DNA from: Methanobacteriota archaeon | GTDB taxonomy: Archaea > Thermoplasmatota > Poseidoniia > Poseidoniales > Thalassarchaeaceae | DNA: 50,739 bases | Direction of reading: 5' to 3' | Assembly: GCA_002722595.1 (NCBI GenBank) | Contig: PBMO01000046.1 | Span: forward strand, 1-50,739 | In this document: one piece after another, positions 1 through 50,739 of the stretch | Numbering within the stretch: position 1 is the first letter of the stretch | Layout of the letters: the number at the start of each line of letters is the position of its first letter | Program-made: the position numbers and the translations under genes | Notes under the pieces: model-generated | Seen by the model: the letters and a program-made list of their open reading frames with translations, nothing else | Databases searched by the model: none | Told to the model about the DNA's origin: nothing

Positions 1-1328
1 CTGATGCAACTATACAGGTTGCTCTTGATGGTGCTTCTATCTCAACTCTGACGACCGATGAGAATGGTAACTTCAGCCTAGTGATTCCAGTAGACATGTC
101 TAGCACACGTGGGGACCATATTGTTACAGTACTTTACAATGGAGATACATCTTGGCTTGGCAGCCAACGAAATGCGACAGTGACTACTTGGGCAGATGTT
201 GACATTCAGATTACCTTCGTATCAGATAATGCAATCCGCAGTGACCCCACTCACCCGGTTCGTATAGAGGGTCGAATAGATGAGGTAGGAGGCAGTGGTA
301 ATTTGCTCACGGAACTAAGTTTGGTGCTGATGAGTGGGAATAATTCCCTCCCTACCTCGAATTTGGTTTGGGACAATTCAACAGGTGGATTTGTAATAGA
401 ATTCACGGCAGATAGGTATCTCAATCCCGGCGATTTAACTCTGGAATTGAGTAGTGAACGTGATGATGTTCGCTACCTCAACCCTAGCAATACTTCGGAT
501 GAGATGTTCCTTCGTGTACGGGCTACATTCGATGTTGAATTCAGTGAAATTGAATGGGGTGGCCATGAACTAAATGGAAGCGTCACTGTGCGTGACTATT
601 TCACAAGTCAGATAATTCCGGACATCGCAATCGAAGCTCATATGCGAAATGATTCGCAGGTTGATCCTTTCGAATTATTCCTATCTGGATACACAAATGC
701 TGCAGGAGTGTGGCAATTCGAGTTTGAAATCCCAGAGAGCCTTCCACCATTGTCTGATCAAGATCACTGGGGTACAATGAGTCTTAGATTCAACAGTACT
801 TCCGCTGAATTGTCTGACGATAGTCGAAGTGATTTATCGCGGAAGATTTACGCGATTGAGTACGAACCTCAAGCACAAACTGCGGATTCGGTATCATATT
901 GGATGTATGGTCTGGTTGCCGCGTTCCTAGTTGTAGCAGGAGCCGGAGCATGGATTTTGTATTCGCGAAGGCGCGATACAATCGATGAGTTGGCAGAGAT
1001 TTTCTCATACACTGCCGAACTTCTTGCTGCCGGAGATGCCATACGTGAAGCAATTTTCAACTGCTACGAGGAACTCTGTGGAGTCCTAATGGCACACGGA
1101 CACCTGCGACGAGATTTCGAAACAGTGCGTGAATTCGAGATGGCAATTCGGAAGGCTATGCCGGCACTCAGCGATGAAGCTCTGACTGCATTAGACAACA
1201 TGTTTGAGGTAGCCAGATACAGTCGTCAAGAACTTGGAGATTCGCATAGGTCTCAAGCGACAGCTGCATTGCAGCGAACAGTGGCAGAGATACAGAATGC
1301 TTCTCAAGTGCCACTAGAGGCTGCATAG
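1..1328 (+). CDS. Surface/membrane protein, 5'-truncated by the window edge: extracellular beta-rich region, one TM helix, cytoplasmic DUF4129-like helical tail
   Basis: The frame is open from nt 3 (DATIQVALDG...) into listed ORF 81..1328. A hydrophobic helix YWMYGLVAAFLVVAGAGAWILY is followed by RRRD. The C-terminal helical part (FETVREFEMAIRKA...ARYSRQELG) resembles DUF4129 tails, identified from memory. Confidence 0.6.
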   Translation, partial: DATIQVALDGASISTLTTDENGNFSLVIPVDMSSTRGDHIVTVLYNGDTSWLGSQRNATVTTWADVDIQITFVSDNAIRSDPTHPVRIEGRIDEVGGSGNLLTELSLVLMSGNNSLPTSNLVWDNSTGGFVIEFTADRYLNPGDLTLELSSERDDVRYLNPSNTSDEMFLRVRATFDVEFSEIEWGGHELNGSVTVRDYFTSQIIPDIAIEAHMRNDSQVDPFELFLSGYTNAAGVWQFEFEIPESLPPLSDQDHWGTMSLRFNSTSAELSDDSRSDLSRKIYAIEYEPQAQTADSVSYWMYGLVAAFLVVAGAGAWILYSRRRDTIDELAEIFSYTAELLAAGDAIREAIFNCYEELCGVLMAHGHLRRDFETVREFEMAIRKAMPALSDEALTALDNMFEVARYSRQELGDSHRSQATAALQRTVAEIQNASQVPLEAA

Positions 1329-1335
1329 AATTGAT

Positions 1336-1812
1336 TCAGTTTGACTCAAGGTCGAGGATGAGGTCATCCCCTCGCCATCCTGCTTGTCCTAATTGTGTTC
1401 CAGCAGGTAGGCTGAAGGTCCTTACTAGGTCAGTTCCATTATCGCCCTTTACTGACAATCTTATTGCAGTAGTTTGGCCATGTGATGCAATTTCTAACTG
1501 TACCTGCTCTTGAATTGCACCGGATAATGGGAGTACCAAGGATTCTCCTTCGCGATACCCACCTAGATTGCCAATAGCGACATCGGCAGGTTGGAAGGAT
1601 TGAATTGCCTCAAAATGTTCATCCACACTGTGCCCTACTGTCTGCAATATCTCTGAGTGTGCTGAACGAACTTCGGCTAGATGTGGTAAATCAGAAACAA
1701 ATGCATCATGTAAATCCGAAGGAGATGCAGATAGTCCGGCTAGTATAGGTTCAGGCGAGGGGTGTTCGTTTTCAACCCCAAAAACCTCGAGTTCTACTGC
1801 TCTCCACTCCAT
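1336..1812 (-). CDS. Hypothetical acidic cytoplasmic protein (158 aa)
   Basis: Intact ORF packed tightly between neighbouring genes. No motif recognised; the C-terminal beta-rich part is only vaguely HSP20/CS-like. Confidence 0.5.
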   Translation of the reverse strand: MEWRAVELEVFGVENEHPSPEPILAGLSASPSDLHDAFVSDLPHLAEVRSAHSEILQTVGHSVDEHFEAIQSFQPADVAIGNLGGYREGESLVLPLSGAIQEQVQLEIASHGQTTAIRLSVKGDNGTDLVRTFSLPAGTQLGQAGWRGDDLILDLESN

Positions 1813-1863
1813 AGGCTCCCCATCATGGGGCGACCCCGGGTGTCCTTGAACCCATCCATTCCA

Positions 1864-3873
1864 CTAGTTACCTTTGGCGGGTTCAGGAAAGCGGCTGAAA
1901 AATCGCTTGACCATACGAGCAGTCTGTTTGGCAGAGTCAGCTGTAAATGTGTCCATCGTACTTGGTAAGCAAGAACGATATTGCCCAGATAGTAAACGAT
2001 TGTCTAACAGAAGGATGTATGCACGATCTTCCGCTTTTCGAATCGCTCTTCCCATGCCCTGTAAAACACTATTCACAGCAGGTTGTATTACCCCATATTT
2101 CCATCCTTTCCCTTGTCCATGTTTGTTGTCGATGTATTCTCGCAAGGATGTCTGTGGTACAGTTTGTGGAGCAATGGGTATTCCAACACAAATAACTGCA
2201 TCAAGAATGTTATTCGAATAGTCGACACCTTCTGATAATCTTCCGCCAAAGACACCTGCAACTAGTACTCTGTGTCCACTTTGTCGTTTTTCTTTGAGCA
2301 TCTGCAATTTCCTAACTACATCTCGTTTTGTCCAAGTTCGCTCTTCTTCTAATCGGAAATGCACTTCTGGCCAATCTGCATCTATCACTACTTCTTCTAG
2401 CATTTGATATGATTGACAAAACACTGCCACATTACCAGGTGTATTCTTCAGAAGAGCTCGGATGTGTTCGCGTATTTTTCGCGTGTTGTTCTCCCCGCGT
2501 GCAGTATATTTCGACGTTACATCTGACGCTATCATTACAGGCCTACGGTCTGCTAGAAAAGGAGAAGGATATGATGCACAGACAGTGGCCCTTTCTTCTG
2601 GTATCCCCAATGTTTCTTTGTACATCTCAGGAGGTGTTAGTGTCCCTGACATCAAAATACCTGAATGAACGGTTTCAAAAACTCGTTCACTCACAATTGA
2701 TGGATCTAATAGATGGGTAGTCACCCTGTGTTCGTCCTCATTTGAGTAAAATACTACACACATGGCTGGTGACATAGAATATCTTTGCAGTATGCCAATT
2801 ACTTGTGCCAATCTGTCACAGGCGAGTTCTTCATCCTCTTCAGTGTCTACTTCAACTAATTCGAGTTGGCTAATTAGGACATGCAGATTTAGTTCATCGC
2901 CTTCATCAACACTTTGTATTTCTTCACGAAGCATGTCAAGAATTTTAGCAGCATCAACTTTCACTTCTATTTTGGCACCCAAATCTCGACTATTTGAATT
3001 TAAATCTCGCATTTCCCTAGTCCATTTTGAGAACCGATTCTTGAATTTCCTCAATGCCTTTTCACAAGCTCTTGCTCGCGTGATTCCAGTTGCTAGTATC
3101 GGAGTTTGAGTTCTTTTTTTCTCATTCTCTTCGCAATATTCCTCTAATTCTGCAATCGAATCTCGTATTATCTTATGATTTAGGTTTCGGCTCAGACTTC
3201 GTCTAATCCGGTCTGGTAGGTTGTGTGCTTCATCGACAATCACAATTGTTCTTTCCATTTCAATACCCATGGATCCTAGAGAAGCTTTACGGACATTTTC
3301 TAAGAACAAATGGTTGTAATCACACACTAATATGTCAGCATCGGTTGCTGCCATACGCGCCGTTGCCCAAGCACAAATTCGGCGTTTTCGCGCATAATCA
3401 ATCATGTCATCCACATGCATAGGACGCTCTAGAATCACATCCCTCAATTGTGCTCGGAGGTTTGCCTTTTCATTCTCAGAATTTCCCTGTTCACATGAGC
3501 ACTTACCCGTGGTTCGATCAACATGTTCACACATTGCTTCCCTACCAATCATATCGACTAGACGGATTGGGATTTCACCATCTGACAAATTTGCATTAAT
3601 CTTTTGCACTGTGTCGACAACAATGCTGTGTTGCGATTGTCTACCGGTTAGGAATAGTACATGCTCTCCTTGGTGTGCCCGGCTAATTGATAGTGAAGCG
3701 GCTAGCGATGCTGCAGTCTTACCAATTCCAGTTGGCGCATTTGCGAGAAGGAAACCACCATTTCCCATGGTATTGAAGCCGTCATTTATCATGCCAATTT
3801 GCCCTTCACGAAGTTCGGCATGTGCGAGATATCGCACGCCTTGGACTAACTTCTGTGGGGGCATGGATTTCAC
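1864..3873 (-). CDS. xpd: XPD/Rad3-family (DinG-like) Fe-S DNA helicase
   Basis: Walker A ANAPTGIGKT and DEAH box VDEAHNL are present. A four-Cys cluster lies between them (CEHVDRTTGKCSCEQ ... RRICAW). The C-terminal helicase motifs are VFGGRLSEGVDY and QGMGRAIR. Confidence 0.9.
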   Translation of the reverse strand: MKSMPPQKLVQGVRYLAHAELREGQIGMINDGFNTMGNGGFLLANAPTGIGKTAASLAASLSISRAHQGEHVLFLTGRQSQHSIVVDTVQKINANLSDGEIPIRLVDMIGREAMCEHVDRTTGKCSCEQGNSENEKANLRAQLRDVILERPMHVDDMIDYARKRRICAWATARMAATDADILVCDYNHLFLENVRKASLGSMGIEMERTIVIVDEAHNLPDRIRRSLSRNLNHKIIRDSIAELEEYCEENEKKRTQTPILATGITRARACEKALRKFKNRFSKWTREMRDLNSNSRDLGAKIEVKVDAAKILDMLREEIQSVDEGDELNLHVLISQLELVEVDTEEDEELACDRLAQVIGILQRYSMSPAMCVVFYSNEDEHRVTTHLLDPSIVSERVFETVHSGILMSGTLTPPEMYKETLGIPEERATVCASYPSPFLADRRPVMIASDVTSKYTARGENNTRKIREHIRALLKNTPGNVAVFCQSYQMLEEVVIDADWPEVHFRLEEERTWTKRDVVRKLQMLKEKRQSGHRVLVAGVFGGRLSEGVDYSNNILDAVICVGIPIAPQTVPQTSLREYIDNKHGQGKGWKYGVIQPAVNSVLQGMGRAIRKAEDRAYILLLDNRLLSGQYRSCLPSTMDTFTADSAKQTARMVKRFFSRFPEPAKGN

Positions 3874-3940
3874 TCTGTGAATCGGCCCCCTTTGAAGATT
3901 ACACTTCAGGATTGAGAAACTAGCGTCATACTAGCACATA

Positions 3941-4060
3941 GGGGGGCTCCGCCCGAAGGCGGAGGGGTGGCGGTTTTTGTTCGCCTAGGAAGGGGGGCCT
4001 CCGCCGTTGGCGGAGGCGGGGGTGTCGGTGAAGGGGGGTGCCCCCGAAAGGGGGCGGGGG
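3941..4060. repeat. Cluster of three G-run-flanked GC hairpins; candidate structured RNA or repeat element
   Basis: The hairpins are CTCCGCC-CGAA-GGCGGAG (3947-3964), CCTCCGCC-GTT-GGCGGAGG (3998-4016) and GCCCCC-GAAA-GGGGGC (4040-4055). Each is flanked by G5-6 runs. The region is far more GC-rich than its surroundings, and both strands show only Gly/Pro/Ala-rich artefact ORFs. Confidence 0.5.
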
Positions 4061-4225
4061 GTATTTGTTGAACGGAATATACTCTTCAGGGTCTCTCGGG
4101 CACGATATCGTAGATTGGAGAAACCAAGTGTAAACACAGCTACACCAGCTTCATCCATCAACCCAACTCCGCGAATGTGTGTGCTCTTTGACCTCGCTCT
4201 CAATGTAGCGAAGTTAGGAGAAGTT

Positions 4226-4251
4226 GCAGGGGGGTTTTCACGCCCCCCTGC
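4226..4251. other. Strong isolated hairpin (9-bp GC stem, 8-nt loop)
   Basis: GCAGGGGGG-TTTTCACG-CCCCCCTGC. It lies about 60 nt beyond the 3' end of the RHH gene (minus strand) and could be its terminator or part of the same structured element as 3941-4060. Confidence 0.45.
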
Positions 4252-4311
4252 GTTGTGCATCCCATCATTGTACGTTGCCACGTCTCTCGCCCCTGGTTGG
4301 TGCATCTGCCC

Positions 4312-4680
4312 TTAGGCAGTGTGATCCTCATGTGGTTGCGTGTTATCACGCGCAGTCTCCAAGCGCTCTCTGAGAGCCTTGGTAATTTCATCGGGTTCAG
4401 ACACCTTTGTGATATATTCATCAAGTGCTTTCTTAGCAACAACTGATGCACTATCTCCGTGTAGACGATAGATCAACTCCAGCTGCTCAAGGGTTACTCT
4501 CCCAATTTCGAATTTGATAGTTTGAACATCCGCATTTGTCGGCGTAGATTCAAGGTAATACTGGATTGCAGAACGGATGACATCTGAGCGGTTCCTCATG
4601 CCATCAAAACCCACTCTTTGGTCAAGCAACATCAGGTGATCTTCGGGGATTCGAAGACTCGTCATCTGGCTGGCTGACAT
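4312..4680 (-). CDS. Ribbon-helix-helix (CopG/NikR-type) DNA-binding protein
   Basis: The N-terminus TSLRIPEDHLMLLDQRVGFDGMRNRSDVIRSAIQYYLE fits the beta-strand/helix/helix RHH pattern. Confidence 0.7.
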   Translation of the reverse strand: MSASQMTSLRIPEDHLMLLDQRVGFDGMRNRSDVIRSAIQYYLESTPTNADVQTIKFEIGRVTLEQLELIYRLHGDSASVVAKKALDEYITKVSEPDEITKALRERLETARDNTQPHEDHTA

Positions 4681-4738
4681 GGTATCTGACTCCTCTGCTC
4701 AACCTGTCGTCTACCGAACTACCTTATGAACGTATTGC

Positions 4739-4762
4739 AATTGAAATACAAATTGAAATACA
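4739..4762. promoter_or_regulatory. Perfect 12-bp tandem direct repeat (AATTGAAATACA x2) in a divergent promoter region
   Basis: The repeat is seen directly at 4739-4750 and 4751-4762. It lies 59-82 nt upstream of the RHH gene start, which makes it a candidate RHH operator. Confidence 0.3.
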
Positions 4763-4938
4763 AAATAGCCGTATATGCTGCAGCAATATTTTTTCAAAAA
4801 GTGTAGTGCTGCAAGCCAAAAAGGACTCAATAAACGCAAAAATGAACATTTTTTTGCATATTGTTGCAATACATTGTGTATTACGTGAGATTATTGGTAG
4901 AGGATTTGTATTATACACGGGAACCTATTCCACAGTAC

Positions 4939-5391
4939 ATGGCGCTTACAGCAACACGAGGTCTTCACCTGTATCTTCGAACACTTGAGGCTGCAGTTGA
5001 AGATGATATCGTGACTGACGATGAGATGTCGATACTATCAGTCCTGGCAAGAGCTTTCGCTTTACCAGACGATATCATTGAGGATGCGTGGGGGGTTTTG
5101 CGGGGCAATCATCTGAATCCAATTGATGAAACCATGTCCTCGGCACATGAGAAACGGCAAATTGGAGATGCTACGACCTATCAAACAGCATTAATCGCCG
5201 CTCTTGAGGATGAAGTGATTACTGAGGATGAATGGTCTATGCTTGATGTTATGCGTAGAGTCATGGGGATCCAGCCTGATGAACACGCCATGGTTGAGGA
5301 ATCAGTACGAGCTATGGCAGCAAGTGTAGAGGATGGAGATGCATTCGTAACCCGATTAGATCGCTACGTTTCATTACACCCATACCGCTAA
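4939..5391 (+). CDS. Small acidic protein with two TerB-like repeats
   Basis: Internal duplication EDDIVTDDEMSILSVLARAFAL / EDEVITEDEWSMLDVMRRVMGI. The start is placed at ATG 4939, because the upstream part of ORF 4861.. is an AT-rich, promoter-like sequence. Confidence 0.55.
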   Translation: MALTATRGLHLYLRTLEAAVEDDIVTDDEMSILSVLARAFALPDDIIEDAWGVLRGNHLNPIDETMSSAHEKRQIGDATTYQTALIAALEDEVITEDEWSMLDVMRRVMGIQPDEHAMVEESVRAMAASVEDGDAFVTRLDRYVSLHPYR

Positions 5392-5392
5392 T

Positions 5393-5411
5393 CGCATCCC
5401 TACGGGATGCG
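5393..5411 (+). terminator. GC hairpin with TAC triloop directly after the stop codon
   Basis: CGCATCCC-TAC-GGGATGCG begins 2 nt after the TAA at 5389-5391 and ends about 23-38 nt before the next gene start. Its role (terminator or 5'UTR structure) is unresolved. Confidence 0.3.
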
Positions 5412-5433
5412 GAGTAACGCATATCACTGAAGA

Positions 5434-8400
5434 TTGATTCGTCAGTTCATGTCACCTAGGCACCTAGCACTGATTCTTGTGGGGATAATGCTGCTTGCAC
5501 CTGCTATTTGTTTCACGGATTCATTGGTCGAAAGTAATGAAATGAAGTCAACTTCTTCACGTTCATCCAACAATGCATTACTGTGGGGTGCACATGTAGC
5601 TGGATCAAGTAGCACAGATTCAGTCATGGGCATCGAAATGGATGCTTTGGGTAGAACTTATGTTTGCGGATACTTCTACAATACTGCAACATTTGGAAAT
5701 TTCACCTTGAGTGCATATGGGAGTTATGACATATTCGTTGGGCGGTTGAGTAATGGCGTATGGGATTGGGTTGAGAAGGCAGGAACAACATCCAGCGATC
5801 AATGCAAAGATATTGCTGTCGATGATGGGGGCAATGTCACCATCACAGGATATTACTACTCCTCTGGCTCCGCCACATTTGGCTCTCAGTCGATATCTGG
5901 CCGTGGTAGCAATGATATTTTCGTAGCGCGATTGGATAGCAGTGGTAATTGGCTTTGGGCAAAATCTGCCGGGAGTAGTAGTTCTGACTATGGCCATGGT
6001 GTTGCTATGGATGATTCCGGCAACGCATATGTGACTGGCGAATATTACAGTACATCCTACTTTGGTTCAATCACTCTTAACTCATACAGTTATCAAGAAG
6101 CATTTTTGGCTAAACTTGACAATACTGGTAACTTTGTTTGGGCCAAGCGTTTCTATGGTTCTTATTACCAAAGGGGGAGAGATGTTGATGTCAATGCAAA
6201 TGGAGACATCGCAGTAACTGGTGAATTCAGTTACCGAATTAATTTCGGTGAATCAGGCGGTCCAGAACTTACTCCCAGCTACCAATCGAGTAGCTACTAT
6301 CGTGTGTGGGTGGCAAAATTCACGAACTCTGGACAAGTTTCTTGGGCCCGTATGGCTGGTTACCTACAATCTTCATACAGTTCATACGGTGAAGGAGTAG
6401 GAATTGACGACAATGGAAGTGTTGCAGTGAGTGGTCGTTTCCAGTATCTAATGGATTTCGATAGCAACAATAACAATCGGATGTTTGCATATCAACAATC
6501 AAGCAACTGGGATTGTTTCTTAGCAAAATGGGATTCTTCAGGTACATATCAGTGGGCCCAAAATGCAGGTGGTTCGAATACAGATTATTGCTATGATTTA
6601 GCACTGGATAAATCTACAGGGAATATCACAATTGCAGGGATGTACTACGGGACAGCATGGTTTGCAAATAACCAACTAACATCATCTGGTTCTTATGACG
6701 CTTTCATTGCACACGTGCCCACATCAGGGGGATGGGACTGGATGAAGAAATTTGGCGGTTCGAGCACAGAATATGGGTATTCTGTAGCCATGCGCAATGG
6801 AATGTTCGCATTTGGTGGATATTTCCATAGTTCTTCTACCGATGGTTCTGGTCAATTTACACTAAACTCTGTATCAGGTGCTGACGGATTCATAATCATG
6901 TTTGGGGCGGATCAAGATGGCGATGGTATTGGCGATCAAGTCGATGACTTCCCATGGGAGCCATCCCAATCTAGGGATACAGATGGCGATGGTTTCGGAG
7001 ATAATGTCGACGGATGGCAAGGGGACCACTGTCCAACTGTATTTGGCACTTCAACTATGGATATCTACGGATGTCCAGATGATGATGGTGATGGCTGGTC
7101 AAATTATGGTGACGATTTGCCCAACGAACCAACACAATGGGTTGATGAGGATGGAGATGGGTTTGGAGAGAATCCTGATGGGGTGACTCCAGATTCCTGT
7201 CCAAATGAATGGGGTAATTCATGGCGTGATAGGCTAGGTTGTAGGGATTTAGATTCTGATGGGCAATCAGACTTGAATGACTATTTCATGATTAATCCAA
7301 CACAATGGTCCGATTCAGATAACGACGGTTTAGGAGATAATTGGGGAGATATAACTTGGAATGAGTCAAGATCAAGCCATTGGCCAGGGATTTGGGTTGA
7401 AAATGCAACAATATCTGACCCATCCCCATTGGATTTTGATGGCGATGGTTTTGAGGATTACAGTGCCGGTGGGCCATGGGGGCCATATGATGACTGTGTG
7501 TATGTATATGGCACTTCTATACGCGATTCTGTAGGCTGTCCTGATGCCGATGGCGACGGATGGTCTGATGAGGGTGATGCAATTGATAATGACCCTACTC
7601 AGTGGGAGGATTTTGATGGTGATGGGTTTGGTGATAATCCAGCAGGAAATCAATGGGATTCCTGTATGGATCGTCCAGGTACCTCGACATTGGATAGATT
7701 TGGGTGTCCAGACAATGATGGCGATGGTTGGTCAAATGACAATGACGATTGCCCTGCACTTTGGAGTTCTATTGATGGCGGATGTCCAGACTCGGATGGG
7801 GATGGTTGGGTCGATGAAGGAGATGGAGACAACATCGATGACTGTCCTGAGCAGTGGGGCACATCTACGGTAGATCTCAAGGGTTGTCTTGATGCCGACA
7901 ATGATGGCACATCTGATGAGAATGATCCGTTTCCACTAGATCCGACCCAATGGTCGGATGAAGATGGTGATGGTTTTGGTGATGAACCTGGTGGAAATCA
8001 AGCAGATGACTGCTTGAATTGGGCAGGAACATCCAACCAAGGAGACGTATTTGGATGCGCAGATGGAGATGGAGATGGATGGGCTGATCACATTGATTTG
8101 TGGAATGCCGATGGACAATTGTGGTCAGATATGGATAATGATGGATATGCTGATCAAAGAAGTGATCAAGAAGGTATCTCGGATGATTGTATCGATGTTT
8201 ATGGTACGAGTAATCGCTTGTATTATGGGTGCGCAGATATGGATGGTGATGGATGGCCTGACATGAAGGATTCTGACACGGATGGAGATGGGTATTCGGA
8301 TGTTACTGAACTTTCAGCCGACCCTGCCTCTGATCCGTTGGATCCAATGTCTGTACCTTTGGATGTTGACGGGGACTTTGTTGCCGACCATGAAGAGATA

Positions 8401-8892
8401 ATTGAAAAATCAACTGTTCAAGACCCTGTCATTCAAGGTGTTATTGCGGTTTTGGCCAGCGGTTTCTTGATTACAGTGATTATGGCATGGACATTATTCA
8501 CCTCAGGCAAGAATAAGAAGAGGGGTTACGATGAAATGTCTCTTCTGATTGAAAGTGCAGAAGGCTTTGCAGGTTTGTCAGAAGTTGAAAGAGAGCTCGA
8601 TGAGATGCTAGAGTCTAACAGATTAGGGGCAGGTCAAGGACTGCTTCTCAAGGATAAAATTGAATCGCGTAAATTCGCATTAGAAGATGATTTGTCCGGT
8701 GCAGCAAACCACCCAGGTATGACTCCAAGTTCAGAAACAGATACTGACTTGGCGATGATTGAGCAACATGGAAAAGTTGGATCTTGGGGTGATCAGACAA
8801 AATGGACTCCTGAGCAACAAGCATGGTATGCAGAGGCAAAGCAGTGGGGTGGTTACTACGATGCTGATGGCAACTGGGTCCCTCTAGGTTGA
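5434..8892 (+). CDS. Giant surface protein: signal/TM, beta-propeller (SBBP-like) repeats, about 18 thrombospondin-type-3-like Ca-binding repeats, TM anchor, cytoplasmic tail
   Basis: The N-terminal hydrophobic segment is LALILVGIMLLAPAICF. Propeller blades repeat as YDIFVGRLS..GVWDW, NDIFVARLDSSGNWLWAK, EAFLAKLDNTGNFVWAK, VWVAKFTNSGQVSWAR, DCFLAKWDSSGTYQWAQ and DAFIAHVPTSGGWDWMK. D-x-D-G-D-G-x-x-D motifs recur from about 6900 to 8320. The TM anchor is VIAVLASGFLITVIMAWTLF. The start is TTG 5434 or ATG 5449. Confidence 0.85.
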   Translation: MIRQFMSPRHLALILVGIMLLAPAICFTDSLVESNEMKSTSSRSSNNALLWGAHVAGSSSTDSVMGIEMDALGRTYVCGYFYNTATFGNFTLSAYGSYDIFVGRLSNGVWDWVEKAGTTSSDQCKDIAVDDGGNVTITGYYYSSGSATFGSQSISGRGSNDIFVARLDSSGNWLWAKSAGSSSSDYGHGVAMDDSGNAYVTGEYYSTSYFGSITLNSYSYQEAFLAKLDNTGNFVWAKRFYGSYYQRGRDVDVNANGDIAVTGEFSYRINFGESGGPELTPSYQSSSYYRVWVAKFTNSGQVSWARMAGYLQSSYSSYGEGVGIDDNGSVAVSGRFQYLMDFDSNNNNRMFAYQQSSNWDCFLAKWDSSGTYQWAQNAGGSNTDYCYDLALDKSTGNITIAGMYYGTAWFANNQLTSSGSYDAFIAHVPTSGGWDWMKKFGGSSTEYGYSVAMRNGMFAFGGYFHSSSTDGSGQFTLNSVSGADGFIIMFGADQDGDGIGDQVDDFPWEPSQSRDTDGDGFGDNVDGWQGDHCPTVFGTSTMDIYGCPDDDGDGWSNYGDDLPNEPTQWVDEDGDGFGENPDGVTPDSCPNEWGNSWRDRLGCRDLDSDGQSDLNDYFMINPTQWSDSDNDGLGDNWGDITWNESRSSHWPGIWVENATISDPSPLDFDGDGFEDYSAGGPWGPYDDCVYVYGTSIRDSVGCPDADGDGWSDEGDAIDNDPTQWEDFDGDGFGDNPAGNQWDSCMDRPGTSTLDRFGCPDNDGDGWSNDNDDCPALWSSIDGGCPDSDGDGWVDEGDGDNIDDCPEQWGTSTVDLKGCLDADNDGTSDENDPFPLDPTQWSDEDGDGFGDEPGGNQADDCLNWAGTSNQGDVFGCADGDGDGWADHIDLWNADGQLWSDMDNDGYADQRSDQEGISDDCIDVYGTSNRLYYGCADMDGDGWPDMKDSDTDGDGYSDVTELSADPASDPLDPMSVPLDVDGDFVADHEEIIEKSTVQDPVIQGVIAVLASGFLITVIMAWTLFTSGKNKKRGYDEMSLLIESAEGFAGLSEVERELDEMLESNRLGAGQGLLLKDKIESRKFALEDDLSGAANHPGMTPSSETDTDLAMIEQHGKVGSWGDQTKWTPEQQAWYAEAKQWGGYYDADGNWVPLG

Positions 8893-8964
8893 TTGGCCAT
8901 TTCGGCAGTTATACGAAGGTACAGTTTCTGCCTACTTGGACAAGGATGAAGTGTAGAATCAATT

Positions 8965-9555
8965 TCAAACTTCGTAATTGATGAGATTGACATCAGTTAG
9001 TTGGAATGCGATGAACATTAGGAATATGAATACACCAATTCCCTTGTGATATTTACCCGATTCGGTGAAGGCAGCACCAAGGGCAACAAATCCAACGATC
9101 GTCGGCATGATTGTCATTGGCCCAATCATTGGTTCTCCGAAGAGTGAATAATTGACTGCAACTGAACTAAAGAGGGAAAATGCAACAATGGAGAAAAATG
9201 CCTTGTGAACCGAAAAGTAATGTTTCTCCAAGTCGATGGTGCCCTCATCTGTTGCTTTAGGTAACACTAGAGTTGTGAAGAAATATATGGATGAAAGATT
9301 GATTACAAGAAACCAGTATTGGGCATAATTCCACGATTCCATATTGATGGAAAGGCTCCACAGGCCCCACCAAGCATAAATCGCCCACATAGTCACAGTG
9401 ACTACCCATAGGGAATTGAGCCAATATGTCTTGACTCGGTCACGAATTTCGTACAGATCAGACACTGCACGGAAAATGTGTGTTAGGGCTAACCCAAGTA
9501 TAAGAGAGCAAAAAATAGTGACAAACTCGAATGGGGACATCTGCATTGTAATCAA
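8965..9555 (-). CDS. Polytopic membrane protein, unknown function
   Basis: The 196-aa ORF has about 6 hydrophobic helices and no recognised motif. Confidence 0.6.
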   Translation of the reverse strand: MITMQMSPFEFVTIFCSLILGLALTHIFRAVSDLYEIRDRVKTYWLNSLWVVTVTMWAIYAWWGLWSLSINMESWNYAQYWFLVINLSSIYFFTTLVLPKATDEGTIDLEKHYFSVHKAFFSIVAFSLFSSVAVNYSLFGEPMIGPMTIMPTIVGFVALGAAFTESGKYHKGIGVFIFLMFIAFQLTDVNLINYEV

Positions 9556-9609
9556 ACTATTAATGCTATAGGCATCATATAATCATTATATGATTTTCAC
9601 AGCAATCAT

Positions 9610-9909
9610 TTAGAAAAGAAATCCTAGCTTGAAGACCCAATCAATCATCAAAACCCAAAATACCGGTACTGAAGCAGTTGCTTGCCAACCGAATTTTTCG
9701 TGCATTATGATGTCTTTTCCAAGTATTGAGCCTATTGTATAGGAGATGATCATAAATATGCCAATTACAAGATTACCACTTGTTGTACCCATTCCAAATT
9801 CATTCGAATACAACATCGCAAAAATACCAGTTAAAGCATACAGGGTAATTAGTGCAACAAGTGGTTTCACCCACCAATTCTTGGGTTTGATGATTTCACC
9901 CATATTCAT
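9610..9909 (-). CDS. Small membrane protein (about 3 TM)
   Basis: 99-aa hydrophobic ORF, co-directional with the neighbouring membrane protein. Confidence 0.5.
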   Translation of the reverse strand: MNMGEIIKPKNWWVKPLVALITLYALTGIFAMLYSNEFGMGTTSGNLVIGIFMIISYTIGSILGKDIIMHEKFGWQATASVPVFWVLMIDWVFKLGFLF

Positions 9910-9972
9910 ACCTCTACGTTCTTCCCACCTCGCTAGGCATTGTTTGCCTGGAATGGCCTATTCGCTGTGACT

Positions 9973-10986
9973 TCAGTTGTAGGCAGATTTCGTTGTACTA
10001 ATTACAACTGCTCCAATTTTGTATGGGTCACCATTCGATGCAGGTCGCCTATCCTCAAGTCTACCTTTCCAACCATCTTCGATAGTTCCGATTGGGATTC
10101 TAATAGATGCGCCTCTGTCAGATACACCATAAGAGAATTGATCGATTGATTGAGTCTCATGCAAACCTGTAAGCCGCATCTCATTATGTGCACCATAAAC
10201 AGACATGTGTGCTTCAATATTTTTACCAAAGGCTTCGCAAATACTGGTGAAAAGAGCCTCACCACCTTCATCTCTCATTCTGCCATCACTAAAGTTAACG
10301 TGCATTCCAGATCCATTCCAATCTCCAGTGATAGGCTTAGGGTGGTATTCAATGTAATAGCCATACTTCTCAGTCAATCTATCTAATAGATATCGTGCGA
10401 CCCATAGCTCATCACCAGCTTGCTTCGCGCCCTTAGCAAAAATCTGAAATTCCCATTGGCCACATGCTACTTCTTGGTTTATCCCCTCAAAATTAATTCC
10501 TGCATCAAGGCATAAATCAGCATGCTCTTCGACTAAGTCTCTGCCATGCGTGTTCCTACCTCCGACTGAACAGTAGTAAAGTCCCTGAGGGCCAGGATAA
10601 CCACCAACTGGGAAGCCTAACGGAAGTTGTGTATCAACATCCATGATGAAATACTCTTGCTCATAACCAAACCAAAAATCATCATCATCTTCTGTTATCG
10701 TCGCCCTTCCATTACTTGGATGGGGTGTACCATCTGCATTCAAAACTTCACACATTACGAGGAAACCATCGAGTCGCTGAGGGTCTGGGTAAATTGCAAC
10801 AGGTTTCAGTAGACAATCGGAATCGCCCCCTTCTGCTTGTTTTGTGGATGAACCATCAAAAGACCACATGGGACAATCCCCTATATCTCCTGAGAAATTT
10901 TTCTTGATCAATGTCTTGCTTCGCATATTCTGTGTCGGTTCGTAACCGTCCAGCCATATGTATTCCAGTTTGGCGTGTGTTATCAT
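9973..10986 (-). CDS. glnA: Glutamine synthetase, type II (eukaryote/Streptomyces GlnII-like, 337 aa)
   Basis: The N-terminus KLEYIWLDGYEPTQNMRSKT, then FDGSSTKQAEGGDSDCLLKP and the catalytic CGQWEFQIF all match GSII. The length is that of GSII rather than the roughly 445-aa GSI. Confidence 0.88.
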   Translation of the reverse strand: MITHAKLEYIWLDGYEPTQNMRSKTLIKKNFSGDIGDCPMWSFDGSSTKQAEGGDSDCLLKPVAIYPDPQRLDGFLVMCEVLNADGTPHPSNGRATITEDDDDFWFGYEQEYFIMDVDTQLPLGFPVGGYPGPQGLYYCSVGGRNTHGRDLVEEHADLCLDAGINFEGINQEVACGQWEFQIFAKGAKQAGDELWVARYLLDRLTEKYGYYIEYHPKPITGDWNGSGMHVNFSDGRMRDEGGEALFTSICEAFGKNIEAHMSVYGAHNEMRLTGLHETQSIDQFSYGVSDRGASIRIPIGTIEDGWKGRLEDRRPASNGDPYKIGAVVISTTKSAYN

Positions 10987-11086
10987 AAATACCGAACCAC
11001 CCGCTGTCGAGACAGTATATTATTTGTCGTATTGAACATTTACTGGGCAATAAATTGGTTAATAGTTTACATTTTCAAGTGTTCAT

Positions 11087-11100
11087 TGCTCAATTGAGCA
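11087..11100. promoter_or_regulatory. Perfect 14-bp palindrome TGCTCAATTGAGCA in the glnA/gdhA divergent intergenic region
   Basis: Seen directly. Further GAGCA/TGCT half-sites lie at 11161-11178 (GAGCAAATGAGCAGTGCT). This is a candidate operator for a nitrogen regulator. Confidence 0.3.
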
Positions 11101-11253
11101 CAAAATAGCCCAATCAACACTAAAAATAAAATCATTCCACCATTATTCTCTGTCAATTTAGAGCAAATGAGCAGTGCTATTTTTTTGTAAAAACAGCGTT
11201 TACATATCATGTATCAAAATGTAGTGTATGAGTTTTTACTTGCGGACCTTTGA

Positions 11254-12681
<1,428 letters not shown>

Positions 12682-12725
12682 TTAAATCCCGATTACGTCG
12701 AGGAAAATCGTGAATACAAGAAAGC

Positions 12726-12974
12726 CTATATTGCAGTCGGAGCGACATGATCGTCGTCTTTATCATCGGGGTCACGTACACGATTCCAAACACCAGACAT
12801 TAGTTCTGCATGATGCTTTTCACAGTAGTGGAATCGCCGATATGCCTCCCTGAATGAGTATGCTTTTTTTCCCGTGGCAACCAAATACCCTTCTGGAGAT
12901 AAACGAGAAATGGTTGTCCCATCAGAATCACATCCAGGATAATCGCATCTGGGGTTAGGCTTTACTGAAATCAT
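12726..12974 (-). CDS. Small Cys/His-rich (putative zinc-binding) protein, last gene of the carboxylase operon
   Basis: Contains CDYPGC ... HYCEKHH and starts 14 nt downstream of the BCCP gene on the same strand. Confidence 0.45.
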   Translation of the reverse strand: MISVKPNPRCDYPGCDSDGTTISRLSPEGYLVATGKKAYSFREAYRRFHYCEKHHAELMSGVWNRVRDPDDKDDDHVAPTAI

Positions 12975-12988
12975 CTCACATCCAAATT

Positions 12989-13393
12989 TTAGTCCTCATT
13001 TTCGTCAATAGGGTCGATTACAACTAGAGGCACATTTGCTTCAACACTCATTCCATCTTCGCAGGAGACTTTACTCACGATACCTGTTATTGGTGCCGCA
13101 ACTTCGTTTTGCATTTTCATCGCCTCAAGAATAAGTATTGTTTGACCTTCTTGTACCTTATCACCAACCCGAACCTCTACAGTTACAACTTTTCCAGGCA
13201 TACTTGCGCTTACAGTACCACTTCGCTTTCGCTTTCCCCCACTACCTCTTTTACGAGGGGCGTTGTTTTTTGCATCTGGTATCGAAAAAGAGAAAGTTTG
13301 TCCATCAATGGTTGCGAGGTATTTGTCTCCATCAGTTTCAATTTCAACAGAGAATTCTTCTCCATCTATGATGACTGTGCGAATATCTGTCAA
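12989..13393 (-). CDS. Biotin carboxyl carrier protein (biotinyl domain subunit of an acyl-CoA carboxylase/decarboxylase)
   Basis: The biotinylation motif LEAMKMQNEV sits in a C-terminal biotinyl/lipoyl fold, after a Pro/Lys/Gly linker. Confidence 0.85.
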   Translation of the reverse strand: MTDIRTVIIDGEEFSVEIETDGDKYLATIDGQTFSFSIPDAKNNAPRKRGSGGKRKRSGTVSASMPGKVVTVEVRVGDKVQEGQTILILEAMKMQNEVAAPITGIVSKVSCEDGMSVEANVPLVVIDPIDENED

Positions 13394-13397
13394 TTAT

Positions 13398-13676
13398 TCA
13401 CCTCCATGTCGAGCGTTTTTGCCTTTCCTTCATTAATCCAGTATACCCCATTCTCACACGTCTGTGATCTTGGCTCCAATCGGATCCAAGTTGTCGACCA
13501 ATTACAGATCTTTCATCAGTTTCTTTTAGCATCGATAAAACAGCGACAAGAGCAGCGGCTCTAAGAACAGCAGTTTGGGATGATTTAGGGATTTCAGTGA
13601 CCTCCTCCATCTCTGTTTCTAGATCCCTTGCAGAACGGAGTAAATCCTCAAGTGACTCTGCATATGAATCTGTCAA
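13398..13676 (-). CDS. Small operon protein, possibly an acyl-CoA carboxylase epsilon-like or decarboxylase delta-like subunit
   Basis: The 92-aa ORF lies between the carboxyltransferase and BCCP genes (gaps of 9 and 4 nt). The central AVLRAAALVAVLSML resembles ACC-epsilon segments, but this recall is weak. Confidence 0.4.
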   Translation of the reverse strand: MTDSYAESLEDLLRSARDLETEMEEVTEIPKSSQTAVLRAAALVAVLSMLKETDERSVIGRQLGSDWSQDHRRVRMGYTGLMKERQKRSTWR

Positions 13677-13685
13677 TAAATCACC

Positions 13686-15239
13686 TCATAGTGGAATATT
13701 TCCGTGCTTTCTAGCAGGTCTTGTTTCTTCTTTGTCGATTAGCATCCCGAGTGCTTTAATTAGTCGAATACGTGTATCACTTGGTTCAATCACGTCATCA
13801 ATGTAACCCATTGATGCAGCCTGATATGGATTTGCAAATCGCTCAGTATATTCGTCAACGAGTCGCTGGCGTTCTTGTTCTGGATTGCCTGCAGATTGGA
13901 TACGTTTCCTGTGTATAATTTGTACAGCCCCATCTGCTCCCATGACCGCAAGTTCTGCTGTTGGCCATGCCACATTATAGTCAGAACGAATGTGTTTCGA
14001 ACACATCACATCATAGGCACCACCATACGCTTTCCGCATTATCACAGTCATTTTAGGGACTGTAGCTTCTGAATATGCGTATAACAATTTGGCACCGTGT
14101 CGAATTATCCCTCCCCATTCTTGATTCGCACCAGGCAAGAATCCAGGTACATCAACCAGTGTAACAATTGGAATTCCAAATGCGTCACAAAAGCGGACAA
14201 ACCTGGCTGCCTTTGTTGATGCATCGATATCTAGGCAGCCTGCTAAGAAATTTGGTTGATTTGCAACAATTCCAATTGTTATACCATCCATTCTTCCAAA
14301 TCCTACAACAATATTTTTCGCAAATTCTGATTGAACTTCTAAGAAGGCCCCTGAATCCATTATTTCACAAATCACATCATTGACATCATATGGTTTGTTG
14401 GGGTCATCGGGAACAATTGAGTCTAGAGCCTCACAAAGTCTGTCTGGTGAATCTCCCATTGATTTCCGTGGTACCTCTGATAGATTATTGGATGGCAGTA
14501 ATCCTACAAGTTCCCGAGTCAATTCGATTGCATCTTCATCACTTTCTGCTGTGAAATGAGTTACTCCTGATTTACTACCATGTGTCAGTGCACCTCCTAG
14601 GTCTTCGAAACTGACTTCCTCATTGGTCACTGTTTTGATAACTTCTGGCCCGGTGATGAACATGTGAGCGGTTTGATCAACCATGATGATGAAATCAGTT
14701 ATTGCGGGACTATATACTGCTCCACCAGCACATGGGCCCATGATTACACTGATTTGTGGTATTACACCACTAGCCCTCACATTCCGGAAGAAAATTTCAG
14801 CATACGATCCAAGGCTGGCCACACCCTCTTGGATTCGCGCTCCTCCGGAATCGTTCAAACCTATTACGGGAGTACCGGCTTTGAGTGCCATGTCTAGGAT
14901 TTTGCAAATCTTCAACCCATGCATTTCCCCCAGGCTTCCACCATATACTGTGAAGTCCTGTGCAAAACAGTGAACTGCTTTGCCATCAATAGTGCCGTGG
15001 CCACAGACTACTCCGTCTCCTGGAATCACATTTTTTTCCATTCCGAAATCTGTGCATCTATGCTCAACAAGTGCATCAATCTCTTGGAATGAACCTTCAT
15101 CAAGTAGAACTTCGATTCGTTCTCTAGCAGTCATTTTTCCGCGGTTATGCTGTGATTGAACTCTTTGAGACCCGCCCCCTGCCTCTGATTGAGCCTTACG
15201 GCGCCGCAAATCATCGAACTTCTCGTCGGCGGTCTTCAT
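13686..15239 (-). CDS. pccB: Propionyl-/methylmalonyl-CoA carboxyltransferase (PccB/MmdA family)
   Basis: Two carboxyltransferase halves with typical motifs ([29 protein letters not shown]). The start is taken at ATG 15239 (MKTADEKF...), giving about 517 aa. The listed ORF extends to 15308. Confidence 0.9.
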
Positions 15240-15280
15240 TGCCCTCAGAGCCCACCTTACAGCAGCCCGCCCTTGAAGAT

Positions 15281-15297
15281 AGCCCCCTATGGGGGCT
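15281..15297. repeat. GC hairpin AGCCCCC-TAT-GGGGGCT in the divergent pccB/mutase promoter region
   Basis: Its 15-nt core GCCCCCTATGGGGGC recurs as the exact reverse complement at 44970-44984. Confidence 0.5.
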
Positions 15298-15346
15298 CCT
15301 TTTCGCATGCGTTGGGTTCAAATCCCCTTCTCCCGTCGACCTAACC

Positions 15347-15739
15347 ATGCCCGGTTCCCTTCGGATAGTGATAGCCAAGCCAGGTCTCGATGGCCATGAC
15401 CGTGGAGCGAAGGTTGTAGCTAGGGCCCTTAGAGATGCAGGTCACGAGGTAATCTATACTGGATTACGCCGGACTCCTGAACAAATCGTCCGGATCGTGA
15501 TGGATGAGGATGCACAAGTTTTGGGCCTCTCATCTTTATCTGGTGCACATGGTTTTTTGTTTCCTAGGGTTTGCGAGTTGCTCAATGAGGCAGGACTGGA
15601 TGATGTAATTGTGTTTGGAGGAGGCATTATCCCAGAGCGTGATAGAAGTGCCCTACTAGATTCCGGAGTATCTGCGATATTTGGACCCGGCACAACATCT
15701 ACAGAAATGGTAGATTTCTTGGATTCATTGGAGGTATGA
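15347..15739 (+). CDS. Methylmalonyl-CoA mutase, small B12-binding subunit
   Basis: [35 protein letters not shown] contains the DxHxxG cobalamin-binding motif. ATG 15347 gives 130 aa. Confidence 0.9.
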
Positions 15740-16566
15740 CAATGGAAAGGCGCGAATTGGCGCGGGCTTTGTCAAATCCTCAAGATATTTCTTGCCCACC
15801 TAGAATAAGGGAACCTTGGAGTGTCTTGGGGGTAACAGGTTCTCCAGGGGTAGGGAAATCATGTATCGTCGATAAGATTGTCAAGAGTTGGGTTGACGAA
15901 GGTGATAAAGTTGCAGTTCTTGCTATTGATCCCTCATCGCCAGTAACTGGTGGCGCTTTACTTGGAGACAGAATGCGGATGTCCTCAGTCGACGCAAACG
16001 ATTCAGTCTTCTTCCGTTCAATAGCAACTAGGAATGTACCAGGAGGAATCCCTGCAATGTTGGATAGAATGATCGACCTCCTATTTCATGAAGGATGGAG
16101 GAAAATCATAATTGAAACAGTTGGTTCTGGTCAATCAGAAGTTCGCGTTGTCGCTGTTGCAGACCGTATCTTGTTGGTCGAAGGTCCTGGGCGCGGTGAC
16201 ATCATACAGGCAGAAAAGGCAGGGATAATCGAACTTTCAGATATAATTGCCGTAAATAAATCAGATTTGCCTGGTGCTGAAAAAGTGGCACAAGAAATCA
16301 AGTTATCACTTGAAATGTCAGACACCAAACCTCCTGCAATATTGCTGTGTTCTGCCGAATCTGGGGATGGCATATCTGAACTTATTGAAACCATCAATGA
16401 CCTACCTAATGCCAAGGGTCCTTCAATCGCTAAGGCAAGGGAACGGCTTCTTTCTGCAAATCAAGAAATTCTGCTCAACCATCCAGATTTTTCCGATGTT
16501 CTCAAATCCTTGGTTGCTGACGAGATATCAATTGCAGACGCAATGGCGTTGCTTAAGGGTGCATGA
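15736..16566 (+). CDS. meaB: MeaB/ArgK-type G3E GTPase (mutase chaperone)
   Basis: P-loop [38 protein letters not shown] and NKSDL are present. The gene overlaps the mutase stop by 4 nt. Confidence 0.88.
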
Positions 16567-17210
16567 AAATGTCAGATTTTGAATATGAGGCAGATCATAC
16601 AAAGCACAGTATTGGTGGACGAGGAGGGCATATTTTCCGTCGTGCATTTCATATTGGGATGGCTATTATTCCTTGGGCATACTACCAATATGGAAACACA
16701 GCAGCAGATTTGGTTTCCCTCACGCCAATTCAACTAATTGCGGCCATAGGTATCATCAGTTTCATTTTCGAATTAATTCGATTGAAGGCAGGTATAGTCA
16801 TCGTAGGTCAACGAGAGTATGAGAGGTATCAATTCAGCGCAGTCGCTTGGGGTTGCCTATCAATCATGCTAACCTTCGTTGCCCTGTCACCATGGGAGGT
16901 CCCATCTGGAGCGCATGCAGGTTGGCTAACAATACCAATCATCCTTTCACTAACATTCGGTGATCCGGCAATGGGCGAAGCTCGCAGGTATAAATTCGAT
17001 AACAAGTCAGTATTTTTGATAGGTTCGTCAGTGTGTGCCCTCACTTGGATACTATGTGGCTATTTCTTTGGTACACCATACTGGCTTGCATTGATTATGG
17101 GTCCTTTGACTGCAGCATCTGAATGGCCTAAACTAAAGTGGATTGATGACAATGCGACCATGGTCCTACTCCCTCTCGCTGCAGTACTAATGTTTTCACC
17201 ATTCCTTTGA
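16563..17210 (+). CDS. Polytopic membrane protein, possibly a dolichol/polyprenol kinase or CTP-transferase family member
   Basis: About 6 TM helices. GDPAMGEARRY ... E ... DDN is spaced as in the cytidylyltransferase/dolichol-kinase family. The gene overlaps the meaB stop. Confidence 0.4.
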   Translation: MKMSDFEYEADHTKHSIGGRGGHIFRRAFHIGMAIIPWAYYQYGNTAADLVSLTPIQLIAAIGIISFIFELIRLKAGIVIVGQREYERYQFSAVAWGCLSIMLTFVALSPWEVPSGAHAGWLTIPIILSLTFGDPAMGEARRYKFDNKSVFLIGSSVCALTWILCGYFFGTPYWLALIMGPLTAASEWPKLKWIDDNATMVLLPLAAVLMFSPFL

Positions 17211-17417
17211 GAGAAACAATATCTCACGCTACGTTTACAAGGTGGGTATGAGTGGGTAGATTCATGTCCGAGGACGCTGGACCATTATCTGACGATGCCC
17301 CTAGCCAAGGATTGTACATTTTCGCATATCTTTCTTCGATGCTCGCTCTTGCAGTTGTAATGTTTCTTTATTCTTGAGTTGTAATTTAACAGTTCAATAA
17401 TTGGTTGATCGAATATC

Positions 17418-19178
17418 ATGTGTGGAATAGCAGGAATCTTCGGACCCAATGGGGACGACTGCTCTACAGTTCACAAAATGGCTAGAATTATTGGACATAG
17501 GGGTCCCAATGGGACGGCGGCTTGGTCTGAGCAGTTCAAGACTGGTGGTGTGAGTTTTGGACACACGCGTCTTTCTATTGTGGATATTGATGGCTCAAAC
17601 CAACCTCTTTTTTCCGACAATGGTTGTGTACTAATTTTCAATGGTGAAATCTACAATCATCGAGAAATTCGAAAAGTAAATTCCAGTTATAGTTTCCGCA
17701 CGAACGGCGATGGTGAGGCGATTTTAGCGGCTTATGCTAATAGGAGTGATGATATTGGATGGGTGCGCGATTTGGATGGAGTATGGGCCTTTGCATTATG
17801 GGATCCACAATTGGAAAGGCTGATTTTGTCAAGGGATAGATTTGGTGTCAAACCCTTACTGCGTAATTGTACAGAACAAGGGAATTTACTATTTGGTTCA
17901 GAAGCGAAATGTCTCAGGTTACACCCTGAATATTCTCCAGAATTGGATATTCGTGCCCTCATTGGTCGTATTGCATTTGAATACTCATTAGATGACACAA
18001 CATTGTTTGAAGATGTCCACTCTATAAGTCCCGGTACGATAGAAACATGGGATATTTCGAATGGAAAAGCCAAGCTTCAAAATCGGTCTATTTGGGCATC
18101 TGATTTCCCAATTCCATATGGAAAATGGTCGCCGAAGACACATGCAGAGTCCTTACTTGAGTCACTAACTTCTGCTGTTGCAGACCGATTGATGTCTGAT
18201 GTACCCCTCGGGATTATTTTGAGCGGGGGGCTTGATTCGGCTCTCATTGCTGCAATATCTAATGAGGCGTCTCAACGTACAGGATATCCCCTTCCTGCAT
18301 GCTGGACAGTCGCAGAATCTGAGGATAATCCTGATTGGATTGCCGCAGAGAATGTATGCCAGAGTTTAGAACTTCAACACCATCAACATTTAATCAGTGA
18401 GAATGCCTTCGAAAATTCCCTCCCAAAACTTGGCTGGCATGGCGAGGACCTTGATGTCACAGTACTCTTTTTCCAACCCCTTTTTGAAAAGATGTCCCAA
18501 TCAGTAAAAGTTGGTCTTTGTGGACAGGGGGCCGATGAACTTCATGCCGGTTATCCGCGTTACAAAAATTTGAGGAGTCATTGTGAGTTGATATCGAAGC
18601 GTCTCGACTCTTGCAAGCATCCATTTTCAGACCAAATATTGAGCGAGAATTTCATCAGCCCTGGCTGGCGGCAGGGACACAATCCCGATCTGGTGTTCGC
18701 AGATTTGGGGTCTACTTTGAATTATGAGTTGAATAATGGACAATTGACCAACTTCCAGTTGCGATTAGTAGATAGACACAGTATGGCGCATGGTCTTGAA
18801 GTAAGGGTGCCTTTTTTGGGGGAAACCCATGTAACTGCCTCTAGTCAAATACCAACTACATGGAAGTTATCAAGTGGTTCAGAAAAGTTGGGTCTAAGGG
18901 AGGCTGCACGTTTGACTAAACTTCCAATTGATATAGTGAATCGTCCTAAATTGCCTGCAGGGCGAGCAACTTCTCCAACACTAATTGATAATCTCCTTGA
19001 TGAACTGAAAGGTCACGCTCAAGAATATTCAAATGATATTCCGATGGTATCAAAGATGTTCAATGGTCAACCCGAAATATCAATTGGACTCCGATTATTC
19101 CGATCTTTACACTTGACTGATGGGGGCGTAGGTCGAGAATGTAAGGACTTACTTACACTACTAGAGGATGTGGATTAA
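17418..19178 (+). CDS. asnB: Asparagine synthetase B-like glutamine amidotransferase/adenylating enzyme
   Basis: The N-terminal nucleophile MCGIAGIFG (Ntn class II GATase) and the PP-loop SGGLDSALIAA are both present. Confidence 0.88.
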   Translation: MCGIAGIFGPNGDDCSTVHKMARIIGHRGPNGTAAWSEQFKTGGVSFGHTRLSIVDIDGSNQPLFSDNGCVLIFNGEIYNHREIRKVNSSYSFRTNGDGEAILAAYANRSDDIGWVRDLDGVWAFALWDPQLERLILSRDRFGVKPLLRNCTEQGNLLFGSEAKCLRLHPEYSPELDIRALIGRIAFEYSLDDTTLFEDVHSISPGTIETWDISNGKAKLQNRSIWASDFPIPYGKWSPKTHAESLLESLTSAVADRLMSDVPLGIILSGGLDSALIAAISNEASQRTGYPLPACWTVAESEDNPDWIAAENVCQSLELQHHQHLISENAFENSLPKLGWHGEDLDVTVLFFQPLFEKMSQSVKVGLCGQGADELHAGYPRYKNLRSHCELISKRLDSCKHPFSDQILSENFISPGWRQGHNPDLVFADLGSTLNYELNNGQLTNFQLRLVDRHSMAHGLEVRVPFLGETHVTASSQIPTTWKLSSGSEKLGLREAARLTKLPIDIVNRPKLPAGRATSPTLIDNLLDELKGHAQEYSNDIPMVSKMFNGQPEISIGLRLFRSLHLTDGGVGRECKDLLTLLEDVD

Positions 19179-20311
19179 TGGAATATAGTGGGCCTAATTT
19201 CCTTTCAAAATTGGAATCCACAATTGTGCAATGTGAGGATTCTTTGCGTAATTGGTTCGCTGGACACCGATCTAATTTGACGATGCCAATTTATGGGTCA
19301 GTAGATATTCGTGATTCACATTGGAAGGTTGCAGCTGTAGATGCCAATCAGTACCCTGCAGGATTCAATAACCTCAGCCAATCTAGTATTGGAGAGCATC
19401 TTAGTGATGCCATCGGCGATGTCAAACATGTCCATATTTGGCCGGAAAAACATACACGTAATCAACCCTACTTGGATAATATATCTGCATTATCAAAAAT
19501 ACTTGAAAGACAAGGATACAAGGTGACTAATGGGATAATTGAATTAGAGTCATCAGGCCCAATTTCCATTAACGGTTCTGTGCCTGATTTGGTCTTACTG
19601 AACAATGATCTCACGGATGGTCCAATCGGTACACTTGGTGTACCGGTCCTCCCCCCTCAAGAAATGGGGTGGTATCAACGGAAAAAATCCTCGCATTTTG
19701 AGGCATTACAACCTTTTATTGATGAAGCAGCAGAAATATTAGGAGTGGATCCCTGGTTATTGAGTACAAGTTGGTTTGTTTCCGAGGAGAAGTGCCTGGA
19801 AAAGGAAACTTGTCGAACACTTTTAGCTGCAGAAGTGGATAATTTTCTCCATTCCATTCAAGAAAAGTATGATGATTTGGGTGTACTGGGTAAGCCTAAA
19901 ATTTTCATGAAGAATAATTCGGGCACCTATGGCCTTGGCATTCTTGAAATCAATTCTGGAGAGCAACTTCTCAATCTTTCAAATCGGAAAATGAATAAAC
20001 TCACGTATGGAAAAGGAGGTTCTGATGCTGAGGATTTCCTCCTCCAGGAAGGGGTCCCAACTGCACTTTTTTGGGACCAGATGGTTGTTGAACCCGTAGC
20101 ATACTGTGCAAATGGCCGCGTTGGTGGTTGGTTTTATCGTGCTAATTCGAGGAAAGGGCCGATGGAAAATTTGAACAGTCCTTCCTCGTTATTCATTCCA
20201 CCATCTGATATATCTGATACTCTGATTTCATCAAGGCGTAATCATTGGCATACACTTGTCGCTGAGATTTCTATGCTTGGAATGGCCAGTGAAACAGATT
20301 CATTCCTCTGA
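19178..20311 (+). CDS. Putative glutamate-cysteine ligase-like enzyme (GshA, T. ferrooxidans/PF08886-type); function uncertain
   Basis: IYGSVDIRDSHWKVAAVDANQYPAGFNNL matches my memory of the N-terminal signature of that family. Its start overlaps the asnB-like stop (TAATG). Confidence 0.45.
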   Translation: MEYSGPNFLSKLESTIVQCEDSLRNWFAGHRSNLTMPIYGSVDIRDSHWKVAAVDANQYPAGFNNLSQSSIGEHLSDAIGDVKHVHIWPEKHTRNQPYLDNISALSKILERQGYKVTNGIIELESSGPISINGSVPDLVLLNNDLTDGPIGTLGVPVLPPQEMGWYQRKKSSHFEALQPFIDEAAEILGVDPWLLSTSWFVSEEKCLEKETCRTLLAAEVDNFLHSIQEKYDDLGVLGKPKIFMKNNSGTYGLGILEINSGEQLLNLSNRKMNKLTYGKGGSDAEDFLLQEGVPTALFWDQMVVEPVAYCANGRVGGWFYRANSRKGPMENLNSPSSLFIPPSDISDTLISSRRNHWHTLVAEISMLGMASETDSFL

Positions 20312-20590
20312 ATCATTACCCTGCATCTTTGGTGGTTCATCCATTCCAGTGATCTCATAATTCGAAGGGAAAAGGGCAACAACTACACCTGCAATTCCAG
20401 TTACCAGTGCCCACCAGAACATCTGGTATTTTATCGCCATTTCGAGGGCAATTGCGACTAGGGCAAGTCCACCTAGGTTGGATATCCAGACAAGTCGCTT
20501 GAAAGTCGAAAGTCCAACTCCCTTAGTCGTCCCAGATATAGATTCTGGGCCGAATTCAGCACCAAAGCGAATCGGCTTTTCACTCGCCAT
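20300..20590 (-). CDS. Small membrane protein (2 TM), last gene of the Rieske/cyt b cluster
   Basis: 96 aa, with two hydrophobic helices, co-directional with a 34-nt gap. Confidence 0.5.
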   Translation of the reverse strand: MASEKPIRFGAEFGPESISGTTKGVGLSTFKRLVWISNLGGLALVAIALEMAIKYQMFWWALVTGIAGVVVALFPSNYEITGMDEPPKMQGNDSEE

Positions 20591-20624
20591 GGAATTGCGT
20601 TCAACACCTCAGTAATCAGTATTT

Positions 20625-20957
20625 TCAACGGTCAATCATGAGTATTGCATCAGTAGGACATGAAAGGACACATAGTCGGCAACCCGTACAATCATCTCGG
20701 AGAATCCTCGCTTTGCGATTATTTTCTATATCAAGGATTGGACTCCTTAAAGGAACATCATACAACTCAATAGCATTATCATCACACACTAATGTGCATT
20801 GATCGCAACCGATGCACAAATCCTCTTTGACGAATGCGACAGTACCGGGTCCCCCCTTGACTTTTAGCCGGGCTTCACCACGCATTTTGTTTAGTGCGAG
20901 TCTTATTCTCTCCGCATCTTCCGCCCGACGTTTTGCCAACTCGTCGAGTGAGGTCAT
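20625..20957 (-). CDS. 2x[4Fe-4S] ferredoxin-type protein
   Basis: Two CxxCxxCxxxCP-type motifs: CIGCDQCTLVCDDNA and CTGCRLCVLSCPTDA. Confidence 0.85.
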   Translation of the reverse strand: MTSLDELAKRRAEDAERIRLALNKMRGEARLKVKGGPGTVAFVKEDLCIGCDQCTLVCDDNAIELYDVPLRSPILDIENNRKARILRDDCTGCRLCVLSCPTDAILMIDR

Positions 20958-20991
20958 ATATGTCGCAGGACGACTATGTTCTCAAATCTTA

Positions 20992-21240
20992 CTAAGCAAC
21001 GAATGTCAACCATAGTGGATGTAATGAAATTAAAACGGCAACAGCAAATCCGCAAAGAGTCCCTTTTGCCATGTTAGGGCGGTTATATCCAAGAGCAATT
21101 AGGATTAGGAAAAATCCGATTATCAAATCACAGACCATGCCAATCCACGCTGCTTTCCAAGATAATAAAACTGCAGTGGATATTGTTGCTAACGGGCCTA
21201 TGGAAAAACCACCGAGCCAATCTCGGTCAATGGTGCGCAT
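20992..21240 (-). CDS. Small membrane protein (about 3 TM)
   Basis: 82-aa hydrophobic ORF, 5 nt downstream of the fusion gene. Confidence 0.5.
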   Translation of the reverse strand: MRTIDRDWLGGFSIGPLATISTAVLLSWKAAWIGMVCDLIIGFFLILIALGYNRPNMAKGTLCGFAVAVLISLHPLWLTFVA

Positions 21241-21245
21241 TCAAT

Positions 21246-24062
21246 TCACGCCTGTTTCTTAGCTTCTACTTGGCGTGCTAGGAATGACACAACATCGAGA
21301 ATCTCAAAGTCGTGCTTTGGATCACCCTCAAACTTTAGGCATTCAAAATGCGAGACACACTTGGGACAAGATGTTAGCATTATATCTGCACCAGTTGCAC
21401 GAACTTCATCAAATCTCTGTACTCTAAGAGCTCGACTTTCTTCATTACAACCCATCATGCTCGAAACACCACAACAAAGTGCATCTTCACCATGATGCTC
21501 CATTTCGACCAGATCGACACCTTCGACAGAGGAAACAAGGTTTCTCGGTTCATCATAAATTTCCATTTGGCGCCCAAGCCTACAAGGGTCATGGTATGTC
21601 ACAGTAACGTCCTCTTCTGATTTCAATCCCATGTCGAATCCATTTTCTATGAGGAATTCTGTGGTGTGCATTACCTTGACACCCTCTAATTCGTAATCTT
21701 TAGCAAAGGTCCGGAAGCATTCAGCACAACTTGAGACCAAAGTATCAATTCCACTTGCTTGAATCTTCTTTTGGTTGTATGCCTTTAGTTTCTCAAAGAC
21801 CTCATCCATACCTTGCCATTTTTGGTCATGTCCACAGCACTTGAGGAAATCCCTTCCAAGGTAGGATACATCCGTGCCCATCTCTTCAAACAATGTAAAT
21901 GCCGAAGTAGTAGCATCACCAAGATTCATGCTGCCTTCATTCACATGGCTGAAGATCATTTCTTGATCGATGTAGTCGACGCAACCCGGATAGTATCCAA
22001 TACTTGAGTCGATAGGATAATCCTCAACAGCCACAAATTCAGAATCATATTCTTCTTCAGCCTCTGCTGCAAGTACAGATTGTAGGACGGAATGTGGTAT
22101 GTTTGAAGCGGGTGGGCCACCTACTACCAACGCCCTTCGCATGTCTACATATGAATCGTAGTCGACCAATTGTGGGCATGCATTCGTACAAGCAGTACAT
22201 GTCAGGCATGAAAATAGTGGCACTCCATCGTCTTCATTATTCCAACTGTTGTAGATGATGTTCAGTTTATCACCTGCGTTGAATAAGCGCACAGGACATG
22301 CATCGTCACAGAGGTCACAGCCGTAACACTTGTTCATCTCGTACTCGTATCCTCGTGCCATACTCCGCATCATCATGAATACAACAGCGCCAACACCAAG
22401 ACATGGTACAAAGAGTGAATAAATCAGTTTCGCATCTAGTGCTTTTGGATTTTTGTGGTAAGTGGGATTTTCACTCATATACGATGAAAGGCTGGCAATA
22501 TCCATCCCAATTCCAGATAACGTCAGATTCGTAGTATCTGCTCTATTTATTGCTTGACCATTATCGCCAATAAGTAATGGTTGGTGGCCAATGACATTTA
22601 CCCCTGCAAATATCGAATATGATGAGTTAATTCCGGTCCATGTTGTTGAGAAATCAACATTATAATCACCGGGTGCAAGCTTAAGCACACCACTTTCACA
22701 GGGTGTATCGAATACTACGTCGTTGTTAGAGTTAGTAACCGTGAAGACACTATCTACAAGCGTACCAATTCCCCATTCGCTTGAGCGCTGCGAGCAGGAA
22801 ATATCGACATACACGTCTCCGATTCCAAAGTTCTCAATGCTTATGTCCCAATTACCTGCTATTGACACAGTCTCATCGACATCATTACCCATTGGATTCC
22901 AGTCCCATGTGATGCCATTTCTTCGAGTTTGATTGTCGAAATGGTTGTTCGCTCCTGCGAAATCGATCAGACGTTCTTGCACGGGTTGGTATATGCCCCA
23001 ATTCATGAACTGACTCGCTGTAACAAGACAGAAATCGGATCTACTATACGCATCTTCCCCTTCAAATTTCGAACTCATCCAAACCTCATTTGCCATACTT
23101 TCCTCGTATGTCAAACAGTCTGCATGAATGTCTTCCCAATGATGGCCCTCGTTTATGGCTACAAGTGTATCTCCTGGTTGTGATCTCAACTCTTCCAATG
23201 CACTAATTTCATCCATTGCTCCGAGTCCACCTTGGTCCCAGAAACCATTGTCATAAACTGGCCATGTTACTGTACAGAGTAATATGGTCACGATTAGTGT
23301 TCCCATGGATACCTGTTTGCCAAGTTTGGGCGAGGTTCTTGCGCCAATTGATTTCACTAAGAACCAACGAATTCCCATATACAATGCAACCCATATGAAA
23401 ATTCCAGTTAATACCCACGGTATCGTGTTGAATATATCAGCAATCCAAGGTTCCCTTACGCCACAATTGAGCCCTGCATGAGAGTTCAATTGACAGAAAT
23501 CAGTTCTATTTTTACCATATAATTCAAGGAAGATATTAATTGAAAATACAGAGATAAACCAGACGTGAGCAAGGTATATCGCTCCAGCTGTAGCAAACCA
23601 TGGATCTTCAACACCACGCTTTTCACGGCCACCTAGGAATGGCGGGAGTGCTAGGATTGTTACTGGTAGTCCAGTAATTGCCGCACCCCACCATGCTGCG
23701 TTCCATGAGATGACAGGCTGTCCAAAGAATGCTCCGATTGGACCTGCAGGAATATCGAATTGTGGTAAATACTCGCCCCATCGGAGGTAACCATAACTGA
23801 ATAGAACGTACCAGTCAGGGAATACGAATCCGGCTTGTGCATATGGATCAGCTGCACCATGCAGAGGGGGTGGAATTAACCAAGAATAGAAACAAAGAAC
23901 CGCGACCATTGCGGCAAATATAATTCCGTCACGCAGAACTTCATGTGGCCAAAATGCGTGACCAACAAATACTCGCCTTCGCTCTTTGTCAGCACTTTGG
24001 AGGCTTTCTTTTTCACGGACATATGTATCCGCGATTTTGCCAAGACTTTCTATTAAGCCCAT
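21246..24062 (-). CDS. Fusion protein: cytochrome b C-terminal half (subunit IV/PetD-like) + extra TMs + ~330-aa extracytoplasmic domain + TM + HdrD-like Fe-S/CCG module
   Basis: The N-terminal half has FWPHEVLRD ... PDWYVLFSYGYLRW (the PEWY-type motif) and several TM helices. The C-terminal 360 aa (21249-22328) carry CYGCDLCDDACP, CLTCTACTNACP and two CCG-type regions (FLKCCGHDQ ... CAEC; HDPCRLG ... ALCCGVSS ... CPKC). The start is set at ATG 24062, preceded by GGAGGG. The listed ORF extends to 24110 and would overlap cytochrome b. Confidence 0.85.
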   Translation of the reverse strand: MGLIESLGKIADTYVREKESLQSADKERRRVFVGHAFWPHEVLRDGIIFAAMVAVLCFYSWLIPPPLHGAADPYAQAGFVFPDWYVLFSYGYLRWGEYLPQFDIPAGPIGAFFGQPVISWNAAWWGAAITGLPVTILALPPFLGGREKRGVEDPWFATAGAIYLAHVWFISVFSINIFLELYGKNRTDFCQLNSHAGLNCGVREPWIADIFNTIPWVLTGIFIWVALYMGIRWFLVKSIGARTSPKLGKQVSMGTLIVTILLCTVTWPVYDNGFWDQGGLGAMDEISALEELRSQPGDTLVAINEGHHWEDIHADCLTYEESMANEVWMSSKFEGEDAYSRSDFCLVTASQFMNWGIYQPVQERLIDFAGANNHFDNQTRRNGITWDWNPMGNDVDETVSIAGNWDISIENFGIGDVYVDISCSQRSSEWGIGTLVDSVFTVTNSNNDVVFDTPCESGVLKLAPGDYNVDFSTTWTGINSSYSIFAGVNVIGHQPLLIGDNGQAINRADTTNLTLSGIGMDIASLSSYMSENPTYHKNPKALDAKLIYSLFVPCLGVGAVVFMMMRSMARGYEYEMNKCYGCDLCDDACPVRLFNAGDKLNIIYNSWNNEDDGVPLFSCLTCTACTNACPQLVDYDSYVDMRRALVVGGPPASNIPHSVLQSVLAAEAEEEYDSEFVAVEDYPIDSSIGYYPGCVDYIDQEMIFSHVNEGSMNLGDATTSAFTLFEEMGTDVSYLGRDFLKCCGHDQKWQGMDEVFEKLKAYNQKKIQASGIDTLVSSCAECFRTFAKDYELEGVKVMHTTEFLIENGFDMGLKSEEDVTVTYHDPCRLGRQMEIYDEPRNLVSSVEGVDLVEMEHHGEDALCCGVSSMMGCNEESRALRVQRFDEVRATGADIMLTSCPKCVSHFECLKFEGDPKHDFEILDVVSFLARQVEAKKQA

Positions 24063-24075
24063 TCTATATCCCTCC

Positions 24076-24939
24076 TCAATGCGGCTCAGCGATGCCTTGT
24101 ACCCAAACAATAAACAAGTGAATCAAAATCAATGTGGTGACAATTACTGGCAAGATAAATACGTGCAGGAAATACATACGAGTCACCGCTTGGTAGGTCA
24201 AACTAGTTCCTCCGAACATAGCATTTGCAACCCAAGGCCCGATTAGTGGTGTACTATTAGCCATGTTTATTCCAATTGTAGCTGCACCAAATGCCAAACT
24301 ATCCCATGGCAATAGATATCCAGAATAACCGAAAAATATGACGAAGAACATCAATGCAACTCCAATCAACCAATTTAATTCACGAGGGTTTCTGTATGCT
24401 CCTGTGAAATATACTCGGCACATGTGTAAGAATACAGCAGCGACCATGAAGTGAGTAGTCCAGTGGTGGATTGATCGAATGATATATCCAAATGGCAATT
24501 GTGTCATGATGAATTCCATGCTGGAGTAGGCCGGTGTAGGGTCACCCTGTCCGCCAGGGACATAGTAGATTCCAAGAATTGTACCTGTAATTACGAGAAT
24601 GATGAATGCAAGGAAGGATATCCCGCCCAAGCAGTAGAGAGGATACCAATACCAGATGATGCGGAGTTTGTATTTTTCAGCATGTGTTAGAGGCATTTGG
24701 CGATGCATGCTGTGGTAAGCATCGCGTGACATAGCCCAGTAATCTTGGACCCTAAATCTTGTATCAAGCCATGAAAATGCCCACAGGAAAATTTTCTCAA
24801 CTAATCCTAGTTTGCCTGTTGACTCGACTGCTCGCAGAATTTCCTTACGCGGCATTTCCTCATTTTCCTTTCGAAGTGTGAAAGCAACGATTACCGTAAT
24901 AATCGCAATAAAGAGTCCTAATAACCAAACTTGCAACAT
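24076..24939 (-). CDS. Cytochrome b, N-terminal four-helix half (b6-type)
   Basis: Helix B reads RSIH-x13-HMCR and helix D reads FLH-x14-HLF (b6/Firmicute-type spacing). PRELNWLIG and GYLLPW are also present. Confidence 0.9.
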   Translation of the reverse strand: MLQVWLLGLFIAIITVIVAFTLRKENEEMPRKEILRAVESTGKLGLVEKIFLWAFSWLDTRFRVQDYWAMSRDAYHSMHRQMPLTHAEKYKLRIIWYWYPLYCLGGISFLAFIILVITGTILGIYYVPGGQGDPTPAYSSMEFIMTQLPFGYIIRSIHHWTTHFMVAAVFLHMCRVYFTGAYRNPRELNWLIGVALMFFVIFFGYSGYLLPWDSLAFGAATIGINMANSTPLIGPWVANAMFGGTSLTYQAVTRMYFLHVFILPVIVTTLILIHLFIVWVQGIAEPH

Positions 24940-24951
24940 TTTTCTTTCACC

Positions 24952-25827
24952 TCAATCACAGAACGTGTACCACTCCTGGTATGTACTCAATCCCTTGATT
25001 ATATCATCCTCAACAACGAATGGGATTAATGGCAGGCCAACTGGAGCAGGGCCACCAGTTAAGCGCACTCCAAAGTAATCAAATGTGGAACCATTGCTCC
25101 GATTCCTGTTCCGATTTTTCTCCAACATTGTTGGGTCATAGCGTGAGGAGTGACAGATACAGAACAATTTGTTTCCACCTGCATCTACACCACCTGGTAG
25201 CCATGTATCTGCCGTGAAATCATTAGCCACAAGTTGCCAACCAGGTATACAGCATAGGTGTGGGCATCGACTGAACATCAAGAGAATGTTGTCATGTGGC
25301 TGTAGGGCAAGGTCAGGTGTCCCATCTTCCAAAACGACATCAAATATTTCTCTTCCATGGCCAATGAATGCTCCTCCTGAGTCATATCCTTCACCATATT
25401 GGATCCTAGGCAAACCTTCTGCGGGAGGCTTCGATTCATTTTCTTCATGTGGTATGTATACGATATTGACTGGCATACCACTCCAAACACCCTGTGCTCC
25501 AGCCATTCCGGTATTGGATTTTGCAGCCTCAGCCTCTAGATGTGATTTCTGCATTTCTTGTTCATGCATTGCACCATACCACACAGCGTCTTCTTGTCCT
25601 TTTGGCACCCAATATTTCACACCCGTGTCTTCGCCGCCAGTACTTGCTTGACCCATTAGGAATGAAGCAAATCCAACGGACCCCAAACTTGCTAATGCAA
25701 TGGCGCCACCTGCTGCATTGAATGTGTATTTCATGAACAGTCTCCTGTCCAATACAGTAGAAACTCCTTCTGCATTATCATGGGTGGTTTTACCTGGTGC
25801 AGGTCTGAGTCTGAACTGTCTACCCAT
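24952..25827 (-). CDS. Rieske [2Fe-2S] protein with Tat-type signal anchor
   Basis: Box I is CPHLCC and box II is CICHSSRY. The N-terminus has DRRLFMK followed by a hydrophobic helix. Confidence 0.88.
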   Translation of the reverse strand: MGRQFRLRPAPGKTTHDNAEGVSTVLDRRLFMKYTFNAAGGAIALASLGSVGFASFLMGQASTGGEDTGVKYWVPKGQEDAVWYGAMHEQEMQKSHLEAEAAKSNTGMAGAQGVWSGMPVNIVYIPHEENESKPPAEGLPRIQYGEGYDSGGAFIGHGREIFDVVLEDGTPDLALQPHDNILLMFSRCPHLCCIPGWQLVANDFTADTWLPGGVDAGGNKLFCICHSSRYDPTMLEKNRNRNRSNGSTFDYFGVRLTGGPAPVGLPLIPFVVEDDIIKGLSTYQEWYTFCD

Positions 25828-25829
25828 GA

Positions 25830-26279
25830 TTACACCTCATATTTTTTCCAGCTCTCTGGGTCTTTTGCTGGAATGAATTTATTCCTTCTATGCTTGACTA
25901 TCAATGTATCAGGCATTACCCATTTCAAGTACACGATACCCATTATAATCAAAGTTGTTAGCATCATTGCTAAGAAGAATGATAGTATCTGTTGATCCCA
26001 ATAATTGAATAATCCATAGGAAAGCCCTCCTGCCCAATAGATAGTCCAGAAGAGACCCCATGCAAACACAATGGTGACTAACCAAGATGTTGCACTTGGA
26101 GATATACTAGATCGCACAATAGTCCCTGGTTTCGGCGCATTGAATACCCCATGGTCTACTGCTGTGATGTATTCTTCCTCAGTTAGGTTGACGCCATCTA
26201 AGGCCGACCTCGCATCTTCGATGCTAACTTCGCCAGACTTGACCTGCTTGAGAAGACGCATTACAATGTCTTCATTCAT
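25830..26279 (-). CDS. Membrane protein (soluble N-domain + about 3 TM), unknown function, in the Rieske/cyt b cluster
   Basis: 149-aa ORF that overlaps the upstream gene by 4 nt and ends 2 nt before the Rieske start. Confidence 0.55.
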   Translation of the reverse strand: MNEDIVMRLLKQVKSGEVSIEDARSALDGVNLTEEEYITAVDHGVFNAPKPGTIVRSSISPSATSWLVTIVFAWGLFWTIYWAGGLSYGLFNYWDQQILSFFLAMMLTTLIIMGIVYLKWVMPDTLIVKHRRNKFIPAKDPESWKKYEV

Positions 26280-27100
26280 AGTTGGTCACCCCTTCTTAGA
26301 TGCTTCATTCGGAGTCGGATTAGATTGGATCTCCCTTCATAGTGTCGGCTAAAGCCATAGCGTAAGAAAAATCCACAGAATAGGATGACTAGTACAACAG
26401 CCCCAAAGCCAAGAAGTCCAAGCCAGTGTGCTCTGAATGGAGCTCCCATGTGGTGCAAATCGACATGTCCGCCGTCCGCTTCTGGTGGTTTCACATCTCC
26501 ATTCCCTGCGAAAATTGTTCGTGTATTTCCATTATCTTCGCCCTCTCCAAGTGTGAAGGACAAACGGTTCCACGCATCACCGGTAGGTGCGCCGTCGCCA
26601 TTTACGCTATTCCCTGCGAGCCAAAATGTCACATCTCCAGTCCCTGATTCAGGAGCTATCCAAACAATATCCCATGCACGATCGCTTGGGTTGCTACCCT
26701 CTTCCGTATGAGTTAATGTAGTGCCATCATCTCCGTTTTGAACCATTGACTCATAACCAGCATCACCCGTTAACTCTCCTGCCTCTACCCTCATTGAGAA
26801 TCCAGCAGAGGACACGCCTCCTATTTCTGGCCCACCAATAATTTGTATTTTCAGAGAGTAACTTGTACCTGATGAGTACTGGTATGGGACGTCAACAATC
26901 ATCACAGTCACTGTGTCGTCGGGCGCCACAGCATTTCCAGAGTGACAGGTACAACCATTCTTGGCTACATCCGTGCCACCTTCGGCTTCATCTCCATAGA
27001 TTCCACCAGGTCTACCTTGACTTGAGCCGGCGACCAGAATCACAATCAAAACTCCAGTAAGGACGCGTAATAGTCGCTTATTGGATGCCGCCATAGCCAA
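26276..27100 (-). CDS. Exported beta-rich protein with C-terminal TM anchor; first gene of the Rieske/cyt b cluster
   Basis: Signal-like N-terminus LLRVLTGVLIVILVAGSS. There is a GCTCHSG motif, a His-rich juxtamembrane stretch HVDLHHMGAPFRAH, and a C-terminal TM WLGLLGFGAVVLVILFCGFFL. Confidence 0.6.
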   Translation of the reverse strand: MAMAASNKRLLRVLTGVLIVILVAGSSQGRPGGIYGDEAEGGTDVAKNGCTCHSGNAVAPDDTVTVMIVDVPYQYSSGTSYSLKIQIIGGPEIGGVSSAGFSMRVEAGELTGDAGYESMVQNGDDGTTLTHTEEGSNPSDRAWDIVWIAPESGTGDVTFWLAGNSVNGDGAPTGDAWNRLSFTLGEGEDNGNTRTIFAGNGDVKPPEADGGHVDLHHMGAPFRAHWLGLLGFGAVVLVILFCGFFLRYGFSRHYEGRSNLIRLRMKHLRRGDQL

Positions 27101-27102
27101 GC

Positions 27103-27117
27103 CTCACCTACGGTGAG
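27103..27117. other. Hairpin CTCACC-TAC-GGTGAG immediately 5' of the cluster's first start codon
   Basis: Seen directly. It lies 3-17 nt upstream of the ATG at 27100 (minus strand) and has the same C-G-closed TAY triloop architecture as 5393-5411 and 15281-15297. Confidence 0.35.
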
Positions 27118-27252
27118 TTTGTCCACTTGAGTGACCACCATAAACGTTCCCTGTCGAATGCGAGAAAAAAGCCTAGCAGTACAACGATTTTACAAAACTC
27201 TTGGAGAACGTCGATGCGCAGTTGTGAATAGCCATAATCTGTTCGCAATGGC

Positions 27253-27558
27253 ATGGGCGAGAGGACATGGGAAAACACATACAACTTGACCGATGAGCAA
27301 TTAGCCCATCTTGATACAGCCGAGACGATGATGGAGAAAATGGATTTGAGTAGTGCAGAAAACCTTCTTTTGGAAATGTTGGAAACTAATCCAGATTGTG
27401 TTCCTGTACTCTCAAACTTGGGCCATTTGTATGGCAAACACCTCTCGGAGTTTGAGACAGCAGTATCTTATTACGAAAAAGTACTCGAGATTGAACCGGA
27501 TAATGCATGGGCTAGGGATGCCCGGAGAAGGTATTCTCGATACATTGGACGTGACTAA
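27253..27558 (+). CDS. Small TPR-repeat protein
   Basis: AENLLLEMLETNPDCVPVLSNLGHLYGK...FETAVSYYEKVLEIEPDNAWA fits two TPR units. Confidence 0.7.
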   Translation: MGERTWENTYNLTDEQLAHLDTAETMMEKMDLSSAENLLLEMLETNPDCVPVLSNLGHLYGKHLSEFETAVSYYEKVLEIEPDNAWARDARRRYSRYIGRD

Positions 27559-27572
27559 CTCGCACAACCATC

Positions 27573-28532
27573 ATGACCCCTCTCGTTCTTTGCTATCTCA
27601 TGGAGGATGGCAAGTTACTCATCGCGGGTGTCGGCAGTCTGGGTTGCAGATGGGCTAGAGCCGCTCATTCGAGGGTATCGGATTGGGTAGATTTAGCACT
27701 TGTTGATGCCGACGCTCGGTCGATGGATGGGGCTAAGCATGCCAACTGTCTCATTTTAGGGGATTCAACATCGGAAGTCGGTTGCGCCGGAATGCCACAA
27801 TTGGCCGAGGCTAGAATGCGCTCACTACAGCCAATAACTGATCATTTTCTAGGCGATGCTGAACTATTGGTTCTTCTTACAGGATTGGGTGGTGGTTCAG
27901 GTTCTGGGGCATCTGTTGAATTTGCCCGCCAAGCTGCACAATCAGGTTGCTTGGTGATTACTGTGGCAGCGATGCCATTCAGTGCACAATTTGAGAGGCA
28001 AAGGATTGCTGAATCAGCCCTCCCGCGTTTGTCCAAATATAGTCATGTTTGCGTAGAACTGAGTCTCGATAGAATGGCTTGGCAAGCACGTGAGAGGGGC
28101 GTTGATTGGGAACAAGGATCTGCATGGGTAGAGGAGCTTTGTGAAGGGCTTATTCGAACATTGGCCAATGTCGGTTTGATTAATCTTGATTTGATGGATT
28201 TAAGGTCAATAGTTTCTAAATCGGGAGGGTCAACTTTGCTTGTTGCCGAGGGACATTGTGACGACTCAGTACAGCTTTACGAGCGGGCACGTTCTTCACC
28301 ACTTGCAGCCATGTCAGTTGGTGGTGCAACTGGTTGTTTGTTACAAGTAGAAGGCGGCCCACATATGACTCTCAAACAGGTTGAATCAGTGGCATCTGCA
28401 TTCACTGACGGTTTAGCGATGGACGCCCAAGTGATTATCGGCGCTCGAGTTTCTCCAGATCTCGGTGAAAGAATGCGAGTAGTCGCTGTAGTCAGTGGCT
28501 TGCCGCGAATCCAATCTGATGGACTCGTTTAA
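27573..28532 (+). CDS. Divergent compact FtsZ/tubulin-superfamily protein (319 aa)
   Basis: It is collinear with FtsZ. IAGVGSLGCRW corresponds to a degenerate GVGGGG box and VDADARSM to NTDAQ. LTGLGGGSGSGAS is the tubulin signature with T replaced by S. AAMPFSAQFERQR, GLINLDLMDLRSI and the C-terminal domain GATGCLLQVEGG...VIIGA also align. There is no C-terminal tail. An alternative start is ATG 27600. Confidence 0.75.
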   Translation: MTPLVLCYLMEDGKLLIAGVGSLGCRWARAAHSRVSDWVDLALVDADARSMDGAKHANCLILGDSTSEVGCAGMPQLAEARMRSLQPITDHFLGDAELLVLLTGLGGGSGSGASVEFARQAAQSGCLVITVAAMPFSAQFERQRIAESALPRLSKYSHVCVELSLDRMAWQARERGVDWEQGSAWVEELCEGLIRTLANVGLINLDLMDLRSIVSKSGGSTLLVAEGHCDDSVQLYERARSSPLAAMSVGGATGCLLQVEGGPHMTLKQVESVASAFTDGLAMDAQVIIGARVSPDLGERMRVVAVVSGLPRIQSDGLV

Positions 28533-28537
28533 TCGTA

Positions 28538-29836
28538 TTAAGAATCTTCAGCAGTTACTGGCGGAGGTATATCTAATTCAGTCGCCTCCTTGGTTTTCGC
28601 ATCGACCTTCGAATCAGAGACTTCTTCAGGAATCTCTACTTCAGTGTCATCTAATTCCTCAGAATCACTTTCGACATAATCTCCCACTTCGACCCATTTC
28701 GCTATATTACCAGTAGTCCATGAATAAATCCAAAGCATCGTGGCTGCGGTCACTATGTGCCCAATTCCGATTGAGGCAGACATTCCTATTGTGCCAACAG
28801 TTCCTTCAGTAAGCTTAGCCCCAAGTACGGAGATCATTGCGATTGAACCTGAATATGCTATCCCGAATGATAACCCCCAGAATATGGCATTATCCTTTCT
28901 GAATAACTTGAAGCCACTGAGGTGTGAATCTCTTGCTAGGCTCCATATTGCTGCAATAACAGTGAAAAGCATCAATATTAACTCCTCTACTACCAAACCA
29001 ACACCCCATTCATCATTGACAAATCTCCGATACGCACTTAGTAAATGCCACGTGACAAACAGTTGCATAAGGAGTCCCCAGGAGTATGAAAGTGCGGCAG
29101 TATCCTTACGCTGCATATCAATTGAGCGTCGTTTTTTTGTAAATCTGAAAAGAGCAAGTTGTAGCGATATTGCAAAAAGTGCAAAAATAACAGGGCCTAA
29201 TCTGTCAATCGCTTTGATATCTTCTTGTTCCTTGACGCCAAGAACCAATGCCCAGTATGTAATGGCTGCAAAAAGGCCTATGATCAAAATGTGTGCAGTG
29301 GTCGATGTTAGTCGCGAAGTTTTGCCGTTAACTGCGGCAACCTTGGCGACCCTATTTTCTGCAAATACTTGCAAACTCTTTGCCAATGCTCTACCTTGGG
29401 CCAATGACCAGACAATGAATAGACTCCCTATGGCCATCGCCCAATATTCTAATTGACTGCGCCCCATTTCTGTGTTCAAGAATATGGCAATTAGTAAGAA
29501 TGGCACCATCCCTAGGATAATGGGCGAAATCCATGTCGATACTGTATTGACAATAAACGAAAAACCCCAGCCTCGCAAGGCTTGATTTTTTTCGATTGGC
29601 TGGAAGTGACTATATTTGTGCACTATGTCGATTTTGTTGAGCCAAGCCGTAAGTGCATAACCTGTCGAAAGAGCAATGTATCCTGATATCCCTATGGCGA
29701 AAAGTGCATCCGAATCAGAAGCAGAAAGAAGGTAGAAAAGTGTGCCTGCAAGTGCGAGTAGTAACACGTGTGGGAGAGTGGATGGACTGACCAAATTCAG
29801 GAAAATATCGACTATTCTTGGTTTATCTTCTACCAT
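28538..29836 (-). CDS. Polytopic membrane protein (about 12 TM) with acidic C-terminal tail
   Basis: The 432-aa ORF is hydrophobic throughout and ends in DSDSEELDDTEVEIPEEVSD. The antisense ORF 28740..29456 is a shadow. Confidence 0.65.
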   Translation of the reverse strand: MVEDKPRIVDIFLNLVSPSTLPHVLLLALAGTLFYLLSASDSDALFAIGISGYIALSTGYALTAWLNKIDIVHKYSHFQPIEKNQALRGWGFSFIVNTVSTWISPIILGMVPFLLIAIFLNTEMGRSQLEYWAMAIGSLFIVWSLAQGRALAKSLQVFAENRVAKVAAVNGKTSRLTSTTAHILIIGLFAAITYWALVLGVKEQEDIKAIDRLGPVIFALFAISLQLALFRFTKKRRSIDMQRKDTAALSYSWGLLMQLFVTWHLLSAYRRFVNDEWGVGLVVEELILMLFTVIAAIWSLARDSHLSGFKLFRKDNAIFWGLSFGIAYSGSIAMISVLGAKLTEGTVGTIGMSASIGIGHIVTAATMLWIYSWTTGNIAKWVEVGDYVESDSEELDDTEVEIPEEVSDSKVDAKTKEATELDIPPPVTAEDS

Positions 29837-29905
29837 ATCTGATTCACCTCCGACGACAATGCGAGCGTGCGAGGCCTGTTAAGTCCGCCTCTTGTCCGAG
29901 TAGTT

Positions 29906-30187
29906 ATGGCAAAGCGTTTGACAAAGGCTCTCCGTGAAAAGAGACGCTGGGTTGGCATAACAGTCAACGGAGTCGTTGAGCGCAAAGATTTGGAACATTT
30001 GATATCCCAATTGGCACCCACCGAGGATTGGAAATTGTACGATTTCAAAGATAATATTGCAATCATAAGAATATTGCTTAGAGATCAACCATTGTGGAGA
30101 CCAATACTCGATGTCGAAGGAGGCCAGATTCGCTCGGTAACAACTTCAGGTAAAATACGACTTGTTAGAGATCGTTTAGGTCTTTAG
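29906..30187 (+). CDS. rnp2: RNase P protein component 2 (Pop5/Rnp2)
   Basis: The N-terminal LREKRRWVGITV resembles archaeal Pop5 LRxKRRYI, and the C-terminal TSGKIRLVRDRL resembles the SGTIK ending. The start is taken at ATG 29906. Confidence 0.65.
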   Translation: MAKRLTKALREKRRWVGITVNGVVERKDLEHLISQLAPTEDWKLYDFKDNIAIIRILLRDQPLWRPILDVEGGQIRSVTTSGKIRLVRDRLGL

Positions 30188-30271
30188 TTAATTGATTTAT
30201 AGATTATTTAGGATTCTAATTTGACATTTTCTAATGACCACATTCATTTGCTCCTCTGGTTTGGCAACCAC

Positions 30272-30763
30272 ATGGCCGGTGGTGGTGATGCTCCTAGTGT
30301 ACCAGTTTGGGACATGGCAATACTTGCTGGAGCAGTATTATTGGCATCAACCATGGTCATCGTGGCCTGGACTCAGCCTGTTCAGTATGAATTGGATGGA
30401 CCAAAGGAGATACTCGTTATACATACTGGACTCTCCGAAGCTACGTTGAGTTTCAAAGCAAAGTGCACAGGTGAGGAATGTGATCCATTATCAGTATGGA
30501 TTATTCCACACGATGGTTTGGAAAGTTGGGATGGCGGACTAAGTGATGCGCAGGAGGTTGAATTGCTTGATCAAGATTCGAATTCAGTTTCTACCGACAT
30601 GGATGGTGCACTTACTTCGGGAGAATATCGAATTATCCTAGACGGCACTGGTAGCTATACATTTGAAACAACTGTTCATCGCACGCTGCCGCATGAATAC
30701 CTACCTGCTATAGTGGGTAGTTTGTTACTAATATGGGGCATATGGAGAAAACAGCACGAATAA
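30272..30763 (+). CDS. Bitopic membrane protein with an extracytoplasmic domain between N- and C-terminal TM helices
   Basis: TM helices AILAGAVLLASTMVIVAW and AIVGSLLLIWGIW. The start is ATG 30272; the listed TTG is at 30221. Confidence 0.5.
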   Translation: MAGGGDAPSVPVWDMAILAGAVLLASTMVIVAWTQPVQYELDGPKEILVIHTGLSEATLSFKAKCTGEECDPLSVWIIPHDGLESWDGGLSDAQEVELLDQDSNSVSTDMDGALTSGEYRIILDGTGSYTFETTVHRTLPHEYLPAIVGSLLLIWGIWRKQHE

Positions 30764-30765
30764 TG

Positions 30766-32187
30766 CTAAACCCATTCCCAGCGACGTCCGCCAGTTGTTG
30801 TATCGATAATTCCTGTGTCAGAGATTATGTTTCCTTTGCTGGACAATCCATAGAAAAGCGATCTCGTTTCACATAGACTGCACCTCATGGCGCTGTAAGC
30901 TACAGAATATATTCTCTCTATTTCAATAGGTGGTAGTTTCGGCTGTTCTTCAATAATGGATGCAATAGATGCATTCAGTATTATTGCCATCAAATCTGAA
31001 TGGATGTCAGTAATCGAATTCCACCCTTCAAAGCATTTTCCATTAGGTGGGATTTTATTGAAACCAATGCCAATGACTACACGAACATCTTCGCCTTGTG
31101 TTTTGCCTTCAACCAAGGTCCCAGCCATTTTCCCAAGCCCAGCCCTTCCAATGTACCATATGTCATTTGGCCATTTTATTCTAACACCCATGTCTTCCAA
31201 AATTGAAGAATTTGTCCAACAGTGGCTAGGGAGTCCTTCCATAAGGGCCGTTGAAATAGAATCGATAACTGCTACTGATGAAGCAATCTGGAGCCATTCT
31301 GCACCCTTCTCTATAGATTTTCGACCAAATACCCAACTGCCCATGAAACCTTCTTTTGGATTGTCCCAATTGTTTCCTGAGAAACCCCTTCCCTTGGTTT
31401 GATGACTTGTCGTAACAAGTGAACCTGTGGGTGCATTTTCCAATTCCATAGCCACACTATTAGTTGACTCACACTTTTCCAGGTGAATTTTTATTGCCTC
31501 TTCAAAGGGCCTCCAGCATGCTATAACTGTCAGTTTTTCATCACCAATATTGGTCCATGCTACTGGCCTTGTAGCCCATCCACCACTTCGCCAAAGTTTT
31601 GGAATTAAATGGCCCAATTGGTTTGAGCTATGGAGGAGAAGTACCACACCTTTCTTGTTGAGCAGTCCTGGTCTCTGTTCGAGCAATGAGATCAATTCCT
31701 GGCACTGATTATTTTCGATCAACCCTGATTCTTCTAGTGGGCCGAGTCGGGGTGATTTTTCTGGAGGTGTGTCGAGATAAGGGAGGTTCCAGATAATCAA
31801 GTCGAAATTATCCTCTGATATTTGCGCAAAGTAATCATCTCCTGGCCCTCCTTCAATGACGTTTTCTCCACTCCATTTTATCCCATTCAATGATGCATTA
31901 CCAAGCGTCGCTGAAACAGCATATGGATTTGTATCACAGCAGAATACTTCCCAACCTCTTAGCCGGGAACTTATCGATATGGCACCACTTCCACAGCCTA
32001 TCTCAAGCACCTTCTGACCCGGCTTGAAAGGTATCTCGGCGACGACTTGATCAAGAAGACTGGTATCCTCTCTCGGGGGATAGACAGTAGGGGGAATTTG
32101 CAGATTGATATCTGGCAGTTCATGAGGTGACCAAGATATTCTGGTGGCCTCAGATTTGAGGTATTCAATTTCTCTTTTTACGTCCAA
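30766..32187 (-). CDS. birA: Fusion of a HemK-related SAM methyltransferase (N) and biotin-protein ligase BirA (C)
   Basis: The N-terminal half has SAM motif I LEIGCGSGAISI and the N/D-PPY-type motif IIWNLPYL. The C-terminal half has KGRGFSGNNWDNP (the GRGRxGRxW-like motif) and IKWPNDIW. Confidence 0.75.
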   Translation of the reverse strand: MDVKREIEYLKSEATRISWSPHELPDINLQIPPTVYPPREDTSLLDQVVAEIPFKPGQKVLEIGCGSGAISISSRLRGWEVFCCDTNPYAVSATLGNASLNGIKWSGENVIEGGPGDDYFAQISEDNFDLIIWNLPYLDTPPEKSPRLGPLEESGLIENNQCQELISLLEQRPGLLNKKGVVLLLHSSNQLGHLIPKLWRSGGWATRPVAWTNIGDEKLTVIACWRPFEEAIKIHLEKCESTNSVAMELENAPTGSLVTTSHQTKGRGFSGNNWDNPKEGFMGSWVFGRKSIEKGAEWLQIASSVAVIDSISTALMEGLPSHCWTNSSILEDMGVRIKWPNDIWYIGRAGLGKMAGTLVEGKTQGEDVRVVIGIGFNKIPPNGKCFEGWNSITDIHSDLMAIILNASIASIIEEQPKLPPIEIERIYSVAYSAMRCSLCETRSLFYGLSSKGNIISDTGIIDTTTGGRRWEWV

Positions 32188-32346
32188 AAACGCCTCACTA
32201 CCCTGTTTATGCCACCCGGGTGGAGTCTAGTTTGATGAATATTCTGCAAACCTTTATGTCGATTTTATCATACCGGAGGTTCGTGGCTCGTTCTGACAAG
32301 TCACATATACAGCCAACCGCGATAGGTTTGTTGTATTCCGTAACCC

Positions 32347-32353
32347 TTTAAAA
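32347..32353 (+). promoter_or_regulatory. TATA-like box (TTTAAAA) upstream of tRNA-Lys
   Basis: It lies 38-44 nt upstream of the mature tRNA 5' end, consistent with an archaeal promoter plus a short leader. Confidence 0.3.
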
Positions 32354-32390
32354 CACCCCCTCGGTCCGCGGGTGGCCCAGAGATATCCAT

Positions 32391-32464
32391 GGGCCTGTAG
32401 CTTAGCAAGGTAGAGCGACGGGCTTTTAACCCGTTGGCCAAGGGTTCGAATCCCTTCAGGCCCG
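32391..32464 (+). tRNA. tRNA-Lys (anticodon UUU)
   Basis: Folded by hand. Acceptor GGGCCTG/CAGGCCC, D stem GCTT/GAGC, anticodon stem ACGGG/CCCGT with loop CTTTTAA, 5-nt variable loop, T arm AAGGG-TTCGAAT-CCCTT, discriminator G. No CCA is encoded. Confidence 0.93.
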
Positions 32465-32507
32465 CTCTCCTTTGCTAATTTACAGGCAGTCTTTGGGCAC
32501 GGCGCGG

Positions 32508-33107
32508 GTGAAGAAATTGGTTGTTAAGAGTTCCACAAAAAAGAGGCTAGTTGAACTTGGTGTGCAGGAAGAGCATGCACACAAGCTTGCAGACGACGCC
32601 AATATGGATGCTATTAAGCAAATGAGTGTCGAGCAGGTTGCAAAGAAAATCGGTATCGATTCTGACAGTGCTGAGATTGAGAAAATCATGGGTATCATCC
32701 GTGAACAGGGGACACGTAAGAGAACACGTTCCCGCCGAATTACAATTTCTCAGAAAGCAATTGATGATGATGATGATGCACCAAAAGGTTCAGACCGATT
32801 CAATGTGCTAAATCACCACCTTGTCCCTCACCATGAACTGATTCCAGTTGATGAAGAGGCTAAAACGCTAGAGCCTTGGGGTCTTGAAGAAGCAGATTTG
32901 GCGTCCGATGGCACACGCTTGGCTAAGGAACTACTTCCTAAAATATTGATTACCGATCCTGCAGTTCAGGTCTTGAAAGAAATGACTGAACTTGAAGATG
33001 ATGAGTTGCCTGCTGGTTGGCTGACCAATCGTGTTGTACGTGTTGTTCGGTACAGTAAGGCTTCAGGAACAACTACGGCTTACCGGCTGATTGTAGAGGA
33101 AAACTGA
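32508..33107 (+). CDS. rpoH: RNA polymerase subunit H (Rpo5) with an ~100-aa N-terminal extension
   Basis: The C-terminal 100 aa are FNVLNHHLVPHHELIP...LPKILITDPAVQ...VVRVVRYSKASGTTTAYRLIV, which is the canonical RpoH. The start is uncertain (TTG 32472, GTG 32508 or TTG 32517). TTG 32517 aligns exactly with the Met of the paralogous RpoA'' N-terminus. Confidence 0.85.
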   Translation: MKKLVVKSSTKKRLVELGVQEEHAHKLADDANMDAIKQMSVEQVAKKIGIDSDSAEIEKIMGIIREQGTRKRTRSRRITISQKAIDDDDDAPKGSDRFNVLNHHLVPHHELIPVDEEAKTLEPWGLEEADLASDGTRLAKELLPKILITDPAVQVLKEMTELEDDELPAGWLTNRVVRVVRYSKASGTTTAYRLIVEEN

Positions 33108-33113
33108 GGAGGA

Positions 33114-36100
33114 ATGAGTATGAAGGAAATAATTGAGAGTTACTTTCGAGATCGCAGTCTTGTTAATCACCAGCTGGCATCATACAACGACTGTATTCCA
33201 TCAGCGGATTCACAGAGCAGTCGTTTCGAGGAAATAGTAAGAAACATCAGAATTGGTACAGATGAAGTACTTGACGATGGTGAGGGAGGAATCATCAAAC
33301 TCGACGTTCTAGATCATGAAATCCATGTGCGCATGAAAAACATGACAATTGGAAATCCTAAGATAAAGGAAGCAAATGGTTCACGTCATGATTCCTCACC
33401 TCTTGAATGCAGGCTACGGAAATTAACCTACATGTCTCCAGTTTTCCTTGATTTCACCATTCATCGCGACGACTTACCGCAACCAATTATTGAAGAAAAG
33501 GTCCAAATTGGGAATATTCCAATTATGGTAAAAAGTCGCCGGTGCAATCTGAATCCGGCCCACGTTGATCCAAACAGAAAGTTGAATCCTAATCAAGTGA
33601 AAGAGGATGAACTGCATTATCGTCGTCTACTTGAAGGCAAAGGTGAAGATCCATTCGACCCAGGTGGGTATTTCATCATTAACGGTACCGAAAGGGTACT
33701 CATATCGATGGAAGATCTTGCTCCTAACCGCGTCACAGTTGAGATGAACAAGCGATATGCAAGAAAAACAGAAGTTGCTAAGATTTTCTCACAGAAAGAC
33801 GGTGTACGAAAACCACTTACAGTCGAGAAGCGAAAAGATGGAATGTTGATGGTTAAAATCAGTAGTGCTGGAACTACTGCAATCCCTGTGGTTCTCTTGA
33901 TGAGAGCTCTTGGAATTGACAACGACCAAGAGATATTCCAAGCAATCGCAGGTCCTACTGCGACATTCAAATTCATCGTAGCCAACATTAACGAGGTTAA
34001 GGACAACGAGGAATATGGTGTAGAAAATCAGGAAGAAGCTATGCAGTGGCTTGAGAAGAAATTTGCAGCAGGTCAGCAAAAGGAATACCGTGAACAGAGA
34101 ATTCAGAATTTGCTGGACAAAGAATTGCTACCCCACCTTGGGAGTGACTCCGAAGAGGATCGTAAGAAGAAGGCAGTATTCCTTGGCAGAATAGTTCGTC
34201 AAGTCCTTGAAATGGCGATTAATGACAAGGAGCCCAATGACAAGGATCACTATGCTAACAAGCGTGTTAGATTGGCAGGAGATTTAATTGAAGACTTATT
34301 CCGTGTTTCACTACAACAGTTGGCACGAGATCTCAAGTATCAACTTGAAAGACATCACAATCGAAAGCGTGACCTAAAGATAACATCCTGTTTGCGTCCC
34401 GACGTTTTGACATCAAAGATTATGCATGCATTAGCCACAGGCAATTGGGTCGGAGGACGGAGTGGTGTAAGCCAATTACTCGATCGAACGACCTACCTCG
34501 CCGCTCTTTCGCACATGCGCAGAGTTACGAGTCCACTTGTTCGAAGCCAACCGCATTTCGAAGCACGAGATTTGCACCCTACACAATGGGGCCGACTTTG
34601 TCCAAACGAAACTCCCGAGGGTCAAAATTGCGGCCTTGTAAAGAATGCTGCTCAAATGATTGACATTTCTGAAGCAGTACCTGAAGACGATGTGAAGGGA
34701 CTTCTTGCTGAGGCAGGTGTTGATCCTCGTCCATCCGGATGGTCTGAAGGCGCTCGTGTTCACGTCAATGGAGATATCTTTGGTTTGCACATGAATCCAC
34801 ATAAACTGGTTGACCATATCAAGCGCAGCCGTCGCCGTGGAAGAATACGACCAGAGGTCAGCATACGACATGATTCAGTCAATCGTGATATATTCATCAA
34901 TACTGACAAAGGCCGTATTTTACGCCCGCTCTTAGTATTGGACAATGGTTCCCTAGTTCTTTCCAAAGAATACCTTGATGGGTTGCGGTCACAAGAAATC
35001 CGTTTCCAGGATTTGGTTAATGAGGGGGTTGTAGAATGGGTGGATGCAGAGGAAGAAGAAGACCTACTTATTGCTCCAAGACCATACGATCTTCCAGCAG
35101 TCAGTCCAAAGAACAAGCGACCACTGTCTCCATCGAATGTTGAATGGATTAACATGGGCGAAGAAGGAATTACTCATGCTAAACTAACAGCCCAAATCAT
35201 AATGCCAAATGGTGACAAGGCTGAAGAAACTTTCAAAGTACCTTTGAATTACTATCAAGAAGAGACCGACAAATTAGCTCGCAGGGCTAAGAAGACAGGT
35301 GATGTACTAATTTACACACACGTTGAAATTGATCCACAGTTAATATTGGGAGTTTGTGCAGCGTTGGTACCGTATCCAGAACACAATTCCACTCCACGTG
35401 TAACTGGTGGAACTGCAATGGTCAAGCAATCCCTTGGTTTGCCTGCGGCGAATGGCCGATTGAGGCCAGATACTCGACAGCATGTTTTGCATTACGCACA
35501 GAATTCGATGACCGGCACCCGGGCCATGGAAGCAACCAATTTCCTCCGCCGTCCTGCAGGTCAGAATTTTGTTGTGGCAATTTTAAGTCATCATGGTTAC
35601 AACATGCAGGATGCAGTAATTATGAACAGAGGCAGTGTTGATAGGGCACTGGGGCGCTCTACATTTATTCGTACATACAATGCTGAAAGAAAGAGATTCC
35701 CAGGTGGACAGGTCGATGAGATTGAGGTTCCTGGAACAGGCCTAGATGAAGTAAAGGGTCTCAAAGCGCCAGAGGCGTATGCACATCTCGAAGGCGACGG
35801 TCTACCCACTCCTGAAACTGAAATAAGCAGTAAACCAGAAGACAGGGATAGAGTCCCACAAGTGCTAGTTGGTAAGACAAGCCCCCCAAGATTCCTTGAA
35901 GAATCCCATGGTGCTTTCTTGCAAGCACAGGAGAGACGTGAATCGAGTATGAATGTACGACATGGAGAGGGTGGATTCGTTGACAATGTTTTCGTTACGG
36001 AATCACTTGACTCCAATCGCCTTGTTCGAATCACACTTCGTACAAACAGGATACCCGAATTGGGTGACAAGTTTGCCAGTCGTCACGGGCAGAAAGGAGT

Positions 36101-36796
36101 AATTGGGCGTTTAGTAGATCCGGAAGATATGCCATTCACTGTTGATGGAGTAGTCCCTGATTTGTTAATCAACCCACACGCCATTCCTTCACGCATGACT
36201 GTAGCACACATCCTTGAGATGATTGGCGGTAAGGTTGGCTCCATGGAAGGTCGCTTAATTGATGGAACTGCATTTAATGGAGAGAAAGAAGACAGTCTGA
36301 GAGAAGGCCTTCTTCGTCACGGCTTTGCCCACACTGGCCGTGAGACAATGATTAATGGTGAAACTGGGGAAGAATTCCCTGCACAAACATTCGTGGGTGT
36401 AATCTATTACCAGAAATTACACCACATGGTTAGTGGTAAGATACACGCTAGAAGTCGCGGTAGAGTGCAGATTCTAACCCGTCAACCTACCGAAGGTCGT
36501 GCCCGCCAGGGTGGACTTCGATTTGGTGAAATGGAGCGCGATTGTTTGATTGCACACGGCGCGTCTATGGTAATCAAAGATAGATTATTGGATGAATCTG
36601 ACGGATGGGAACTATTTGTGTGTGCAGATAGTGGTCATATTGCTTATTGGGATTGGCGCAAGAGATGTTATGTTAGCCCAATACATGGTGACAAGGCAGA
36701 AGTATTCCCCGTATCAACATCCTACGCTTTCAAGCTTCTACTGGATGAAATGAAATCACTTGGTGTGGCTATGAGACTCGAACTGGAGGACAAGAG

Positions 36797-36800
<4 letters not shown>
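33114..36800 (+). CDS. rpoB: RNA polymerase subunit B (unsplit Rpo2)
   Basis: Canonical motifs are present: GYFIINGTERV, PEGQNCGLVKN, SRHGQKGV, RFGEMERD. GAGGAGG lies upstream of the ATG. 1228 aa. Confidence 0.97.
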
Positions 36801-41457
<4,657 letters not shown>

Positions 41458-41481
41458 TATAACATTCCATGAGAAGCAACA

Positions 41482-41802
41482 GTGGAGAATGGAGGAATTA
41501 ATTTGGATCTAAGCAGACAATTGAAGACCGCAATAAAAAGTGGAGAACTAACATTTGGACAAAATCAGGCAGCAGATGCCTGTGCTAATGGACTGGCAAA
41601 AATGCTGATATTCGCAGCAAATTGTCCGCAGAGTTACATAGAATCTCTCCGAGCACGCCATCCTGATGTGCCGATGTATCAGTCTGAACTGGTGAATCGT
41701 GAACTTGGCGCTGCTTGTGCTAAGCCTTTTGCAATCAGTACAATATGTGTTCATTCAGAAGGAAGCAGCGAATTGCTGAGCCTCCAGTCGAATTTGGATT
41801 GA
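41482..41802 (+). CDS. rpl30e: Ribosomal protein eL30 (L30e)
   Basis: LKTAIKSGELTFGQNQ...AKMLIFAANCP is typical of L30e/L7Ae-fold proteins, and the position after rpoA2 is conserved. GTG start. Confidence 0.85.
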   Translation: MENGGINLDLSRQLKTAIKSGELTFGQNQAADACANGLAKMLIFAANCPQSYIESLRARHPDVPMYQSELVNRELGAACAKPFAISTICVHSEGSSELLSLQSNLD

Positions 41803-41873
41803 AGCTCTGAAATCAACCTTTACATGGCTGGATTGAACGTAGTGTTCAAGGCACTTATTGCCGCCGTGAGGAT

Positions 41874-42836
41874 ATGGAGTCACTAATCCGCGATTTATTA
41901 TCGCAACTTGGTGCTTCATTGGACCCTCCTCCAATTCACCAACCCTGTCCAGGAATTTCTCTATTGGGTGTACTCACGAACCCACCTAGGACAAGGAGTG
42001 GTTCTTCACTGAAAACGGGCACATTGGTTTGGCATGCACATGATGGCTGGGCTCCATTGGACAACCTAGAGATTGAGAGATGGTTAGTTGATGTATCTGC
42101 TGGCGATCACTGGCTATTGTCCGAGCGCCCCCTCCGCATTGAAAAAAAACCTATGAAACAGGGAGTTGATTACCAATTGTGGGGGCCTGAAAAATTCGGT
42201 CAATGGCTGGGTGATGCAATATTGAATGGTGATCTTGTTGCGAGTATCCCTCGAAAAATCACTTCAGATAACACAGATGACACTACGAATGTAATGACAC
42301 CCCCCCCTGAAACTGTGGATGAAGGTCCATGTGCACTGCGTCCGCAGATAAATCTGGAGGATATATTGGATAAGTTGAATCTGCGGAATGTTCAACCACG
42401 CCCAGTCCTCCTTCGGTCTAGAATTTGGTCAGTTACAGGAATTTTACGAGGCCCAGACGATGCGGCTCAGAGACAATGGTGGACATTTTTAGAGGATTCT
42501 TTCACAGGAGAAATCGTTCGGTTAGAATCTGTTGAAACTCTGGATTTCATTCCTGAATTAGAACATTTATCGCCCAATTCATGGGCAGTAGAAAGCGATA
42601 TAATACCTCAAATTGCAGGGCTTTGTGAAGAACGAAGGCATTCAGTTATCACAGAATCTGCTGCAGGACAGAAAGTTACAGGCAGCATTTTGCATTGGTG
42701 GAAATTAGATCCTTCCAGTGCTGAAATGAGCCCTCGTCTTGCTCTTTTGCCTGCATGGCAAATAAGATTACCAGATTATACTGCAGTTGTGCATGGATTA
42801 ACAGGTTCTCTTATTCCATTGACAAGATTAAGTTAG
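41874..42836 (+). CDS. Hypothetical protein (320 aa) occupying the slot after rpl30e
   Basis: Intact ORF with no recognisable motif and no KH/GxxG pattern, so it does not look like NusA. Confidence 0.55.
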   Translation: MESLIRDLLSQLGASLDPPPIHQPCPGISLLGVLTNPPRTRSGSSLKTGTLVWHAHDGWAPLDNLEIERWLVDVSAGDHWLLSERPLRIEKKPMKQGVDYQLWGPEKFGQWLGDAILNGDLVASIPRKITSDNTDDTTNVMTPPPETVDEGPCALRPQINLEDILDKLNLRNVQPRPVLLRSRIWSVTGILRGPDDAAQRQWWTFLEDSFTGEIVRLESVETLDFIPELEHLSPNSWAVESDIIPQIAGLCEERRHSVITESAAGQKVTGSILHWWKLDPSSAEMSPRLALLPAWQIRLPDYTAVVHGLTGSLIPLTRLS

Positions 42837-43985
42837 TACTTCATCAAGCCGATCTTGTTCCACAGCTCGACGAATTTCCATCGCAATTCTGCGACCACTG
42901 CTCATTGGCTTCCTCCATGTTGCATTTCCATAGGGGTGCCCCACATTAACATGGACATTTGTTCCACCACCCAAACGTGGTGCAACATCGTAAATGTAGT
43001 AATTCATATCTTTATCAATGCAGGTTTGTAGACAAAAGGGCCCAATGATTCCCGGGTCATAATGCTCCTTGCTTGCATCAATGAACTTCTCGCCGAGTTC
43101 AAAGGCACTTTCAAGCAAACTTTCTCGTATTGTTGCAGTATTGTGGCCAACTACAGTCATCTCAGGAATCTGCTGATGTGCAGGCATAGTCAACTGTTGT
43201 GGGGCTGGTAGTCGAACATGTCCATCCAACGACGATTCAAATCGCCAATCAACCCCGAGTAATTCGAGTTTGGGCATTTCTTCCTCAAGTGGGCTGTAGA
43301 AAAAGTTCAGATTGAACACGGGGCCAATGACGTATCTTTCAATACGTGCACCATCTAGACTTTCTTGGTCAATAATTCCCTCTTTGAGAAGAGATTCGGA
43401 TTTTTCGACATATTCATCATGGGAAGAGCAAGTGAAAAATCCCCTCTCGAGTTTTTTCTGGGCATGGTGCAACTTTACAATTACTAGGCAGTCAATGTCT
43501 TCTGGATTATCAATGGATTCTGGATACGGTAGACCTGCTTTGTCAAGTATCCAGTAGTAATCCTGTTCTTCAGTCCTTTCTTCCATACGCAGCATATTTC
43601 TACTGCCGAACATCGGCACTCGGAAGTCATTCTCAATACTCTCGATTGGGCTGTAGGATGTGAATGATCTGTTTGGGACATATACGACATTCCTATCTCT
43701 CATTTGTTGCTGAAAATTTGGCTCCATAACATCGTTGAAGGAGTCCAAAACAATTGCTTTGTCAACCATCCCACGGGTAACCCTTCCGGATGAATTACGG
43801 CGAGTCCTATAATACTCTGAATATGTCTTTTCACGCCCTTTTTGGCAATATGCGACAGTCGGGAACCCTTCTTCAATAGCTCCATCACAAATGTCCAATG
43901 CACTGTGGCTCGCCGTCATCCCAATACGTAATTTGAGGCGATCATAATCTTCTAGAATCTCTTGGATGTCGGTAGACGAAATCAT
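42828..43985 (-). CDS. purP: FAICAR synthetase PurP (5-formaminoimidazole-4-carboxamide ribonucleotide synthetase, ATP-grasp)
   Basis: IGMTASHSALDICDGAIEEGFPTVAYCQKGREKTY resembles the PurP N-terminal signature. The length (385 aa) and the ATP-grasp-like C-terminal half are also consistent. Confidence 0.8.
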   Translation of the reverse strand: MISSTDIQEILEDYDRLKLRIGMTASHSALDICDGAIEEGFPTVAYCQKGREKTYSEYYRTRRNSSGRVTRGMVDKAIVLDSFNDVMEPNFQQQMRDRNVVYVPNRSFTSYSPIESIENDFRVPMFGSRNMLRMEERTEEQDYYWILDKAGLPYPESIDNPEDIDCLVIVKLHHAQKKLERGFFTCSSHDEYVEKSESLLKEGIIDQESLDGARIERYVIGPVFNLNFFYSPLEEEMPKLELLGVDWRFESSLDGHVRLPAPQQLTMPAHQQIPEMTVVGHNTATIRESLLESAFELGEKFIDASKEHYDPGIIGPFCLQTCIDKDMNYYIYDVAPRLGGGTNVHVNVGHPYGNATWRKPMSSGRRIAMEIRRAVEQDRLDEVLT

Positions 43986-43989
43986 GTGC

Positions 43990-44889
43990 TCAACCGCCGC
44001 GCTGAAGTGCCATCAGTTCATCAGTAGTCAGTTTTTCACCTGACATGAGCTTGGACATCAAATCTTGAACCTCTACTCTTGCACCCGAATCGCTAGAAGA
44101 TGTTTCTGAAATACCAGAATCCTTGTTTTTCTTTGCCCTCAATATATCCTGAATTGAATGTAAGCAGCGAAGACTGACGATATAGGTCTGATGTGCATTG
44201 TCTGCTTCTTTTTTCGATCTGCGGACTTGCGATTGACTAGAATCTGCCTTTTCTCTTAGTCGATCAACCTCTTCGCTGATTTTTATCATCAAATCGTGGG
44301 CCTGCTGAGCGTTATCGGCAGCAGTAGTAACCGCATTGTGAGCTTCTTCCTGCTCATCAATGGCTGTTCTTAGTTTGACACGTGCATCCTTTAAGTCGAC
44401 ATTAGAGTCCTCTTTTTCAGCCATATCACGTAGTTTTCTTTTCATCATTTGCATCCTATGCATTGCCTTCTTCTCGTTCTTTCCAGTATGCTTGCCCATT
44501 TCGAATTCTCGTTCGAGAACTTCAATCTTACGTCGTAGCATGGCAGGAGTATCAGGCCGATCACGCTTTCCTCTTCGACCGCCTCTTTCTTGTTGTTCTG
44601 GTTCACCGCCAGATAACTGGCGAAGTTGCTCCTTTGCCTCTTTCACTTGGGCATTTTTCTGCGCACGGAGATCTTTTGCTTCACGCACAGCAGCATTAGC
44701 CTCATCTCGGATAACTTTCTGGCGCTGTACTTCTGTAATCAATTCCCGTACTTGACTATTGAATGTGTTTCTTGTACCCAAATGCTCTCGTGTCTTAGAA
44801 TTCCAGTTTTCACGGTGATCACGACTCTTCTTGACCTTCTTGTCAATGGTTGTTCGCAATCCATCGAGGTTAGTCAAATAGTCACTCAT
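43990..44889 (-). CDS. Archaeal coiled-coil protein (COG1340-like), paralogue 1
   Basis: Charged heptad-rich sequence throughout, with a central RGGRRGKRDRP linker and a C-terminal LMSGEKLTTDELMALQRGG motif. Confidence 0.75.
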   Translation of the reverse strand: MSDYLTNLDGLRTTIDKKVKKSRDHRENWNSKTREHLGTRNTFNSQVRELITEVQRQKVIRDEANAAVREAKDLRAQKNAQVKEAKEQLRQLSGGEPEQQERGGRRGKRDRPDTPAMLRRKIEVLEREFEMGKHTGKNEKKAMHRMQMMKRKLRDMAEKEDSNVDLKDARVKLRTAIDEQEEAHNAVTTAADNAQQAHDLMIKISEEVDRLREKADSSQSQVRRSKKEADNAHQTYIVSLRCLHSIQDILRAKKNKDSGISETSSSDSGARVEVQDLMSKLMSGEKLTTDELMALQRGG

Positions 44890-44968
44890 ATTATCACCTG
44901 GCGATGTCAGCCTAGTCTTTCAACAACTCGGCCACATAGGTGTTGCATATAATCGCTACTCTCAGGCA

Positions 44969-44985
44969 TCGCCCCCATAGGGGGC
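44969..44985. repeat. GC hairpin CGCCCCC-ATA-GGGGGCG in a divergent promoter region
   Basis: Its core is the exact reverse complement of the 15-mer at 15282-15296. Confidence 0.5.
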
Positions 44986-45042
44986 GCATCGTTCGAGACT
45001 TGAAATTAGATAACGATTAAGCCCTGCCGGCTAAACCCCGGT

Positions 45043-45735
45043 ATGATTATCATGTTCATTGATGGAATGCCGGGGATGGATAGAGTACTGACAAATGATG
45101 TTAATCCGCCATATTTGACACTAGTAACAGGTCCACCTGGTTCAATGAAATCCTCGTTTTGTCTTTCGATGATATCGAATCATTTGCGCCAGTCGGGAGG
45201 CTTTGGACTTTATTGTACTGTAGAGGAGACCACCAGTAGTCTTCTCCGTGCATCCCAGTCACTTGGATTATCTCTTCCACCAAACCTCCAAATAACAGAT
45301 TTCACAGAACTTCGAAATGAAAATGAGGCCATGGATTACCTCAAATTCACACAAAAAATGATTGAGCACTTCAAACGAGAGCGTGGTGACGCGTTTTCCG
45401 TTTTCATACTTGATTCACTTGGTGCAATTTATAGCCTTACAAAAGTAGATGAGGAAATGAGAAAGCGAATGTTCAGATTCTTCGAGTTCTGCCGGAGTCA
45501 GAATTTACACACCTTTGTAATCACTGAACGACAAAAAGGTGAAAGTGCTGAACTAGAAGGTAACGAAGGATTCCTTGCAGATGCAATTCTCAATTTGGGA
45601 CTTGACCGACGAAATGGGCAGATTGTAAGGACACTACAAATTGAGAAGATGCGTCACGTTAGGCATTCCATGGAAAAGCAAGCAATGGAAGTTACAGGTG
45701 CAGGTGTTTCTCTATTGGGCCCATTGTTTGATTAG
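45043..45735 (+). CDS. Single-domain KaiC/RadA-like (RecA-superfamily) ATPase
   Basis: Walker A is LVTGPPGSMKSSF and Walker B is VFILDSLGA. The C-terminal LQIEKMRHVRH is typical of the KaiC-like family. Confidence 0.8.
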   Translation: MIIMFIDGMPGMDRVLTNDVNPPYLTLVTGPPGSMKSSFCLSMISNHLRQSGGFGLYCTVEETTSSLLRASQSLGLSLPPNLQITDFTELRNENEAMDYLKFTQKMIEHFKRERGDAFSVFILDSLGAIYSLTKVDEEMRKRMFRFFEFCRSQNLHTFVITERQKGESAELEGNEGFLADAILNLGLDRRNGQIVRTLQIEKMRHVRHSMEKQAMEVTGAGVSLLGPLFD

Positions 45736-46052
45736 AGAAAAGGAACCAATTTGGGTATTTCTTTAGCTATTATTGATCGCATAGAACCCACATTACATTC
45801 AATATCAGTTTGTATCAAAAGTGTGTGTCCTTCATCTATTCGCTGTGAGAACAGAAACGAATCTGATGTTCTGATGAATATTTTTGTTGCATTCTCCGGC
45901 GCTATAGACTCTAATGCATGCCAATTCGCGACAAATTTTTCTGCATCAATATCGGTGGGCGAGTATTCGATTGATAATGCATCGGGGCCGATTATTACTG
46001 CACATTTCACGCCATTTAAACTAGAGATTCCAGCCAATATTTCCTCTCTCAT
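45732..46052 (-). CDS. Roadblock/LC7 (MglB-like) domain protein
   Basis: About 107 aa from ATG 46052. The pattern ILAGISSLNGVKCAVIIGPDALSIEY ... HTLLIQTD ... VGSMRSII fits the Roadblock alpha-beta-alpha fold. The listed ORF extends to 46124 and would overlap the GNAT gene. Confidence 0.6.
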   Translation of the reverse strand: MREEILAGISSLNGVKCAVIIGPDALSIEYSPTDIDAEKFVANWHALESIAPENATKIFIRTSDSFLFSQRIDEGHTLLIQTDIECNVGSMRSIIAKEIPKLVPFL

Positions 46053-46078
46053 AATTGGCGGGATGCAGAGGAAGGGCA

Positions 46079-46612
46079 TCATTGTGGCGATGGTTCTGAA
46101 TTCAAGGGGCCGAACATCAACCATCCCTTTTTGCCACGATAAAATCCAATAATTTGGCCCCGTATTTTCAACCCTCTCCGCTTATACAAGCGAATCGCAG
46201 AATCGTTATCTTGTCGAACTTCTAGTTGCACTTCTTTGATTCCCATCCGAATCGCCTCATCTGCAAATTTCTTCCACCCTGTGTGGCCTAGCCCCTTCCC
46301 TTGGAGATTTGTGTGGATTGAAAATGCCAGTACTCGAGCACATTCCCCACTCATCTTCATTGCCCAAAGAATACCGTAGTCAATTTCTCCATCAGTCAGG
46401 ATAAAGCGACCAAATTTCGGATCTAATGGCAACATTTTCAATCTTTCAATATCATATGATTCGCCAGTTGTGGATTGAATTAATTTGCGAACTTTTTCGA
46501 CACGTGATTCTTCCCATTGGCGGATTTCTGGACTAATTGACCAGTACAATTGGATAGAATCACCCCTAGCGTGAATCTCTCTCACCAGAGCCCAGAGTTC
46601 TCCGCTTACCAC
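46079..46612 (-). CDS. GNAT-family N-acetyltransferase
   Basis: The acetyl-CoA-binding motif LQGKGLGHTGWKKFADEA and EVRQDNDSAIRLYKRRGLK are present. Confidence 0.8.
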   Translation of the reverse strand: MVSGELWALVREIHARGDSIQLYWSISPEIRQWEESRVEKVRKLIQSTTGESYDIERLKMLPLDPKFGRFILTDGEIDYGILWAMKMSGECARVLAFSIHTNLQGKGLGHTGWKKFADEAIRMGIKEVQLEVRQDNDSAIRLYKRRGLKIRGQIIGFYRGKKGWLMFGPLNSEPSPQ

Positions 46613-47564
46613 GCGCTGCCCCCGACTTTCGCCGCCGCTTTTTTGTCGGTTGAGATACAGAACCTCCCTCCGCTTCTTGCTGCTCGGATATTGCAGATAT
46701 ATTTCCAGCCTTGAGAAGTGCAGACATCTCTTCTATTGAAAGCGATTCGCCACTAACTGCCTTTGCCTTTACATCTTCAATACGTGGACCAATTTTCCGA
46801 CCCTTATGTCCTCGCTCAGATTTTTTCCGCAATCTCAAGTAGGCTTCGATTCTACCAACTTCTTTCCGCATTTTCTTAATTGCGGAGCTCTGTTTTTTGA
46901 TGTCGTCTAACATCTCTGATATGCGATCATTTTGCTTTCGAATATCCTTTGGATTGGGGCCTTTTTCGACTGTTTTTTCGCCATCAGCATTTTCAGCATT
47001 ACCTGTTTCTAATTTGAGTTGATCAAGGTCCTTCAGCATTTCACCTTGTTGTCGCAGTAGATCAATGTATTTTTGATGTAAATCATTTCCTAATTTCTTC
47101 TTCACATACATGGCCTGTAACTCGAAAAAGAACGAAAATAATTTCACCTCATGATTCTGATTAGGCATCATCGACAAGTCACTCGGCATCGTAGATAATC
47201 GTGCATATGTTTGGCCCAACCGCTCCTCTATTATTTCGAGAGGAGGTGGGACATTTTCGTTGATCTGGTCACGCTGTCCCTTCAATCGATTGGCTTCATC
47301 TCGAGTTGCCCGGAATTTGCCCAGTATTGAATTTCTCTCTTTGTTCATCCCTTTGGTAGTTTCATGCATGGCGCGCATTGATTGAACTATTGAAATCTCA
47401 GCTTGTCTTTCTTCTTGGGCGGTTGTTTTCTGCCTTTCTGCAGCTTTTAGATTCGCCCTTATCGAATTACATTTTTCTGCTAGTTCTTGAGTAGGAATAT
47501 CTTCTAAATCATCAAATAATCCAGAATTGTTTTTCACCGATCTTTTCGGTTTATCCTGACTCAT
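46566..47564 (-). CDS. Archaeal coiled-coil protein (COG1340-like), paralogue 2, with a basic C-terminal tail
   Basis: Heptad-rich sequence, a SGESLSIEEMSALLKAG motif as in paralogue 1, and the tail PTKKRRRKSGAARGKRR. The 3' end overlaps the GNAT ORF by 47 nt. Confidence 0.75.
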   Translation of the reverse strand: MSQDKPKRSVKNNSGLFDDLEDIPTQELAEKCNSIRANLKAAERQKTTAQEERQAEISIVQSMRAMHETTKGMNKERNSILGKFRATRDEANRLKGQRDQINENVPPPLEIIEERLGQTYARLSTMPSDLSMMPNQNHEVKLFSFFFELQAMYVKKKLGNDLHQKYIDLLRQQGEMLKDLDQLKLETGNAENADGEKTVEKGPNPKDIRKQNDRISEMLDDIKKQSSAIKKMRKEVGRIEAYLRLRKKSERGHKGRKIGPRIEDVKAKAVSGESLSIEEMSALLKAGNISAISEQQEAEGGSVSQPTKKRRRKSGAARGKRRTLGSGERDSR

Positions 47565-48373
47565 GCTCCTTCCTCCTTTTTTGAGTTAGGAGATAGTGGT
47601 AGATCCGCATTTTTCCTTTTGATTGTAGATTTACCACCTTGTTGTACGTTTTTTGAATCAGAAAGGAGTGTCCCTGCACCGCTCTTGGAGATTTTCTCCC
47701 AGTAAGTAACCGTGTTCTCGGATTGCTGAATAAGTGCCCTTGCCCTTTCTAACTGGCGCATAGTATTCTTCAACTCAGTTCTTTTCTCAATAAAATCTGC
47801 ATGGATTGGTTCACTTTTTGTAGCATGTGCAAGCATTTCTTGATGACATTTATCTGCCAATATGAATAATTTCTGCATTTTTTTACTTGATGCTATGTAT
47901 TCTGCCATTTGGGGGTTGTTCTTACGACGTTTCTCCAACCAATCTTGATTCTTTTTGAGGAGGCTTTTACGCTGTTCAATTAATTTTCTTTCATCCTCTA
48001 ATGTGAGTGCTTGTTTCTCGATTTTGTTCTCGACTTCTTCGAGTGCTTCTTCGAGTTGTTCCTTAGCCCATTTCGGATCCAAGCTCTTCAGTCCACCCTC
48101 CGTCTCTAACTTGTTGCGCAGGTCCCTAGTTTGCTTGAGCAATTTTCTTGCCTCTATTTGTGCATCATCTCGAATTTTTTTCAGTTCAGCGACTTTATTT
48201 GATTCAGCATCGCGTTTCAATCTCAGTTTCTCCACTAAGGGTGCCAATTGATCAGCTTCTTCACTCATTTTTTTCTCAACATCAGGGAGTATCTTGGCCA
48301 GAACCCTCCGTCGCTCCAGTATGGCCAATGCCATCGCCTCCGGAGTCACGGAAAGTAATTCGTCGATTCCCAT
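47561..48373 (-). CDS. Archaeal coiled-coil protein, paralogue 3
   Basis: Heptad-rich sequence, with an ATGA overlap to paralogue 2. Confidence 0.7.
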   Translation of the reverse strand: MGIDELLSVTPEAMALAILERRRVLAKILPDVEKKMSEEADQLAPLVEKLRLKRDAESNKVAELKKIRDDAQIEARKLLKQTRDLRNKLETEGGLKSLDPKWAKEQLEEALEEVENKIEKQALTLEDERKLIEQRKSLLKKNQDWLEKRRKNNPQMAEYIASSKKMQKLFILADKCHQEMLAHATKSEPIHADFIEKRTELKNTMRQLERARALIQQSENTVTYWEKISKSGAGTLLSDSKNVQQGGKSTIKRKNADLPLSPNSKKEEGA

Positions 48374-48472
48374 GTTAACGACTCGCCGAGTCGCAGGTTC
48401 TGCATAAAGGTTGAGCGAAAAACCGCCTTGAGAAAGGCAAGGGTCTTGAACCGGAACTGTTCAACAGCACTC

Positions 48473-50739
48473 ATGACCAAGGGTCATGCGGGTACTTTGC
48501 GAGTGGTGATAGTACTCCTTATGCCAATATTCTTACCATTTGTTTCGGCTTCAGGACAAGGACTCCTTTTGGATGGAGATCAATTCATAGTGGAAGGCGA
48601 TCAGCAAGTTGGTTCTGGCGATATCAATGTAACAGCAGTCGTAGTTTCGCATGATTCTTCATCATCAGGAAATTTGGAAATGGTCCTTACATCGGAGTCG
48701 AATACACAATTAGCATCAGATAATCGTTCAATTTCACTACTCGCGGACGAGTCGGTTACAGAAGTTTTTGATATTCAAGCAGTCCCAATTGGCACACATG
48801 TATTGGTCTTAAGACTCTGGGGTGATGTGGGCGTTGAGTTTGAAAACAACCTCAGTGAGATTCAGATTTATGTCCACAAATATTCTCCTGCCGATGCAGT
48901 GGTGTCACAGCCTCAAAGTTGGACTTTAACACCAATCAATAGTTCGAATAACCAGCCTAGTGGAAATGAATCAATTCGTGATGGGGATGGAATTTTTGCA
49001 GAAATAGGACTGGTTAATACAGGAGATGTATCGTGGGACGGAAATCTCAAAATTCTGATTGATGGAATTCAACAATTACAGCAACCTGTAACTATTTTCG
49101 GAGATTCTACTTTCTACGCAAATGTTTCATTGGGTCCATTCACTGAAGGCGCTGCAATAATCACTGCGATACTAGATGAAAATGGCACTTCAATATCTTC
49201 TGTTTCAACTAATCTAACAATTGGCCCTCCTCCGCTACCCAGGGTAGTGTTCAATTTAGATTCTAATCCAACTGCGCATGAATTAGGCAATTTGGTGCAG
49301 TGGAATATCAGTGTTGAAAATACAGGTGAGATTGCATTTAATGGAGATGTTATATGCAATTTTCCTAGCGCGGTTGAAATAATTAACACAACTGTATCAA
49401 TTCCTCCACAATCCATTTGGAATAGTAGTCTACAAATCACAGTTCGACCAGGTACAATACTCTGTTATGCACAATTTGAACAGCGTATGCATGACGATTC
49501 TCTGACTAACTCAAGTCACGATTATACCATGTCCGCTGGACACCTAATGCGTGCTGGAAGTGATGGGTTGACGATTTCAGGAGGCCCATTTCACGTTGGC
49601 GATCCCATCCCATTAGCGATATTGATTCACAATGGAGGAGACTTTACTGGAAGCGCATCTTTAGAGGTGCGAGAATCCAACCTTGATGGTTCAGAAATGG
49701 GGCAATGGGCTACACTTGAGCAGAGAAATTTAGAGGTTGGAAGTAGCCTCGAATTAGGGGCGAACCATTTCCCAATTTCTTCGGGTGAACGAGAAATTGA
49801 GTGGAGAATAATGAGTTCAGACAGCCTAGTTTCCAATGATTTATCGGGTTCAATCAGTGTCGCAGTGCAACCATCACAGGCTCTGTCTACAGCAATATCT
49901 TCCTGGTCTTGGACGCTTAGTGAAGGTCTGGAAGTAGAGATTACAACATCACTATCGAATGGAGAATCTCGAGAGGTAACACTATCTGTTGGTACCGAAG
50001 GTACATCGGGTGAAGTTGAGCAGATTTCAGCTAACATTCTCCTTTCACCTGGTCAAAGGACGTTGACATATAACCTTGGCCAACCAACTGCATCATCCAA
50101 CGTTTGGGCCCGATTGATACCAGTTGACTGGACTTCATCTACAGTCGCCGAAGATAGTACAACGATTGTACGCCCAGAACCAAGGGCTGTACTTTCAATC
50201 GATTCAGTCGAGCCCACAAATCCAGTCCGAGGAGAATCTGCTACCATAACATACACTTTGGTTAATGAGGGAGGTGGAGATGTTCTAACCGGCCAGTTGA
50301 CATTAATCGACAACAAGGATGGAGAAATTCTGTGGACACAGTCTTCTCAAGCAATCCCTAGTGGTGAGTCAACGACTGCATCTTTCTCCATTTCTGAGTG
50401 GCCAGATTATAATGTTGTAGACATAACTATGTTTTGGGAAACTCCCCATACGAGCGCTGAAACAACAAGTTCAATTCTTTCTCAATCTGAGGCCGAAGGT
50501 AGCGATGATTTAGAAATCGATTGGCTAGCAATTGTTTACGGTGCCTTATTCGGTTTGCTAATTGGATTGGCCACTCGAACAGTTATGCGTGCAAGAGCTG
50601 GAGAGTCAATATTACCGATACGTGAGCAGCGAACCCGGGCCCCAGCTTCTAAGAAATCCAAGCAGGTTGAAGAAAAGGTGGAAGTATCATGCCCAGCATG
50701 TGATCAAAGTCTTCGGGTCCCTGCAACATTTTCGGGTAC
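48473..50739 (+). CDS. Large surface protein, 3'-truncated by the window edge: signal peptide, CARDB-like Ig repeats, TM helix, cytoplasmic Zn-ribbon start
   Basis: This ORF is absent from the supplied track because there is no stop before the window end. I translated the frame from ATG 48473 by hand and found no stop through 50739. The signal is VVIVLLMPIFLPFVSASG. Repeats contain VNTGDVSWDG, VENTGEIAFNG, IHNGGDFTGS and LVNEGGGDV. The TM is WLAIVYGALFGLLIGLA, followed by CPACDQSLRVP. The minus-strand ORFs at 49114-50316 are shadows. Confidence 0.8.
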   Translation, partial: MTKGHAGTLRVVIVLLMPIFLPFVSASGQGLLLDGDQFIVEGDQQVGSGDINVTAVVVSHDSSSSGNLEMVLTSESNTQLASDNRSISLLADESVTEVFDIQAVPIGTHVLVLRLWGDVGVEFENNLSEIQIYVHKYSPADAVVSQPQSWTLTPINSSNNQPSGNESIRDGDGIFAEIGLVNTGDVSWDGNLKILIDGIQQLQQPVTIFGDSTFYANVSLGPFTEGAAIITAILDENGTSISSVSTNLTIGPPPLPRVVFNLDSNPTAHELGNLVQWNISVENTGEIAFNGDVICNFPSAVEIINTTVSIPPQSIWNSSLQITVRPGTILCYAQFEQRMHDDSLTNSSHDYTMSAGHLMRAGSDGLTISGGPFHVGDPIPLAILIHNGGDFTGSASLEVRESNLDGSEMGQWATLEQRNLEVGSSLELGANHFPISSGEREIEWRIMSSDSLVSNDLSGSISVAVQPSQALSTAISSWSWTLSEGLEVEITTSLSNGESREVTLSVGTEGTSGEVEQISANILLSPGQRTLTYNLGQPTASSNVWARLIPVDWTSSTVAEDSTTIVRPEPRAVLSIDSVEPTNPVRGESATITYTLVNEGGGDVLTGQLTLIDNKDGEILWTQSSQAIPSGESTTASFSISEWPDYNVVDITMFWETPHTSAETTSSILSQSEAEGSDDLEIDWLAIVYGALFGLLIGLATRTVMRARAGESILPIREQRTRAPASKKSKQVEEKVEVSCPACDQSLRVPATFSG

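What the first reader, a model, noticed from the sequence alone, without database searches (positions are those of the whole stretch)
21246..24062. Cytochrome b subunit-IV half fused, through an extracytoplasmic domain, to a cytoplasmic HdrD-like Fe-S/CCG module
One uninterrupted ORF carries several distinct parts.
- The C-terminal half of cytochrome b is present (FWPHEVLRD, PDWYVLFSYGYLRW, about 4-5 TM helices).
- A hydrophilic domain of about 330 aa follows.
- One more TM follows (LIYSLFVPCLGVGAVVFMMM).
- The last 360 aa (21249-22328) carry two ferredoxin-type motifs (CYGCDLCDDACP, CLTCTACTNACP) and two CCG-type Cys-rich regions (KCCGHDQ, LCCGVSS), as in HdrD/DsrK/GlcF/SdhE-type proteins.
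Counting helices from the known cytochrome b topology puts the 330-aa domain outside the cell and the HdrD-like module in the cytoplasm. Canonical bc1/b6f complexes return the low-potential electron to quinone at the Qi site. Here the b-haem chain appears hard-wired to a cytoplasmic Fe-S/CCG module, the type that handles disulfides or quinones in Hdr/Dsr/Sdh systems. That would make a Rieske/cyt b complex with a different low-potential exit. I do not know of a described example.
Basis: partly seen in the sequence, partly recalled or inferred. Interest (0 to 1): 0.85.

Follow-up and report, generated by a model that had tools for sequence, protein, structure and literature searches.

The report
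Complex III subunit carrying an iron-sulfur arm
In abundant marine archaea (Marine Group II), one membrane subunit of the respiratory Rieske/cytochrome b complex is permanently fused to a cytoplasmic chain of iron-sulfur clusters, which probably lets the complex exchange electrons directly with the cell interior; nobody has tested this.

Summary
One ORF (21246-24062, minus strand, 938 aa) has four parts:
- a subunit-IV / cytochrome b C-terminal domain with the Qo motif PDWY;
- two further transmembrane helices flanking an outside beta-sandwich domain of about 275 aa;
- two ferredoxin-type [4Fe-4S] motifs;
- two complete CCG motifs.

It lies directly downstream of Rieske and cytochrome b6 genes. 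More than 100 full-length orthologues from independent assemblies rule out an assembly artefact.

New here: the fusion is the most elaborate form of a wider archaeal family.
- Short relatives (543-790 aa) have PF00032 + Fer4 + CCG and no outside insert.
- Marine Group III has the same cluster with the CCG part as a separate gene.
- One Methanosarcinales MAG carries an F420-type FrhB head instead.
- Cytoplasmic neighbours are ferredoxin, polyferredoxin, flavodoxin-ferredoxin or HdrABC/MvhD.

The nearest solved homologue is mycobacterial EtfD, an electron-input wire. Direction is inferred, not shown.

Prior literature mentions hdrD-like and rnfB-like genes next to complex III, and bacterial cyt b::FeS fusions, only in passing. 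Verdict: real, uncharacterised, a new variant of a known kind.

The parts
26276..27100 (-). First gene of the cluster: 274-aa signal-peptide protein with a C-terminal TM anchor and a 'choice-of-anchor V' (Reeler-like) domain. Candidate outside partner of the Rieske protein.
   Evidence: NCBIfam NF041895 E 2e-27, 96 bits against a 42-bit cut-off. No Pfam hit. Same position in MGII and MGIII clusters. Conserved G-C-x-C-H, GGF, [ST]H and NxVNG motifs. The role is inferred from position only.
25830..26279 (-). 149-aa membrane protein, DUF7318-like. Small subunit conserved in these archaeal Rieske/cyt b clusters.
   Evidence: PF24002 E 9e-5, below cut-off. Orthologues sit at the same position in 66 ORFs of related loci. 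The L057 copy passes the Pfam cut-off.
24952..25827 (-). Rieske [2Fe-2S] protein (291 aa) with a twin-arginine signal (DRRLFMK).
   Evidence: Boxes CPHLCC and CICHSSRYD. TIGR01416 E 7e-9, below cut-off. No Pfam or PDB sequence hit. Orthologues in relatives hit PF00355.
24076..24939 (-). Four-helix cytochrome b6-type subunit (287 aa) with an N-terminal extension of about 100 aa that includes one extra TM.
   Evidence: PF00033 E 3e-41. PDB cyt b6 E 2e-41. All four haem-ligand His align, and Cys35 of b6 (haem cn/ci attachment) is conserved as C103 in LYCLGG.
23343..24062 (-). Fusion protein residues 1-240: subunit IV / cytochrome b C-terminal domain. TM helices at about 44-66, 125-146, 155-183 and 207-237, with the Qo motif PDWY at 82-85.
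   Evidence: Relatives pass PF00032.
22428..23315 (-). Fusion residues 250-545: fifth TM (250-270) and the extracytoplasmic domain (271-545). The domain is acidic and has 4 conserved Cys. Its core is a beta-sandwich. Specific to Marine Group II.
   Evidence: Hydropathy and charge counts. Conserved Cys 316/345/423/455. AF2 pLDDT 78-93 for residues 290-535. Foldseek finds GOLD / collagen-binding / CBM6-like folds, E about 1e-4. Absent from short relatives.
22365..22427 (-). Fusion residues 546-566: sixth TM, which returns the chain to the cytoplasm.
   Evidence: Hydropathy 2.2. Followed by RSMARGYEYEMNK, the junction conserved in all fused relatives.
22170..22340 (-). Fusion residues 575-631: HdrC-like ferredoxin domain with two CX2CX2CX3CP motifs (2 x [4Fe-4S]). 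It starts 13 residues after the last TM.
   Evidence: Fer4_8/9/10. All 8 Cys are invariant. HdrC hits with the family profile, E 3e-9.
21345..21995 (-). Fusion residues 690-906: two CCG domains (HdrB-like), each with the full five-Cys pattern (C694, C742, C743, C779, C782 and C827, C863, C864, C899, C902).
   Evidence: PF02754 E 8e-24, two stretches. All 10 Cys are invariant in 25 MGII sequences. EtfD 9ojn E 1e-22 with the single sequence and 1e-37 with the profile; HdrB 2e-8.
20992..21240 (-). 82-aa hydrophobic protein between the fusion and ferredoxin genes.
   Evidence: Orthologues in L001-L003 (E 5e-11 to 6e-12), but there on the strand opposite to the fusion gene. Membership of the complex is uncertain.
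20625..20957 (-). 110-aa 2 x [4Fe-4S] ferredoxin-like protein (RnfB-like). Likely cytoplasmic partner or subunit of the Fe-S arm.
   Evidence: Fer4_21 E 3e-14. TIGR01944 rnfB E 9e-11, below cut-off. Position conserved in MGII. Replaced at the same position by longer ferredoxin, polyferredoxin or flavodoxin-ferredoxin proteins in MGIII and Thermoplasmata.
20300..20590 (-). 96-aa protein with one TM. Last conserved gene of the cluster.
   Evidence: Orthologues follow the ferredoxin gene in MGII (E 1e-29 to 9e-31) and, weakly, in MGIII.

Best explanation
What it is (high confidence, about 0.9): the subunit-IV component of the Marine Group II (Poseidoniales) Rieske/cytochrome b6 complex. Its C-terminus is extended into a cytoplasmic HdrD/EtfD-like arm holding two cubane [4Fe-4S] clusters and two CCG-type clusters. 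The chain first makes an excursion outside the cell (one TM out, a beta-sandwich domain, one TM back).

How it most likely works (inferred, about 0.45-0.5): the arm, together with the adjacent 110-aa 2 x [4Fe-4S] ferredoxin-like protein, forms an electron wire of up to six clusters. The wire docks on the cytoplasmic face of cytochrome b6 next to haem bH and the probable haem ci. Electrons from a low-potential cytoplasmic donor enter through the arm and reduce quinone at the Qi pocket. The most plausible donor is reduced ferredoxin from 2-oxoacid oxidoreductases; ETF or a thiol is possible. The quinol is then oxidised at Qo by the normal Rieske route.

On this reading the complex is both a donor:quinone reductase and a quinol oxidase. 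It resembles EtfD, and it resembles the ferredoxin-to-haem-cn route proposed for cyclic flow in b6f.

Shown: domain content, conservation, gene order, the family of fused and split relatives, and homology to EtfD/HdrBC. Inferred: topology, cofactor occupancy, docking on haem bH/ci, direction of flow, and the identity of the donor.
For: Identity:
- Pfam CCG and Fer4 hits.
- All 18 cluster Cys are invariant in MGII.
- The PDWY / subunit-IV register with b6f structures.
- hhalign 99.9% to PF00032-positive relatives.
- Gene order anchorV - DUF7318 - Rieske - cyt b6 - fusion - ferredoxin is conserved in MGII and MGIII.
- It is the only subunit-IV-like gene in the cluster.

Topology:
- Six hydropathy peaks; basic residues in the predicted inside loops.
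- An acidic, Cys-paired outside domain and outside loop.
- Short relatives have four TMs followed at once by the ferredoxin motif.

Wire next to the membrane:
- The junction GYEYxLNxCYxCxxCxxxCP lies about 10-15 residues after the last TM in all relatives.
- In EtfD the equivalent [4Fe-4S] D4 sits 7 A from haem b.

Entry direction:
- EtfD is by far the closest solved homologue (E 1e-37 against 1e-8 to 1e-9 for HdrB/C). It carries electrons from cytoplasm to quinone.
- A Methanosarcinales relative carries an FrhB/FpoF-type F420 head on the same subunit-IV + 2FeS scaffold.
- MGIII's partner is a flavodoxin + 2[4Fe-4S] protein.
- The second Cys of CCG motif 1 is replaced in orthologues (MGIII C-S, others C-V or C-T), as in EtfD, where that site is a non-catalytic linear [3Fe-4S]. 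Disulfide chemistry is therefore not the family's common function.
- The MGII Rieske box II is S-Y / S-F, the mid/high-potential type (rule from PMC3509893). That makes uphill exit to low-potential clusters unfavourable.
- The haem-ci Cys is retained where the arm is present.
- Diamond et al. 2022 proposed ferredoxin entry for a related cluster.
Against: - No experiment exists for any member. The organisms are uncultured.
- In MGII itself both CCG motifs keep the full catalytic-type five-Cys pattern of HdrB/HdrD. The EtfD-specific His is absent (CAEC, not CPHC). A thiol/disulfide reaction cannot be excluded.
- The classical HdrDE and DsrMK systems run the other way, from quinol through b haems to the HdrD-like subunit.
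- Several anaerobic relatives are followed by HdrA, HdrBC and MvhD genes. These are compatible with either direction.
- The MGII quinone and all cluster potentials are unknown. The Qo motif is PDWY, which Kao & Hunte associate with menaquinone and low-potential systems, so the thermodynamic argument is soft.
- The physical contact between the first [4Fe-4S] and haem bH/ci was not modelled. The AF2 model was poor outside the beta-sandwich domain.
- In the L001/L003 lineages a small gene on the opposite strand separates the fusion gene from the ferredoxin gene. Co-transcription of the ferredoxin is therefore not guaranteed.
Confidence: 0.5

Rival explanations
1. Low-potential exit. Quinol oxidation at Qo is bifurcated. 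One electron goes to Rieske and on to oxygen. The other crosses via haems bL/bH and leaves through the Fe-S/CCG arm to reduce a cytoplasmic acceptor instead of, or besides, quinone at Qi. The acceptor could be a disulfide, ferredoxin or the 110-aa ferredoxin-like protein. This would be a Rieske-type analogue of HdrDE/DsrMK, or of the NAD(P)-reducing Rieske/cyt b complexes proposed for anammox bacteria.
For: - HdrD-type architecture with both five-Cys CCG motifs intact and invariant in MGII.
- HdrC, HdrB, HdrA and MvhD genes directly follow the fusion in L004. HdrA-like genes follow it in L008, L009, L012 and L017.
- Those anaerobic relatives have low-potential G-F type Rieske motifs. There a Qo semiquinone could be reducing enough.
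- In HdrDE and DsrMK, electrons flow from quinol through b haems to the HdrD-like subunit (established knowledge).
Against: - In aerobic MGII the Rieske is of the S-Y / S-F type.
- Electron transfer from the outside face to the inside face works against the membrane potential, so little driving force is left for disulfides or ferredoxin (inference).
- The Qi-side features are retained: the haem-ci Cys and the WPxE segment of subunit IV.
- The bridging Cys of CCG motif 1 is dispensable in orthologues.
- The nearest solved homologue is an input wire.
- The FrhB-headed variant argues for donor heads.
Confidence: 0.2
2. Membrane-anchored but electronically independent dehydrogenase. The HdrD-like module uses the subunit-IV helices only as an anchor. 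It delivers electrons to pool quinone at its own membrane-surface site, as proposed for CCG subunits of type-E succinate dehydrogenase, GlpC or GlcF. There would be no electron transfer to haem bH/ci.
For: - CCG proteins serve as peripheral quinone-reducing anchors in several dehydrogenases (established knowledge).
- NCBIfam similarity to TfrB, LdhH, GlpC and GlcF, all below their cut-offs.
- MGIII has the CCG part as a separate polypeptide.
Against: - The link is specifically to subunit IV of Rieske/cyt b clusters, in every lineage found, and never to another anchor.
- The ferredoxin domain starts within about 13 residues of the last helix, which places it over the cyt b6/subunit-IV cytoplasmic face.
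- No dehydrogenase catalytic subunit (flavoprotein) is encoded in the MGII cluster.
Confidence: 0.15
3. Redox-balancing or regulatory valve. The arm works reversibly and equilibrates the low-potential chain of the complex with the cytoplasmic ferredoxin/thiol pool. It would act as a safety valve against over-reduction of b haems and ROS in a sunlit, proteorhodopsin-bearing aerobe. It would not be a main catabolic route.
For: - Universal in MGII, in a core-genome region.
- Fully coordinated clusters are retained in an aerobe.
- A glutamate-cysteine ligase gene is adjacent in the window and in L003.
Against: - GshA adjacency is not conserved in L001/L002.
- No sensor or regulator domains are present.
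- A six-cluster wire is an expensive device for regulation alone.
- Nothing specific supports this over net electron entry.
Confidence: 0.1
4. Assembly or annotation artefact that joins a petD-like gene to an hdrD-like gene.
For: - Marine Group III and some Thermoplasmata encode the CCG part as a separate gene.
- Many database entries are fragments.
Against: - More than 100 full-length orthologues of 923-969 aa come from independent projects, including polished long contigs.
- The junction sequence is invariant.
- The split in MGIII falls after the ferredoxin domain, not at the subunit-IV / Fe-S junction.
Confidence: 0.01

Closest known systems
Cytochrome b6f / Firmicute-type (b6c) Rieske/cyt b complexes with split cytochrome b and haem ci
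   Same: - Gene order Rieske - four-helix cyt b6 - subunit IV.
- All four haem-ligand His, and the CxGG cysteine that binds haem cn/ci.
- Subunit-IV hallmarks WPx[DE]xL ... ADPFA ... P[DE]WY, in register with PDB subunit IV.
   Different: - Subunit IV has extra helices, an outside beta-sandwich domain and a 360-aa cytoplasmic Fe-S/CCG arm.
- No cytochrome f or c1 gene; a 'choice-of-anchor V' protein is encoded instead.
- PF00032 does not score the MGII sequence directly.
Mycobacterial EtfD (Rv0338c homologue, PDB 9ojn)
   Same: - Best solved match to the Fe-S/CCG module (E 1e-22 with the single sequence, 1e-37 with the profile).
- Same order: TM domain, then 2 x [4Fe-4S], then 2 x CCG.
- The Fe-S domain follows the last TM immediately.
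- It forms a wire from cytoplasm to a membrane b haem and quinone.
   Different: - EtfD's membrane part is a five-helix NarI/HdrE-like single-haem domain, not subunit IV of a Rieske/cyt b complex.
- EtfD has C-T in CCG motif 1 (linear [3Fe-4S]) and a His ligand (CPHC). The MGII protein has C-C and CAEC.
HdrDE, DsrMK, HmeCD and TmcBC: HdrD-like subunits on dihaem cytochromes b
   Same: - HdrD architecture (HdrC-like ferredoxin domain plus HdrB-like double CCG) with complete Cys patterns.
- Cytoplasmic location on a membrane b-cytochrome.
   Different: - The partner cytochrome b is of the NarI type, without Rieske or a Qo site.
- DsrK, TmcB, GlpC, GlcF, TfrB and LdhH models all score far below their NCBIfam cut-offs.
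- The MGII host is an aerobe without CoM/CoB or Dsr.
Bacterial 'PDWF-FeS clade' of cytochrome b (Kao & Hunte 2014, PMC4122944)
   Same: Cytochrome b with a Qo-type motif, fused to cytoplasmic non-Rieske Fe-S domains (4Fe-4S plus MvhD-like, or ferredoxin plus flavin oxidoreductase).
   Different: - Full-length bacterial cyt b.
- No Rieske gene in the cluster.
- No CCG domains.
- Only noted in a phylogenetic survey.
Angelarchaeales complex III locus with hdrD-like and rnfB-like genes (Diamond et al. 2022, PMC9038741); the 'MGII-specific complex III' and orphan RnfB (Tully 2019, PMC6336850)
   Same: - The same kind of cluster in Thermoplasmatota.
- The authors suggested ferredoxin entry into complex III.
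- The MGII 'RnfB' is very probably the 110-aa ferredoxin gene of this cluster (inference).
   Different: - One-sentence remarks.
- The fusion to subunit IV, the family of fused/split/FrhB variants and the outside domain were not described. Nothing was tested.
Anammox Rieske/cyt b complexes with NAD(P) oxidoreductase subunits
   Same: The idea that a Rieske/cyt b complex has a cytoplasmic redox module on its low-potential side.
   Different: - Different module (FAD/NAD(P) flavoprotein, not HdrD-like). Bacterial. Also hypothetical.
- This comparison rests on my own knowledge and was not checked here.

Membership tests
Cytochrome b C-terminal domain / b6f subunit IV (PF00032) | Qo motif P[ED]W[YF] in the loop after the first helix | tested here: met
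   PDWY at residues 82-85, invariant in 25 MGII sequences. Aligned to PEWY of PDB subunit IV.
Cytochrome b C-terminal domain / b6f subunit IV (PF00032) | Sequence match to the Pfam model at its gathering score | tested here: inconclusive
   No hit for the window protein, even at E<=10. Relatives reached by a profile of the window domain score 29.5-48.7 bits for five fused proteins (P0211, P0229, P0234, P0256, P0292), against a 20.7-bit cut-off. P0206 just passes at 22.5 bits and P0243 has no hit. hhalign between the two groups gives 99.9% probability, E 4e-34.
Cytochrome b C-terminal domain / b6f subunit IV (PF00032) | Encoded directly after a four-helix cytochrome b6 and a Rieske gene | tested here: met
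   Conserved.
Cytochrome b C-terminal domain / b6f subunit IV (PF00032) | N-terminus inside, helices E-F-G, with the Qo loop outside | tested here: inconclusive
   Hydropathy and charge distribution agree. No dedicated topology predictor or usable 3D model of this part was available.
HdrD-type Fe-S proteins (ferredoxin domain + two CCG domains, PF02754) | Two CCG domains, each CXnCCXnCXXC | tested here: met
   C694...C742C743...C779xxC782 and C827...C863C864...C899xxC902. PF02754 E 8e-24, two stretches.
HdrD-type Fe-S proteins (ferredoxin domain + two CCG domains, PF02754) | Two CX2CX2CX3CP motifs N-terminal to the CCG domains | tested here: met
   Residues 579-590 and 619-630. Fer4_8/9/10 above cut-off. 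HdrC and HdrB both hit with the family profile, in that order along the chain.
HdrD-type Fe-S proteins (ferredoxin domain + two CCG domains, PF02754) | Heterodisulfide (or other disulfide) reductase activity | not testable with these tools
   Needs enzyme assays. The variable second Cys of motif 1 in orthologues argues against this as the family-wide function.
Named HdrD-like equivalogs (TfrB, LdhH, GlpC, GlcF, DsrK, TmcB) | Score at or above the NCBIfam curated cut-off | tested here: not met
   The best is TfrB at 110.5 bits against a 385-bit cut-off. All others are lower.
EtfD (mycobacterial ETF:menaquinone oxidoreductase) | Homologous soluble Fe-S/CCG region directly after the TM domain | tested here: met
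   E 1e-22 over residues 615-903. E 1e-37 with the profile.
EtfD (mycobacterial ETF:menaquinone oxidoreductase) | Five-helix HdrE/NarI-like haem-b membrane domain | tested here: not met
   The membrane part is subunit-IV type, with no haem ligands expected.
EtfD (mycobacterial ETF:menaquinone oxidoreductase) | C-T in CCG motif 1 and a His in CPHC (linear [3Fe-4S] and His-ligated noncubane cluster) | tested here: not met
   The window has KCCGHDQ and SCAECF. Some relatives have C-S, C-V or C-T.
b6-type cytochrome b with haem ci (neighbour gene 24076-24939) | Four haem-ligand His and the CxGG cysteine in helix A | tested here: met
   Alignment to PDB cyt b6, E 2e-41. LYCLGG matches FYCLGG. Actual haem ci attachment is not testable here.
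Rieske [2Fe-2S] protein (neighbour gene 24952-25827) | CxHxxC ... CxCHxxxY boxes and export signal | tested here: met
   CPHLCC, CICHSSRYD and DRRLFMK. However, PF00355 is not detected and TIGR01416 is below its cut-off.

The most novel reading that the evidence does not exclude
The Poseidoniales complex is a quinol-driven electron-bifurcating machine. Oxidation of quinol at Qo by the oxygen-linked Rieske branch pushes the second electron through haems b and the Fe-S/CCG arm, where it makes reduced ferredoxin or reduces a cellular disulfide. This would give an aerobic, proteorhodopsin-bearing photoheterotroph a membrane source of low-potential reductant. It would also make this the first Rieske/cyt b complex with a dedicated non-quinone low-potential exit.
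Probability: 0.15. Interest if true: 0.92.

Novelty: new variant of a known kind. Interest (0 to 1): 0.7.

Why it matters
**Ecological reach.** Marine Group II archaea are among the most abundant heterotrophs of the surface ocean. Their 'complex III' has been called non-canonical without explanation, and their lone 'RnfB' has been a puzzle. This locus explains both. The missing subunit IV is inside a protein annotated only as '(Fe-S)-binding protein', and the RnfB-like ferredoxin belongs to the same cluster.

**A natural test case.** The family shows that archaeal Rieske/cyt b complexes can carry interchangeable cytoplasmic heads (HdrD-like, split CCG, FrhB-like) on subunit IV, with ferredoxin, flavodoxin-ferredoxin or HdrABC partners. 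That gives a directly testable natural case for two old questions:
- what haem ci is for, and whether ferredoxin can feed the Qi side of b6f-type complexes;
- whether bc complexes descend from membrane-anchored dehydrogenases.

**Consequence for models.** Whichever direction the arm runs, it changes how the energy budget of these archaea should be modelled.

Tried and rejected
- **Pfam on the N-terminal 277 aa and on the middle 268 aa alone.** No hits, even at E<=10. Homology had to be shown through profiles and relatives.
- **Word-indexed homologue search with the N-terminal domain.** It returned only MGII fragments. The exhaustive representative search was needed.
- **Full-length AF2 with 25 MGII sequences.** Mean pLDDT was 46.6 and only the outside domain was usable. 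No statement could be made about docking of the arm.
- **A redox role for the outside domain.** Rejected. It is a beta-sandwich of GOLD/CBM/collagen-binding type and has no metal or haem motifs. Its four conserved Cys fit disulfides.
- **Assembly artefact.** Rejected.
- **GshA adjacency as a clue to a gamma-glutamylcysteine disulfide substrate.** It is present in the window and in L003 but not in L001/L002, and the genes are convergent, not co-transcribed. Kept only as a weak note.
- **Methanoperedens Rieske/cyt b literature and the reviews by Baymann 2012 and Dibrova 2017.** No description of the fusion.
- **Bacterial-labelled loci L025 and L043.** They carry typical MGIII-type genes on short contigs. 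I treat them as probable mis-binning, unverified.

Full report
**1. Observation**

The minus strand of the window carries one open frame, 21246..24110 (954 aa from a TTG). The ATG at 24062 gives 938 aa. This 938-aa product is identical to a deposited MAG protein annotated '(Fe-S)-binding protein [Thermoplasmatota]', and all orthologues start at the same MG(L/M)I motif.

Domain detection gave the following.
- Pfam finds two CCG stretches (E 8e-24) and a two-cluster ferredoxin domain at 575-631.
- Both CCG motifs have the full five cysteines: C694/C742/C743/C779/C782 and C827/C863/C864/C899/C902.
- Both ferredoxin motifs are CX2CX2CX3CP.
- All 18 cysteines are invariant in 25 MGII sequences.

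The N-terminal domain gets no Pfam hit on its own. Three further lines establish what it is.
- A profile of the domain puts b6f subunit IV as the top three PDB hits, in exact register (WPxxxL ... ADPFA ... P[DE]WY).
- An exhaustive profile search finds distant relatives, and six of the seven CCG-bearing ones scanned pass PF00032's gathering score.
- hhalign between the two groups gives 99.9% probability and E 4e-34 over helices E-G.

Hydropathy shows TM helices at about 44-66, 125-146, 155-183, 207-237 and 250-270. A hydrophilic stretch follows (271-545), then a last TM at 546-566.

**2. Topology (inferred)**

Basic residues cluster in the N-terminus, in the 147-154 and 238-249 loops, and after TM6. 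The Qo loop, the 184-206 loop (two invariant Cys) and the 271-545 domain (41 D/E against 12 K/R, four conserved Cys) are on the other side.

The AF2 model was poor overall (pLDDT 46.6) but confident for residues 290-535. Foldseek matches that part to small beta-sandwich binding domains (GOLD, collagen-binding, CBM6, CUB; E about 1e-4). No redox fold or cofactor motif is seen there.

**3. Not an artefact**

More than 100 full-length orthologues (923-969 aa, 67-84% identity) come from NCBI, ENA, JGI, Tara and Logan data. These include polished contigs of 0.43 and 1.5 Mb, with the same gene order.

**4. The cluster**

Reading along the minus strand, the genes are:
- a signal-anchored 'choice-of-anchor V' protein (26276-27100);
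- a DUF7318-like membrane protein (25830-26279);
- a Tat-signal Rieske protein (24952-25827; CPHLCC, CICHSSRYD);
- a four-helix cytochrome b6 (24076-24939);
- the fusion;
- an 82-aa hydrophobic protein;
- a 110-aa 2 x [4Fe-4S] ferredoxin whose best NCBIfam hit is RnfB;
- a 96-aa single-TM protein.

The b6 subunit keeps all four haem-ligand histidines. It also keeps the cysteine (LYCLGG) that binds haem cn/ci in b6f.

The rest of the window is ordinary core chromosome: RNA polymerase B/A'/A'', FtsZ, GshA, AsnB, GDH and methylmalonyl-CoA pathway genes.

**5. Relatives change the picture**

The profile search gave only 121 hits at E<=1e-3 among 1.84 billion representatives. A scan of species-representative genomes showed that the MGII protein is the most elaborate member of an archaeal family. 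My own ORF and phmmer survey of 86 loci, with Pfam checks, gives four grades.

(a) Subunit IV alone. Found in Halobacteriales and Thermoplasmatales.

(b) Subunit IV + 2 x [4Fe-4S], with the CCG protein as the next gene.
- Marine Group III has anchorV - DUF7318 - Rieske - b6 - suIV/Fd (371-378 aa) - CCG (292-298 aa, E about 1e-72 to the window's C-terminus) - ferredoxin-type protein.
- MAGs labelled Methanomassiliicoccales show the same split.

(c) Subunit IV + Fd + 2 x CCG in one chain of 543-790 aa.
- These have four TMs, and the ferredoxin motif follows about 15 residues after the last helix.
- They occur in several Thermoplasmata, a Bathyarchaeia MAG and an unclassified archaeon.

(d) MGII. 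As in (c), with two more TMs and the outside domain inserted.

The junction GYEYxLNxCYxCxxCxxxCP is shared by all of these. The link between subunit IV and the Fe-S domain therefore arose once.

The cytoplasmic neighbours vary but are always electron-transfer proteins:
- a 110-aa ferredoxin in MGII;
- a flavodoxin + 2[4Fe-4S] protein or a three-motif ferredoxin in MGIII;
- a polyferredoxin in L006;
- HdrC-, HdrB-, HdrA-like and MvhD/FlpD genes in L004;
- HdrA-like genes in L008, L009, L012 and L017.

In one Methanosarcinales MAG (L057), the same subunit-IV + two-Fe-S scaffold ends in FrhB_FdhB_N/C domains. That is the F420-interacting module of FpoF/FrhB.

The split lies between the ferredoxin and CCG parts, not between subunit IV and the Fe-S part.

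**6. Mechanism**

Among solved structures, the module is far closest to mycobacterial EtfD (9ojn):
- E 1e-22 with the single sequence;
- E 1e-37 with a family profile, against 3e-9 for HdrC and 2e-8 for HdrB.

In EtfD the clusters form a wire: CCG1 - CCG2 - [4Fe-4S] - [4Fe-4S] - haem b (7 A) - menaquinone. It is thought to carry electrons from cytoplasmic ETF to the quinone pool.

The MGII protein has the same order of domains after its last TM. The cubane clusters should therefore sit at the membrane surface, over the cytoplasmic face of b6 and subunit IV. That is where haem bH and (if present) haem ci lie. This contact is inferred, not modelled.

I favour electron entry, for six reasons.
- (i) The EtfD precedent.
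- (ii) The FrhB-headed variant. FpoF/FqoF-type heads are donor modules.
- (iii) The flavodoxin-ferredoxin and ferredoxin partners.
- (iv) The second Cys of CCG motif 1 is replaced in orthologous complexes: KCSGHDQ in MGIII, KCVG and KCTG elsewhere. In EtfD the same change gives a non-catalytic linear [3Fe-4S] cluster. Disulfide chemistry is therefore not the common function.
- (v) The MGII Rieske box II is S-Y or S-F. By the published rule of thumb this is the 200-350 mV type (legend quoted). That leaves little driving force to push the second electron, against the membrane potential, onto low-potential clusters.
- (vi) The haem-ci cysteine and the WPxE segment of subunit IV are retained, so a Qi pocket is probably still there. 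The CxGG-type motif tracks the arm only loosely: most MGIII loci that carry the arm have YSLGG, and the stand-alone-subunit-IV loci L014, L054 and L056 have YALGG.

Diamond et al. reached the same suggestion in one sentence for a related soil lineage.

On this reading, reduced ferredoxin (archaeal 2-oxoacid oxidoreductases) or another donor reduces quinone at Qi. The quinol is then oxidised at Qo.

Points against this reading:
- MGII itself keeps the complete HdrB/HdrD-type cysteine pattern and lacks EtfD's special His.
- HdrDE and DsrMK run from quinol to the HdrD-like subunit.
- HdrABC/MvhD neighbours in anaerobic relatives fit either direction.
- The quinone and all cluster potentials are unknown, and PDWY is usually linked to menaquinone systems.

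**7. Comparison with what is known**

The core is a b6f/Firmicute-type Rieske/cyt b complex. The arm is an HdrD-type module closest to EtfD. It is not a member of any named HdrD-like equivalog: TfrB, LdhH, GlpC, GlcF, DsrK and TmcB all score far below their cut-offs. It is not an EtfD either, because the membrane domain differs and so do the cluster ligands.

Earlier literature contains only passing remarks.
- Tully 2019: MGII have cyt b and Rieske but not a canonical bc1, plus an orphan RnfB.
- Diamond 2022: hdrD-like and rnfB-like genes next to complex III.
- Kao & Hunte 2014: a bacterial 'PDWF-FeS' clade of cyt b fused to 4Fe-4S/MvhD or ferredoxin/flavin domains, without Rieske.

Searches for a description of the subunit IV-HdrD fusion found nothing. 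The two phylogenomic reviews I read do not mention it.

**8. Verdict**

The feature is real, conserved and uncharacterised. The 'hard-wiring' idea is strengthened by the comparative data. The proposed direction is the less likely one, and the claim of no precedent needs softening.

I class it as a new variant of a known kind. Rieske/cyt b complexes with accessory modules are known, and HdrD-like arms on membrane cytochromes are known. The family-level pattern of interchangeable cytoplasmic heads on subunit IV is the most interesting outcome.

Noticed in passing
window 26276-27100 (-): The first gene of the cluster encodes a signal-anchored 'choice-of-anchor V' / Reeler-like protein. Its G-C-x-C-H motif (not a CxxCH haem-c site), GGF, [ST]H and NxVNG motifs are conserved between MGII and MGIII, and it has a C-terminal TM. 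It sits where cytochrome c1/f or a blue copper protein would be expected, so it may be an unrecognised outside redox partner.
   Followed up: partly
window 20992-21240 (-); L001 10785-11060 (-); L003 10939-11328 (-): The 82-aa hydrophobic gene between the fusion and ferredoxin genes has clear orthologues (E 5e-11 to 6e-12). In L001/L003 they lie on the strand opposite to the fusion gene. In the window it is on the same strand. This is a small-gene inversion inside the cluster between MGII lineages.
   Followed up: partly
L057 7965-9560 (+) (Methanosarcinales MAG CAZCCY010000057.1): Subunit IV (PF00032) + two Fe-S motifs + FrhB_FdhB_N/C in one 531-aa protein, downstream of cyt c - DUF7318 - Rieske - cyt b. 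It appears to be an F420-linked head on a Rieske/cyt b complex. I found no description of it.
   Followed up: partly
L004 4729-14876 (GCA_964347835.1, unclassified archaeon): Gene order is multihaem cytochrome c - small ORF - Rieske - cyt b - 543-aa subunit IV/HdrD fusion - HdrC-like - HdrB-like - 1010-aa HdrA-like - MvhD/FlpD - multihaem cytochrome. A complete Hdr-type flavin/Fe-S module is attached to a Rieske/cyt b cluster.
   Followed up: partly
L035 9936-10925 (+) (Marine Group III CG-Epi1): The protein at the position of the MGII 110-aa ferredoxin is a Flavodoxin_1 + 2 x [4Fe-4S] fusion of 329 aa.
   Followed up: no
L006 898-3174, L012 788-3613, L013 1169-3802, L017 5222-7837: In several Thermoplasmata the cytochrome b gene itself is 750-940 aa. 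In L006 the extension carries a Big_5 domain. Large extracytoplasmic decorations of these complexes are therefore common and can sit on different subunits.
   Followed up: no
window 24076-24939 (-): The cyt b6 has an N-terminal extension of about 100 aa with an extra TM helix. It keeps the haem-ci cysteine (LYCLGG). Most MGIII orthologues have YSLGG instead.
   Followed up: partly
window 17418-20311 (+): An AsnB-like amidotransferase and a GshA-type glutamate-cysteine ligase overlap by one base and converge on the cluster. The same pair is adjacent in L003 but not in L001/L002. This suggests MGII make gamma-glutamylcysteine-type thiols.
   Followed up: partly
window 24062-24110: The fusion ORF can be extended 16 codons upstream to a TTG that overlaps the end of the b6 gene. 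Orthologue alignments support the ATG at 24062.
   Followed up: yes
L025 (labelled Nitrosomonadaceae) and L043 (labelled Chloroflexota): These short contigs carry typical Marine Group III versions of the cluster genes. They are probably mis-binned archaeal contigs in bacterial MAGs.
   Followed up: no

Follow-up and report, generated by a model that had tools for sequence, protein, structure and literature searches.

Subunit H of the Marine Group II RNA polymerase carries a conserved N-terminal extension whose helical module recurs on RpoA'' and on virus-like proteins

Comparison of orthologous genes shows that RNA polymerase (RNAP) subunit H of the Poseidoniales (Marine Group II, MGII) carries an N-terminal extension that is a real, translated and order-wide addition to this subunit, and that RpoA'' begins with a duplicate of the unit which the helical module of this extension forms with an Arg patch. 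Archaeal RpoH/Rpo5 has been stated to have no N-terminal domain in any archaeon, the Rpb5 N-domain being regarded as invented by eukaryotes, with Rpo13 its sole archaeal stand-in (PMC3906176, PMC3479171). The MGII extension contradicts this rule, since in a group that ranks among the most abundant archaea of the surface ocean that very position is taken by a domain which is unrelated, strongly conserved and twinned on RpoA''. No description of the extension was found in the literature on RpoH/Rpo5 extensions, Marine Group II RNAP or magroviruses. Since the module also heads virus-like proteins, the extension looks like a lineage-specific polymerase handle that viruses have copied. The gene was analysed in a 50,739-nucleotide stretch of contig PBMO01000046.1 (the window), in which the rpoH region is organized as follows:

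32391..32465, plus strand: tRNA-Lys(UUU), directly 5' of rpoH (ARAGORN)
32472..33107, plus strand: rpoH ORF; the product is RpoH, 196 aa from TTG 32517
32506..32511, plus strand: SD-like GGGTGA with a putative role, 5 nt 5' of the start codon (sequence reading)
32517..32519, plus strand: most likely rpoH start codon, TTG (start alignment of 80 genomes)
32517..32711, plus strand: five-helix module, residues 1-65, SAM/(HhH)2-like fold, H-type (…LADDANMDAIK…) (AlphaFold2, Foldseek, conservation)
32712..32762, plus strand: Arg-rich tether patch, residues 66-82, TRKRTRSRRITISQKAI, net charge +7 (pLDDT, charge, conservation)
32763..32798, plus strand: acidic tether end, residues 83-94, DDDDDAPKGSDR, net charge -4 (pLDDT, charge, conservation)
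32799..33107, plus strand: canonical RpoH/Rpb5_C domain, residues 95-196, and stop codon (PF01191, NF007129, Foldseek)

The C-terminal half is recognizable as RpoH by sequence and by predicted structure. Pfam PF01191 (Rpb5_C) scores 45.2 bits (cut-off 23.5) on residues 98-195 of the reading from GTG 32508, and NCBIfam NF007129 (RpoH, 80 positions) aligns to residues 93-194 of the 196-aa protein. The latter match is full-length (model positions 3-79 of 80) yet divergent, with an insertion, and at 47.1 bits stays below the equivalog cut-off of 83, which touches automatic naming and leaves the RpoH identity intact; owing to this divergence many MGII RpoH proteins are annotated as hypothetical protein. 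The Rpb5_C domain here exceeds the 73 positions of the Pfam model by about 25 residues. Foldseek searches with the predicted RpoH structure returned archaeal Rpo5 chains (E 8e-5 to 1e-3, TMt 0.72-0.78) and also paired the C-terminal part with the eukaryotic Rpb5 C-domain. As the earlier note had it, archaeal RpoH is normally short: the chains in solved structures measure 74-78 aa, so that the MGII protein has some 92-94 extra residues. Its statement that an extension precedes the canonical domain is likewise borne out by PF01191 and NF007129, which put the beginning of Rpb5_C at about residue 95 of 196, and the helical module that it quoted and its linker GTRKRTRSRRITISQKAIDDDDDA both occur in the sequence.

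The start of the extension is most likely TTG 32517 rather than GTG 32508, judging from aligned orthologues. Among 80 species-representative Poseidoniales/Marine Group II genomes the codon aligned with TTG 32517 is ATG in 76 and TTG in four, a G-rich motif occurs at the equivalent upstream site in the 80 orthologous loci, and in several of these genomes a stop codon lies 0-5 codons 5' of the aligned start. Translation from TTG 32517 yields a 196-aa RpoH beginning MVVKSSTKK..., and homologues are mostly 195 aa long and begin M[AV]VKSSTKK. The earlier note was right about a non-ATG start codon close to a tRNA gene; the reading from GTG 32508 gives way to the TTG favoured by the 80-genome alignment. 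From the end of tRNA-Lys(UUU) at 32465 to the rpoH start there are 51 nt, a spacing that is the norm for the order because the same tRNA is found 43-57 nt 5' of rpoH in 20 of 22 orthologous Poseidoniales loci. The gene opens an rpoH-rpoB-rpoA'-rpoA'' cluster (RpoB at 33114, 1228 aa; A' at 36797; A'' at 39883) that is followed by an L30e-like ORF at 41482. Gene order in the rpo cluster is identical in locus L090, and the MGII synteny is retained even around P0433, the most divergent RpoH found.

Conservation of the extension is of the kind expected for a protein. We retrieved 971 RpoH homologues; the best 120 of these 971 align with 82-100% of the query, including the extension, at 65-99% identity, and the matches listed are taken up by Poseidoniales sequences. 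Nucleotide diversity at codon positions 1, 2 and 3 amounts to 0.215, 0.112 and 0.567 in the extension compared to 0.256, 0.158 and 0.608 in Rpb5_C, a pattern of protein-level purifying selection far beyond chance. By this comparison of orthologues, selection on the extension is as strong as on the canonical domain, and many positions of the module are invariant. The codons upstream of the canonical domain, whose lack of conservation as protein would have spoken against translation according to the earlier note, are therefore conserved and under purifying selection. To the reading that the extension is an artefact of ORF calling, with translation beginning near the canonical domain, we give practically no credence: the non-ATG start codon 51 nt past a tRNA gene speaks for it in the window, but it is contradicted by the ATG at the homologous codon in nearly all genomes, by the strong protein-level conservation with its coding-type diversity, by the absence of any in-frame ATG, GTG or TTG from residues 58-97, by the conserved tRNA-rpoH spacing and by an independent paralogue that begins RpoA'' with ATG.

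In two independent AlphaFold2 runs the extension is predicted to consist of a five-helix module (helices 5-13, 18-27, 30-35, 38-45 and 52-68, pLDDT ~80) with the layout helix-hairpin-helix/connector/helix-hairpin-helix, followed by residues with pLDDT below 50 (66-103). The low-pLDDT stretch and the low pTM of the model (0.44) fit a tether, and the models show the module joined to an ordinary Rpb5_C by a predicted disordered tether of about 30 residues. The linker is first basic and then acidic, as the earlier note had described it, with a patch of +7 and a run of -4. Within the patch R67, T76 and S78 are invariant and K68, R69, R74, K80 and A81 nearly so; D85, D87, P89, G91 and R94 of the acidic run are nearly invariant. 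The module itself has a net charge of -2. Its first hairpin (LG[VI]x, with a single Gly) combines a conserved Lys cluster with Gly15, the Gly of the second hairpin is lost in many orthologues and in viral copies, and canonical GhG hairpins are not present in the module. Peptides of the extension include LVELGVQEEHAHK, LADDANMDAIK and QMSVEQVAK.

Searches with the module retrieved likenesses of fold. The best Foldseek matches in the PDB were FANCM (9hjo_A, TMq 0.72), Hef (1x2i_A, 0.64), 4bxo_A (0.63) and the RadA N-terminus (1pzn_A, 0.55), the (HhH)2-type matches having mostly an rmsd of 2-3 Å over 58-64 columns at 11-24% sequence identity, and further fold-level matches included NusA repeats and the HhH regions of NAD-ligase. 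SAM domains (SARM1, Ste50, liprin) matched equally well (TMq 0.61-0.68). No match reached E<=0.001 and all had E>0.8, and a Foldseek search against the viral structures of BFVD gave nothing significant. On the sequence level, Pfam gave no match to the extension at E<=1, PF03871 included, and no consistent family for 34 diverse module sequences, only one of which touched HHH_2 (PF12826, E 0.035); no NCBIfam model matched the extension, and a profile run against every chain sequence in the PDB (E<=10) returned five weak unrelated matches only. With no sequence match in Pfam, NCBIfam or the PDB, the module constitutes a new sequence family. The (HhH)2-like character proposed in the earlier note is partly supported by the predicted five-helix layout and the fold-level matches, but not by HHH families, GhG hairpins or significant E-values, and the likeness to Rad51-N or alpha-CTD disappears at the profile level, where hhalign assigned probabilities of 2.5% to Rad51-N (residues 1-101) and 0.1% to alpha-CTD and where no PDB profile match was obtained.

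A second copy of the module begins RpoA'' at 39883, in agreement with the paralogy noticed earlier:

39883..40068, plus strand: five-helix module of RpoA'', residues 1-62, A''-type (BLASTP, HMM)
40069..40152, plus strand: RpoA'' tether, residues 63-90, a Gly/Ser/Thr spacer and an Arg-rich patch of net charge +7 (sequence, charge, alignment)
40153..40275, plus strand: rest of the RpoA'' N-terminal extension, residues 91-131, before the canonical A'' core (TIGR02389, Rpb1_5)

The modules of RpoH and RpoA'' are identical at 27 of 52 positions (52%, BLASTP E 6e-17), and a six-frame HMM scan of the window matched the RpoA'' module with E ~1e-33 and found no copies beyond these two. The Arg patches of the two proteins align, and the RpoA'' module repeats the RpoH pattern of a module at -2 followed by a patch at +7. 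This tether is conserved in fragments of RpoA'' orthologues. The canonical core starts correspondingly late, with TIGR02389 (A'' equivalog, 367 positions) matching from residue 132 and Pfam Rpb1_5 from residue 129. The paralogy of the two modules is retained in a divergent MGII lineage. These data show that the unit of module and Arg patch is duplicated.

The module is not confined to RNAP, as it also heads many virus-like ORFans that had been missed earlier. An exhaustive profile search yielded 185 clusters, and the proteins that begin with the module belong to about 31 C-terminal families. Virus-like contigs with a link to Marine Group II account for some 20-30 ORFan families, unrelated to one another, in which the module comes first. 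Most non-RNAP families carry the A''-type module; the H-type occurs in P0243, P0254, P0244 and P0321, and P0243 carries a copy of the whole RpoH extension with its acidic linker. The non-RNAP modules are ~70% identical in amino acids to the RpoA'' module, the first 35-45 residues being very strongly conserved across otherwise unrelated ORFans, and third codon positions are near saturation, which rules out an RNA- or DNA-level element behind the shared 5' sequence. The Arg patch is missing from most viral copies, which may mean that module and patch do different things. Domains related to DNA occur among the partners (Zn ribbons; an AAA ATPase with a C2H2 finger), and one module-carrying element also encodes its own TFIIB homologue, which suggests that this element reprogrammes transcription. 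In one viral family the module is accompanied by GFRGLGSLF and C-terminal GLGSLFG motifs, which we take to resemble the tail of the archaeal ribosomal stalk that recruits translation GTPases. P0241 (2474 aa, 18 'stretches') was discarded as a false positive, since it is a repeat protein whose weak matches to KLAD..FDDVK had been added up. IMG/VR scans with the module profile, an A''-type module and an ORFan from L085 gave no confirmed relatives, neither P0410 nor an 824-aa neighbour was matched in the GenBank phage collection, and what PHROGs recognised was limited to endonuclease VII, an exonuclease, a thymidylate-synthase-like protein and a TFIIB-like family. Because these collections matched little, the carrier contigs are called 'viral' for their gene content and their size, and not for hallmark capsid genes.

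Subunit H lies near the downstream DNA and matters for open-complex formation (PMC2847245). The Rpb5 N-domain has been described as a 'guard rail' that is replaced in Sulfolobus by Rpo13, which binds double-stranded DNA via a basic tail, and factors analogous to Rpo13 have been predicted in other archaea (PMC3479171). We infer by analogy with Rpo13 and the Rpb5 N-domain that the extension is a tethered accessory at the entrance for downstream DNA; it may in addition be a docking handle that is mimicked by viruses. The best explanation, to which we would give a little less than an even chance, is that the tethered units of RpoH and RpoA'' flank the DNA entry and that the module is a recognition unit sharing its ligand with the virus-like proteins. 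RpoH would be placed on the lower jaw beside the downstream DNA, at the site that is filled by the Rpb5 N-domain in eukaryotes and by Rpo13 in Sulfolobales, and because of this position the two units are proposed to flank the entry channel; where the RpoA'' N-terminus lies relative to the channel is our assumption from Pol II and archaeal RNAP structures. The Arg patches would hold the duplex backbone non-specifically, probably aided by the Lys-rich first helix and hairpin (K4, K8, K9, G15), and this grip would stabilise open and elongating complexes. As a recognition unit, the module would bind a ligand shared with the ~20-30 virus-like families that start with it, whose proteins would thereby be brought to the same place, be this the modules of the polymerase itself or the DNA located there. 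Speaking against a clamp are the net acidic module (-2) and the missing GhG hairpins, with a second hairpin that is unconserved in MGIIb RpoH and viral copies. Conservation to the extreme N-terminus and across unrelated proteins exceeds what backbone binding usually needs and points to a specific partner.

Such a partner is central to a reading that we regard as a serious contender, albeit one that we are inclined to doubt, namely that the module is mainly a protein-protein docking unit, with H-type and A''-type modules pairing with each other as in the (HhH)2 domains of XPF-ERCC1 or FANCM-FAAP24, or binding one conserved host factor, that virus-encoded proteins attach themselves to the host polymerase, or compete with it, by means of their own copy of the module, and that only the Arg patches touch nucleic acid. 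It would account for the conserved first 35-45 residues amid saturated synonymous sites, the existence of both flavours outside RNAP, the complete extension with its acidic linker on P0243, the acidic module and the TFIIB homologue on one carrier element, and the best fold matches heterodimerise, oligomerise or bind proteins (FANCM-FAAP24, the SARM1 SAM domain, the acidic NusA repeats). These matches are statistically weak, however (all E>0.8), and the distribution would look no different if viruses had reused a convenient domain for binding nucleic acid.

Such reuse of a generic binder, the module being an ordinary non-specific DNA-binding domain of the (HhH)2, Rad51-N or alpha-CTD type, seems to us distinctly unlikely. 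The five-helix topology, the matches to Hef, FANCM, RadA-N and NAD-ligase HhH regions, the Lys cluster and Gly15 of the first hairpin and the DNA-related partner domains would all suit it, but the HHH families of Pfam and the sequences of the PDB gave no match, the hhalign probabilities for Rad51-N and alpha-CTD were minimal, the hairpins are degenerate, the net charge is negative and backbone binding alone would not call for conservation this strong. A role in another polymerase-tied process (ribosome or translation-factor coupling, assembly, solubility or localisation), to which the likeness of GFRGLGSLF and GLGSLFG to a stalk tail could be referred, is highly improbable, the Arg patches and the jaw position being explained more simply by DNA contact.

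Beyond the preferred reading of tethered units at the DNA entry, we speculate, while thinking it rather unlikely, that the two types of module, H and A'', make up a pair peculiar to this lineage and act at the DNA entrance as a two-piece gate or landing pad, and that viruses have copied the module onto ~20-30 unrelated effector families. If so, viral effectors, among them the AAA ATPase, the Zn-ribbon proteins and the protein with ribosomal-stalk-like tails, would dock on the host polymerase or pry it open, and the module would amount to a modular virus-host 'address tag' for archaeal RNAP, undescribed in any archaeal system. The module on virus-like proteins may give a testable entry into the virus-host transcription interplay of the uncultured Marine Group II, and could mark viral contigs as linked to these hosts. 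On the polymerase, the extension would represent convergence, a third independent decoration of the DNA entrance.

Like the eukaryotic Rpb5 N-domain, the MGII extension is an extra domain N-terminal to Rpb5_C on the same subunit, and it would likewise lie at the lower jaw and DNA entry. The two are not homologous, as the extension has no PF03871 match and eukaryotic Rpb5 chains align with the RpoH model only through ~94 C-terminal columns; moreover, the MGII module is ~65 aa long and all-helical, with a disordered charged tether instead of rigid packing. The (HhH)2 domains of XPF/ERCC1/Hef/FANCM-FAAP24 and the RadA N-domain have the five-helix layout that is predicted for the MGII module and provide a precedent for domain pairing, but the MGII module lacks the GhG signature and a Pfam HHH match. 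SAM domains are essentially eukaryotic signalling modules that mediate protein-protein oligomerisation, and their likeness in fold, detected with no accompanying sequence relationship, fits docking. Rpo13 of the Sulfolobales is likewise helical and restricted to a lineage, with disordered parts that are polarised into acidic and basic ones, and would be the closest functional analogue for the Arg patches; it is, however, a separate subunit with a helix-turn-helix core from a different phylum, whereas the MGII module is fused to Rpo5 and Rpo1C, and it was not matched in the PDB-wide profile search, which is expected to include the 13-subunit Sulfolobus RNAPs. The bacterial alpha-CTD is a small HhH-like domain on a flexible linker, present in two copies per RNAP, that binds DNA and regulators. 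It is C-terminal on alpha, whereas the MGII copies are N-terminal and on two different subunits (H and A''), but as a concept it comes closest to a tethered module that would be both DNA contact and docking site.

The open reading frame of rpoH carries the canonical RpoH domain at its C-terminal end, in the following setting:

32472..33107, forward strand: rpoH ORF, canonical RpoH domain at the C-terminal end
32391..32465, same strand as rpoH: tRNA-Lys(UUU), directly 5' of rpoH
30766-32187, reverse strand: divergently oriented neighbour, an N-terminal methyltransferase (PrmA/MTS-like) fused to a biotin/lipoate protein ligase domain

Downstream follow rpoB (1228 aa), rpoA' (1028 aa), rpoA'' (524 aa) and an L30e-like ORF. 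Pfam identified Rpb5_C (PF01191) in the rpoH ORF at 45.2 bits (cut-off 23.5), with ~25 inserted residues that the Pfam model lacks, and the 80-position NCBIfam RpoH model aligned to residues 93-194 of the 196-aa protein. The NCBIfam equivalog score for 32517-33104 was 47 bits against a cut-off of 83, which probably explains why GenBank names many Marine Group II (MGII) RpoH proteins 'hypothetical protein'. In Foldseek searches the C-terminal part of the predicted model matched archaeal Rpo5 chains and the eukaryotic Rpb5 C-domain (E down to 8e-5). As all solved archaeal Rpo5 chains among these matches comprise 74-78 residues, ~94 residues lie ahead of the canonical domain, in agreement with the ~100 put forward in the earlier note. 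The methyltransferase-ligase fusion is also found 5' of rpoH in a divergent MGII lineage (L090).

Several lines of evidence show that this extension is genuine. The protein search yielded 971 homologues, which source names and a genome scan assign to MGII archaea (Poseidoniales: Poseidoniaceae and Thalassarchaeaceae). The best 120 of the 971 are 65-99% identical, nearly all at 93-100% query coverage (82-84% for a few truncated entries), and most of the homologues listed are 195 aa long and start with M[AV]VKSSTKK; the closest, MED-G33, is 96% identical over the module (residues 1-65). At the codon corresponding to position 32517, 76 of 80 species-representative genomes have ATG and the other four TTG; orthologous loci carry a G-rich Shine-Dalgarno-like motif 5' of this codon, and several genomes show a stop codon 0-5 codons before it. 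On this basis we moved the rpoH start from GTG 32508 to TTG 32517, itself preceded by GGGTGA 5 nt upstream. Nucleotide diversity at codon positions 1/2/3 was 0.215/0.112/0.567 in the module, 0.273/0.161/0.648 in the linker and 0.256/0.158/0.608 in Rpb5_C: protein-level constraint on the extension equals that on the core. Conservation of the upstream codons among orthologues, which the earlier note had proposed as a check, thus holds at the protein level, and no start-like codon occurs between residues 58 and 97. The doubt it had raised over the nearby tRNA is not borne out, as 20 of the 22 orthologous Poseidoniales loci examined (among L002-L081) have a co-oriented tRNA-Lys(UUU) 43-57 nt 5' of rpoH. 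An annotation artefact is effectively excluded. The gap between the two genes contains a T-run and an AT-rich stretch. Either the rpoH promoter must therefore overlap with the 3' flank of the tRNA, or the tRNA and the polymerase operon share one transcript.

In each of two AlphaFold2 runs, one on full RpoH with a 51-sequence alignment and one on the isolated module with 34 diverse sequences, helices were predicted at residues 5-13, 18-27, 30-35, 38-45 and 52-68 with pLDDT ~80. Residues 66-103 fell below 50 and whole-chain pTM was 0.44, values that fit a tethered module. The module has a net charge of -2, and the tether reads TRKRTRSRRITISQKAI (+7), then DDDDDAPKGSDR (-4), so that the basic/acidic linker described earlier is recovered. 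Predicted to be disordered, the tether nevertheless shows strong conservation, with R67, T76 and S78 invariant and K68, R69, R74, K80, A81, D85, D87, P89 and G91 nearly so. K4, K8, K9 and G15 of the Lys-rich first helix-hairpin are near-invariant across all module families.

Pfam, NCBIfam and PDB-wide profile searches assigned the module to no consistent family, and hhalign against Rad51-N and alpha-CTD was negative. Its closest structural resemblance in Foldseek is to the SAM-like/(HhH)2 group, led by the FANCM (HhH)2 domain (query-normalised TM-score 0.72, rmsd 2.1 A, 64 columns), with further matches to Hef HhH, the RadA N-terminus, NusA C-terminal repeats and the SAM domains of SARM1, Ste50 and liprin; none of these matches reached a significant E-value. 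The hairpins have no GhG signature, and the second hairpin glycine is absent from many orthologues and from the non-RNAP copies. The proposed HhH-like domain therefore survives as a predicted fold, not as a signature or profile match, and we treat the module as a new sequence family with a probable (HhH)2/SAM-like fold. Kinship to the eukaryotic Rpb5 N-domain was rejected by Pfam and Foldseek.

The window holds only two copies of the module, on RpoH and RpoA''. As anticipated, the RpoA'' N-terminus is a paralogue (52% identity over 52 residues, E 6e-17); it continues with a Gly/Ser/Thr spacer and its own +7 patch, which aligns with that of RpoH, and the canonical A'' model match begins only at residue 132. 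What has been duplicated is the module together with its Arg patch. The divergent MGII lineage retains both modules and the gene order, and the H-type (…ADDANMDAIK…) and A''-type flavours, named after the two subunits, are each kept throughout Poseidoniales. RpoA' holds a further lineage-specific addition, which interrupts Pfam Rpb1 domain 2 (profile positions 77 and 80 on either side) and has no Pfam match, with weak zinc-ribbon hints:

38039-38458: ~140-residue insertion in RpoA' (1028 aa; residues ~415-554)

A profile search through all 1.84 billion cluster representatives (E<=1e-3) recovered the module in 185 clusters, comprising RpoH, RpoA'', their fragments and many unrelated proteins that open with it: a 1292-aa ORFan, Cys-rich and Zn-ribbon proteins of 368-413 aa, and families of ~300-340 and 150-225 aa. 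An 851-aa AAA ATPase carries it at residues 93-145 and one 547-aa protein at its C-terminus. The 76 fetched proteins in which 80 or more residues lie outside the module form ~31 single-linkage groups, a few of which are probably frameshifted RpoA'' fragments, so that the true number of carrier families is roughly 20-30. Almost no Pfam domain was found in the carriers, and conservation is often confined to the first ~45 residues. P0241 (2474 aa, ~18 near-identical repeats of ~140 residues) was an unrelated false positive arising from summed weak KLAD..FDDVK matches.

One 90-kb contig encodes, among ORFans, ribonucleotide reductase, PCNA, endonuclease VII, ERCC4, a FEN-like exonuclease and a methyltransferase, matching magroviruses in size and replication-gene content (PMC5434244); on a 155-kb contig methyltransferases accompany co-directional ORFans, and one family member was recovered from the Tara size fraction of 0.1-0.22 um. 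A syntenic virus- or MGE-like element (contigs L087 and L088; the same as L082) encodes a Holliday-junction endonuclease, a helicase and its own TFIIB homologue (Pfam TFIIB and Zn_Ribbon_TF; phrog_20431, E 1e-57), with a module-bearing protein of variable C-terminus (337 or 300 aa) in a fixed upstream slot:

L087:7074-8027: locus in the syntenic element
L088:8319-9266: locus in the syntenic element

No hallmark capsid genes were in view in the carrier contigs, and IMG/VR and GenBank phage searches with module, carrier and neighbour sequences were negative; we thus infer virus-like character from gene content, by which these contexts look viral. Virus-like copies share ~70% amino acid identity with the RpoA'' module, and P0243, a non-RNAP protein with an H-type module, 86% with that of RpoH, at only 30-55% identity in third codon positions of the virus-like copies, which points to long-standing protein-level constraint rather than to a common RNA element or DNA transferred recently. 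A family of ~210-225 aa (P0410 at L085:10001-10648, on a magrovirus-like contig; P0303, P0316, P0323, P0338) joins an RNAP-type N-terminal module to an internal GFRGLGSLF motif and a C-terminal GLGSLFG. These motifs resemble the C-terminal tail of aP1, the archaeal ribosomal stalk protein and recruiter of translation GTPases, and the family may be a viral stalk mimic. We speculate that the annotation in PMC5434244 might reflect the shared RpoA''-type N-terminal module and not a polymerase subunit.

Two papers (PMC3906176, PMC3479171) describe RpoH/Rpo5 as devoid of an N-terminal domain throughout archaea, a survey from 2026 of variation in small subunits takes in Rpo6 and Rpo8 and not an RpoH extension (PMC13257274), and literature on MGII, Poseidoniales or magroviruses with RpoH, RNA polymerase or HhH yielded no description of it. 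RpoH is thus a known subunit with an undescribed accessory domain, lineage-wide in Poseidoniales.

What is established is that two polymerase subunits each bear a conserved, translated and tethered module plus Arg patch. H adjoins downstream DNA and aids open-complex formation (PMC2847245); the eukaryotic Rpb5 N-domain serves as a guard rail for entering DNA, Sulfolobus has Rpo13 at this site instead, and this subunit uses its basic tail to bind dsDNA; analogous factors in other archaea were explicitly foreseen there (PMC3479171). By analogy, the two units could flank the DNA entrance, where the Arg patches, perhaps aided by the K4/K8/K9/G15 hairpin, would hold the duplex non-specifically, a reading that we favour tentatively, at somewhat short of an even chance. 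The main rival, credible but on balance doubtful, holds that the helical module serves protein-protein docking, either because the H and A'' modules pair or because they share a partner, and that viral proteins mimic it; in its favour are the extreme conservation of the module across unrelated proteins, its net acidity, the occurrence of H-type and A''-type copies alike in viral proteins and the kind of domain found among the best structural matches. DNA contact and docking are compatible readings. Bacterial alpha-CTD, likewise a tethered HhH-like domain, acts in both.
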